Origin: Rhodosorus marinus CCMP1338
Lineage: Eukaryota; Plantae; Rhodophyta
DNA: 64,000 bases
Reading direction: 5' to 3'
Assembly: GCA_029953675.1 (NCBI GenBank)
Contig: JAMWBK010000007.1
Location: forward strand, 1,984,001 to 2,048,000
Positions 1 through 64,000 of the stretch are shown here, piece after piece; the stretch's first letter is position 1, and every line of letters begins with the position of its first letter. Below the pieces are notes generated by a model. That model was not told where the DNA came from and did no database searches. It was given only the letters and a program-made list of their open reading frames with translations. The translations under genes were made by a program, and so were the position numbers.

Positions 1-127
1 CCAAGAGTGGTGAGCCACTGAAGACGAATCCGATCTCTGCTGTGCTTTCTTCTTCGGAGGCTGTGGTTGTAGAGATATTTCCGATAGGCCCTAGGGGGAA
101 GCCGACGCCCTGTTCCCAGGAGTGATC

Positions 128-607
128 TCATGGTTCGATCGCTGCGACTGCTTTGAGACACGCTCCTGCCGTCCCCCCTAGGCTGGTCTTTGTCAGTGCG
201 TTTGTTATCCGAGGACTTGAGCCCATTCTGCTGCTGTAGTACGCTTTCGTCCGTTTGTAAAGCTCTTGCTTCGGTGCTTTTAAGGTTCCGCTGGACAGAA
301 CCACACGCATACGGACGCGCACGCTCCCGCCGTTTGCCGAAGATATCTTGCTTGTAAGCGTCAGGGCTGCGCGCACGCGCGCGGCTTCATCACGTGCACA
401 TCGTATGAGCGCGAGCCTGGTTCCAGGATCAAAGTACTTCAAAGCAAGCGCCCACTGAGTCTGACCCAGACCTACAACACCGAAATATGCTTCGAGACCT
501 CTCCTTAGCATCTGGAAAACGTCATTGGAACTGACTTTCCCCTCCAACCTATCGCTCTTTTGATGATCAACAATACAAACCAAATATCTGTTCTTCGCAC
601 GAACCAT
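128..607 (-). CDS. POP5: RNase P/MRP subunit Pop5 (Rpp14/Pop5 family), 159 aa, single exon
   Basis: N-terminal MVRAKNRYLVC and internal LKYFDPGTRLALIRCAR...VRAALTL...VVLSSGTLK match the Pop5 pattern (MVRxKxRY, YF, IIRC, SGTI/L). Confidence 0.85.
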   Translation of the reverse strand: MVRAKNRYLVCIVDHQKSDRLEGKVSSNDVFQMLRRGLEAYFGVVGLGQTQWALALKYFDPGTRLALIRCARDEAARVRAALTLTSKISSANGGSVRVRMRVVLSSGTLKAPKQELYKRTKAYYSSRMGSSPRITNALTKTSLGGTAGACLKAVAAIEP

Positions 608-975
608 CCTGCTCCTAAGGTACTCTGCTTTCGCTAAGACCGAAATCCAGGTCTTCCTAGTTCATGATACCCTTCCTTCTACCTTCAACCAGATTCGAAA
701 GCGTTATAAACGAAGAGTATTCCTAGGCTAATCCGTCCTGTTCAAAAGCCCGAATGCAATCTCAAGGCGCGTCGATGAACATTTCTCAAAAGTTCTTAAG
801 GCACCTCCCGAACTCGGAGTCCTGCGAAGGGCAGCAAATACTTTTCTTCTTAGTTCTAGAAGTTCACATAACGACAGGTCGTCCGGGAAAGGGAGTCGCA
901 GAACGAATTCGTGCGAACCGATCCCGTCCGCTCGTTCTCGGAGGATCAGAAGTCTACTGGAGCTTCACTTAAGGA

Positions 976-1011
976 CGATCTGATGGGGAGCGATCTGATG
1001 GGGAGCGATCT
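976..1011. repeat. 15-bp tandem repeat (CGATCTGATGGGGAG x2.4)
   Basis: Exact copies at 976 and 991, partial copy at 1006. Confidence 0.9.
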
Positions 1012-1567
1012 AGAGGATGGTTTTCGTTGGCCATTCCTTCCAGATCGACTTGACAGCCTTGCAATCGTTGCTGGCTCTCAAGCTGATCATTGGATGGTTA
1101 AAGGTTTCGTTCTCAGGGATTGAGACCTGAGACTGTTCTTGAAAACACGACTACTTAATGCTTGACCTCTGAGGACGACTGGACTGCCTCTGAAAGCCAG
1201 GAACATGCCGCGGATGGATTCACGAAAAAAAGCATCTTAACTACACACATTTTAATTCACAACAAGCAGCAGGTTCTGTGGTTTTACCTGAATGCGTTCA
1301 GTAACGTTTAAAATTCTCACTTATCCGTATCAATCCCTGTATCCCGGACTCCACTCCTAGTAGCCTGCACACCGCCATCAAGAAAAGAGGACCTTGTACT
1401 CTCCAAAATTCCTGTGAAAGGATGAGGAAACGCATCGCTGGTGGTTTGCCACCAGCGTCATCGAAAAAGTATTCCAAAGCGGTTCCATTTCTAACCGGCT
1501 TTGGTATCAATTTCGCACGGCGTGTGTGTTGCGTTTTTGTTTTTGTTTCGGCACGTAAGCTCTGGAT

Positions 1568-2212
1568 TTACAAGCGCCCGTGTGTACCTCTCGAGTCTTC
1601 TCTCCCCACGAGCTTTTTCAAATACTTTACAGTCTCGAATACGGTTGCTGCTACAAGGCTCTTTGACTTCTTCTCCTTGGATTCAGAGTCCCTTGATGAG
1701 GAAGGTGCGTCTAGTCCGGCTCCGGGCAAAACGCTGTCGTTTACAGTCAGACTCACGAAGAATCCAATGGGCACCATCCAAACGCACAAGAGGAAGAACG
1801 ATGCTATGGATGGAGTCGGTGAGAGTCTGTAGTTGTAGAACATATTGTAATTCTCGTGGAAGTACCGGTACCAAGCGACGTTGTTGATCACGAACATGAT
1901 CCCAGATCCGATGAAAGGCAGCGTCTTCGGCTGCAGAAACGGAAACGATTTAAGAAGTTGATAGTACGTCACGTGAGACACGAACCCAATGGCGCAGTAC
2001 ACGAAATAGAACCTCTCATACGCCCACAGAACTACAAACACCCCTAACATGATCAGAATAACCACCCTCAACACCTTCTTCGCTGCGGAAGTATACTCCT
2101 CCACCAGCTCCGCCAGGTAATAAAATCCACATGCCAGGCAGATCGCAGCAAACAGAAGGAACAAATACCCCGAAACATAAACCACGAAAACAAAAAAAGA
2201 AGGAAGCCACAT
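1568..2212 (-). CDS. SVP26: Svp26/TEX261-family ER-Golgi membrane protein, 214 aa, single exon
   Basis: CLACGFYYLAELVEEYT..AKK, SFPF and CVWMVPIGFFVSLTVNDSVLP are hallmark motifs; several TM segments. Confidence 0.85.
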   Translation of the reverse strand: MWLPSFFVFVVYVSGYLFLLFAAICLACGFYYLAELVEEYTSAAKKVLRVVILIMLGVFVVLWAYERFYFVYCAIGFVSHVTYYQLLKSFPFLQPKTLPFIGSGIMFVINNVAWYRYFHENYNMFYNYRLSPTPSIASFFLLCVWMVPIGFFVSLTVNDSVLPGAGLDAPSSSRDSESKEKKSKSLVAATVFETVKYLKKLVGREDSRGTHGRL

Positions 2213-2260
2213 GGCCTCTTACCCTCCGCACTCCCAAAATTAAAAACCCCTCCAAAAAAC

Positions 2261-2330
2261 CAGCGATCACCCCTTTTCACTCCAACATCCCCAAACAACC
2301 TCCCCGTCTTCAACTCTCCTCTCTCTCTCC

Positions 2331-2361
<31 letters not shown>

Positions 2362-2520
2362 CACTCACTCACTCACTCACACACACACACACACACACAT
2401 ACGCAAAAGGCTTTTCCAAGCTTTTCCTCTTTCAGATCGTTACTCCCCCGCCCAAAAAAAGTCAGCGATCACCCCTTTTCACTCCAACATCCCCAAGCAA
2501 CCTCCCCGCCTTCAACTCTC

Positions 2521-2553
<33 letters not shown>

Positions 2554-2620
2554 ACTCATTCACACGCACATACACGAAAGGCTTTTCCCCCTTTTCCTCT
2601 TTCTGATCGTCAATTCCATC
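2261..2620. repeat. 202-bp two-copy tandem duplication containing (CT)n/(CACT)n/(CA)n microsatellites, upstream of SVP26
   Basis: CAGCGATCACCCCTTTTCACTCCAACATCCCCAA occurs at 2261 and 2463. Each copy is followed by CT and CA runs and AAAGGCTTTTCC. Confidence 0.9.
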
Positions 2621-3333
2621 CAAAAAAACCAAAAAAAACAATCTTATCGCCTCTCATTCACCAAAACATTACCAAAAAAAAACAAAAACATGACAAAAAC
2701 GCATCAAAATCAAACAAAAAGTCTAAATCCATCCTTCTTATCAGGTAAACAACAAAACACATCTTCCTCCTCTCTTCGTCACCACATACCCATTTGAAAA
2801 AAAAAAAAATTCTGTCCATTGTTGTGTCTAATTCTAGAACTATTTATCTTAATATAGAAATTTATTGTTTATGATTTAGAAAATTATTTCGAGACAGGCT
2901 GTTTGCTGAAGGGACAGTTTGTCTTTGTTTTATTGAATTTTGATGAGTTTTAGGTCTATTGTGGTGGGATGATTTTTTGCTGTGGGTGGGGTGGGTGGTA
3001 GTGCTTTTGTCTGATTTCGCTTGATAGTGGTGGAAATGGTTTGCTGCTACTGTAGTCAGCTGCTTGCCTAGTAATCGATGGAAGCTACGGGAGCTAACGT
3101 CAGAGTTTGGTTTGGGAGCATTGAGAAACTTGTTCTGGCTTTCTCGAAGGACATATCAGGACCTCTCCTTGTCAGCGTGGGGAAGCTTAACAGAAACGGG
3201 CTTTACCGTTTGTTAGTATTTTGTGTCCAAGGTAGGAATGAGCTCCTCCCTGAGCAAACCAGCATAGATTTCTCGATGTCTCCTAACCCAACTCGGGCAT
3301 CCTGTGCATCGAGAAATGCCCAGTTCGCGAACA

Positions 3334-3402
3334 AAATTTTGGGTTGGGCTACATTATGGATCATTTGGAAATTTTGAGTTGGGCTACATTATGGATCACT
3401 TG
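3334..3402. repeat. 35-bp two-copy tandem duplication
   Basis: AAATTTTG(G/A)GTTGGGCTACATTATGGATCA at 3334 and 3369. Confidence 0.9.
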
Positions 3403-3732
3403 TGTGCTGTCTGCGGGTTGGGGTGAGGCTGAGCTGCAGGTGAGAGGGTTTTGAAAGGATGTACGAGGTATGGAGGTTGCCAAGCGTTTCAGTTTCCCTT
3501 CTTCAAATCAGGTGCAATTTAAACTGGGTCTTCTACGACATACCCGGCAGGGAGCTTTTTGGAGAGTTTTGCACAGCTCGGCAAACATATCGAACTGGTT
3601 CGTCTGGGCGATACTCTCTCAATCAGCTGATTTCTTGTGGTCTAGTGCTCCTAGGCGAGACAAATTTTATTTGCAAATAGGGCCACTGGAGCCCTAGGAT
3701 GAATTTCTTATCGTCAGATATATACAGACTTC

Positions 3733-4890
3733 TTATCTGATCGTGTTACCAGATCCTTTGTTGTTGTCGTCAGTCCAATCTGCCCATGCCCGTTCTTTCA
3801 TCGTTTTCTTATCCGAGACCTCATCCCTATCGCTGTCTTCGTCGCTTTCCTCAGCCTTGAGCTTTTCCTTCTCTGCGTCGATTTTCATCTGCTCCCTCAT
3901 CCGAGCCAGCTCAATTTCTCCCCATTCTTCGACAGTATACGTAGGCAGGTTGTGGCTTGGCTTGAAAACCTGATCCTGCTGGTACTTTCTGGTATCCATG
4001 ATACGGTAACTACGTCCAAAAAAGACGCAAAATATCTATATTAGGAGAAGGTACAAGGAACAAACGCTGAAATTCTCATCCGAGTAAACCAAGCTCTAGA
4101 TACCTCTCCGGTGGGGGCATGTTCTCCCTGAGCTTCCTTGCTTCGTCAGCGGGATCCTTGCCCTTCGCTTTGGTGTCTACAGCGTACTTCAAAAGCTGAA
4201 TTTCTTCATCCAGGCTACTCCTCGAATTCGAGGCCTCTCTAGCTGCAGCTTTTAGTACAGAAACAGAAACCTAGAATGCAAAGAAGTTATCAGCTCAGAC
4301 AAAAGAGACTCCAATCTTCATCGCAAAAGTCCAGTACTCAAAACGAGGACGAGCTATACCTCTCTCTCGATTTCTTCTGCCATTTCGGGGTCAGCGGACC
4401 TTGACTTTCGTTTGAGGTCCTCTAGCTTAGCGCTTTCCTCTTTTTCCCGCTTAAGCTTCTCTATAAGCCTCGTCCTTCTCTCTGAGGGGTTCCTTGGCAG
4501 CTCCTTGGAAAGACTTTCTAGCTCAGCTCTGCTCAATATTTCCAGAGTGGATAGCAGATCGAAGAACAATGTGTACCAGTTCTTCGCATCTTCAAGCGAA
4601 CGCACGCGATCAGCCGGGGGCGCAATCTCTCCGGGTATGCTCAAGCACAACGCCCGAGCTTCATAGAACGGTAGAAGCGCGAACTTTACATCCTTCGTAG
4701 CCATATCCTCCAGCGTCTCGCTTCTCGATATACATCCGGAAGCAACAGCTTCCGACCACTGAGCGCTAATCTCATCACTCAACATACTCAACTCCACAAC
4801 TTCGCAAGTTTCCTCTCCAATAACAGGAACAGAAGCGTCGTACTTCTTTAACGAACTCGAAGCCGCATAAAAACGGCTAGACAAAGACAT
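3733..4890 (-). CDS. TAP42: TAP42/alpha4 (IGBP1) PP2A-associated protein; 3 exons (4890-4360, 4270-4104, 4009-3733)
   Basis: LLPFYEA, ERRTRLIEKLKREKE, QVFKPSHNLPTYTVEEW and the C-terminal RAWADWTDDNNKGSGN. GT-AG introns 4359-4271 (89 nt) and 4103-4010 (94 nt) join the ORFs in frame. Confidence 0.9.
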
Positions 4891-7800
4891 TTCGACAACA
4901 CCTACCACCGCGTAGCACAAAAACAAAAAACTCTCTTCTCTTCTTCCTCAACCCGTCGCTTCAAAACGTAACCACTTTGTCCCAGCAAATCCACTCAAAC
5001 AAACGACACTACCAAACAAGCAAACACAAAAAAAACTCGCCTTACGAGTCAAACGTTTTCATTATCTCTTCAAATATCTTCAAATGTAAAAACCTTCTAT
5101 TCCCAATCTAACCCAAGACCTCCCGCTTCCCAAACGACCCACGGTTCCTCTTCCCCCTCTCCCCCTCAAATGTCCAGCACCAGTTGGGATAGTCTTTTGC
5201 TTGCAGATTCTTAGGTTGTCACGTTTCGTCCGATACAAGCTTAGTACACAAATTAGTACAATATATCTCAAAAAACGAAGAAAATTCGTTTCATCTAGAT
5301 CAAGGCCGCTGAAAAGGTGTTTCAAAATAGACATGTTTTTCAAATACTTTTATTCTAAAAATATTGTATTTAGCGTCTTTTAAATGAGTAGAGGCCGTAT
5401 CTATCTCGTATGGGACATTTCCGGTCGCTATGACAAGCCTACGACAGGTTACATTTGGACATCGAGCAAAAAGAAGAAATCGAAATCGCTCACTCACTCA
5501 AGGGCAGGGCAGCTGTCTCATATTGGGGACAGCTGTCGTTCAAAGAAAAGGGTTCGTAGCTGTCCGCTCTTCTTTTCCGTTTTTTTTCGGACTTGGCTAG
5601 TTCCTTAGATAGTGGTTGGCTGTGTTGCTCAAAGTACACTAGTGAACGCCATGCTTGTCTGTACGTTTCTATTCTCGCCCTCCTCTCATTAAAACAAGTC
5701 AGAGGAATGACCTACGTCGCCCTAGGAGGGAGCTTTCCCTATCATGTGGATCGTCGTATGCACCTGCCATGCCAGCTGTCAATCAATTCCCAACGGCGCT
5801 GAAATAGGAGGTGATTTATACTTTAGGAAAATCTCTCATCATTCTGACGTAGTGCGATAAAAAATGCTTCTCGTATGGGCGCAGCTCCACGCCCACCGGG
5901 AGTGAAATCCACGTGCAGCCCCATCACCGTATGCCCAATTAGCTGGCCTCAGCGAACCGGGAACAAGCTAGGAAAAGCATAGTCTTCAAATGATATGTGC
6001 TGGTCTTATGCCAACCACAAAAAAGGCTATGCTTGAAATACAATTTCAAGTGTCAAAATATCCTTGTTGCACAGGACTGAAAACTATTGCCTAAATTCCG
6101 CAGACTTTGTGAAGGCGCGGTGGATAGAAGCGGGCCTGGTGTAGAGGAGCTCATCATCAACCCTTGAACTTCATTGGCAAAATTGAACATAACATTTTGC
6201 GAGGCACATACCCATGACCTGAAACACGTGTTGATGGATTTCGCTCTTCTACCATCAACCTTTTCGGCAGTATCCTGACCTGCAGGTTGCTTTCACTCGT
6301 TGTCTGAGCGTACTTAGCAGGGAAGCTTCGGGACGATAGCTTGGTTAAAAGGTTTCAAAGTCCATCAGTGCGATGTGTAAGCCTCCTCGAGGGTATGCGG
6401 CCGGTTGTAGTTCACCGAAGCCCAATCCGTAGTCAAGCATCGGGGACTCATCGTCAACCAGAAGAGGGGAGGTTCGGTGATTTTGGAGGTTGCAGCCAGT
6501 AAGGCGAACCACTGGCTAACATCCCCATCAATAAGACCTGGGATACCTGAAAGTTGCGTATCAATAGCCTCGTGCGCAGAGATGCGGACATGAGTTGCAC
6601 ATTCTGATACAGCCGAGCAGGGCTCTCGCTACTATCGGTCTTCGAGAGATGCTGAGGACGCTATCAATTGTCGAAGGGACACCTCGACAGTCTTTCCAGC
6701 AGATTGTTTACAGCAGACAAGGGACCCCCTGCTTCGCGGTTACGTTGAGCACGGCTCTGTAAACTTTTGCGCAGACGAGGTCGTGTAGCAGCGCGCTTCG
6801 CTCATCGGTTACATTTGAGCACAGCCTGCCTGCAACAAGCTAGACAAGATGACTATCATTACTAATCAATCAGATTTCGAGTGAAGTTCGACTACATCTC
6901 TTGTTGAGATGTATCAACTCGGCCATCTCCGTTCAAGAATTTCTATTATTTTGGAGATATATGAGGTTCTGATTGGATGAATTGCTTTCAATGGAAAATA
7001 ATTCCAAAATTCAAGCTAGGTTTGCTGTTTGAGAATATTACTGGAACCTCTTCTTCCCTTTTCCGCACGAGGATGCTAAAATTGGCATCCTTACAGCCTG
7101 AATTAGTTTGAAATTCGCCATATTTTCTTAAATTGGCAATGTAAGCATGATCCGCTGTTCAACATGCGGTGCACCACCAAAATCTAAAATTAGCTGCGCT
7201 TTTGACTACAGGGTTCCTCAGCCGGATCCTTCCAAACGCAGTGATGATTAGTTTTGGGGTTAATGGAGAGCTGGGATTGCTCTCCAATCAGGATAGTGAC
7301 TTCATCATGGAAGGCGGAGGAAGACTCACAATGTTCATACTTCGCAACTCGAGAATGACACGACGTGGCTGTGCGAATGTTCGCCTTGGTGAAGGTTTCG
7401 CAGGTGTAAGTTGTTAGGCGGGGCGATAGACAGGAGTCCATAGCTCTTAGATACGTGTTGATTACGTGGTATCCCAGACTTGCACAATCAAGAGGTGGCA
7501 GTGCGCGTTTTGCCGTGGTGGCGACAGGCAGTCCGTGGAAAATGCCCTTCGCGCCAGGTATTAGTCCCTGAGAGGCTACCTACGCCCCAAATGAGCGCGG
7601 CTTGGTCTCGCAACAGAGCGTTGACATGGCTACAGGAAACAGTTGGCCTGCCGGGATCTTTCAGGATGGAGTCCAATCGGTTGGGCAGCTTTCACGCTCC
7701 TCGTGCGTGAACATCAGCCATTCAGCGCGGGCTCAGTGGAAACAGCTTTGCCCGGATCTTTGAAGTTCATATTCAATAAGGTGAGGGGCCGCACCTCCCT

Positions 7801-8110
7801 TGTCTAGTGGAGTCAGCCACCACGCCTTGGATGCGGGTACTGCATCAACCTAGAAACTATTATTCAAAGATCACGTTGGGAACGGCCTCGATATGCCTTC
7901 CAAAGAGTTTCAGAGCCTCCATCGGACTCTGCTCGCAGGACACTGCTCTACCCCTTGGCTCTCGTCGACACTTGGCATCCTATTGTTTTGTGAAAATATT
8001 TACTTAGTTGGTTTAGTTATCCACTTGTCCAATGTGGGACGTTTTAAAGTTGAGGTCAATGGTAAATTAGTACAAAAGCAAAGGCGAATAGTATTGCTTC
8101 CAATCCGAAT

Positions 8111-8779
8111 TCAGTTTGGCGCCGCGGAATTGAATTTGCAATGGTTCTTCATATGATACGCCATGCCGGAGTTCCACTTTGCTCGGTAGTCGCATCCTTT
8201 GTTCTTGCACTGCAAGGGCTTATCATCGTTGTGCTTTCGCATATGGAGTCTTAGCCGATTGGGCCACATGAACTCATATCCGCAGACGTGGCAGACTCGC
8301 TCCTTTTTGCTGAGCGCAGGCACTGGAGGAGATCTCTTCATCGGTGAAGAATCCAAGTGGTCGTGAGAGACGGCTGAGATTGAAGCGTCGTCTTCCTGGA
8401 TCGGTCCTCTGTTGGACACGGGAAGTTGTACATCCACACGATTCTCGAAGACGGGAAACTCGAGTTCCATCTCAGACGGGGTCGCTGTCGTAGGGCTCAA
8501 CTCTGACAGAATCGTTTCGTCCTCAATATCGTTCAATGTGTCCGGGATCGGGCATTGCAGAACCTGAATCAACACGTCGTTGAAATCCGGCTCCGATGTC
8601 TCTCGCTTCATCATCTCACTAAGCTGTCTCAGCGGCTTCTCAGCTCCCCACAAGTCGTCCACGGAGGCAGGCTGCGGCTTCACATTAGCTGCATTTTCGA
8701 AGCTAAACAAATCCGTCATACTGTCCAACTCCTCCAATTGAAATCCGAACTCCGGCTCATCATCTCTAATTGCTTCCAT
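8111..8779 (-). CDS. C2H2 zinc-finger protein with two C-terminal fingers, copy A; an upstream in-frame ATG exists at 8818
   Basis: CHVCGYEFMWPNRLRLHMRKH-NDDKP-LQCKNKGCDYRAKWNSGMAYHMKNHC, preceded by an acidic low-complexity N-terminus. Confidence 0.85.
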   Translation of the reverse strand: MEAIRDDEPEFGFQLEELDSMTDLFSFENAANVKPQPASVDDLWGAEKPLRQLSEMMKRETSEPDFNDVLIQVLQCPIPDTLNDIEDETILSELSPTTATPSEMELEFPVFENRVDVQLPVSNRGPIQEDDASISAVSHDHLDSSPMKRSPPVPALSKKERVCHVCGYEFMWPNRLRLHMRKHNDDKPLQCKNKGCDYRAKWNSGMAYHMKNHCKFNSAAPN

Positions 8780-9414
8780 TTTGTGTATCAGGTATCTTGC
8801 CTCACTACTTGTATTCATGTGTTTCGATACTTCAACCCCGAGGCAATCACGGGAACACCCAGCAAGCAGCCCTTATATACCTTCTATATTTTCCCATCGA
8901 TGCTATCTCGACACACATCTGCAAGGCGGGGCCCAAACGATCGAATCTCAGAAATTTCGCCATCACCGCAATATCCCTTTAAAATTAAAGGAAAACTGGA
9001 TATCTGTTTCTATTCTCGGAAACTGAACTTAGATACAGCAAAGCGCAAGCGATTCTGACTGGATGTAAGCATTGATTAGACCAATGAATTCCCCTCTAGT
9101 ATCTCAATCGCGACCATGAAAACCTTTGCATGTTTGAAAATTTCGTCATCAAGAGCTCACCGCAGTAAAAATAAAAGCAATTCCAGATCCATGTTCTAAA
9201 GGAGTCGCATGAATGCTCGTTAGCCTCGAAATAAACATTATTGGATGTAAGCTTGAACCTTTTGACCAATGAAAAACTGTTGACGCTCCCCGTTGATCTC
9301 GAGCGACGGAACTACCCTTTACCACCTCCAAATTTAGAAGCAGCTAAAACTGACCGGAATCCCCGTTTCGTCGTCCGATGCTAGAAAATAGATAAAACTA
9401 TTCTCAACTAATTC

Positions 9415-9932
9415 ATTGGATAATACGTGATACTTTATCTTATCTGATTGGATAAAGCTACACCTTATCCAGTTTATTACATTTTATTATAAACTGTCAA
9501 GTAATGGGCCGTAAGCAGGTGTGGCGCTTGTGGCGTTGAAGGCAGCTTAGTTGCACAACATCAACCTCCGGGATTTTTAGCACGCCCGAAGAGGAATTAA
9601 AATAAAATATTACATGATTAGTTTAGAAGGAATTTATTGGACAGCTAGGGAATATTCGAAAATAATTCGATCACGTTCCTCCTCTCTTGAATTTAATTGG
9701 ATAAAAAGTCATGTTAACAAACGTTTGATGAAGATCCGTTTGCCTTGCGTGTGCTGGTCGATTTCGATGCTCGTTTGCTAATGCTTTGGATTGTCGAATC
9801 TCATGGGTTCTAAAATAATATATCATCGAAGAAATCTGTTATCACAAAACTCACTCTGATATAATTGGATTATAAGCAACGTACGGAGTAATAATTGGAT
9901 AATATTTAACGTGCTAGTTGTTAATTGGATAA
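9415..9932. repeat. AT-rich tract with recurrent (T)AATTGGAT(AA) motif, partly phased at 30 bp
   Basis: ATTGGA cores at 9415, 9447, 9636, 9696, 9864, 9894 and 9924, plus a variant ATTCGA at 9665. Confidence 0.65.
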
Positions 9933-10383
9933 AGATCAAATAGTTTCCTTGAAATAAAATATTTTTGCAAAGGATGTCAGTATGCTCCATGGGCGAGTTC
10001 TGTAAACAATATCCTGGGCCTCTTCGACGCGCTTCTGTAAACAATCGCGAGGCCGTTGCGCATCCATAAAAATATCCAAATTCAAAATATTACATCCATC
10101 CATTTTCAATTAGTACGCAGATCTTGCAAACATGTTTTGAGTTGTATTTTGAGAGATACGATGCAAATTAATTAGATTGCTCCTTTTTGGCTGTAATTCA
10201 ACATCGCGAAATGATTTCTTTTGGAAAACAAAAGGTCATGTTGGGTAGGGAGGAGGAAACGATTGGATCAGCGAAGGGAGACAATAGTTCGGATCGATGA
10301 TTTTGAACTCGTACACCTATGCATATTGGTCGGGCAGGTGTTTTTCGCTTCCGTGACACTTTCCACTTCAGGCGAGTCCTGCT

Positions 10384-10520
10384 GTGCTAAAAAGCGGCCA
10401 TCCGCGTATGCTAGTTCTACCATGCCCGACAATGAGGAACAGCAGTGAGCGACTTACACACGTGCAGTGCTAAAAGCCCATTCGCGTAGCTAGAAGTTCT
10501 ACCACGTCCGACCATTTGGG
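10384..10520. repeat. Degenerate 83-bp two-copy tandem duplication
   Basis: GTGCTAAAA..GCC(C)AT(C/T)CGCGTA..GCTAG..TTCTACCA..CCGAC(A/C)AT at 10384 and 10467. Confidence 0.7.
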
Positions 10521-10744
10521 GCAACGGTGAATGACTGTCGAAAAGTTTGCGCTAGAGACGAACGCTAGTACAACGGTTCGAGGGAGTTGGAGTACAAACC
10601 CGGCCATTCTGAGTCCCATGGTTGCGGTGGGGCGGGCCTAATGAATGCCATCCCCTGCCCCCGTTTGCCGCCCGGAGATCTTGACGATCCCTTGAGGAAG
10701 CAAGAACCCTCGTTTAGAAATTACCTTGCATAAATGCTGACTCA

Positions 10745-10812
10745 TAAGACGCACTCTCGAAGCAACGAGAAAGTTGCTTCAAGAGTGCGTCTTAGGTGGA
10801 CAGAAGTCCACC
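10745..10812. other. 22-bp near-perfect inverted repeat (6-nt loop) followed by a 7-bp hairpin
   Basis: TAAGACGCACTCTCGAAGCAAC-gagaaa-GTTGCTTCAAGAGTGCGTCTTA (10745-10794, 1 mismatch), then GGTGGAC-agaa-GTCCACC (10795-10812). Confidence 0.85.
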
Positions 10813-12824
10813 TCGTTTCTCTCGTTGACGCCAAAGATTAACGTTCTTCCATGTTTCCTAAGTTAATATACTTAATGTATGGCTTAATCGAGCTAAAATC
10901 CTGCCCGCGGAAAAGCATTAACCTTCTATCGTGCTTAATTCAAGAGTATATGCCCTCAATCTAGATATTTAGCCCAACAGCCCTCAAATTAGGGATCTTG
11001 CGGGGGCGATAGAAGGCGAGGTCACTACACGGCGAACCTCGCTAGTTGCTCTGCGTGAAGTGATTTTTTGCAGAAACTACGAACCCATGGAGCTGAATTT
11101 GTGACTGTGGGATTTGGCTAAGCCCGAGGTTGTTGAGATGAGGGCAACGGGCCGGGAGACATTTGGCTTCTAGAGCGGTCCTTCCCAATGCAAAAAAGGA
11201 CAGAGAAGTGTCGATTGTGGTTGATCCGTTGTGATTCTAAGACCGATTTGCGTGCTTTCCCTTTAATCAGGATGTAGCCAGACGGCGCGTCTTCTTCAGG
11301 AACTGACAGGAGTCCTCGGACGTAGGCAGCAACAAACCTGCCCTAGCCTGGGACGTTCGACAGTATGAACGCTCCTTGTGGTAGTGACGATTCCTACGAG
11401 CATCTCCTCGATGATTCTAGTTCGAAAGGCTCGTTGCCCAATTTTGCTTGTTACAAAAGCACTTCAAACTAAAGAGTGTACACGAGGATATCCTTACCAG
11501 GGTTGATGAATTCTATCTTGTCACCGGAAATGTTTTCGCAGGGAATTATTGGTGTACGATGATCGAGGTCATTAGCTACGAAGACTGTTATGCCGATTCT
11601 ACAATATCCGCGCTCAACTTGGCCGATGTTCAACATGGTTCATAATTCAAGCTTCTGAACACGTTTAGCATCTTTGAAGACGAGTCGCTGGTCCGTATTA
11701 GTAGAAAACTCCAATGAGATTTGCTTTTCCTCCTCCCACGCAAGATATATTTGTATTTACTAAACTTCAATCTCCCACGGATTTGACTAAGTAAACAATT
11801 GCAATATCCCTTTTTCATAAAATTTAAAACAAGTGGTGGTGGAAGCAATGCGACCGCGGTGTGCACACCGGCGTGGGAGGGAACAATCCCCGCACACCCT
11901 TCTCTACCTGTTCTCACGGATGTGATTCTTGTTCCAGTTCAAATTCGCCAGGCTGTGCATCACGAGGAACCTACTCCATAAAACGAAATTCTGCTGTTCC
12001 CAGAAAATCCCGTACGCGATGTCGTGTGGGACAAATTCATACAGCTGTTGTTCACCTCCTTCCCGAGCGTTTTCTCTCCCCATTTACTAAAGTGAAGTCA
12101 CTCAACCGCGTGCAATCCTTATTCTATCGATACAGCGCCAGCGTACCTGAGACCAATTTGTAAACTGTTCACTAGTAGCTCCCATCCAAACCGTAAAAAG
12201 AAACGTAACTCGAAAATCCTATCAACCTCCCCCTCCCCGACCGACAACCCCTCTCGAATTCATAAAAATAGCAACTCCTCGAAAAACTCGTCATTTCGTC
12301 ATAAATAAAAAGCTTCATTTTTTAATATCATATTTAGTCCTTTTTCACTAATTTCCCCTAAAACTAAAACGAAACCTCTAGAGTGAACCTGCCAAGCGTA
12401 ATAAGGTCATTGATTGGCTATTGCGTTTATGCTTACATCCAGCTATATTCGTTTCTGGTCGACCAGCGATGGCCGTGCTAGTTAGAGACTCAGTAAATTT
12501 CTTGTTTTTACAAATATATTTTGCTTGCCTAAGGTAATTTCTTTCTTTTTCTCTTTTGCAAATTTGGGGGGGGGGGGTTGGAAGGGCCCCAGCTGCCGGG
12601 ATTACAGGAATCTCGGTCTTCGTGCAACTAAAGAATTAATGGAGAAATTACCGAGGAATGGCAGTAGCTTAGCGTTGAAGCATATTTAAGGAAAGACGTG
12701 GGGGTGCTGGTGCAAAGTGACATTGGCGAGCAATGGATCGTTGTGGGAAGAGTAGGAGCAGAGAGAGAGCGCTGAGCGAATTTTTTTGTGGAGAGGTAGA
12801 GATATAGGTTTATATAGATGCAAA

Positions 12825-13523
12825 ATGGAAGAGCAAGGATTTGACGAGGCGAGATGGGAGTGGGAGCGGGAACAACTGGAGCAGGTTGACAGTCTTCATA
12901 GCTTGCCTACGATTGAGGATGGAATGATCATGGCAAAGGAAGGGATTTCGTCGGAGAATATGTGGGGGTCGGGGAAACCTTTGCCCCAGGTTAGTGGGAA
13001 GGTGAAGGAGGAGATGTCGCTGGTAGACTACGACAACATATTGAATCAGGCACTGCAAAGGACGATAGGGTCGATGGAGTTGAGGGACAGCATGAATTTT
13101 TTCGAGCCAAACCCTAGGATGGATCGATCGTCTGCTAATCCAGTAGAATTCTCAGGTGACGATCGTATGACGAGCATGCAGAAGAACCTTGGGACAAGGA
13201 TCAGTTTTCCAGGTGCTACAAAGCCAGTCGTTCATCCTACGGCAGATAGTTCATTATCATGCATGTCCAATGATAACGATGAATCAGCGCAGGCGATAAC
13301 TGTCAGATCACCCCCCGTGGCAGGCCTGACTAAGAAGGAGCACGTCTGTCATATTTGTGGATATAGATTTATGTGGCCAAATCGGCTACGACTTCACATG
13401 CGAAAGCACTCGACCGAGAAGCCACTGCTATGTAGGAACACGGGATGCACCTACAGGGCTAAGTGGAACTCCGGAATGGCGTATCACCTGAAGAACCATT
13501 GCAAAATGGCGAAACGGGACTGA
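12825..13523 (+). CDS. C2H2 zinc-finger protein with two C-terminal fingers, copy B (paralog of 8111-8779)
   Basis: CHICGYRFMWPNRLRLHMRKH-STEKP-LLCRNTGCTYRAKWNSGMAYHLKNHC. First ATG at 12825 (MEEQG). Confidence 0.85.
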   Translation: MEEQGFDEARWEWEREQLEQVDSLHSLPTIEDGMIMAKEGISSENMWGSGKPLPQVSGKVKEEMSLVDYDNILNQALQRTIGSMELRDSMNFFEPNPRMDRSSANPVEFSGDDRMTSMQKNLGTRISFPGATKPVVHPTADSSLSCMSNDNDESAQAITVRSPPVAGLTKKEHVCHICGYRFMWPNRLRLHMRKHSTEKPLLCRNTGCTYRAKWNSGMAYHLKNHCKMAKRD

Positions 13524-13615
13524 AGCCGGGATCTGGATAGCGCTGGTTATAGCTTATTTGCATACTCATTTATTTGTTTAAATAGTTTTCCTCTGTTTAG
13601 CCTACTTACTTTGCT

Positions 13616-13642
13616 TCTGACATCTGACATCTGACATCTGAC
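13616..13642. repeat. (TCTGACA)n heptamer microsatellite, about 3.9 copies
   Basis: Direct reading of the sequence. Confidence 0.9.
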
Positions 13643-13750
13643 TAACGCTCCAGATCATGGGAGAATAAACACACTAACAATGGATTTACTTAAAGCAAAG
13701 CTCCTCCTTTGTTTCATCTTCACACCCTGAAGCCCTGTTGCTGTTCCTCC

Positions 13751-14435
13751 TCAAGGCTCTGCGATACATTCATTTCGAGCTAACGTCAGTCCTACCGACT
13801 GCCATTGTTGCTCAATTCCGCGCAAAAGTGGGCGTCCAGTGGGCGTTGGGGAAGCCGTGCAATCCAAGTTCGCGACCTTGTTGTTAGCGTTCAACAAACG
13901 CTTAGCAGCGTACTTGGGCTCTGAAGCGTTCGGTGCTCCGGAAGCGTTCGAATAGCGATGTTGGACCACGTGCTAGCGGTTTTTGCGCTTCCGCATGTTC
14001 GAAATCCGGTCCCCCTGATCGCTGTGCCTATGCTAAGAAGATGCTAATGGACAACTATAAGATCGTTGAGCGCTTTAGATCTTGCGACGAGTTCCAACTC
14101 ACCCGCTATCGTCACTGGGTTTCGCCAAGCCTTCTTCCTCTCAGAGACTTGACTTCATTCAACCTAGAGAAGGAGCTAGTAAACAAACGACGCAAGGAAC
14201 AACCTACTCTCGGGTAGAAAACTGAGGTCCCGGAGCTGTTTATTGAGTGGCAAGCATGAATTGAACGCCAAACCGGGAAAATACCTTCAGGGAGATACCT
14301 AGTGTATTCATCCTTGAAGGTTGGGAAATATCTAGGGCATCTGTACTGCTCTCCACCGGGCATGTGACCACAAACATCCGAATGAACAATGTCGGGTGCA
14401 TGATTCAGCTTCACTATCGCTGTCAAACTCGTCAT
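13751..14435 (-). mobile_element. Degenerate Ty1/copia LTR-retrotransposon integrase relic
   Basis: PDIVHSDVCGHMPGGEQYRCPRYFPTFKDEYTRY matches the copia core (VHSDVCGP...GG.RYF.TF.D.Y.RY). Downstream RGIEQQWQSVGLTLARNECIAE resembles GI.HQ.TV..TP.QNG.AE. The frames are broken. Confidence 0.75.
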
Positions 14436-14789
14436 TCTCTGTTTTTTTGAAACATATGTCGCACCTCGTCACCCGTGTTGAAGGCATTATGACCTTCGTA
14501 GCAGTATTTCCTAAACCACTTCAGGTGCCACTATAGGTGTCGACACATCGCCGTACCTTAAGGCTTTTTGAAGCCCGTGGGTGTCTGCCATTGTCTACCC
14601 TGTAGAATCTAGATGCTTGTAACCTTCGCCTTGCGTTACATCTCGATCCGTAATTTAAGGTAAGCAGAGGTAGCTAGTTGGCCAAACGTCATACATGAAA
14701 TTCTGCTTTAGATAGACGTCCCGCTCGGCCATCTAACCATTCCAGTTCGGGAACATCATGCGCAGGCAGGACGGCTTTGGGCCGCTCGC

Positions 14790-14890
14790 TAGGATCAGAT
14801 TAAAACTAACATCGTCGTTTTCAGAGACAAAAGCCGTTGAGAGGATGAAGTCAATGCCGTACAGAGAGAACGTGTATCGAAAACTAAGGA
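14790..14890 (+). mobile_element. Possible copia RT C-terminal fragment, opposite in orientation to the adjacent integrase relic
   Basis: KLTSSFSETKAVERMKSMPYRE resembles copia KLSK..SP....E.M..VPYRE; the match is short. Confidence 0.4.
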
Positions 14891-15107
14891 TACTGCTAGT
14901 AACAGTCTTAGAAGGTCCTCTCCTGCAAACGTCGGTGGCGCAGTACTACAAATGTACTACGCTGAGGTCAACCCCATTAAGACGCTTTTGGTGAAGAGAT
15001 ACGATTCGCTGATCCTGTGGAGGAAGATTGGAGGGTGTGAGATTCAGGGTCCGAACGGGACAGAGCTTTTGGACAAGCCTAGAGTTGTCGAACCCGGAGA
15101 AAAAAGG

Positions 15108-16019
15108 ATGATAGGCTTTCACATTTCAGTACTGTCGAGCAATCACGCTCGATCACGTCTAGTTTTGACCTGCCAGTTGAGCTCCAGGGAGTGGCCTCTG
15201 GTAGGGCTGACGAGGGAGCGCGGGAAGAATGACAAGCTGGCGAAGCTTCTTGGAGATCGCGGGATACCCTACAAGGAGCTGCCATGTATAGAGTTTGTAG
15301 ATGGAGATGATAGACCTCAACTGGCTGGTTTGCTCCAGGGGGAGTGGGACTGGGTGGTAGTGACGAGCCCTGAGGCCGCGATGGTGCTGAGCGAGGAGTT
15401 GCTTAAAGCAGATTCACGTGGCCAATGGAAGGTTGCTTCTGTGGGTAAAGCAACAGCAGATGTACTTAGAGATAAAGGTATCAGCGTATCTTTCACTCCT
15501 TCTCGAGCTACTGCCGAGGACTTATGTAAAGAGCTGCCGGATCCTGCTGGGAAAGTGTTGTTCCCAGCATCCAAGCTCGCGTCTGAAACGGTTTTTGATC
15601 GTCTGTCGGAAAGAGGTTTCAGCGTTTCCAGAATTAACACGTATAGTACGGAGCCAGCTCAGTGGGGTGAGTTGGTCCTTCGTCGAGGCACGCGGTATTC
15701 TAGCTGAAAGTCTGACTCTGTTTTTGTTGGTGGGTATTGCTTTCTAGATGAAGAACAGAAAAAATCAAGTGAGGCTGTTGATATCGTTGCGGTAGGATCC
15801 CCTTCTGCACTAAAAGGATGGATTGCACAGACAGGGAGGGTACCCCACACCACCGCGTGCATTGGAGGAACGAGCGCAAAGGCTAGCAAAAAGCAAGGAG
15901 TCGAAGGTGTGTTCTTCCCAGAAAACCCCGGGGTCGAAGGCTGGGTGAAGTCTGTCGAGGAAGCATGTGAGCACCTCAGAGCGCGTCAAAGAGCTCCCTC
16001 AAGCAAGAAGGCTGACTAG
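15108..16019 (+). CDS. HEMD: Uroporphyrinogen III synthase (HemD/UROS), plastid-targeted; 2 exons (intron 15667-15747)
   Basis: LTRERGKNDKL, ELPCIEF, WVVVTSPEAA, VASVGKAT, FTPSRAT, VLFPAS, RINTYST; exon 2 VAVGSPSA...ACIGGTSA...PENPGVEGW. N-terminus MIGF is Ser/Arg-rich. Confidence 0.9.
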
Positions 16020-16935
16020 GAGAAAGTTTCTACGCAAACGCTTTATTAAACAACAACTTTTTTGAATCCCTTATGGGATTCCGTGAAGCCCCTCGTAGTT
16101 TCCACGTAAAGCTCATCGCGTCTCAAGAATTCGATCGTCTATGGAGCTAGGTCAAAGGGATTGGGACACGCTCAACGGTGGAATAAAACCGCCGGCGGGG
16201 CCTGTATGGTTGTTCAAAAGTAACGCGTTCAGCACAACTTTACGCCTATTCTTGCTTGCATACGTGAATCTCAGCGGATCGCCATCATCCAAACACGAAA
16301 ATCTTTGGTGGAGCAGCTTCATTACAGATTTAGACGGCTGTTGTCTGTTTCCAATATCTATCATTGTTGAGCAGCTATCGTCAACCAAGGCTTGCGATCA
16401 ATTGTGCGGATCGCTTCATACTAGAACAATCGTACACCAGAACAAGCAGGGCTACCAAGCTCTCGCCCAACTTTCGCACAGTAGCTGCGTCACATTATCA
16501 CCTTGGTGAAGCCTGGCAGTCAGCTTTTGCCGCACAAGATGTCAACTTTGTGTTGTTCCGGTGATCCTATCTCATGTCATTCGATCTCCGCTCTGATATG
16601 GAGAAACTATTGAGCTCCACCAAGACGCAAAAGACAGGCTGGCTTCAAAGGATCGGACATTACAGCATTCAAGCTTTGGCTCTAAAGAAACCTAACTTCA
16701 TCCCAACCCCTCCAGCAGCCTCACCCCTGCAAAAAAAATTCCACCATCCTCAATCATTTATTCTATAACAAAACAAAAATGAATTAAAATAATACCGAAT
16801 ATATGATCAGAACACCGTGTATACGAAATCATCCTTCAGTTGCGGTTGCACCAAGCCATCGATGCAAGCGGGACGAATTTTTAAGTGTCATATTGTCGTT
16901 AGTCCACAAGAAATCAAAATATACTTATTATTATT

Positions 16936-17978
16936 GGGGTAGTCATAAATCGTCCGATAAATATATTGTCATATACAATATTAATTAAATATATAAAATT
17001 AGTGTGTGTCTAGTTTAAGTTCTTCCAAAATACATGTTTTATCTCTCGTCCGATAAATAGTCGGATATTCAATCAGCAAGAGCGTATCAATCAATCATCT
17101 CCTGTTCTGGTCATTAAATCGTGGTATGACAGGCTGTCACTCCCGTGTATTGAATCATGCTAATTTCTGAATTCTACTGGCTGTCACTCACACAATCTAA
17201 TGGGTTTTTGGACGTATTGAATGAATTGGTTTAATCGGATTGAGGTCTTTGTATTCGTCGAGAGTTCAGAGGCGCAAACCCGGCTTCGAGAACTGTTTGC
17301 ACACTCGTGCTGAGACCCACGTCACGTTTCATCTCGCCGCTGAGCTTTTATGCTGTTGGTGTTCTACGGCGGATTTGATGTCTTGGTTGTTGCCTAGCCT
17401 TCTCCCTCTCCGGGTTGAGCTCTCTGAATACACGACGGCGATTCAGAAATGTCGGAAGTCCGGACATGGTGCACACACAACAGTGTTGGAATTCTGGCTC
17501 TGCGGTTGAATAGTGATCATTTCCGAGTGTGTGAGACTGTCACACTCGATTTAATGGTTTTTCTATGTGCATGATGGACAGGGCTGCTGCCGCCTTCATG
17601 AATTCCGGCTCTGGGGTTGAATAGTGATCATTTCCGAGTGTGTGAGACTGTCACACTCGATTTAATGGTTTTTCTATGTGCATGATGGATAGGGCTGCTG
17701 CCGCCTTCATTGACCTTGTCGCCTCCACGAGTTGTCTAACTAGGACTTCGTCGGAATCGAGGGCCTTCCGATAATCCGCAGAAGAAGATTGAATATCAAT
17801 CAATATTCGTCGTTGATTGAAGAATATCGGACGCCATCGGTCGTTATCGGACAGAATTTTTAGTTAGTGTCTGATAAACGCAATTTGCTACAAAAGCACT
17901 CTAAATATTACGTAAACGCATGTCTGATAGGCTTGTATCAGACGGTCCGATATTTATCGGACGGAAAATGACAGCCCC
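16936..17978. mobile_element. Non-autonomous DNA transposon (MITE-like, 1043 bp) with 28-bp imperfect TIRs and 3-bp ATT TSD
   Basis: Left end GGGGTAGTCATAAATCGTCCGATAAATA versus reverse complement of right end GGGGCTGTCATTTTCCGTCCGATAAATA (22/28). ATT flanks both ends (16933-35, 17979-81). Many TCCGATA/TATCGGA subterminal motifs; no transposase ORF. Confidence 0.7.
17489..17710. repeat. 111-bp two-copy tandem duplication inside the TIR element
   Basis: Near-identical units start at 17489 and 17600. Each contains the CGAGTGTG...CACACTCG hairpin. Confidence 0.92.
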
Positions 17979-18282
17979 ATTGCTATACTAAAACTAATGC
18001 ATTCGATATGTTATTTAGATTGAATTCAGTGACGCTTATGTATTGATTTTCGACGAGGATAGTTGTCGGTTAGCTCGTTCGGGAGGCGCTCATGGATGGA
18101 AGGAGTGGGGTTGGGTCTGGGGAGGGAGTCAGTGTCTTGAGGTTTTAGTTGTTACTGGAGTAGATGGGGTATATGATTTAGGATTTTCTGGGTTGTTTAG
18201 GAATGATAGAATCTGCATTCTGAGATGTTAGTGTCGATCCGAGTTGTGGAATTGGGGCTTGGTTTGAGGAGGTGTTTTCTCA

Positions 18283-19385
18283 ATGGAGGATGATGACGCG
18301 GGAGCGAAGAGGCACGTGGTTCGGGATCTTCTGGCGGGAAGTATTGCGGCTGGAACCGCCAGAATGTTTGTTGCACCTCTGGATGTGGTGAAGATTAGAT
18401 TCCAGGTCATGGATGAGCTCAGCAACGGAACTAGCCGTAGCCGACTTGGATCGCAGAAAGCGTACCGATCCGTGGGACACGCATTCAACGAAATCGTTAA
18501 GAAAGAAGGGTTTCGAGCCCTCTGGAAGGGAAACTTCCCTGCATTATTTATGATCGTCCCCTATGGTGGAATACAGTTTGCCAGTTACCACTATATCTCG
18601 AGAGCAATTGGGAACCGGGTTATGGAGCCCTACACATCGCTCTTAGGAGGCGCGTTATCGGGCATGAATGCAACTCTGTTCACGTACCCGTTAGATCTTC
18701 TTCGAACCCGCCTCGCAGTTCAACGGGAGCCTAGAATGTATAAAACCTTCATGGACGCCGTGAGAATAATATTTGCGAACGAAGGTAAAGCATTTAAACG
18801 ACTACTCTGTATAATTCCGGCTGGTTTGTTGCTTACCATCAATTCTATTTCAATTCTCCAGGCTTTCGGGGTTTCTACGCCGGTGTCCAGCCCACACTCA
18901 TTGAGATCGTACCGTATATAGCGCTACATTTTACCTTCTACGAGGGGCTGAAGAAGGTCGTCAGAAACTTCCGCGAGGATCCAAACTACAAGCTTAATCC
19001 GATAGAATCGCTCATCGCCGGTGGGCTATCTGGACTTGGCTCGAAGATTCTCACGCTTCCGCTTGATACGGTGAAGAAGAGAATGCAAGTCCAGGGTCAA
19101 TTCTACTCAGAGACAAAGTATACCGGCTTTCTCGACGTCTTCCAAAAGGTAGCGTGTCAACAAGCTCCACAACGGTCGCTGTGCCGCATCCGAAAAAAGC
19201 CTTGTCTCGATGAGGATGCTAAGACAAAGCCATTTACCGATTGACCACAGGTGTACAGAGCCGATGGTCTAAAAGGCCTATTTCGAGGATGGCAACCGAG
19301 CATCATTAAGGCTGTTCCAAACTCGGCAATAACTTTCGCTATATTTGAATCCGCCAAACAGTGGCTGGACAAGTACATATCCTGA
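18283..19385 (+). CDS. TPC1: Mitochondrial carrier (SLC25), most like the thiamine pyrophosphate carrier; 3 exons (introns 18785-18861, 19149-19250)
   Basis: Three PxD/ExxK/R signatures (APLDVVKIRFQV, YPLDLLRTRL, LPLDTVKKRMQV). LWKGNFPALFMIVPYGGIQF is TPC-like; substrate assignment is inferred. Confidence 0.82.
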
Positions 19386-20494
19386 CTTGATATCAAAAAC
19401 CGGAAGAGTGTAAAGAAGCCCTCAACATCCCCGCCACAGTGGCAGCAAAGCTCAGTGCCCCAACTTGAGGTTGGGAGGTAGCTTCTGGTAGGGGCAGCTT
19501 CAGGATGTCAGAAAACCTCAGCTTATGAGGATTATACCTGGTGGAACGTGGGGGCTTGAAAGTCCTTTGGCCCATCCCATCGTTCTTCCCGCAGAGAAGT
19601 TCCGTCAGTCAACAGGCAACAAAAACTGCCCCAAAACAAAAATCCCCGCAACTCACCCTGAAGCTCCAAAACGAAACAGAAAATGAAGGAAACGAAAAAG
19701 GAGCTGATCAAATTCCCTCCAAATATTCAATCCAAAAAATCGATATAAATTGACTGATATAACGACTGATCAAACCTTTATCTCGTCAAGGGGACGAACT
19801 CTGGGCCCAGATCAATCATTAACAGTCCAAAATTGATTGATAAACAATCTTTTCTGGTTTGTTTGTTGACTGAGTGCTATTTTTTTGATTTATAAATAGA
19901 TTGAGAAATGTTTTTTCATGTTATAGATGGATTAAAGTTGATTGAACCTTGGAATCGGCCGGGAGCATCGGTATATGTTTATTGGAAATTTTGTGATGGG
20001 GTGAAAACCTTGTCTTTGCGTGTTGGGGTTTCATTTTTCTGGTACGGATGTATTTGAATTATGAAAAAATAGATTGGATATTTGGCAATGGAAACCATTC
20101 TGACAAATTGGGCAAGGGGGTAGGTGGGGGCGAGTAGGGATCAGATGCACTAATAATTGGCAATGCTGGGATTGAAGTTGGGCTTTTTGTGGGTTTGGAT
20201 AAGTGTGTGAAGAGACAGAGACAGAAGGAGAGAGAGAGAGAGAGTGGAGGATGAGAATGAGGATGAGGAAGGTGATGGTGAGAGTATTCAGATCTCTGTG
20301 AAGATTTGTAGTTTTGTTTTTTCCTGATTGCGTCCGGGTTTTTTGGGATCATTGTTGGGAGTTGGTTGACTGGTAATGTTGGAAGGATCGTCATCTGTTT
20401 CTTTTCTTGTGGCTGAACTGGTTTTGGCTGGGTGCTGACTATGTATGATGTTTTTCTTGTGGAAAGGAATTGAAGTTGGTTGAGACGGCCGATC

Positions 20495-23400
20495 ATGGCT
20501 CGATGCGGCTCCCGATGGAGGCGTATGCCCCTCATCCTGGTACGGGAGTGTGGAAGCAGCTTGATTGCGCTGATGTTCGCACTTGATGCGTACTAACCTT
20601 GTCCGATCCTTTTGCAGGTCTTGGGGATAGCGTTTTTAGGACTCGCTTATGGAGTTGCTGCAGACCCGGAAGAGGTCCAGGTGGATCCTCCTATTGGAGA
20701 TGAAGAGGAAGTAAGTTGGTGGCCCACTGCTCGACATGACGTGATAGTTTCGTTCTCTAATGAGACCCCTCCTCTACGCACTTAGGGCACTGAGAAACAC
20801 GAATTCCAAGCAGAGACTGGTCGTCTCATGGACATCATCGTGCACTCTCTCTATTCAAACCGTGAGATCTTCATCCGTGAGCTGATTTCGAACGCTGCCG
20901 ATGCAAGCGACAAGCTTCGAATGGTAAAGCTTTCCGACGAAGGATCGCTAGAGGACGATCTCGACATTCGCATCGCCTGGAACGATGAGGAGAAGACTAT
21001 CTCCGTCACCGACAGAGGAATTGGAATGACCAAAGACGACCTCGTCACCAACCTTGGTACAATCGCCAGAAGTGGAACGTCTTCCTTCCTCGAGAAGTTC
21101 AAGGACGCCAAGGACGAGAGCTCCCTCATCGGACAGTTCGGTGTGGGATTCTACTCCTCCTTCCTTGTAGGAAACAGAGTCACAGTCACCAGCAAACACG
21201 AAGACGATTCCCAATACGCTTGGTCCAGCGCTGCGGATGGCGTTTTCACTATTGAAGAGACCGAGAAAGCTGATGAAGCTGAACGAGGAACAACCGTCAC
21301 TTTACATCTCAGAGACGATGCCTTGGAGTTTCTGGATTTCAATCGGCTTAAGGAGCTTATAAGGAAGTACTCTGCCTACATTGACTTTCCGATCTATCTG
21401 GAAGAACACAAGAGCGAAGAAGTTGAAGTTGATGTGGAGAACGAGCCTACTACCGAAGACAAGGAGGCTTCTGAAGATGAAGAGGAGGAGGTTCCGGAAG
21501 ATGAAGAGGAGGATGCTCCATCGGCAGATTCTGACGAAGAACAAGCAACCGACAAGGACGAATCTGAAGATGATGACGAGATCAACGTTGAGGAGGATGA
21601 CTATGTTGATGAGGAGGAGCATGATCCGACGAAGAAGTGGGAGACGAGAAAATACAGCGAGTGGCAACATGTCAACGATCAGAAGGCTCTTTGGAGAAGG
21701 GACCCCAGCGAGATTAACAAGGACGAGTATGATGAGTTTTATGACTCTATCAAGAAATCTACAGAGGTAAGACTATTCCTTGTTCTGTGAAAGACGATTT
21801 TCTGCCGCCGGCGGCGTTGGTTTCCAGATCAACTAAATGCTTCTGGTTTTGGGGGTTTCTATTGCGTTCAGTCGAAAGCAATCTCGTATGCTCACTTTAA
21901 AGCTGAAGGAGAAGTTGATTTCAAGGCTCTGCTGTTCATCCCTGACCGGCCTAGCTACGACTCCTATGATGTCAACGAAGCTGCTGTGAAAGAGAATATT
22001 CGACTTTACGTCCGAAAGGTTCTTCTCAAGGGCTATTTTCACGAAGGACTGCTGCCGAGATACCTTGGATTTGTCGCTGGAGTAGTCGACAGCGATGATC
22101 TCCCAATCAACATCTCGCGTGAGACTCTCCAGGAGAACAAGGCTCTTGAGCTCATCAGGAAGAAACTTGTAAGGAAAGTGCTTGAGCTCTTCAAGAATCT
22201 TCTAAAGGAATCAGACGCGGAGATCGCTGAAAAGAAGGAGAGCGAGGACACTGAGGCTAAAGAGGAGGCTGAGGAAGTGGAGACAGAAGCGGAGGAAACC
22301 GCTGCAGAAAGTGAGGAGAAGGTAAGCAACAAACCGAAAAGCCCCACCTGGACTTGAAGGAGCGCTTAACGAGTTGTGTGTACCCATTTCGAAGGAAACG
22401 GTTTCCGATGATGAGTCTGAGACCGAAAGCAAGGACGACAAGAAGGACGAGACGCAGTACATAAAGTTCTGGAAGCAGTACGGTGTCTCCGTGAAGCTTG
22501 GATGTGTAGAAGATCGCGTGAATCAGAAGCGCCTAATCAACTTGATGAGGTTCAAGACGTCTGAGACTGACGTGAAGGATGAGAACGACTGGGCATCACT
22601 TGATGACTACGTATCAAGAATGAAGGAAGGACAGGAATACATCTACTTCCTCACGGGAACTTCCCTCGAATCTGTGATGTCCTCTCCTTTTCTTGAGAGG
22701 TTGAAGGACAAGGGATACGAAGTTCTGTACCTATACGACTCTATTGATGAGTATTGGACACAGCAGTACACCGATCACGAGGGAATCAAACTCATGTCGT
22801 TGAGCAAGGACAGCTTTGCCTTCAACGCACAGGACGAGAAAATCGCGAAGAAGCAGATGGAGGAAGCGCGAATTGGGATCAAGCCCCTCAGCGAGAGGAT
22901 CAAGTCCGTCCTTGGGAACAAGGTTGAAAGAGTGAAGCTGTCCAACCGATTGAGGTCAGTCCCTATGATGATCTCTGCCGAACGAACGGGCTTCACGGCG
23001 AACATGGAACTCATCGCCCGTGCACAGTCCTTCACTGATCCCAATAACATGGCCGAGATTAAGAACAGCGGTCCAAAGAAGGTTTGCTCTCTCATCATCC
23101 CGGACGAAAGTGTTTGGTTTACCTCGAATGCTGATGAATGGCTTTATCTCATCCGGTCTCGTATAGGTTGTGGAGTTGAATCCTTATCATCCTCTCGTAA
23201 AACGCTTGTCTGAGTTGAGTACAGAGCAAAGCGCAGAATCGCGCTTGCAGGTGGAGGCGATGATTCGTACCATGTATGATACTGCTCTTGTTTCGTCTGG
23301 ATTCCATGTGTACGACCAGGCGGACTATGCTGAGAGAATGGCGAGGTTGATCTCCAAGTCTCTAGACATCGATTATGAGGGTCTTCGTGAGGAGCTTGCC

Positions 23401-23646
23401 GAGAAGAGCAAGGAGGATCTGAAGTTGGCTGCTGAAGATGTGCGTAAGGAAGAGGAGGCAGCACAAGAAAGGGACGCGGAGGACGCCAGAAAGAGAAAGG
23501 CAGAGGAGGAGAAGATGGCTAAGGAAGGCGAGGGCGCTGAAGGCCAAGACGGAGAAGTTGACTTGGAAAAACTCCAGGAGGCTATGAAGATGGCAAGCCA
23601 GGGAGAAGACGACGGAGACGAGGCTGAGGCCAAGGAAGAATTGTAG
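20495..23646 (+). CDS. HSP90B1: ER Hsp90 (GRP94/endoplasmin); 6 exons (introns 20540-20617, 20711-20785, 21767-21871, 22322-22394, 23082-23166)
   Basis: Signal peptide, then [81 protein letters not shown] and ELNPYHP. Ends in KEEL. Confidence 0.97.
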
Positions 23647-24025
23647 GAGGCTATCCGTAGACATTTCCTGGACATTATTATCAGAAACCGGGGAAGCACA
23701 AGAATGTTCCGTTGAGCCGGACAAGACAGCCGCTCATGCTGACGTTCGGAAACAAGTTGGACCAGCCAATAGAGCATACGAATGGACTACATCTCAACCC
23801 TGTGTAAGAAGGGATTCGGATGTTAACCGGGTGATGATGGGAGGGTTCTCCTACTAATGTCTAATCTTACATTTCTGCCTACAGTTCTGCTGTGGGTTTT
23901 TGGTTTTCTTTTGATTATCTCCTTAATTCCCTCGTTTACAAAAAACAAAAAATAAAAAACGTATTTGCTCCTAGTATCAATCGACTTACCCCCGCCCCTC
24001 CAACCCACCCGAAAAGCACTCCACT

Positions 24026-27000
24026 TCATGCTTGTGCTCCTACCTTATACTGGAACAGGGAGTACACGGAATTCCTAGTTATTGCTTCGGTCATATCAGT
24101 AAATAGCTTGAAACCCTCGTTTTGGTATTCATCCAGAGGTTTCTCAGAGCCGTACGCCCGAACTGCAATGACTTGTTTGAGGTAGTCAAGGTCTCTCAGG
24201 TGGGACTTCCACAGGTTGTCCATGACCTGCAGGACAAGAAATCTTATGACTTCGGTGCTGAAGCCCTCCTTCACGTTCTCCAATTCAGCTTCCTTCCTCG
24301 CTAGGATGCCCTTGATTTCTGCTTCCAAGTCGCAGCTTGACATATTGGCGAGCTCCGTCGACGTCAGGGCTGGGAAAAACTGGGTCAGGAGCGCAGCCAT
24401 CTTGTCTTTGTTGCCCTGTTGTGCTTTCACGATCGACTTCTCCGTGTCGAGGCACCACTCGAGCACTTTTTCGGACACCGCGCTAGGGTCAGCCTTCAGA
24501 ATTTCTTTTCGGATTTCGTAGTACTTGTTCCGCTGTTGGCCGACGACCTAAAGAAACCGTTCGAATGCAGTAGACAAAGGTCAGGTCAACGCACCAAAGG
24601 GAGAGATGGCAGAGCTCTCGATTGTCTCACCTGATCGTAATCCCAGAGGAGCTTCCTCATATCGTAGTAGTAGGTTTCTACATTGCTCTGTGAGCTATCA
24701 AGGGCATTGCTGACCTGTTTGTTCTCAATAGGGGTATTCTCATCCACGCGGAACGCGCTCATCAACCCCTTGAGCTTCTCCCCTCCGAACATTGCAAATA
24801 TTGGATCGTCAAGTGCCAGGAAAAATCTCGACGCTCCGGGATCTCCTTGCCTTCCTGATCTTCCTCGGAGCTGATTATCAATTCGTCTAGACTCGTGGCG
24901 ATTCGTCCCAATAATATACAGACCCCCAAGTTTCAAGACTTCCTCCTTTTCGTCAGCAAGTTGACTCCTCAGCTCCTCCTTCGCAGCTTCAAATGCACTT
25001 TGTAGGTTGGTTGCACAAAGTTGATTCTCCCCCAAGTCCGTAGACTCGGTCGCAATGGCGACCACCGTGTCAAGGTCAAGATCCGGTAGGACTTCACGGC
25101 ATTCGGCGACCGCCGCTTCTATTTCCTCCAAGGTTTCCTGTGAAATTTGCAGCGAATCGTCCGTTACTCCAGTATGGGAAGTCTCTAGCTGCTCAGCCGC
25201 TATGACCTTTACAATGTCCCTAGCCAGGTAGTCCGGGTTTCCGCCGAGAAGAATGTCCGTTCCTCTTCCCGCCATGTTTGTGGCAATTGTAATTGCATAC
25301 TGGCGACCAGCCTGGGCAATGATCTCACTCTCTCTCGCAACGTTTTCTGGCTTTGCATTGAGTACTTCGTGGGGACATTCAACATCGGCTAGAAGGCCCG
25401 AGATCATCTCAGAGTCTTCAATGCTCGTCGTTCCCACCAAGAGAGGTCTGCCTTTCGTGTGCTCCAGCGCAATTTCTCTCATTATGGCTCGCACTTTTCC
25501 TTCCCGGGTCTTAAAGACCGCGTCGGGGTAGTCCTTCCTCGCCTTTGGAAGTGCGGTTGGGATGGGAAGCACTTGCAGACCGTAAATGCTGGCAAACTCC
25601 TTTTCTTCGGTAAGCGCGGTGCCTGTCATACCACCGAACTTTTCGAATTCGCTGAAAAGCGATTGGTACGATATGGATGCAATATTCTGCGTCTCCGATG
25701 CTGTCACGATGCCTTCCTTCACCTCAACAGCCTGGTGAACGCCGTCACCCCATCGTCGACCCTTCATCGCTCGGCCAGTGAACTCATCTACAATCACAAC
25801 CTGAGGTTTCGGTTTAGACCACACGAGAAGAGCTCTTTTCAGACCTCACGGAACCCGACACAGTTGGGCTTTGCGACTAACCGGGACCAGAACATACCTC
25901 GCCGTCCTCAATGATATAGTTCGCGTCCTTGATAAACAGTTCCCGAGACTTGATGGCATTAACGATGAAGTTTATCCATGGGTCCTTCAATCCAAATAGA
26001 TCTCTGCCACCAAGAGCTTGTTCACAATCTCTTTGACCCTGTTCTGTGAGAATCACGGACTGTTCCTTCTCTGCCACGGTGTAGTGAACGTCTTTCTCGA
26101 GGAAGTTCGCGATCTTGTCTGCTGCTTGGTACTTCTTCGTGGGCGCATCGACCTACAAGTTCCGAAAAGCACGGGAAGCGATGGAACACGACCTTCAGAA
26201 ACCGGAACAGGTGGTCGTTGGCGGCGTCACAGTGGTGCTTAGTACCTTGCCGGAGATAATCAACGGCGTTCGGGCTTCATCGATAAGGATAGAGTCAGCT
26301 TCGTCCAGAATGCAGTAGGACAGTCGACTTCTCATAACGATTTCAGAGGCTTGCATTGCGAGGTTGTCTCTGAGGTAGTCGAATCCAAGCTCAGAGTTGG
26401 TTACGTAGGTGATATCACAAGCATAGGCATCCCGGCGCTTGATGGGTTCGGCTACATCGGACTGAATAAGGCCCACGGACAGTCCCAGGAAGCGAAAGAT
26501 CTGAAAGGGGATGAACAAGGGCATTGTTAAGGAGGAGCTGATTTAGCATGTCTAACGTCCCTTCTGCGTCATACCTTTCCCATTTGATCTGCATCTCTCT
26601 TTGCTAGGTAGTCGTTGACAGTTACGATGCAAACCCCTCTTCCCTCAAGCGCGTTGAGGAACGCGGCGAGAGTCGCTACCAAGGTCTTTCCTTCACCAGT
26701 TGCCATTTCGGCGATCTTACCGTCGTGGAGGGCCATACCTCCCATCAGCTGAACATCATAGTGCCTGAGACCAATAGCTCTGAAAGCAGCTTCGCGAACC
26801 AGCGCAAAGCTCTCCTCCAGAACATCGTCAAGCGACGCCTCGCCCGCCTGAACCATCTTCTTCAGTGCTGTTGCCCTGGCCTTCAGCTCACCATCATCGA
26901 GGCTCTCAACTCCATCCTCGAGACCGTTGATCTTCACAACCCTAGCCTGATAGCCCTCCAGAATCTTTTGAGCCTCATCCGAGACGCCCAGAGTTGACGC

Positions 27001-27192
27001 AAACACATCAGAACCAGCGCTTTCATTTTCGTTAGAGACTCCAGCTACAGCCTTCTTCAGACCATCGAATAACCCCATCTCAACACGAACTCTACCCCGA
27101 ACCCTTCTACCATGACTACAACCAGACCGCAATCCAGTACGTCCCACCACCTCAGGCCTTACAGGGCCACTAAAAACATTTACAAATCCCAT
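24026..27192 (-). CDS. secA: Nucleus-encoded plastid protein translocase SecA; 5 exons (introns 26574-26501, 26245-26153, 25897-25801, 24630-24548)
   Basis: [103 protein letters not shown] transit peptide. Confidence 0.97.
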
Positions 27193-28842
27193 TATCTCCT
27201 CTCAAATCAATCCAAAAAACTTAGATATCTATGCAAAGTATTCAGTAGCCCATATCTCAAAGCATTCCAAGACCTCTCTTCCTCATAGCCACCTCTATCC
27301 CTTCCCCTCCTTTCCCCTCCTTCCCCTGCAAAAACCCCAGCTCGAAGCAACTTTATAGCCATCCATCAGAATTAGACCATTTTTTCGGTGGTGAAAAAAC
27401 GCACTTAATACAGAATATTTGTTTTTTCAATATGTTTATTAAGGAGTTAGATATTTTCTGGATTTTGTATGTTAAGTTTTCCGAAATTTGAGTTTCATTT
27501 GGAAAGGGGGTTGGATACCGTTTTGGGAAAAGGTGGAGAGCAAGGTGAGGGAGAGAGAGGGAGAGGTGGGGGTAGCGTTGGTAGAGCGTTGAGCTGAAAA
27601 AAGGATGACAAGGCATCCTGGGCGTATGGCTTGAGGGAGGAGGTTCAAGTATGTAGGGATTACCAACGAAATTGCTTCTGCTTGGGGACGATTTCGATTT
27701 CTGAGGTGGATAGTTTCGATTTTTTTGGGAGGTCACTGAGGGTCTCGGGGTGCTGGATGGTTTGGGGTCGGCGTGATCGTTAAGGGGGAACGGAGACTGA
27801 GCTAGACATCGATCTGATGAGCAATCCACTGATTCGCTGTTTTGAAACGTCGTGAGCATGCCCTGTTATCTATCAACTGTGGAAGATTTCTGTCGTCTGC
27901 TTCTTGTTGAACCCCCTTCGAAAAAAACTCGTATGGTGCGAGATAGCAGAATCCATCGATCCTCTGGACAAACAAAAAAAAAAGAAACGTCACCTCATGC
28001 TTGATAAGCCTAGATTGAAAAGACAATGGAGGTATTGTGATAAGCTTCACCAAAAGCCAGGTGCAAAAACCTGTTCACGCTCGGGATCATGGTAAATGCC
28101 ACAACCACAAAAGTCTAAATGAACAATACATGTGAAGAGAGCTTCTATTGGTGACCGCATAATCGGATATGGTTGGATAATCTCAAACCGAAGATATCCT
28201 CAGTTACTGATAAATTTCTACCACGTGTCCTTTTATAAATTTGGCATATGTTAATTGGATTATCATGTACCGGCCAGAATATTCATTTTGTCATAATTTA
28301 AGTGATCAAGCTTTTAGTACAATTCAAACAAAAAATTGATCCGCGGACTCGAACGCGAATCACTGTACGCCCAATTTCTCGTAGACTGTAATTCGACGCA
28401 TTAATAATTAAATTCAATATACTTTCTAGCCAATGATACCTAGATTCTTGATAGAATTGTTTGATAATTTTTTTTTGGTTGAATGGTCCTCCTTCTATGG
28501 CAAAATCCAGGCTCCTAGCTCGGTTCGTTGACTCGGGGATTCAGAGTCAAACGAACGAAAGTGCACAGTTTTCAGTTTCCGTGAGAAGAGCGTGAAGGAT
28601 TCGAATGGTACCCCTGGGGGAAATCGCTTCGCCTCCGTGGCCGAAGCAGACGAAACGCCAGTAGAACCCTCCACGATGCGACTGACTTTTCCGGATCTTT
28701 TGCTCCCTCATCGTGCGACCATAGTCCTGGTGTTTGCAGAGTCGCGTCCTAGACTCTGGTGCCTTGTAAACCGGGTTCAATACTTCCAATGAGATATTCA
28801 AGCAATTACCATAGTGTCAATTCCCAATGGGTTAGTATATGC

Positions 28843-29060
28843 GTCCCCAGGTATCAATCACGGGGTTGGGTGGGATACCACCGTCGGACAGCCTGTGAGC
28901 AAACAATTCAAAGGCCGTAGTTGTACCTCGACTTTATACCCGCAACGTCAACATGTCCCCAGGTGTCAATAATGGGGTTAGATGGGATAACACCGTTGGA
29001 CAGTACATGAACAATTCCAAAGCCGCACTTGTACCTCGAATGTACCCGCACCATGAGCTC
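28843..29060. repeat. Degenerate 112-bp two-copy tandem duplication
   Basis: GTCCCCAGGT(A/G)TCAAT..GGGGTT..GGGATA(C/A)CACCGT(C/T)GGACAG...TTGTACCTCGA...TACCCGCA at 28843 and 28955. Confidence 0.85.
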
Positions 29061-32000
29061 GTCCTGACGCAGCTGTTTCGAGTTAGAATACAGCACTTGC
29101 CATAGCAGAATGTCTGACAGGACGCTCTACTCCCTGCGAACGCTGAAGGGACGGGTTGACGATGTGGGTATGATCAGAAGTACAGTTACTGGTTGCGTAC
29201 GACGCGGTCGCCATGATGGTGTCGCACCTGCCGTTCCAATAGAATGCCTACAGCAGGACAGGCTGGTGTCTCGTAGTAAATGGCTTGTGGAAGTTCCTTG
29301 TTTTCCAAACAAATGGAAAACCATCCTAGCAGCGCGAGCGGGTAGAATCAACGACGCCAAGCGTGGTTCTCCAGAGTTTTGAGCTTTCAGCTTATGACAC
29401 CTGCAGCCTAAGATGATCCATCTGTGACATGGTTTTTCAATAACCCTCGCTTCTCTGGTTTTCAAGGTTCCACATCTGTGCCAGGGGCCCTTCTATTCAG
29501 CTCGGATGGACTTCTTCGGCAGAGGTCAAAAGTCGACCTGACACAAACAAAGGCATGCGCATTGAAACAGCGTAAATTTCTCCCGGATAATCTGCGCTAA
29601 CCCAGGATTGATTCTTTATTCACGACGCTTCGTGCGGTGATTCAAGAAACATCTTTCCCTGCCGATCTGTCTTTTTAGTCTTAAATCAGTGTCGCACAAT
29701 ATGGAGGCGTGGAAACCTTGCTGAGTATGTGTACTCTCCCATATGATGTCCCCCACGGCTGTTGGTAAGAGACTCCGGTTGGTACAGATCCGACGGTCGA
29801 AGGGAAACAAACGAGAGCGACAAGTCGAAGTGGGACCAAGACTCTGGTTGGTGCAGCAGATCCGAGAGTCCCGGGAAAAAGCGAGCGGCAAACTGAGTAG
29901 GTGGAAAACGCAGTAGCTCGTGGACCACAAGCGACCCTTGAACATAACTGAAACCCTCTGTGTGCTCTACAAGCACGATCTATTCAATCACCAAAAATTT
30001 CGTTATCTACTATCCCGCGGTGTCTCCGGGCCGTCTCCTCCGGCGAGTGGACACCGAGGGTACTGGTGTCCTTCAATCACCATCGAGTATACACTCAACC
30101 GCCAAGTCATGCGGCCACAAGCCCCCGTCCAGTCCATTAGTTGCTCACAGCAGCAACCAGATGCAAATCTCAACTATCCTGGTTCGCCCGGCAATCGCTT
30201 TAGAATCCCTCTGGGGGTTACCACCATCTCTACTTGTCTTACGGGATCACTCCGCTGAGATGACGGTCTCACACTTTTCCTTTTCTATTGAAACAGAAAC
30301 AGTTCCAAGTCTGCAGGGCTCATTGCCCACTGCCGCCCCAACTGATATGATCCTCATGCTCCCCGGAGATATGGATCTCCGAAATCAGGCCCTATGCGCA
30401 GCTTCAATCATCCCCGCAATTCAACAGTTAAACGAAAAAAAGATCACCTTTGAAAAAGAATAAAACAAAAAGCAATAATCCCAAGACAAAATAAAGAGAG
30501 CTCTTGGTCAGAGACTGTGGTGTGTGTGTATAGGGTTTTTACTTCTTATCGACTTCGATGCCACTGAAACTCTACTAAGACCATGCAAGCCGTGTCTGAA
30601 CTGGTCTGGACCGGATTCTTACCCATTCTACCAGGCGAGCTGAAAGGGACCAATGAACATAAAGAGGTCAAAACAAAATCAGGATTTTCTTTGAACAGGT
30701 ATTTGAAACGAGCTTGTTTTTTCAAGAATTCAAACGAGCTTTTATATCCGCAAGACACTCTTTGACGAATGAGACGACGTCTACATAAGAAAATTTCTAG
30801 CGTTTGAGATCCTAACAAGCTGGGATACGTATCTTGGCCATCATCAGGTCCGCTTTTTTATCCGAAAAGCTTCTTGTTTTTCTTTTTCTTGGCAGCCAGC
30901 ATCGGAAACCAATGGAATCCCATCATGCTCTGTTTTCGCTTATCCTTCCAGTTTGTACCCAATGAAATCTCTGAAAATGTGTTTTTGATTTCAATGCAGA
31001 GTGAGATAATCCCAGAAACTCGGAGAATTTTCATTTCGAGGAAAAGTAATATTTCCACATTTTTACAAGAAAACCTGGAAATGAAATGTCGTTTCCACCA
31101 CGAACTTCACTCCTTGGCCTGATTCAATCAAGGTTGGGCCCGCATGAGATATTATTGGTTATACATGGATGTGTGTGAATGTAGCTGGCTTCTTCTGGCA
31201 CCGTTTCATTCTTTTTTTTTGGACTGTGTGGGTCGTCGGAACCAGCAGATTTGGATGGTCCTCATGATACGAATTTTAAGCCAATAAAGTTGCCTTCTTG
31301 GATATTTTGAGTCTTAATTGGTTCTTCGGGTTGCGAATAGAACCAATCATATGCGGAAACGTCCCGATCCTGCCCTAGAACGGACATTTTTTATTTAAAA
31401 TAGCTATTCCAACGAATCCAGTAGGACGAACTACCCCGTGCGAACTTGGCAAGTCTGAATGGCCGGAATATTTTGATTTAATATTAGATTGTGGACTCCT
31501 AGGAGGGGGATGCTCGATACTCAGCGGATGAAGAGCTTGCCAATCGTGAGAGAGAGATTTGGGCTGGCTGCCTAGAGCCACTAAGAATCAATACAATTCA
31601 TGCCTTCCACAGAAGACCTAGGCCTGAGCTGCGTCGGAGATGGGCTTCCTTTCCCTCAAAAAAGGCCATATGTCTTTTTGATTGTATCTCGCACATCCGA
31701 CTAGAATTTCTTTTAAAAACGAGTCCCTTGAACTCGAGGCCAAAGCAGTAGGGGAAAAAAAAGCTGGACCGCTCGAAAGATCCTCGAGAAAACTACGAAA
31801 TATCAGCCAACTGGGATCCGCGATTTTCTATGTCAAGGGGGGAGCGAATTCTAATTTCGTTTCCTCCCTCTCATTTGTATACCAATATAATATCACCCAA
31901 TATCTTTTTAGGTTTTAGACCAAAAATATAATATTCTTGTCCAGCGACAAAATATTCGGAATAACTAGTATTTTATAAAGTTTTCCCAGGTGAGAAAGAT

Positions 32001-33346
32001 ATTTTGAAGTCCTGACTAGAAGTTTAACAAATATTTTGACTTTCGAAACGTCGTCATCGCGAGAGGCCTGGCGAGTATTTCTTCTACCCCTCCATTTTTT
32101 TTTTTTAGGGTACTTATTGTAGTTCAGGGGCCAGGGGGGGTTTTGTGGGGAGTTGTAGGGGAGTTGTGCGGGAGGGGAGCGGGGGGGAGGGCGAGGGCTC
32201 AAGGCGGGTAAAGTTATTTTTTTGGCACCGGGTATGGACTGTTATTATTCGCTGGACTTGTGAGTTTTTGACGAACCAACCACCCATTGAGAGGCCACCC
32301 TTAGAAATGTATCAATCATATTGGCTGCTTAACAATCGAATAGAGGAGTAACAACCAACAACCCCCGTCTCTACACAACCCCTCAGGAACAGATTGTGAT
32401 TCGTTTCTCATCGATCTCTTAGGGTTGGTATGGATCCTTCGATTAGTACCTCAGGAATCCGTGCTAGAACTTCTTCCCCCCCATTCCCCCTCCCCCGGCT
32501 CCCGTCAACCCACCCCACCCCCCGACAAGAAAATCAAAACCCACCGGTGGACGTGAGGGGTAAGGATTTCTACATCAAAAACCTCTGGACAAGGGGTGTA
32601 CAATAGGAGTAAGTAGGGATGAATAAATTTGGGGTTTAGGAACGATACTTTGTTTCCCCCTACGAAAAAATATCGAAAACTCAGGGGGGGTTGGAATTAT
32701 TCTTGTTCCTTCACTCTGCAGTTGCTACGGGGGGAAGATCGTATTTTAGGGACAGAACTCTGGTCTTAATAAAACTTTTAGTACTATAACGCGTGACGGA
32801 AGATTATATTACGGGGTAGGTGAGCATCATAATTTTGCGCGAGAGACTTTCTTGTAAGGGGTTGGGTTGTTTGATTTTGATTTTGGGGGGTATGGGGTAT
32901 TTTTGAGTTGGGCTGTTTTTAGGCGGAGATGGGGTTTTCGAGGAGAGGAGGACAACTATCCGGAGCCCGTGTGATGGGCAAGGTAGAGGCAAAGGAGGAT
33001 GTCTTTGTGTGGGTTGGGGGTAGCAGTTGTGCAGAGCAAGGGTTGGTTAGTTAAGGGAGGAGTCGGGTGGAAACGTTATGATAGAGATGATACGGAGAGG
33101 ATAGGGTTTTTTTAGCCGTGAGAATTGTGAATGGTGTCTTGGTAGAGTGGGGTTGGAGAGCAAGGTAGTAACGCTCAGGGGTGTTTGGACTGCTTAGGTT
33201 TTGGGGGAGGGGGGGGGGGTTTTGGATGTATCGTGCTTGAAGTAAAGATTTGCGTGGGAGAGAACACGGGAAGGTCGTGGTGGGGCTTTAAGTGTCGGAG
33301 AGGATAGTTTCTCTGGGCTAACAGGGTCCGGCAAGTGCGTGATTCT

Positions 33347-34405
33347 ATGGAGGGGTACGGGGGTGTTGATCACTGTTGGGACGGGATGACGTTCTCGGCA
33401 GTGGATGAGTTTTTGAGTGTTGCGGGAGTGGAAAGTGTGGATACTGTGCCGGGGAAGGAGGAAGTTTTGTACTTTGACGGGACACAGGATGAGGTGGACG
33501 ACTCCTTGTTCATGGATGATTTGTTGTTGAAGGTTGACGACGTAGTGCCGACTTGGACTGAGGAAAATGAGATAGCCGGAGATCTTGCTCACGATAGAAG
33601 ACTCGTTGCGCAGCACCAGCAGCAACAGCAGCACCAGCAGGTGCAACAGGTACACGCAAATATGTTTGTGGACCCGGAAACCGTCGTAGGAGTGGACCCA
33701 TACATGGGGAACATGGGGCATGCGGAAGCCGTGGTGGACTATAACTCAGTGGACGTTTCTGCCCACAAGATGAATGGCCAACATCTAGTCGAGATGATTG
33801 GAGATGACGGAGATGAACACGAAGGAGCTGTGTCCGAGCCGTTCCCGACGAAGGATGAAATGGGAACCATGGAAGCTTTGCAGCATGCTAAGCAGGAGGA
33901 GAAGCTAGACGGCCAACACCACGGAACGAGAATTTCGATTTCGCCGGTTTCAAACTCTCCGGGAGACCAATCTCCGCTCCTGGGCTTCAATGAAGTTGCA
34001 GAGAAGCTGTCTTCGATTCCGAAGGGCAGGAAGAACTTGAAGTCACGACGAACGGGCAGAAGCGTCTCCGAGAAGTTCATTACGAAAGCGGCATCGAAAA
34101 CAAGAATCTACGCGAACCCCACGGCGTCGCATTTTTGCCATATTTGTTGGAGAAGAGCCAAGTATACGCCAATGGCAGTTTGCAGTAATATTCAGTTCAG
34201 CAGTTGCAGAAAAGTTATCTGCAAGAAGTGCTTTATTTACTACAAGTGGGATTGGGACAAGGCCAACGAGCCCAACTCGAGCTTCCAGTGCACTCATTGC
34301 CTGAATACGTGTCCGGAAGGCGCACAATGCTATACATATGGGAAGACGAATTTGAAGAGGCGGTCAAGCAGAACGAAGGGAACGCCAGTTGCAAACGAGA
34401 CGTGA
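33347..34405 (+). CDS. Cys-rich zinc-finger protein (C-terminal 10-Cys domain resembling zf-4CXXC_R1), acidic and Gln-rich N-terminus; an upstream exon is possible
   Basis: FCHICWRR...VCSNIQFSSCRKVICKKCF...WDW...FQCTHCLNTCPEGAQCY, followed by a basic NLS-like LKRRSSR. CTAACAG acceptor at 33318-33324. Confidence 0.72.
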   Translation: MEGYGGVDHCWDGMTFSAVDEFLSVAGVESVDTVPGKEEVLYFDGTQDEVDDSLFMDDLLLKVDDVVPTWTEENEIAGDLAHDRRLVAQHQQQQQHQQVQQVHANMFVDPETVVGVDPYMGNMGHAEAVVDYNSVDVSAHKMNGQHLVEMIGDDGDEHEGAVSEPFPTKDEMGTMEALQHAKQEEKLDGQHHGTRISISPVSNSPGDQSPLLGFNEVAEKLSSIPKGRKNLKSRRTGRSVSEKFITKAASKTRIYANPTASHFCHICWRRAKYTPMAVCSNIQFSSCRKVICKKCFIYYKWDWDKANEPNSSFQCTHCLNTCPEGAQCYTYGKTNLKRRSSRTKGTPVANET

Positions 34406-36388
34406 AGCGTTTCGACGAGCCTGCTCTTCTGATTTATGGATATTGACCAGTAACTGTAGTGAGCTGTAGAGAATCGTTCAAAAGCTCGAGCTGATACGAA
34501 GAAAACCGGCGAAGGGGTTGCGTTGGCAGACCTTCCGGACTTGCAGTGTGTGTGAGTCGATTTTTTTTTTTCCTGCTTCTTGTATGGTACGCCTTTTTCG
34601 TTGCCTGTAAATTCTGCCTCTGCGCTTTTTTCTGATCGAGTACGTGAAGTATCGTCGAATTTTTTATAAAACACACAAAGTGTCCTTCATCGCAAGTCAT
34701 CGACGAAGAGGCCCGCCGCGACAACGCAGTAACTAACGAATATAGATAGATTGGGGAAGGCCTGCCCCAAACGGTAGAATAGTGCTCATGGCCGCAGAGA
34801 TCGTAAAAAAGTGTTGCGAGCACTTCGACCTGCATTCACAGTCCACTAAACACTGTGAATGCAGGAACTTGAATAGTAGAGGCTAACGGAAAGGAGCCTG
34901 AAGAGGAGCGGTGGGCCGGATGGATGTTGGAAAGAGGACCAGAACGCCCGAACCAGAACACGCGAAGAGAGGGGGGTTTTCTCAGTGCGTTCGAGGATGT
35001 TTCAGGCCTCGGATGAACAGTCTAGACAAGTCATGCAGAGGGATCGAGTGCCTCATAACCAGTGAATCTATTTAAAACCCAAATTAACGCCCTCGAGGTT
35101 GTTCTAGTTTTGATACGAGGTCATATCTCCCCACCCTCCCTCATTCATCGACGAAGCTCTTCAGCTATCATTCAACTCCAAAGAGCTCGTTTCGACCCTC
35201 CACCCAATTCCACAGGTGCTTTTTCACATGACGGAAAAAAAAGGCAAATCTAGAGAATCTACTCCAGCATACACTCAGCCACCAAAAGATTCCAGTGCAG
35301 AGAGGCTTTCCTCTTCAAAGTCATCAGCCTCTCACCCTATGACTTTCTCACCTCCACTGTTCCAATATAATCGCACATCTAAAACTGAGCCTGAGGCCGA
35401 TTGGTGTCTCATTCAATCATTTTTATCTTTCTTAATTTCTCTGCAAGGGCTGTTTTCGTTCTACAAAAGCTTCTGTATTATTATCAATAAATCTAAATCT
35501 AGAAAAATATCCTCATCTACCCCTGATACGGAAATTCTCTTCAGTCATTTTCCTTGAGCTCGTCGCGGGAGTTGTGGGGAGAAAGCTCCACGGTAGTGGA
35601 TGGGAATGCGTTCGGGGGAAGGTGCTGCACGTGATCACTTTCTCCAGAGCTATCCATGTGTCTACTGCACAAGGGCGTCAAAGGGAACCATGTTAGCTTC
35701 AATTGATGATTTTTCTCTCCTCTTGGCAATACCAAACGTTTATGACTTGCGTTTTCAGAAAGTTGGCTTGCAAGGGGATGAGGAAGTCGTCAGCTACTGG
35801 GCCCTTTTGTGTGTGTGTGTGGGTGTGGTGAAAGTCATGTTTGGTGGCCAAAACGCGTTGGATAATCCTGAATGAAGAGAGTTGTGCTCTGTGAGGATAT
35901 GAGACAGTCTGTATTCATATCTGAATTGGTTTGGCTCTGCTGTCCTCTATATGTTGACTGCCCCGCTTAAAAACTCCTGAGACATCGAGGAAGTGACAAG
36001 ATCCTTCCCGATTTCACGACTATGTCCTTGGAGAAGAAACGATGAGAAGGGGACTCGATTCTCTTCTTCGTCAGCCCGCCAGAGTGGGAAGGCTGCGGAT
36101 GAGGAAAGCAAAACGACTCTGATCTTACTTATTTCCCCCTCCCTAACCACCCTGGCCACCCCAGACATATTGTAACATCCCTCTACAGAAATCGTCCTCC
36201 CCGAATCGCGTAAAAACCTTGCTCAGCCGAAAAGTACAAAACTCCTCTATCTAGAACCACCGAAATCAGAAAGGAGCTCTTCCTGATCACAACCAACCCC
36301 ATTCCAATCAGCGAACGAAACAAGCCAAGTCACTATGGCATTGGCCTCCCTCACTATCCGGGTCAAGCCAGAACTCAACGCCACCAGA

Positions 36389-36963
36389 GGATGGAGACCC
36401 CATCGATATGCAATAATCTCGATACTGTTCTCATACTCTCTTCACAGCCCCAATAGTTCTTGAAAGACGCGTACTGTACCCGGCGATGAGGATGGAGACT
36501 CCGTCGACGTGTAGTGATATCGACACTGTTCTAACACTCTCTTCACAGCCCCAATAGTTCTTGAAAGACACATACTGTACCCGGCGATGAGGATGGAGAC
36601 TCCGTCGACGTGTAGTGATGTCGACACTGTTCTTACACTCTCTTCACAGCCGTAATAGTTCTTGAGAGACCAAAAGCATTTGATTAATGTGAAGAGGAGT
36701 CTATTCACAGCCTTAACATTCTTCCTTGAAAGACCGAAAACATTTTGAAGAGGACTGACTGTTTCTCGTCTTCACCCTCTTCCTCCCCGACGGACACTTG
36801 CTCTCAATGGCGATGAGGATTGAGACTCCATTGATATGTAATGATATCGACACTGTTTTTACACTCTCGTCACAGCCTTAATAGTTATCACGAGCAGAGA
36901 GACCTCTTCGGTGACGACCCTCTTCCTCCCCAACGAACACTTCTTGTAGTCACCGGCGATGAC
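36389..36963. repeat. 101-bp tandem repeat array (2 full near-identical units plus degenerate or partial copies)
   Basis: Units start at 36441, 36542 and 36643; units 1 and 2 match at 97/101. Diverged copies lie at about 36389-36440 and 36806-36885. Confidence 0.9.
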
Positions 36964-37079
36964 GGAGGGGGATTACAGTTTCGACTTACTGGTCGGGTTT
37001 GATGGGGAAGAGGACAGATGGAGGAGAGGATTTGAAGAATCATAGGAGAGTAATAAAAAAGGAGAGGTAATTCTTCAAG

Positions 37080-39541
37080 ATGTTAAGTCGGTTGAGGACT
37101 AGGTCTGGATCTGGACTTATCCATCAAGGCGTTCGATTTTGTGGTAAGGATATCACAAGTCTGCTTTTTTTTGTTTCGATCGTTTTGGAAGGGTATACCT
37201 GATTTTTGCAGTGGTTTTCGTTACTTTTTTGTAGCGGATGCTGCAGGATCTGGTAGGGCTGGAGAAGCAAAGGCGAAGACAAATGAAGAAATCCAATCCG
37301 GAAAGGAATCAGAGGAGAAATCGGGGCCTGGTGAGGAGGTGAAAGCAGCGGTAGAGGGTTCAAAGTCGACGCCAACAGCTGATCAGAATGTTGAGAAGGT
37401 AGCTGAGGACTCGAAGGCCACGCCAGAGAAGCAAGCAAGAGGTAGCGGTACAGTTGTCGAGAAAAAGGCTTTCCCAATTCCAAAGACGGGAGAGGAGTTC
37501 TTCCTCGCGATCACTTCCAATGCCAGAAATTCTAAAACGCACAACGCAAAGGAACTATACCTCAATATGATCGTTCAAGGTATTCCACCTTCTCGAAAGG
37601 TATGAAGCAGCCCTGAATCGCTCTGTTTTAACCTTGTTCCGAATCCCTCGTCATTGAAAATGCGTCCTTTTCTCTTCCGTGTTTCTTCTTGTGTTCACAG
37701 CTCTATTCAGCAATGCTCGAAGGCTTCTCAAGAAGAAATGAACCTCATGAAGCTCAGTGGCTTGCGAGAGAAATGAACGACCGAGGTTTCACCCTCGCAC
37801 CGAATGACTATGCCGCATTTTTCTATATTTACGCGAAGCTTAGGAAGCCTCAACTGGCATTGATGGTAAGGCTTTCCGAAGATCCTTAAGTGCTTGAACA
37901 GGTGACCCGATTGCTAAGAGAACTGCCCGGAATTTGTTTGCTCAATCAGCTCTTCAATGAATCCAAAGCGAGCGACAATCGACTAGACTTTAGAGGTATG
38001 AAGAGCCTTCTGCTTGCTCTTCACCACGACCCGATCTGCGCTCAGGAAGGAACCAGAATTCTGAAGAAGGAGATTTTCAAAGGACGAGCCGATCTTAAGA
38101 GCAAAGATATGACCACCGCCGGAATGCTTTGCGCAGAGGCTTGTGGAGATGTAGGATTTGGTAAGTTGGCTTGTTTCCTCATCACTGAAACGACTTGATA
38201 GCGACTTGATTTGGGCATGAATCTCCCCAATCGATCCGGAGAGATCGTTCAGCTGCTTTCTGTTTGTAGTAGCACATCTCGGTTAGTCTTGATCTCTTTT
38301 GGCCGAGGCACCTGGTACACCTTTTTATGGGACTGGTGGTGCCCGGTGCATAGGATTTCTACGCGAATACTGAGCCATGTATCGGCTCTTCAGATACCGA
38401 TGGTCTTCAGCAAGCACAGACTTTATGATGCCATGTTCTGATCTGCGTCTTTTCAATTCTCTATAGCGAAAATGCTTTACGAACAGGAAAAAGACCCGCA
38501 GATTGGAAAGGGGTACTTACGGATTGTCTGCTCGGTGGGGTCTGAGGAGGACTTCAAGGAGATGATGACCGAGCTAGCCAAGGACGGAGAGCGTGATGCC
38601 GCTGATATGTATTGTAAGTATTACTCTAGCTCGCCGATTGCAGAGTGTTTGACGGCAACCAAGCTGAGGAACGTGGATTGTGTGTGTGTGTTTTGCGGTT
38701 GAATAGCGATTGCGCTGTTCTACTCGAGATTTGGAGATGCGGCAAAGGTACGAGAGACGTTGGAGAAATCCAAGGACATGAAACCTCGGCATGTTCCATC
38801 CATAGCAATGGAAAAGTCGATCCTAAGGAACCTCATGCGTATCCCGGAGGGCAAGGACCATGTGGTTCAGTGCCTCGAAAGCATGGACTTGAAGAACACT
38901 TACAGCTCAAACAGTCATCAAGGTGCGGAGATGCTGGAGCTGATTATATCCTACTTGATCGATTACGAAGACTTTGAAAATGGTAAGGAAAGAAATGGCG
39001 GTCGTAGTGGAAGCGAAAGGTTGAGTATATGACTCGAGTAGACCCCTTCAAGCACGTGCTAAGTTTCAGCCGATTTCGCCCTTGATCAACAGCAAGAAAG
39101 ATTGCTCGATTGGCGCTGAAGGGAGGCTCTAGTCGACACCCTAGTCTGGAGAGAATGCTGTCTACGAAGTGGGTCTTCTTCTGTAAAAAAATGGGGCAGC
39201 CTCAGGAAGGTAAAGCTGCGAATCACAGTGGCTGGAAAGTAATCATGGATCCGATCTGATTTCTTCCTGATCTTCCCCTATCTCAGGAGCAGCTTTTCAA
39301 AACCTTAGTCTCTAAGATTCCGTTGGGAGTTGCTCCACAAGCTCTCCGCGGAGACGTGCTTTAGCCATGGTTTGTAGAAAGTTGTGCGGCTGAAGGGGCC
39401 GAGCAGTGGGGGAGCAACGACAATGTAGGTTTGGGATACTTGGCTGCCCGGAGCTTTAGATTGCGTAGCTGATGACGGATCCCAGTTCTTGAGTGCTTAT
39501 ACGCAGCTCGAAAGGCGATTTCGAGACGCAAGATGTTTTAG
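37080..39541 (+). CDS. PPR-like helical-repeat protein, probably mitochondrial; multi-exon, 3' exons uncertain
   Basis: Arg/Ser-rich presequence MLSRLRTRSGSG. Motifs AKELYLNMIVQGIPPSRK|LYSAMLEGFSRRNEPHEAQWLAREMNDRGFTLAPNDYAAFFYIYAKLRKPQLALM|LFNE. In-frame introns 37144-37234, 37600-37700, 37866-37949, 38614-38706, 38983-39092. Confidence 0.6.
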
Positions 39542-39912
39542 AATTCCGGCTCCTTAATGATAAGCAAAGAGCGACGGTCTGCGATGTAGGCGTCCACGCA
39601 TTCGCTGCTAGAATCCCCGATGATATCGGTGGGTGCTGAAAGACTCACGTGCGGATCAGATTGGCCAGAAATTCTTTTTACTCTAGCCTTGGCATAAAAG
39701 CTTGTCCTACAAAGCCCAGCCAACCACTAAATACCTCTTCTAGTACATTTTCAAAAGCTTCCACAACCGGATCCAATGATGGGGTCCAGTTCACAAACAC
39801 GGCCAGAGGAGCCTGCTGTTCAACCCTCGATCCGGACCCTGTGACCGCTTAGCCACCCCAAAGTTGACCAGGTGTCGTCTTTTCTACCTCACGGCGTCTG
39901 CACTGAATAAGA

Positions 39913-42900
39913 TCAGGACTCGGCTTCCAGTTGCCTCAGTTCTGCAAAGTCAAAGGGAGCAAACTTTCTTCCAGTACCATGCAAGTTATAGAACTTGTTC
40001 TGAAACTCCACCCAATGCAACCTGACAGAAAAATGAAAAACCATTCAAAGCAGCCCGAAATTAGATTCCTAGGAGACGCCAGAAAATGCATCAGCAGCGA
40101 AGGTTAAGACGGACATACCTTAAGGCATGGAGGAACGCCGACAAGGACTCCATCAACATGAGTACACCAATCGTTGCACAGAGCCACATCGAAAATCCAA
40201 TGAGAATTCCCACTGGTGACCCGGACTCTATGCTAGTATAGAGAAGTTTCTCCAAGAAGACATCACTCAATTCTGCGTGGGCAAGCGAGAGCGCCCACAG
40301 TCTAAGATAACTCGCTGTATTCGAGACCGCTCCAAGCACAAACTCGATTGTATGAATCATCTGATTCACCATAGTGTCACCAAAATTGAACGGACCCTGC
40401 AAGCCAAGAAGAATCGATGACAAAATTCAGATATTCCGCGCTTCACTGCAATGGAAAGCATCTCGAAAATGAGAAACAGCGTTACATGATGGTGGGAGTC
40501 CGCGTCGGAGGCTGGCGTTTCAAGATCGCTGTTGTTCTTGACAATTTGGTACTTTGTCCGTTCAAAGCGGGCCTTCAATAAGAACGGTTTTGGTAATAGC
40601 ATCCACGGTATGGCTACCAGAGCCGCTAGGAGAAGTATAACTTGAACAAAGGCCTGGCCATCGTACAGCTTCAGCTTAGGAGGTACGTTGCCGGGGCTCA
40701 TGAACATGCCGATCAGGATAGCCTTGAGGTCTGGCGGTTCGCAGGTCGGATCGCTCATGCATGCCTCGGAGTTCCAGTTCTTAAGCCACTTGAAGAGGAT
40801 CAAGAACACTAGATATCCAAAGATGCTGTTCATGAATATCATCTGGGGTACAAACACGTACCTGGTGCCGGCGAAGAGGAGTACGTGAGTTACAAGCGGT
40901 GAGAAGCAATTCTGCGCTTGGGAGGCAACCAGCTGAGTAAAATACTCACCAGACGTCTATTGGTTCTCTGAAGAACTTTGCGTTGGCATATGAAAGGCAT
41001 ATTCCAAGCACCATCTGACTCACTCCAATAACAATAGAGAACTTCATCTTGTAAGAATTGAAGAAGAGCAGAGAGTTCTGCGACCCCTTCCAGACTGGAT
41101 CAAACCCGAGCGGATACGGATGCAACGGAGGCAGAACCTCCGAAGGAACATCGCAGTTATCAATCCCACAGGCCATGCTACTCTCACTCGTATACTTCCA
41201 TCTGGATCCGAAAATATCCAACGGGATGGCGAAAAACTCGTTGTAGATAAATCCCGTGAAAATCGAGAACAGCCCCATCAGGAATATAATGTATCGCCCT
41301 TTGTACAAATTCTGCACCATCTCGTTCTTGCTGTATTGGAGCCTTTTCTCGAACAGAATCATCAGGAAGGCAAAAGCAGCCATGATTATTCCATGCCCAA
41401 CATCACCAAACATTACCCCGAAGAGAAAGGGAAACGAAGTAATAAGGAAAGGTGCCGGGTTAACCTAGAAGGATGAGAAACCATTCGAGTCCGGAGTCAG
41501 TGAGAGTATGTACGTCCGTGTTGCTCCGCCCGCAGAATATCTGGGAGCCGTCACGCAGCTTGTACGAGTCTTGTTCGTTAGCTTAGCAGCGTACCTCGTG
41601 GTATTGTGCGACGCCATAGGACTCCACAATGGTCTGAAAAATCTCCGTGAACTTGTTAATTCGGTAATACGTGGGTGGAGTCTCCCGACTCGAAGGTTTC
41701 CGCTCCTCTAGCATCGAAGGAACCTGGTAGTTTGGAGGAAACCCCACGGGTCAGCTTCGACTACAGACGAGCATCCCCATATTCAAATCGCAACAGGGAT
41801 TGCTTGTTGCTTACTTGTGCGTTAGCCCTTCGCACGGCCCTATCCAAGGCGAGCCTAACGTCATCAACTCTATTCTTTGGGCACCATCCTTCGCCAACGA
41901 AGAGTTTTTGGCTGGTGTCAAAGTTCAGCAAGTTGAGGGTGTGGTAAACAGCTTTTTCGCAGAAGACCTGCGACGCGAACAAGTTTCTCTTGTGTTTAAA
42001 AAGCCAACGTAGCAACATCCACGCCCATTCCGAAAGCGATGATGTACCTTCTCCGACCATAGCGGAAGTTTAGCTGCAATTTCGGAGAGAGTCTCAACCT
42101 TCTGGCGTCGAGTGGTAATTGTCACGTTTTCCAAGTCGTTGAGCCTCGCCCGGCATTCATTGTACATTGTCATTTGGGAGTTGTGGGAAAACGGAAACGG
42201 ATACAGATTCGCTCCAAACGCATTGCAAATTTTTGTCACCTGCCGAATTATCCAAATGCAGAGCCCGCGACGGTTTAAGTGGTTGTCATAAATGCACGAT
42301 AGTCTGCCGTCAGGTCACACGCTCTCATACCTTGGTGCGCACAGTTTCGCCAGAAAAGAAAACAACGAATACAGCCTTGTTCATGCTCTCCGCTGTATGT
42401 GGGTCGATTACGGGCTTTGGCAAGTCATTGAACTTCAAATGGCAATTTCCCTTTGTCGCTCGAAACAATAGCCGCTCAAAGACCGGCAGCTTTTCCCTCT
42501 GGACAACTCCTGATGGTACGAACAACAAAAAGCAAATCCAAACACCGCTTAGACGAGCGGTACTCCAGAAGGGTCATTGGTAAACTAGGCACAGGGACTT
42601 TACCTGTTATGAAGTTGAGCATCGTCCTCGACTCCCTCAAGTCAAAGGTCCCGCCGGATCTGGGAACATCGCTAAAGAACGTAGCACAGATTTCCAGGAC
42701 GTACTTATGCTCGATCTGCACACGAAAGCATGAGCGCGGGATTATGAACAGACAATTACGGGAAGCAAGTTTATCGTCGAGGAAAAGAGAGGCGCAAGAA
42801 CACTCACTCGCTCGTTCATTTGCAGATGTAAAGCCTCTTCCTGGACATTCATCTGATTCAAGTTGGTCTCCAGCTGTCCCAAGTGAGAATCGAGGTCATC

Positions 42901-43306
42901 TAAACGCACTGCTTGAAGCGTCTCGCGGCTGTATTCCTCCCCATCAGGAATAAACACTCCATCCAGTCCCTCAACCTGGCGGATGACAATCGGATTGAGC
43001 AAAGGTCCAAGCGACAATCATTATGAACAATCCTAAGGGACGCAACAATCCAACCTGCTGATAAAGAAATCGAAGCCGTCGCTGCATCTCTTCACATCGC
43101 TTCACATCTGCTGCAAAAGTTCGCTGAAAAGGCGAATAATGCGGATTCAAATCTATTAGCTCCACCAAACCAATTCGGCCCAACTCATGAACTGTCTGCT
43201 CTGCCGCTGCTCTGTCAAAATACAATCCAATGAGGACCATATCCTCCGATCGGAACAGATTTCCCCAATTCGATTTCTTCGGAGCAGGCATCATGTCACC
43301 GTCCAT
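39913..43306 (-). CDS. VHA-a: V-type H+-ATPase V0 subunit a; multi-exon
   Basis: [107 protein letters not shown]|[11 protein letters not shown]. Confidence 0.97.
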
Positions 43307-44762
43307 TCTACTCAATAAACTATTCAACAACGAAGACCCTGTTCGGCTACTGCCGTCAGATCTCGAGTCGTAGTGGCCGATACTGACAGTCCAGTCTCCT
43401 GTGACACCACCAGCAGGACCGGCGGTGTCGTTAGAATTTCCTCTTCGCCTCGTGGCGGCTCAAACCTCAATTTATTTCTTATTTCCAATAATCTTATCTC
43501 GCACTCCCTAGTCCCAACCCCCCTCACCCCCCTCCTCTCCACCTCAAACCAAAACTCCCAACACCTCACTATCCCAACATCCTCTTCTTCTCCCCCAAGA
43601 ACATAACGCAAACCCTCCAAGTTCAAACAGACTTTATCCCTCGCCTCATCTCCATCCCCACTCCAGTCCAAACCTGCCCACCTCCCCCCTTGTCCCACTT
43701 CATTCCATCTCCTTCAACAAACCAAAAGCCACCTCCAAAAACTCCTCCAAAACACTTCCCTACACACACACCCCCCCCTCACAAAAAAAAAAATTTCCTA
43801 CTCAAAAACAGGTAAATATTATATTTGCATCCTCCTCAAGCTCCTAAAAAGCGCAGGTTTTCTGGTTTTCTCGTTCTCTTAGTAAAGAAAAAAAAGAGTT
43901 TATTCTGTGCTCAAAACAGCACATACCAAAACCAACAGAGCAAAAAAAAAAAAATTAAAAATACCAATTAATAGGACACATGTGGGTGACGGTATCAAGT
44001 CCTTTAAGAATTGCTTTAAAAAATGTGGGAACCCTGAAATGGGAGGATAGCGTTTTACCTGTTAGTGGGAGACAGGTGAACCGGTTTTCGTTTTTCGTAA
44101 TAAATTTAATATGGGTATCTGTCCTTTTTTTGACACGGAGCGTTTCGTGTCAGAAAAAAAGAGTAATATTGAAATGGCGATATGTTTACTAGGTTTTAGA
44201 CTTTGGAGGGGGGGAAGGAAAGAGGATCCCGGGTCGATCAGAACGCGGATTTGTTTTTTGTTTACCCCCTGATTGGATTCCTTATCTTGTGCATTTGTTT
44301 CTGTTTTGCTCGGAAGCGGCCAATACCCAATTAGTTAATGATAGTGGAGCACCCTACGGGTGGCAACGATGCTTAGGCTAAACTGAAATAGTCTTCACCC
44401 CAGTGGTAGATGAGGATTAAAGTAATGAATAATTTAATAATTAGGATGGGAATTTTTTGGCACATTTCGAGCCTTCAAGAGATTTGCCTGCCCCGGCACA
44501 GTTTTGACTCCGGCAGAAAACAAAAATCTAGTGTAGAGCAACCTATTGTTCTTGTAGCAGAAGCCTGCGCTGATTCTTGTCTGATCACTGGCTTTTAAAG
44601 GTCACCTCTGAACTCCAGGAGGGCAACTTTTTCGCTAGAAGCTTCAGTTGCTTCTAGCGAAAAAGTTGCCCTGACGCCTCATTACGCGTCTTTCACGGCG
44701 ATTCGAGCTCGTAGGATTCCTATTGAAATGCAGGCTTGCTGGGGAAATCTGATAATGGTTTA

Positions 44763-47700
44763 TTATCCCTTCAGCATTTTGTCCTCGTCGATTTCAGTTT
44801 CCTCCAGGCCAATCTGTGTGGCGATCGCGTCCTCCGCAACAGAGGGGTACATCCGAGCTTCCTTTCTCCCCCAGAAGGAACATTTCTTGATGGCTTCCTT
44901 GTAGAGAGGTACCTTGTTTATCATGGAGCCGCCCGGCGCCGGTGGCTGTAACCCCGGGTGAGTATACTTACTGAAAAAGCTGTCTTGGACTTCCTTTGCC
45001 TCCTTGGATCCAATAATCTCTACAAGCGAGCCATTTTGACTAAGATCCGCATACTTGTTCTTCACGAAACCGATGTAGTACGCAGTCATAGCTATAAATA
45101 TGGCCTCAATGATGGCCTGCGCAGCCGCTTGATAGATTCCAAACACGACAACCATGGACACTTGATGGATTAGCATCGCGGCGAGCAGCCCAGTAAAACA
45201 GCCCTCATGCATAATGCCGCCGTATTGCCAGTAGCCTTTTAGAGGGTTGTACTGATGGTATGAGGTGTACATGATCTTGAACTTGCAGCAGAAGTAGCCG
45301 ATTACGAAATAAAGCGCCGTGAACACGTTGATGAGGGGCGCCATTGTCGTGTATACCGTACCAAGCAGCGTGAACAACATCGACAGTGCGTAAAACTTGA
45401 AGAAGAAAAAGTTCGCAAACATTCGATCGGCGAACCTCAGCCCCCTTTCAGTCTTCCCTCCACCAAACGCGAAGATTATCCAGCGAGTTACTACTCGTCC
45501 GGGGTCAAGCACAAGCAACGGGTAGCCGAACAGTGCGTTCAGTAGCACGTAATTCATCATGAAGACTGCTTGCTGTGGAATTCCAATAGCCAGCTGGGTG
45601 CGAGAAGAGGAACTGTCAGCCGGACCACCACCACAGGATCCATAAGGATTTCCTTCCGGGATGCCTACCTGCTGGACCAAAAGCGATGGGTTCGCAAGGA
45701 TGACATCCAACTGCTGCAAAATCGTTCCGGAAATCACCACATAAATGAAGTTGGAAAATATGAGGAAGACGTAGAAGTAGTTCCTCAGCTTGCACTCTAC
45801 TCTTGCAAGAGAGTATATTTTTTGGCGCAGGATGATCTGCCTCATCGTGAACGGGATCAGCCTCAGCAATAGAATAAGTATCAGAGGTGGGAGTACTCCC
45901 TGGACGAAAGCCAGCAACAGCGGTGACCACGTATCCACCACTCCGTTCAGGAAAGAAAAGGCTGGGACCTGTTCGAGTTTTCAAAAGAAAAAGCGCGGGT
46001 TGAGTGGACGGTGAGGTGCTATTGGAGTTGACGTGTTCAAAGCCATCGTCTATCATGCCTTTGGCGACCCTTACGTTGGCTAAATTCTCAAGGTTTCCCA
46101 GTGCCTGTATAGCAACAATCACGAGGCCCCAAAACACCGTGATCAAGATAATAGTAATGTTTCCAATGACAGTAATCGGGGCTCTCGACTTATACGAAAC
46201 GTAGAGTTTTCTCCAATTAACAGCGCCGGCATCAATCCCTGGCTCGATCCTCCACGTAGAAGTAGTCTTCCAAATCGTCAACTGCAAAGATGGATTCGCT
46301 CGTAGGTGAGGAGGACGTCCCCACAGACAACATCGGCCGGTCGAGGCCCTTTCTAGGAAAGCCCGGAATTACCTGCTGTATGACTGAACACGTCACAGAA
46401 CTTTTGAAAAGTACAATAGCGCTCAGTGTAGTCCTCATTTTGCCAGGATCTCGTTCTTCCTGCTCCTGCAGAATTTTTCTCTCCAGCTTCGCACAGTTGC
46501 TTCGGTGATGCGGTATCGACAAGACCGTTTCCTGCGGCGAGAGCCAAATCATTGAATTGCCACAATTCGATGCCCACCACCTGCGTAACCGGGAACAACG
46601 GCTCATACCTTTTTGCCGGTTTCCTTGTTTTTCACTTTCTCCGTAGGACCCTCGGGGCCTATCTTCTTCTTATTCTCACGCTTGTACTCTGCGATTTCTA
46701 CGGCCTTGACTTCCTTCATGTACTTGCCAATTTTTGCCTGCGCATGACCGCAGTTTAGCACCTTCTGAACCTCAGCAACGCAGCCAGGGGATATCTGCGA
46801 AAGAAAAGGCGTGGCGGGACCTCTGATTTAGGGACTACTAGAGGCATCACTATCGAAAAGCGAGTAACGCGTCCGGTTGCGTGCGTAACGATTCTGTGGG
46901 AAGTTACCGTGTCAAAATACTCCGTTATTGCTTTTTCGTTTCTTGCCACCTCAGGGATTTCAGTAAGTACCACTGAGAAGTTGCTTGGGATGCACCTGGT
47001 CTTGTACCTAACGCAGGGGCAACAAAGCGGAAGAAAAAGGAGTCGGAGAACGTGAGGTCCAAACCGGAAAACTGCGCTGAAGAGCTCATTGACAGAGTAG
47101 CGAAACCCAACCCCCCAGCTGCAGGGCAGAGCGATTTGGTCGGAGATCAGCTAGTTAGCACTACTTTACACAACGCATTTGATGGACTGCAAATTACCTT
47201 CTACGAAGTCGAACGTACGCTTTGTAGTCGACATAAGTGTAGTAGTAAACGATCAGTGCTGAGAAGAATTCTGCGATTAGAGTTGCCCACAATCTATTGT
47301 CTGCAGGCTGTAAATTAGCTATTGAGACAATATTTATCCCCGTCACGTATTGCGGATTATCCGGCGGCAAGTTCTTGTTCGGTCCAGTCGCATAGACGGG
47401 CATCAACAGAACCGCTGTGCCTAGCGTAAGCACTACGAACATGTAAGCCTGTGACCTAAGGAACCTCAAGAACATCACCGCGTCGACGCTATGCGTTTCT
47501 TCGAAGCCCTTCAAGCTTGCCAGGTAAGTCGGATATATCCACCCGAAAATTCCCCTCCCGGGTAGATCGTGACAGAGTATTTTATCCCCATTCCAGTCGA
47601 CCGTATCCTCGTATTTGCTGAGGAACCACCGATGATAGTAAATACGAGGAATCAACGGCCGAAGAATCTCGAATAGCAACCAGAACAGGAGCCCAGCCCC

Positions 47701-47778
47701 AGCGCCAACGATAAGGTTGAGCAACACCGACGCGCTGTCGGCGTCAATTCCATCCAAGCTACTACTGCTTGTGCTCAT
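44763..47778 (-). CDS. OSCA/TMEM63 (CSC1/ERD4) mechano- or osmosensitive channel, intron-containing copy
   Basis: LLFWLLFEILR, DAVMFLRFL, LMPVYAT, SIANL...RLWA, PSNFSVVLTEIP, VNWRKL, QGVLPPLIL, GIPQQAVFMMNYV, YTTMAPLINVF and HPGL match the RSN1_TM/RSN1_7TM layout. At least 4 introns. Confidence 0.92.
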
Positions 47779-48062
47779 CTTGGACGAGAACAGAACAGCT
47801 TCTTACACGCTGTATCAAGTTTTCAAATTTTTGCCATACGTCCCACGAAAACGTTCTTTCTCTCCTCCAAACTTGCCCCTCAGCGGATCCAAATCTTCAC
47901 CCTCCTCGAACCCTTCCCACCCAATTCGCCCCATTCCGCGAGGCCTTCGATCAGACAGGAAACCATCAAAAACTTCTTCCAAAAAAAGCGCCCTGGGATT
48001 TGAATCTCGAATTTGATGGGCAGTTGATACAAACACATTTCTATTTTCTGGCGTTTGGGGTG

Positions 48063-48185
48063 GGTAGGATAGCGTGTGGTAGTGTGCCCAAGCCCTTGAG
48101 AAGGGAGCATTTCTACTTCCTGGCTTTTTGGGGAAGGTAGGATAGTGTGTGAGGTGTGAAGCCCAAGCCCTTGAGAGGGGAGCAG
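48063..48185. repeat. Degenerate 73-bp two-copy tandem duplication upstream of the OSCA gene
   Basis: GGTAGGATAG(C/T)GTGT...GCCCAAGCCCTTGAGA(A/G)GGGAGCA at 48063 and 48136. Confidence 0.8.
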
Positions 48186-51100
48186 GGCATTAAGGAGTGG
48201 AACACACGCTAGAATTTACAAGGATCCATATCTAGTACGGAGCACGCTTGCTTTTGCCATGAGGTACTGCTCGCGAATGACTGCTTGTTTTATGCTTTGT
48301 GGTGAACCGAGGTAGATAGGAACTTGTTAAGTATCCGGTGGGAGATAGTGTTGAGAGGCTATCCTACTAGTGCTGAACTGAGGGGTTGAGAAACGTGATC
48401 TGCACGGAAGGGGGTTTTCGGTGGATTTTACGAATAGAAAAGCCTGTTTGTTTATCGAGCTCAACCAATCGAGGTATACGTATCGACGCTTGTTAAAGAC
48501 ACAGTGCGTGCATCATTACCAATAGAGAAAGAGCTGGCTCGTCCCAGGACAGAAGCAGTTTCGCCAAAGAAAGAATGAAGTAACGGGGGGGTGTACTGGG
48601 GAAAGTCCTCGACCGTACCAATCGGGGGACGATCGAGGGACATCGACAACCAATTCTGGAATTAGACCGGTGGCTTAGTTCTCTCCAATTGGCCTCTACT
48701 TACACATCCAGAATCTCATTGTTCACCCAAAGTATACTTCCTCGGCAACAGGAGCCACGGTACCTCCACGCCAGAAAGCCGAACTGTTCGGCAACGGGTG
48801 GGAAGCAATGTTCCAACTATTGTTCTCTACTTCAAAAGCTTACACTGCTTATGTTCGAGAGCTTTAAACACTAGAGAAGCTCGTGGACTAGAGAAGCTCG
48901 TGTAAGCGGAAAGGTCCCTCCTCAGCTTGGAAAACACTTTCTGTGATGAAAACACCTTCCGACTTTTACTCCGCCTACGTGTTTGTGGCGACACGGAAAG
49001 CTAGTTGGCAATGTAATGACCCCGCAAATCACTACCCGGAATCTTCAAGGAAACAGTCTTAAGGAAATCGCCTCGATAGACGGGCGTTTCTTTCAGCCCG
49101 ATACGCCACTCTCGAGTAAAATGGATAAATAGACTCTCCACCCTGAAAGAATCTACTAAGCTAAGCTTCTGAACGCTGGGGCGCGATTGCATCTCCACTT
49201 GACAACCCCACTCGATACCAGTCGCGGGGTGCGCTGCCCCTGGACCCACCCCTCACATTTGGTGACGTATGATGAGGTCAATGCGATATTTACAACAAAT
49301 GCACTGAACTCAGTTCTAAGCATCTAATTCTGAGTATATACTCAAATTTATCGTTACGATCACAACATAAATATTTAAAAGACATATATCTAGACTTTAG
49401 TTCTTAATAAAGGTAGTTTTTCTTTAATATATGCAAACTCTGGTGTCGTGGCGAGCAAAATCGTCCGCACTTTGGAATTGTAAGGAAAAGAAAAGAGTTT
49501 GAAATGTGGCTCTTTCCAATTGCTGAATTCATGATGAGATTGTTTTTATGCACTTTTGTCTCTGAGATCCCCGTTTTACGTCCAGTAAATACACTAGAGT
49601 TAATATTTCCGTATATTTTACGCCGAAAAAGGATCCTAGTAAGAAAAAAAGGTATATAATGTTAAAAGAAAAAAAGGTATATAATGTTAAAGGGGTATAT
49701 ATTTGTTTTTATGTACAAAACACAGGCATTGGAGCTCCGCCCAGTGTTTTTTTTTGGTCCTTAAGTAGTTTTGATCCATATCGTTTATCTATAATTGAAT
49801 TGACCTTCTGGAGCCTGTTTTATTTTTTTTTTGGTGAATTCTGAGATATCATAGCCGATCGGGGAGGATTCGTTTCTACTCTCGAATTTCCCAAAAAAGG
49901 AAAAAAACAGAGTCTTGGGGCTGGTGGAAATTGTTTTTACCTTCTACAGATGAATTTATTCAAATAAAAAGAAAAGTGAAAACATCATTTTCGTGACCTG
50001 CCCGTGCCCGTTTGCAGCTGCTTACGGTTTCCTTGAAAATATCAGATTTTTAACGGTCGTACCCCTTTTAGATTCCTGAATGAAATCTAAAGCAACCATT
50101 TTTTCTTCGGACCGTTTGAGTTGCGTATTCCTTGGTATTATGTAGATAAATATTTTCCGGCAAAAAGACGAGCTCATTCGAGTTTTTCCACCACATTAGT
50201 CTTCGTTAATTGGCCAAAAATATTATTGTTTGCTACTTAATGGCTGAAGTAGGAGGCAGGATTATTGAATTGATATATATTATGCATATAGTGCTATAAT
50301 TCTTAATATAAACATGTTTCTTCATCATGTATTGACGCAACTTTTGTGTCCAATTGATATGTTTTCAATATTTTCAAGTTGTTTCTCAGGGAAGACCATG
50401 ATCTATGATCCCCGGCATTCGAGTATGTTGTATTTCGGAAATAATAGAACGCCCTCTTCCATGAGGTTTTTGAGAAGCTTTTATGAGATTTCTTTTTTTT
50501 TGACTTTCTTTTTGTTGTTGTCTATGAAAGCGAAAATCCTAAAACGGTCCTCTCTATTGATTTTTGGAAATATGTTTCTGGCCACGAAACAAATGGGCCA
50601 TTAGGAAAAACTGGGGAACTCGGGGCTTGTTTGTAACATTGGTACCTCACTCTAAAGGTGAGAGGTCATGTGTCCCGATATTTTTTTGTAATTTTTTTAT
50701 CTTGGTCGTGGTGAGGTTGGTGGGTCGTGCTGACTCTTCGTAGAGTATCTTTTCTTCTTTTTTTCTGGATTTTTTTTTCTGGTGGCTCTGGTCGTTGTTA
50801 ATTATCCTATTTTTTGGGGGGGGGGGAGGTGTTGAGATTCCAATTTGTGGGGTTTCGTGAGGGGAGCTTGGTCGTTTTACGATGGCAGCAGCAGTGGCAA
50901 AACGGCAGAGTTCATAAAGGCTGAGAGCTTGGATAAGTGCTGGGCGGAAGGTGGGGAGGAGAGGAGTACTGTAAAGGAGGGAGAGGTCGATTTTTTTTGT
51001 TGGATAAGGAGGTATCATCTTTTGTGAGGGAGAGATACAATCTTGCGCCGTTGGAGGGAGCAGCTGGCTGAGCATTTGAGGGGATTGGAAGGGTCCCAAC

Positions 51101-53431
51101 ATGGTGGATTCAGCGACTGTGGGGCTGATTTACTCGGCCGTGATTGGAATTGTTGTTTTCCTGATATTTTGGGTACTGTTCGAGCTGTTGAGGTGTTCGA
51201 GACCGCACATCTTCCAATTCAGGAAGTGGATCCAGGACTACGAAGAAAATTTCAAGGAGTTTCGAGATGAAAATGGGGAATTTGTGAGCTATCTACCGAA
51301 CCAACCGCCCCGAGGTTGGTTCAAATGGTTTTCTACTTCCATGAAAGTGACTGATCACGAAATCCAACAGTACATAGGCTATGACGCTAGTCTATATTTG
51401 ATGTCGTTGTGGAATAAGATTATCTTCTTCAGCATACTTGCAGGGATAACGTGCATTATTCTTATACCGGTCTACGCTACGGCCCCCGGTCAAAAGGCTG
51501 CTGGAGGGGTTGCTCTTCTCTCCATGTCAAACTTGGAGACCGGCAGCGCTCGATTTTGGGCGACGTTCATTGTGGACTTCGTCCTTGCTTATATATCTAT
51601 CATATACGCCTTGATAGAGTGCCGTTCCTACGTTAAGCGCAGAGAACAGTTCAGGGCTGAGAATATTGCCGCGAATTATGCAGTTTCTGTCATGGATTTG
51701 AGGAAGGACAGGAACACCGCTGAACTAGTTCGTGAAGATTTTGAGAAGGTGCTCCCCGGAGAAGTGGATGGTGTTCAACTAACGTACGGTTCAGCGTACC
51801 TACGGAAGAGGTTCAATCTGTACAGAGCTGCTCAAAACCAAAAGGAAATAGCACAGTATCAAATTGACAATGGCAAAGACGGAAAGCGTCCGCGGCATCA
51901 TACAGTACCCTGTACATGCTGCTGCACTGGCACGGTCGACTCACAGGAATACTGGAGCGAGCAACAGGCCAAGCGTGGGGAAGAAATTGAAACAGAGCAG
52001 GAGAAGATGGACCCAAAACTTGTTAAACCTTGCGATTCAGCGATTGTTGTGTTCAAGACGAAAAAGGCTGCCTCGGTCGCAGCGCAAACCAAGCTTTTCG
52101 GGATGCCGCTGGACTCATACACTATTATGAGGCTCCAAGCGTTTAAGTCTGTACACTGGCACGGGATGCGGCTGAGCTACTTTGCGGGGCTTGGGTTTAG
52201 CATAAACCTTTGGGTCTGGCTGGCTGTTATCCTCATTTTGTGGGTGCCCATCACTACTGCGATTATGAGTTTGGCGAACTTGGAGACACTTGCCGAAATA
52301 GACGCGTTTTCATGGCTCGCAGATATTCTCAGTGCGTCGGAGGCGGTGAAGGGTCTGATTGAAGGGTTCCTTCCCCCGGTTATTACGATCGTTTTGGCCC
52401 TACTGCCGGCTATCCTTATCGTGATGTTCGCTGGGCTTGAGCGACACCCATCGCTTGAGCTGGCGCAGAACAAACAGCGGACGATGCGCTTTATTTTCCT
52501 TTTCTTCGCCTCGTTCCTGTATGTTGTGCTGGCAGGAACGGCTCTTGAGTACCTGGACATTCTTATTCAAGACCCTACGCAGATTGTGTCGTTTTTGGCA
52601 AAGGCCATTCCAGAACAGGCAACCTTCTTTTTGAATTATGTGCTGACTGCTTGCTTCATTGGGAACGCTCTCGCTCTAAGCCAAGTCGTTCGCATGATAG
52701 TGATACCCCTCTTCAAGAAACTTTTCAAGACCCCTAGACAGAGAAAGGGAGCTCAGACGTTCGGGGCGTTGTTCAACTATGTCGTGTTTTACAGTACTAC
52801 CGGACTGCTGAGTACCATCACCATCATATACTCTTCGATGGCACCGTTGATCAACGTATTTGCGGTCATATACTTCTTGCTGACGTACGTTGTTCAGAAG
52901 CACAACCTTATCTACACGCATTACTGCAACTATGAGCACGGCGGCAGTATGTTCTGGGGCAACGTACAGTGGAACTTTGTTGCCTTGTACCTGAAGACGC
53001 TGACGATGTGCGGAGTTATGGGACTCAACGAAGCGATCGGACCTGCCATCGTCTCAGCGATCAACCTGATCCCTTTGCTAGTTATGCATGTATATGTGAA
53101 CAAACGCTATGGAACCGTAGGCTGGCACGGCTCCTTGGAGATGGGCAGCGGCAAGCCTGCACGGGAGGAGGTCAATCCGAATTACGTGCCTCAATACAAG
53201 ACTCCCGAGCTCTGGAAGATTTCAGATGTTCCTCTATTGAAGGAACCCATGGACGACTTAGAAACCGAGTTTTATGATGCGGAAGAGGGCGCGCTGAAGG
53301 ACGACCTAGAGAGTCAGAAGATCGGAGAGCCAGAGTTCGAAGTTGTTGAGGAGCAACCTGCTGGAGGCGAAGAAGCTGTGGCTATGCCGGAAGAAGTAGA
53401 CGCCAATGTAGAGCAGACAACTTCAGTCTAA
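51101..53431 (+). CDS. OSCA/TMEM63 (CSC1/ERD4) channel, intronless copy, 776 aa
   Basis: FWVLFELLR, DASLYL, LIPVYAT, SMSNL...RFWA, AANYAVSVMDL, TVDSQEYW, AIVVF, VHWHGM, IEGFLPPVI, AIPEQATFFLNYV, YSSMAPLINVF. Confidence 0.95.
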   Translation: MVDSATVGLIYSAVIGIVVFLIFWVLFELLRCSRPHIFQFRKWIQDYEENFKEFRDENGEFVSYLPNQPPRGWFKWFSTSMKVTDHEIQQYIGYDASLYLMSLWNKIIFFSILAGITCIILIPVYATAPGQKAAGGVALLSMSNLETGSARFWATFIVDFVLAYISIIYALIECRSYVKRREQFRAENIAANYAVSVMDLRKDRNTAELVREDFEKVLPGEVDGVQLTYGSAYLRKRFNLYRAAQNQKEIAQYQIDNGKDGKRPRHHTVPCTCCCTGTVDSQEYWSEQQAKRGEEIETEQEKMDPKLVKPCDSAIVVFKTKKAASVAAQTKLFGMPLDSYTIMRLQAFKSVHWHGMRLSYFAGLGFSINLWVWLAVILILWVPITTAIMSLANLETLAEIDAFSWLADILSASEAVKGLIEGFLPPVITIVLALLPAILIVMFAGLERHPSLELAQNKQRTMRFIFLFFASFLYVVLAGTALEYLDILIQDPTQIVSFLAKAIPEQATFFLNYVLTACFIGNALALSQVVRMIVIPLFKKLFKTPRQRKGAQTFGALFNYVVFYSTTGLLSTITIIYSSMAPLINVFAVIYFLLTYVVQKHNLIYTHYCNYEHGGSMFWGNVQWNFVALYLKTLTMCGVMGLNEAIGPAIVSAINLIPLLVMHVYVNKRYGTVGWHGSLEMGSGKPAREEVNPNYVPQYKTPELWKISDVPLLKEPMDDLETEFYDAEEGALKDDLESQKIGEPEFEVVEEQPAGGEEAVAMPEEVDANVEQTTSV

Positions 53432-53618
53432 TCGTATGGGTTTGAGCCATCTTGCAAGAATGCCCGGGGAATTTGCATTTGTCATGTCCAGCTTGACGCG
53501 AGCAACCAGATAGGGAAGGGGTGCTAGAACCAGTGTTGCTGTTCCCTTTTTGTTTTGTTGTAGAAAGCTCACCACCCTCTCCACGCTGTAGCGCTGACAA
53601 TGACTGACCCAGTCTACC

Positions 53619-53806
53619 AGATCACAGTGCAACTGGTGCGTTGAAATAAGAGGCGCTGTTGTTTTGCTGATATCGCTAGAGCGACGAAGTTGGTAGAGGA
53701 AAAGCTTTAGCCTTGTAGATCACTCTGCAACTGGTGTGTTGAAATGAGAGGCGCTGTTGTTTTGCTGATATCGCTAGAGCGAAGTTGGGTGGAAGAAAAG
53801 CTTAGC
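53619..53806. repeat. 98-bp two-copy tandem duplication between convergent 3' ends
   Basis: AGATCAC..TGCAACTGGTG.GTTGAAAT.AGAGGCGCTGTTGTTTTGCTGATATCGCTAGAGCG at 53619 and 53717. Confidence 0.9.
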
Positions 53807-54089
53807 TTTGTTACTGATTTTTGTCCTTTTTTGTTTTGTTCCTATTAGTCGATGCAATGGATTACACACAGCGATCGCGGAAGGCTTTCTTACGCAACTA
53901 AACTGGTCCTCACGCAAATTCTTTTTGTCAAACCCCCCCCCACCCGGTCCCTTATTGTCAAACCCCCTACCCCCTTCATTCGGGTAGTGATTCTTTCTCG
54001 CTAGGTGCTTGAAGTGCCACTCATCCCGCACTTGCGACAGGCGAGGGGAAAGGCCAACAGATGCTTCATCATCGCGCTCGCATACGGTT

Positions 54090-56213
54090 TCACTCCGGAA
54101 GCGGATCATGATCCTCTTCTCTGGTTTCTTGAGATCTGGCAGATCCAACAAACTCTCCATCAGAATTGTAGGATCTGAAAATTCGAATCCGTGTGTTCGG
54201 GTTGTCGAGTGGCATATACGTAGTGACAATGAACCATGGCTCCCGCCGGAGCAGGTTCATGGGGACATCGATAATCAGGTTCCCGGGAAGGAAAACAACT
54301 CTTCGGCCTCCCAGTCCGTTCTCAAGCAAGGGAAACTCAATACTCCGTCCGTCCTCACCCACTTTTCCGGCCAGCACGCTTTCAAATGACCCGAGGCGAA
54401 TTGATTCTATTAGGTCGCACTTACTAATACGTTCGCGATCCCTCTTCTTAGCCCGCTTTACGTTCGCGGAGTTCGATTTCTTCCGTTTTTTAGACTGCTT
54501 CACGGACGGATCTACCGTCTTAACCGAAGCAATTGCATTGGACACAAGCTCCTCCGGAAATTTTTCCTTATGCCACTTTGCGTTTCAGAAACAGACTGTA
54601 TCAGCTCTCAAAAGGGTCAGAACGCTTGAATTCTTTCGCAATACTAACCACCCCTCGGCTCTTTATTCTTGTGGTAGATCTGTGTATAGCAGCCGGAACG
54701 CAAGATATTGCCTCGCCAGACCAGGAGCCCAGAAGCTGCTCAATGCCCAAAGTTGACGATTCGACAACGTCCGTCGCAAGCGTAGTGTTGGAAGTTCTTT
54801 GAACACTAACTAGCACGGAATTGAAACCCTTCTCCCCAGAGGAAGATGAAACATTCAACCGCACGGTGAACTCATGCTCATTGAACAGGAACTCGCAGAA
54901 AAAGCTTTCGCTTTCCGTCTTCCTGAAGGAACCGGCCGAGTACGACCCGTCTGCGAAGACTACGGTCGACCGCGGGAGTTGAATCAAAGCCTCCATTTTA
55001 TCCCTGAAAGATTGAACCTTGACATCATCTTCTCTACCAGCGAGAGACTCCGTTGTAACGATATGAATAGCAGGCAGGTCCTTAACCATGGAGCTGCTCA
55101 AAGCATGGGGCTTCAGGCTTAGGGAATCCCAAATTTCGGCTTCAGTTTCGAAGCAATGTTCCGAATACCAGGACCTGCCCGTACGTGCTCCGAGCATATC
55201 GAACTCCAAAACCTGTCCCATCCATAAGCCTTGTAGCTTACTGGGTAAAACCTCACCCTGCACGATTGGGTCGACGACGACCGAGGCCTCGTTCGAGCCA
55301 TCTTCCTCACCCTCATCGAGGTTCGTATTGAATGGAAAAATCTGCTTCCTAGTGCCAGCTCTTCCGCCCCTCTTCTCCTCAGCTTCACGCCATTCTGCTA
55401 CATCATCTCGGTTCGGCTTTTCATCGAGTCCAGTCCATTCTATGGTCTCGCGGGAGTCAAGTTCTGCCAGCTCTTTTGCAGCTGCTTCCATTTTCTGCTG
55501 CGGACTCTTCTCCAAATCGCTCCATCTACAAAGTAGTTCAACAAAGTTTGTTGTGAGGAACCTTTGGTTCGACACTATCCACAGGTTTCCGCAATTCTTC
55601 TTACTTCAGAGGCCTGATCTTGCTCAGGTCCACTCGATCAATAGGAACGACATGCACGTCATCAACGGACAATGGTGGAGGGTCTTCAACTTTTGGGTAT
55701 GGGCGACGATTGATGGGATCGAATGGGAGATCCGGAGTTCTCATGTACAACAGCTCTTCCTCTGAAAAATTCTCCTCCCACAGCATGGGAACAAATCCCA
55801 TGCGCCTCAAGTCTTCTACTTCATCTTCGACGTCCTCGTCAAGGAGTTCAGAGTCGTCTTTGGGGGGTCGGACAAAGTCTTTAAATCCGAAGGATCTCCT
55901 GTGTTCTTCTAATCGCCTCAGAACATCTTAGAAAAGATTTGGAAAGAAAAACAAGAACGATCATTTGAATTTAGTCGATTGAGCCTGCGGATGTAATAAC
56001 ATGTCCCCGAGTACTTCTACCATCATCATCCACGTCGTCGGAATCATCCATCCGAGACCAGAAATCATCGTCCTCCACGTCATCTCCTTTTCCCGTTGAG
56101 TTAAACACCGGCAGAAGTCCGTACGTGCGCTCTTTCCTACTTTTACACGAGCTCCTTCTGTTTCGGAAGCCAACCCTGCCCAACAAAGTCACCTCACAAA
56201 AGCATGAAGCCAT
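54090..56213 (-). CDS. Plastid-targeted DUF3598/BFA1-like double beta-barrel protein; 4 exons (introns 56020-55927, 55604-55526, 54648-54576)
   Basis: Spliced frame runs MASCF...DDG|DVLRRL...PLK|WSDLEK...KSRGV|WHKEKFP...RIFRSYNSDGEF...E*. Barrel starts LQGLWMGQVLEFD and LLGSWSGEAI. The gene model is better supported than the family call. Confidence 0.6.
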
Positions 56214-56698
56214 CAAGAATCCCCACAGACTTGTCTCCTTCTCCAAAAAGCTGCACCCTCCCCGTCCCGAAATCTCAATAATAAACTTCCATTCCCATTT
56301 CGACTTTTAACGAAATTACAAGATCCAAACAAAACATAACATACAACTTTCAAAAACTACTAGACCTTTTCCAGGAACTTTCTAACCACGCTCACCACCC
56401 AGTCCAGGCGGCGCCTTCAGCATGACTCCCAACGAACACAATGTGATCCCAACAACTTCCTCAATCTCTTGCTCAACATCGGATTTCGGATATCAAATTT
56501 TCATTCAAAAAAGTCCCACTCAAAATATAAAACCACAATAAAAAATGCGGTGTTTCCAATATACGACAAAATTTTAAGAATATATTAGATTTTGTCATGC
56601 TTCGTACGAAATAGAACCTTAGTACGATATTAGTAAAATATACTATCGAATAAACGAAGAAAACTTCTTGTACGTCGGAATTACACCCTTTGAAAAAA

Positions 56699-56819
56699 TG
56701 TGTCCGATAAAGCACGTTTATCAGACATGTTTTTTCAATTAGTTTCGATGATATATACTGAAATTTCTTCGTTTATTAGATTTTTCAAATGATTCGGTAT
56801 TTATCGGACGTTTTATGAC
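56699..56819. mobile_element. Partial second copy (one TIR plus subterminal motifs) of the 16.9-kb TIR element family
   Basis: TATTTATCGGACGTTTTATGAC (56798-56819) matches the reverse complement of the left TIR core at 21/22. The TGTCTGATAAACG motif is also shared. Confidence 0.6.
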
Positions 56820-59685
56820 GGCGCGGAATATATGTGGTTTTATTGGGTGAGGCTGAATCAATTGGGAAGAAACGCCTTTTTTGTAATGGGACGCTGCAAC
56901 GCTTATATTCGGTAGCTGCCTGTCGCAGCGCAACGCAAGCAGTCTCAAGGCGCTCTAGATAGACCCGATCCCCCGAGGGTTGACGGTAGAGCTTGCTGTT
57001 CAAGTCTCATTTGGGAAATCCTAGTGATGGTGTACCTGGCGTAGAATCATTGAGAGCCTCACAATAGGCCGCCATGCACTGGACGGCGTTGATTACTTGG
57101 GCCCGAGTGGTGGGCTTCCGGGACTGGGAAACAGCCCAAAGGTTCGGAGAAATACAACGGAGGTTCAGTATTTCTGACATGGTCTCATCGCTTGGTGCGA
57201 TTTAGAGAAAGGAGAGTCCAGAGCGCGGGATAAGGGACGGGAAGGCGATTTGGTTGTTGGGACGAGGGGGAGTTACTCGAACGGGGACGGCGGCCGACTG
57301 AAGGACTTCAAGCTGCCCTTTGTGTGTTCAGTGGATAACAAGAGTCGTGCCTGTCCTTCAGGCACTGGCGCTTCCAGACAGAGACCTTTCTCGATTTGAA
57401 AGATCTCAGGGAGGTAATAGACAACCCGGAGAGGCCACGGACGCCGAGAGACGATATGTCTCAGCGGTATTCTCGCGGGTGCGGGAAGGACCGGCATTGG
57501 ATATAGGGCTATCCTCATCTAAGGGGGGAGCCCCACACGAGGTTTGGGCAGTAGCTTCTTGTGACTTGACGAAATTTGTTGCACAATATCAACCCTACTC
57601 GGGACATGAACCTTCTGTACCCCAAGCCTGTGAAACTGTGCAAGCTACGGGAGTTCGAGATCTCAACAGGCTTTCGATAGGCTTGTGCGGTCATCCGTGG
57701 CAGGGATTGGAATCTGGAAGACTGAATGAGAACTGTGACAGGCCTGTTTGGTTCTTTTGACATATGCGTGTGGTCGGGATTTGGTTTCAAGTTGTACGCG
57801 CCCTTACGAAAAGGAGTGCTCGTGTTCCTGTTGCAAGGAGAAGCAATCTCTGAGCAACCATGTCTGATGTCTCAGGAGCCGAGGGAAGGTCCATGAGAGC
57901 TGCCAATTAGCGACTTCAGTGCCTCGATTGCAGTACACGTAATCCATCGTGAAACTCGTTGCTGTTCACGAAACTCCAGTGTATCTACTAAGCTTTTCCC
58001 TCCTACCAGAACCGTTTTGGTATCCCCGACAAGCTCGTTTGCCTGGGATAAACTCGCATCCCAGAAACAGCATCGTAAACTGGACGCTCACAATGCATCC
58101 TGAAAAAATACTAAAATGTGCAAGATTTTCGCAATTATTGTATTAGAAGATTACAGATACTATTGATAGTCCAATCGTACACCTTCCACATCCCACATTG
58201 ATATACTAGTTTCGAAAATTCTCCATTACAAGAATTTTGTACAGTCACTATATCTTAACTGAGAACATATATCCAATTGCAGTGCGGCGATGTACCTTCC
58301 GAAATACGATGGGAGTGAAAAGATGCGGGCGCCCTAGGACCTAGCTCGGTTCTCACGGGGGGAGTGGAATGGTATCAATTACCTCCAACCATCGTACGCT
58401 TTTATAGAAGGCTATGTCTAGAATTACAACACCTGCGACACTTGTTGTTGTTCGTACTCACCACATGACGGATGTGTCAATGGCGCAAACAATAATTCGC
58501 ATAGTTCGCTCTTTCTATCAAGAGTAGAACTGGAGTTTTCAGAAGCGAAAAGGTGGCTTTGGAGGACTAAGGAGGCACTTGATATTCAAGTCCCAATACA
58601 GTGCTTCATCCCGCACTGCGTCTGGGAGTTGTTTTATGCGTGCTCCACTATGTTCATCCAAGTCGTTCACCAAGAATTTCCATATGTGATTCATGTACCC
58701 ATCCCCAAGGTTATCGAATTCAGCCCATTCCCGGCTAAGAACAGAAGTGGAGTGAGAATGAGAAAGCTTCCAAACTTACGAGGCTGAATAGAATTTCCAG
58801 GCGAACGACTGCAGCTTGAATCTCTTCTTTTTTTTCTTTTTTTTCCATACAAATCCAACTTTCGCCGTTTTGAAGATTTGTTTTCGCATTACATCACCAA
58901 GGATTTCTTAAAAACATCAGCAAAATATGAACTAGTTGACTGGAAAGGCCTCATTTGATCCAATTTAAGAGATAAATCATGAAAAAAGGATGATATTTTG
59001 ATAGGAAGAGAAAGAATCGTGCAATCTAGTAAAAGTATTTTAATATTGATCAAGTCATATTTGTATTTGTGTTGAAAATATCAACAACGGATATTGTGTT
59101 CGTAAATAATGAATATTAGACAACGTATTTCTTGAATAGTTATGAAAATTTGCTTACGCTTTATTAGGGGTTCGAGGTTTTTTTTGACTAATTTTGTAAC
59201 TGGAGTGTTGAAGCGATGTAAACAAGGAGGGGGGTGCCACTGGAGGAGTCGTTTTCAATAGCTGCTTTATCGGGATTGCCATTTTGATTTTGTAGAATCC
59301 TTCCATGAATGCGCACATTTGGTGGAACAGTTCTTGAGGTAGTTTTGGCAGTTGATTCGTGGTGACTCGACGTGGTTTTTTTTTTCCTTGGATACGTAAT
59401 GTAATGCCTCTTCGGTTGCTCGTCCCCGCGTCATCGGGTTGAGCATCTTTACACCATTGGTAAATGCCGCGATCGATTTGGACAATGTCGATTAAATTTT
59501 CGGAGTTTCAGGGCCGAAATTTCGCAGCGTTGGAGTCAGGGAAACAGGGAGCGTCTTCCTTGGTTTAGACCCGTTGATTATAAGAGAGAGCAAACGAAAA
59601 GAAGAATTTGCGTACAAACCTCGAAGCTGAAGATAGTTGTGAAAGAGAATTATGAACTTGGCGATTTTTGTGAAAATTGTGGACA

Positions 59686-61018
59686 ATGGTCAATACAAAG
59701 AAGAAAATTTCGTGGCAGACGGCCAAAATCACTGGCCTACCAGATGACTGTGAGATCGACTTGGAAACGGTGGCAGTGACAATTTGCGGCGGAGGAAACG
59801 GGGCCCACGCTGGCGCGGCGATGTTTTGCCATCAAGGATGCAAGACGAGTATGTACCTGTCTCTGAAGAAGGAAGCGGCTAAGATGAAACAAGGAATCGA
59901 GCAAGGTGGTATCAAATGTGAGCAGCTGATTTTGGACGAGCACATCCAATACCAAGGGGCACCAGAAGTGAGCAGCGATCCGTCAATCGTGCGTGAGAGC
60001 GATGTAATTATAATCCTTGCACCTGGATTCGCACACGAGAGCATTCTTCGCGAGATCAAGCCGTTCTTGAAGGATGGTGCACTTGTCGGAGCGCTCCCTG
60101 CGCATGGAGGTTTTGATTTGGTTGCAAGGCATGTCCTGGCGGAGAGAATAGAAGACGTTACCGTGTTCGGCACTGTCTCACTGCCGTGGGCGGCAAGGAT
60201 TGCATCGTACGGCTTGAGAGTGGAGATACTGGGAACAAAAGAAGAACTGCCCATGAGCTGTCACCCCAGAGTCCCTCGGGTTCCAATTGTGGAGCTCTTC
60301 AATTCTATGTTCATCGGGACTACATTTCCAATGGGCAACGACTTTCTGGAGATTACTTTGTGGCCGGCGAACAACATTATTCATCCGGTAAGCTATCGTG
60401 CAAAAAAGAACCTCTCCTCACTGGGAACGAAGGCTTATCACCGCAAACCTGTGCCTTCTCCTGTTGCAGGGCATTTTATATGGCCAATGGAAGAACTGGG
60501 AGGGCACCCCTCTCGCTGAGAAGCCCTTATTCTATGTTGGACTGGACGATTTCGCGGCTTCAAAACTGCAAGGCATGAGCGATGAAATTCAGCAAGTAAA
60601 GATCGCCGTAGAGAAAGAGCTGGGACTCACACTGGCCGTGCCGGAACTAAGTGGCTTCATGCTCCAGTCCTATGGCCGAGAGATTGGGGACAAATCATCG
60701 CTAAAGAGGATCTTCCAGACCAACCCAGGATACCAGGGCCTTACCCATCCTATGAGGCAAACTGGCGAAGGAAAGTACGTGCCCGACTTCTCCAATAGAT
60801 ATTTAACCGAGGACCTCCCACATGGACTTGCCGTCCTCCGAGGAATAGCTGGTTTGGTCAACGTACCAACGCCTTGCATGGATGAAGTCCTCAGCTGGGG
60901 GCAAAACGCCTGCGGACAAAAATATCTGGACAATGGTACAATGACAGGAAAGGACGTCTCCCATTCGGGAGTTCCCCAGCGATTCGGCTACCACCAAGTA
61001 TCGGACCTAATCTTCTAG
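59686..61018 (+). CDS. NAD-dependent opine dehydrogenase (octopine/tauropine/strombine dehydrogenase family), 416 aa; 2 exons (intron 60388-60469)
   Basis: Rossmann motif VTICGGGNGAHA, IIILAPGFAHESIL, LPAHGGFD, SLPWAARI, NNIIHP|GILYGQWKNWEG.P...PLFY.G and PDFSNRYLTEDLPHGL...GIA.LVNVPTP.MD.V..W.Q. Confidence 0.9.
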
Positions 61019-61595
61019 TACTGGTAGTACTTATCAGAATTCATGTACTATAACTTTGCAATCATTATGGTCGTAATAAAGACTGATGTGAAATATGGAT
61101 TGATTCAATCAACATCCCAGACGCTTTCGCGTTCACACAAATGAAAATTGCCCCGTAAAGGCAAAGAACTCGGCAACATTCGCCAATTTCATTTGGCCAG
61201 GAAAATTGGATGGATATCGAGGGATCGCATTTTCCTGGGATTTTGACGAGCTATCTCTGTTGTTTTTTTTTCGTGGTTGGGGAGGGTGGGGACGATGGTA
61301 GGGAGAGAATGATGGAAGTTAAGTTGGGAAAGCCTGTGGAGGAACAGAGCAGTTTAAAAGTTCTTAGGATGAGCTGGTTTTGATTGTCGGCTTCTGTGGC
61401 CTTCTCGGTTGTAGCTGCCAAATTTATTTTTTTTGGTTTTGGAGTTTTCTACTTGCCTGTCTGTGGTCTGCTTTTTTTTATTCGGAACTGCGGTGAGGTT
61501 TTCGAACTGAGCGTTTGCGGAAGGGAGCTTTCCGACAGGAACTTCTTTTGCGGGTAGAGAACAACTGAAAGCGTGGTAAATTTTGAAAGTCAGAA

Positions 61596-63956
61596 ATGGC
61601 AGCGTTTGTATGGGGTTTTCAGCTCGATAGTCTGGTGGAGCCAAGGAACGGATTGAATGTTTGTCTGACACGTCCACTGACTCGAATTGCGCCCAGGTGC
61701 CAGGCTGCGAAAGGACAGACTGGGTTGACAAGTTCTCGTCCTCAAGTAGATAGTACGGATACTTCTGGAGCGGTGCTGAAAATTAGCGATGTGCTGCTGC
61801 AAGCTGGTTCTAGGGACTTGCTATCGTTCGACGAATTGAAGGTAATGCCTAGGGACAGAATTGGCTTAGTGGGCCCGAATGGAACTGGCAAGACAAGCCT
61901 TCTCCGGGCGATTTCTGGCGAGCTTCCGATGGCGCAGGGTCGGATAGCATTGCTTCCTGGGAAAACGATTGGGTACCTCCCGCAACAGGCGGTTAGTGGC
62001 TCAGAGCGATCCGTGTGGGATGAAGCGTCGTCACAGATGCATAGACTGAATGCGGCAGAGAAGGACCTAAGGGCAGCTGAACTTGCCGTGAAAGAAGATC
62101 AGTCATCTCTGAACTTGACGTGGTTGGAAAAAGCTTCTATTGACTTCGAGGCTGCTGGCGGCTTCAGCAAGGACGAGAAAATCGGGAATATGCTCACTGG
62201 ATTGGGATTTTCGCGGAGCGACTGGTCTCGCAAATGCTCAGAACTTTCTGGGGGATGGGGTATGCGTGTTGCTTTGGCCCGATTGCTGCTCTCAGAACCG
62301 GACGTACTACTTCTAGACGAGCCTACCAATCACCTCGATGTACGCACGAAAGCGTACTTGCGCTCATTTCTAATGCAGTACCCGTACTCCATTGTGGTTG
62401 TATCCCATGATGCATTGGTACTCAATGACCTGAAGAGGATTGTTGATGTCCGTGGAGGGAAACTAGAGTTCTACACGTGCAACTACTCCAGATTCCTGCA
62501 GATTAGAGACCAAAAGGACGAACAAGCGGTGAAGATAAGAGAAAAACAGGACGTGCAGGTGGAAAAACTTGAGGGATTCATCACCAGATTCGGAGCGAAA
62601 GCGACGAAGGCGTCCGCTGCGAAGAGCAAGAAAAAAGCACTCGAAAAGCTTGAGTCAAAGCTCGTTGAAGCTCCAACCCCAACAGAAGGTAGAAGGGTAG
62701 GTGTATACATGCTCTAGTCCAATCTACCGTACGTACGCGTTTTCGCTAACCCGCAATCCCCTGCCTCGTGCTCACCGCTTAGGCGAAGCTGAATATTCCT
62801 ACGGCTCCTCCAAGCGCTAGGAAATGTGTTGAACTTACCGATGCAACCATCGGGTGGCCTGATGGACCCGTCCTCATTGAGAATGTTTCCGTAGTTCTCG
62901 AGCGTGGTGAGAGGTTGGCCATTGTGGGCAAGAATGGTTGCGGAAAGAGTACCTTGATGCGCACACTGGCGGGACTGCTTCCGTTGCAGTCTGGAAAGCG
63001 TGTTCTCGGGGACGAGCGAGTTTCTATTGGCGTGTTTACGCAGGACTTGGCTGCTGATCTACCATTCGAAAAATCACCATTGGAATACAGTGAAAAACTT
63101 GCTCCGGAGAAAACTGTAGCTGAAATACGAAACGTGCTCGGTAGTCTTGGACTTTCTGGAGATTCTGCGCTTCGCGAAATCCAGTTCCTTTCTGGCGGCG
63201 AGAAGGCCAGGGTTGCCCTTGCTTCGTTTGTGATCTGCAGGTACGTGCCTTGCTGGAATTCAGTGGTACCCTGTCTAAGATGCTAACATGGCATGTCTTA
63301 TTTTTCTGGACCAGCTACAATGTTCTCATGTTTGATGAGCCCTCAAACCATCTTGATATGCAGACGGTCGAGGTTCTTGTAGAAGCCTTAGCAACATTCG
63401 ATGGAGCAATGGTCCTGGTAACGCACGACAGACGTCTCGTTGAGAAAATCGCGACACGAGTACTGGTCGTTGAGGAAGGAGGTAGCACACGCCTCTTTGA
63501 GACCCTGAATAGCAAGGTAATTGTTTCTTTTTTGAGGGCGGCGGTCTTTTTGTGAACAGCTGACTGAACGAGGCCTCATTTCGATTCGTGCATTGCGACT
63601 AGGCACTGTCTATGGTAACGGATTTATCGTCAGACGACGTTTCAAATCGTATGCTTCTGAAGAAGTCAGGAGAGGCTTCAGCAGAAGATCTCAAGATGGC
63701 TGAAGCTGAGACTGAGAATAGGCGGCAGAAAAAAGGGGCGGAAAAGGCAAGGAGACGGCTTCCAAATGTTGAGAAGAAAATTTCGAGCTTGGAGGAGACC
63801 ATGGCATCCCTTGAGGAAGATATGCTCAAATTCGGGGACCAAGCTGAGCGCCTAGCTGAGCTCATGGAGAAGCAGGGGGCTCTTCAGGCCGAGCTGGATG
63901 GCCTCTATGATGAATACGAGAGCTTGGAGGCGCAGCTGTTCCCGGCGACAAGCTGA
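61596..63956 (+). CDS. ABC-F family ATPase (ribosome-associated), plastid-targeted; 4 exons (introns 62697-62782, 63241-63314, 63517-63602)
   Basis: Two NBDs (GPNGTGKT/LSGGWGMR/LLLDEPTNHLD and GKNGCGKST/LSGGEKAR/DEPSNHLD), an inter-domain linker RFGAKATKASAAKS and a C-terminal coiled coil. No TM segments; MAAFV transit peptide. Confidence 0.93.
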
Positions 63957-64000
63957 GGAGAGTATACGTAGCCTAGTAACTATCTAACTGTAATGTATTT

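Follow-up and report, generated by a model that had tools for sequence, protein, structure and literature searches.

The plus strand of the window (the whole stretch of 64 000 nucleotides analysed here) carries a two-exon gene at positions 59686–61018. In the gene model, which was rebuilt from the sequence, a single 82-nt GT–AG intron separates exons 59686–60387 and 60470–61018, which join to a coding sequence of 1251 nt for a protein of 416 residues. The start is the first in-frame ATG past the upstream stop, and the unspliced reading frame terminates within the intron. All 416 residues of the product are identical to those of the NCBI entry ‘hypothetical protein NDN08_004788 [Rhodosorus marinus]’, whose gene call covers the identical 1333-nt span.

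Exon 1 (59686–60387, codons 1–234; its translation is identical to that of the NCBI gene call) encodes a conserved amino-terminal extension and the NAD(P)-binding Rossmann domain, and runs into the substrate domain as far as the catalytic His233-Pro234. A motif match places the dinucleotide-binding motif GGGNGAH (GxGxxG/A type) at 59788–59802 (codons G35-G36-G37-N38-G39). According to the alignments, Rossmann strand beta2 ends with codons K61-K62-E63 (59866–59874), and the codon at 60382–60384 specifies His233, which corresponds to the catalytic His212 of Pecten octopine dehydrogenase (OcDH) and is invariant in all sequences compared. The spliceosomal intron (60388–60469, 82 nt, GT...AG, phase 0), supported by gene model and transcripts, falls on the Pro234/Gly235 boundary. 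Exon 2 (60470–61018, codons 235–416 and the TAG stop) encodes the helical substrate-binding domain, as indicated by the match to PF02317, with codons R344-Y-L-T-E-D349 at 60797–60814. An AATAAA sequence 57 nt 3' of the stop (61075–61080) is a possible polyadenylation signal, as judged from the sequence. In the protein, GGGNG begins at residue 35, IIHPGILYGQWKNWEGTPLAEKPLFYVG at 231 and RYLTEDLPHGL at 344; the second of these straddles the splice junction. Scans for Rfam families, tRNAs and tandem repeats gave no matches in the window and the upstream gap.

A different Rhodosorus strain provided an MMETSP transcript (P0002, 90% identity, 416 residues) that crosses the junction in spliced form (NNIIHPGILYGRW), and this indicates that the gene is expressed and the splice is real. 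In a second isoform (P0005, 277 residues), the intron is retained and translation terminates early. An intact spliced gene for 416 residues with these motifs had been described in an earlier note on this DNA; the gene model was reproduced exactly, and every motif is present.

Assignment of NDN08_004788 to a protein family is straightforward. The Pfam domain Octopine_DH (PF02317) matches residues 218–382 with E = 6.9e-33 and 114 bits (cut-off 30), covering profile positions 3–150 of 150. The best solved relative is OcDH from Pecten maximus (3C7A/3C7C/3C7D/3IQD, EC 1.5.1.11), which aligns over its full length (residues 28–411 here) with E = 3.5e-70 and about 33% identity and shares the two-domain fold as well as the GGGNGAH, IIHP...PLFY and RYLTED motifs. 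Both matches are far above chance. The match to Arthrobacter CENDH is much weaker (4e-17); with a red-algal profile, the values are 2.6e-93 for Pecten OcDH and 5.9e-23 for CENDH. No sequence match to the CntM-type enzymes was obtained with either the single sequence or the red-algal profile, and NCBIfam has no model covering the opine dehydrogenase family of this gene.

The AF2 model, computed with 44 homologs, has a mean pLDDT of 95.2 and a pTM of 0.93, and the beta-alpha-beta pattern of the Rossmann fold is visible. A Foldseek search against the PDB ranks OcDH at the top (3IQD, TMq 0.85; 3C7A, TMq 0.81), followed by CENDH (1BG6, TMq 0.69), a distant member of the same Pfam family with the same overall fold and 23% identity. 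Further down are the CntM-type staphylopine and pseudopaline dehydrogenases (TMq about 0.6–0.65), alike in overall fold at 12–14% identity; a gene for a nicotianamine-synthase-like (CntL-type) partner was not found near NDN08_004788. Residues G35–N38 are invariant across the 44 homologs. Equally invariant in the homologs aligned are H233, D349 and R344, the counterparts of Pecten His212, Asp329 and Arg324. In Pecten OcDH, His212 and Asp329 form the catalytic dyad, and Arg324 acts as ‘NADH sensor’ (PMC2924402; residue roles also in PMC6033044). Family match, OcDH match, predicted fold, dyad and arginine sensor all agree with the family call of the earlier note, and on this sequence and model evidence NDN08_004788 is almost certainly an opine dehydrogenase (EC 1.5.1.x). 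It looks ordinary for an established enzyme family but is itself uncharacterised.

The protein begins with an extension of 27 residues which is kept among the red-algal homologs (W10, G17, E23 and D25 are invariant) and which Pecten OcDH does not have. In the AF2 model the extension is an ordered strand-helix-strand element, unlike a transit peptide, and an SKL-type signal (PTS1) is absent from the carboxy terminus of the 416-residue protein. These data are in line with the former impression that there is no obvious targeting peptide, and the protein is probably cytosolic.

NDN08_004788 is a long-resident nuclear gene of R. marinus. A paralog, NDN08_007832 (66% identity), is located on a separate 3.5-Mb contig and contains an 84-nt intron at the same phase-0 codon boundary (..IHP / GILYG..), from which it follows that the intron is older than the duplication. 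The GC and GC3 contents (0.51/0.57) are like those of the neighbouring genes for an OSCA/CSC1-like channel and an ABCF protein; the neighbours on the 2.2-Mb contig (GCA_029953675.1), which include the OSCA-like channel, ABCF, a cyclin and an RsmB methyltransferase, are eukaryotic. Orthologs occur in Erythrolobus madagascarensis and Timspurckia oligopyrenoides, both Porphyridiophyceae, while Rhodosorus belongs to the Stylonematophyceae, so that two red-algal classes are represented. That the sequence is not a functional algal gene, but stems from contaminating bacteria, was very recently acquired by horizontal transfer or is decaying as a pseudogene, would fit the existence of about 100 close homologs (38–44% identity) in metagenome assemblies of Chloroflexota/Anaerolineales. 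This is extremely improbable in view of the intron position common to a paralog on another large contig, the orthologs in two classes, the neighbour-like composition, the eukaryotic flanks, the intact and transcribed reading frame and the full set of catalytic residues.

The relationship to other opine dehydrogenases (OpDHs) was analysed with neighbour-joining trees (200 bootstraps, Kimura and ScoreDist distances, 118–162 sequences). In these trees, the five from red algae group as one clade (bootstrap 82–100), which is sister to choanoflagellate and other eukaryotic sequences (bootstrap 69–100). This group adjoins the approximately 100 proteins from Chloroflexota/Anaerolineales, one of which is encoded in a complete genome of 3.27 Mb; around one Chloroflexota homolog (L002), no operon that would point to a substrate was seen. 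The animal OpDHs form a clade of their own (bootstrap 62–100), and NDN08_004788 is placed outside of it, in trees whose deep backbone is weak (bootstrap not above 57).

Additional homologs were found in the diatoms Conticribra and Thalassiosira exigua, the dinoflagellates Pelagodinium and Apocalathium, the green alga Tetraselmis striata and the euglenid Ploeotia. The contig of one homolog (L001, with protein P0007) is eukaryotic in look and has fragmented gene calls. An exhaustive search of representative sequences returned 433 clusters at E < 1e-30, with the red-algal cluster at 762 bits versus 435 bits for the next match. Homologs from Florideophyceae, Bangiophyceae or Cyanidiophyceae were not among the top matches, that is, the best 120 of the red-algal profile search and the exhaustive representative search, a result bounded by database coverage. 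The gene had been introduced as an animal-type enzyme in an alga. This holds for the subfamily and for the closest characterised and solved relative, which is of the mollusc/annelid type, but not for the phylogenetic position, which is in a separate red-algal clade beside the choanoflagellates with the animals apart. The case is also less exceptional than implied: as the diatom, dinoflagellate, euglenid and green-algal homologs show, the family is widely distributed among marine protists and bacteria. On the other point made there, that no assigned algal gene is known, our literature search agrees, having found, among the papers covered, none that assigns a red-algal opine dehydrogenase gene.

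Comparison of the substrate pocket, given in Pecten numbering and including 22 animal sequences, revealed substitutions at conserved positions. Glu142 is replaced by Val164 in NDN08_004788; the position is Val or Ile in red algae, Glu in all 22 animal enzymes, Gln in bacteria and Thr or Ser in choanoflagellates. Trp278, near-universal and present in 21 of the 22 animal sequences, is Phe297 (Tyr in choanoflagellates). The side chains of Glu142 and Trp278 bind the guanidinium group of L-arginine in Pecten OcDH (PMC2924402, PMC6033044), and with both of them lost arginine is unlikely as a substrate. Octopine dehydrogenase (EC 1.5.1.11) was accordingly rejected as the identity of the enzyme. Gln118 is His140 in NDN08_004788, Ala or Cys in other red algae, Gln in 19 of the 22 animals, Arg in bacteria and Pro in choanoflagellates. 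In OcDH this residue binds the carboxylate of pyruvate, and the Q118A mutant is crippled (PMC6033044); as the position is not only changed to His but also varies between clades, the binding mode of the keto acid is not assured. Met332 is His352, a residue which, among the clades compared, the red algae share with the choanoflagellates alone. Met206 and Tyr208, which make backbone contacts in OcDH, correspond to Trp226 and Asn229 (animals have Met at 206 and mostly Lys at 208). W278F, M332H, M206W and Y208N are clade signatures. A further difference from Pecten OcDH is one additional residue in the helix-kink-helix (WPANN versus M-SYS).

The choanoflagellates (Monosiga, Salpingoeca, Microstomoeca), which form the nearest clade, have Trp226, Asn229 and His352 in common with NDN08_004788 and have likewise lost Glu142 and Trp278, but carry Thr/Ser at 142 and Tyr at 278 and keep Asp37. 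Tetraselmis striata resembles the red algae only in part, with Phe, Asn and Tyr at 206, 208 and 332 and Asp at 142. Choanoflagellate and Tetraselmis sequences are 41–47% identical to the red-algal protein and are without its amino-terminal extension. To judge by these alignments, the amine pocket of the red-algal enzymes is remodelled, in a combination of residues common to no characterised enzyme. Through the exchange E142V the distal pocket loses a negative charge, and this would be compatible with an anionic distal group of the amine.

The putative cofactor site differs as well. Asp37, at the end of Rossmann strand beta2, is replaced by Lys62; red algae have Lys, Arg or Ala here, all 22 animal enzymes have Asp, and so do most bacteria including the Chloroflexota-like group. 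A change from Asp to Lys at the end of beta2 is a classical one which shifts preference from NAD toward NADP, and Lys62 is thus a possible determinant of cofactor preference. For the reasoning on positions 111/198 and D34/D36 we used metagenomic hot-spring mODHs (PMC10787698), and Table S1 of that work, which carries OCR errors, supplied reference sequences. These mODHs were also considered as characterised relatives of the Chloroflexota clade and were discarded, being Arthrobacter-CENDH-like instead.

The characterised animal enzymes, namely tauropine dehydrogenase (TaDH) from Cellana grata (A9CQJ6), the alanopine dehydrogenases from Fusitriton and Sipunculus and the enzymes from Arenicola and Marphysa, are 34–37% identical to NDN08_004788 and have the same catalytic residues. 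They differ from it in that Glu142, Trp278 and Asp37 are all kept, whatever the substrate. Since the animal enzymes cluster by taxonomy and not by substrate, with constant pocket residues, the substrate is not to be deduced from overall similarity, nor do these enzymes provide a handle on that of the red algae.

The earlier note had suggested a red-algal tauropine (D-rhodoic acid) dehydrogenase acting on pyruvate and taurine. Tauropine and tauropine dehydrogenase activity are reported from a florideophyte red alga; the literature searched contained no pertinent paper on tauropine dehydrogenase or rhodoic acid from algae. NDN08_004788 belongs to the same broad subfamily as the animal TaDHs, with 35% identity to that of Cellana grata. 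Loss of Glu142 would be no obstacle to a sulphonate, and since taurine closely resembles GABA and beta-alanine in structure, some activity with it is plausible. However, Cellana TaDH (P0161), the one characterised TaDH among the sequences retrieved, nests with a gastropod alanopine dehydrogenase (bootstrap 95), grouping by taxonomy and away from the red-algal clade. It lacks the red-algal pocket changes, and no residue is common specifically to this enzyme and NDN08_004788. Florideophytes, bangiophytes and cyanidiophytes were absent from the top matches, and the NMR profile of R. marinus, which covers the major metabolites, lists neither taurine nor tauropine. We therefore regard the tauropine assignment as very unlikely: the link, tempting as it is, is unsupported for the R. 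marinus gene.

A different amine is suggested by the natural products of this species. By 13C and 2D NMR, GABA (220.7 μg/mL) and ‘GABA-alanine’ (277.5 μg/mL) were both identified as major constituents of an R. marinus extract (Scandolera et al. 2018, PMC5867640). GABA-alanine was confirmed by comparison with synthetic 4-((1-carboxyethyl)amino)butanoate, prepared from GABA and 2-bromopropanoate, and its lactam was also found in the extract; alanine, lactate and succinate are abundant, and no other opine, taurine or tauropine is listed (PMC5867640). Chemically, GABA-alanine is an opine, formally derived from pyruvate and GABA by reductive condensation, and beta-alanopine and tauropine are its homologues. 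It has never before been recognised as such: the words opine and pyruvate are absent from the report (PMC5867640), and we found no paper linking the compound to a gene.

It is plausible, if somewhat short of probable, that the GABA-alanine synthase is NDN08_004788, its paralog NDN08_007832 or both, with GABA as the best candidate for the physiological amine; for GABA as the main amine of NDN08_004788 itself we would likewise put the case as plausible rather than probable. Reaction direction, amine substrate, cofactor and physiological role are inferred. The enzyme would be a cytosolic, NAD(P)H-dependent two-domain protein, in which the amine would condense with the keto group of pyruvate at the interdomain cleft, the Rossmann domain on one side and the helical domain on the other. 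Hydride from NAD(P)H would then reduce the imine, with His233 and Asp349 relaying protons and Arg344 holding the cofactor by its pyrophosphate. The predicted product is an N-(1-carboxyethyl) secondary amine, which in the case of GABA would be 4-[(1-carboxyethyl)amino]butanoate. Tentatively, NDN08_004788 or its paralog may represent a new GABA-specific activity within EC 1.5.1, an N-(1-carboxyethyl)-GABA synthase, possibly NADPH-linked and with a constitutive role in nitrogen storage or as solute supply, unlike the redox balancing of anaerobic muscle. A constitutive nitrogen and carbon store, or a compatible solute and redox sink, is favoured over a purely anaerobic end product because the pool is large in aerated, illuminated cultures and because of the possible shift to NADPH.

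Several points weigh against this assignment. Substrates are not readable from sequence in the opine dehydrogenase family. Animal TaDH retains Glu142, so that loss of this residue is not needed for binding an anionic omega-amino acid. The two paralogs differ near the pocket (S165G, A169T/A170T, A228V), and the activity could be that of the other copy. An OpDH of the ornithine cyclodeaminase type or an enzyme of the carboxyethyl-ornithine synthase type could also be the maker. The extract was produced by hot acid hydrolysis of biomass from open 20 m3 ponds (PMC5867640), which leaves room for a bacterial contribution to GABA-alanine or for doubt about strain identity. Formation of the compound without an enzyme during acid hydrolysis is implausible, as no reductant is present.

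Two further readings concern the substrates and the direction of the reaction. The amine specificity may be different or broad (alanine, glycine, beta-alanine or others), in which case the enzyme would serve as an alanopine/strombine-type redox sink in the dark or under hypoxia, a role known from marine invertebrates and suggested for Diplonema, and GABA-alanine would come from the paralog, as a side product or from an unrelated origin. Family, fold and catalytic residues are as in alanopine and strombine dehydrogenases, alanine, lactate and succinate are plentiful in the extract, and in Diplonema one mollusc-type OPDH occurs alongside several opines (PMC8611851). In addition, Asn229 aligns with Asn198 of Arthrobacter CENDH, in which neutral amino acids are preferred. 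We nevertheless consider a different or broad specificity rather unlikely: alanopine and strombine are not among the reported major metabolites of R. marinus while GABA-alanine is, and at E142, W278 and Q118 the pocket is unlike that of every characterised alanopine or strombine enzyme. Improbable, too, is a mainly oxidative, catabolic function with imported or stored opines, or the use of a keto acid other than pyruvate (glyoxylate, 2-oxoglutarate). In favour of these options, family members catalyse a reversible reaction, His140 (Ala or Cys in other red algae) replaces the pyruvate-binding Gln118, and the exchange of Asp37 for Lys62 hints at a changed cofactor preference; yet the known opine of R. 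marinus has the pyruvate-derived 1-carboxyethyl group, and characterised family members overwhelmingly prefer pyruvate.

If the assignment to GABA-alanine is true, it provides a gene for an orphan natural product, which is named as the active compound in an R. marinus extract sold commercially. The few opine dehydrogenases in use for making chiral secondary amines would gain one specific for omega-amino acids. In addition, a protist OpDH subfamily comprising red algae and choanoflagellates, with related green-algal sequences, would have its first characterised member. Mollusc-type OpDHs would then constitute a widespread family of marine protists and Chloroflexota and not a speciality of animals, which bears on their acquisition by animals.

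A mollusc-type OPDH was noted earlier in Diplonema papillatum and Euglena gracilis, where a horizontal transfer involving bacteria was suggested; red-algal and choanoflagellate taxa were not found in the text of the supplements to that paper (PMC8611851). Like R. marinus, these are non-animal eukaryotes with the mollusc/annelid-type subfamily, and the omega-amino-acid opines beta-alanopine and tauropine were detected in the cells. Unlike NDN08_004788, the Diplonema/Euglena enzyme carries a glycosomal signal (PMC8611851).

The opine dehydrogenase (OpDH) gene is preceded by a gap of approximately 3.5 kb (window positions 56214–59685), which is unusually long in comparison with the gene-dense surroundings. 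No gene is annotated in this stretch, none of its open reading frames exceeds 150 residues, and scans for tandem repeats, tRNAs and Rfam families gave no match there. Further upstream, 6 kb from the OpDH gene, a single-exon gene of the OSCA/CSC1 type is located on the plus strand (51101–53431); its 776-residue product, which carries RSN1_TM, PHM7_cyt and RSN1_7TM domains, is a putative osmosensitive cation channel. On the downstream side, an ABCF-type ATPase gene starts 578 nt after the OpDH gene on the same strand (61596–64000; 704 residues in the NCBI call). It contains at least one intron, near 62718–62914. The first ABC domain of the protein is preceded by an extension of about 70 residues at the amino terminus, which could be an organelle-targeting signal.

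In the transcriptome of the MMETSP Rhodosorus, the ortholog transcript P0005 retains the intron equivalent to window positions 60388–60469. The predicted product is 277 residues long and stops shortly after the catalytic His, lacking the remainder of the substrate domain. This intron retention could represent either splicing noise or regulated unproductive splicing.

In a Chloroflexota genome (CP070785.1; locus L002, 4174–9185), the OpDH homolog is located two genes downstream of the gene for a 663-residue protein with the ligand-binding domain of pentameric ligand-gated channels (PF02931), a curious neighbour given a possible GABA-type substrate. A SulP transporter is also encoded close by, and there is no obvious operon around the homolog.

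Several protist homologs are fusion proteins. In P0013 (613 residues), OpDH is combined with an adenylate kinase domain (PF00406), a domain pairing which would link opine formation with energy-charge buffering. The other fused homologs, among them P0174 (527 residues), P0175 (1041 residues) and P0176 from Ploeotia vitrea (804 residues), have long additional regions.

Rhodosorus marinus is also named in a study on horizontal transfer of the msp130 biomineralisation genes (PMC11878542); msp130 may be a second supposedly metazoan gene family found in this alga.
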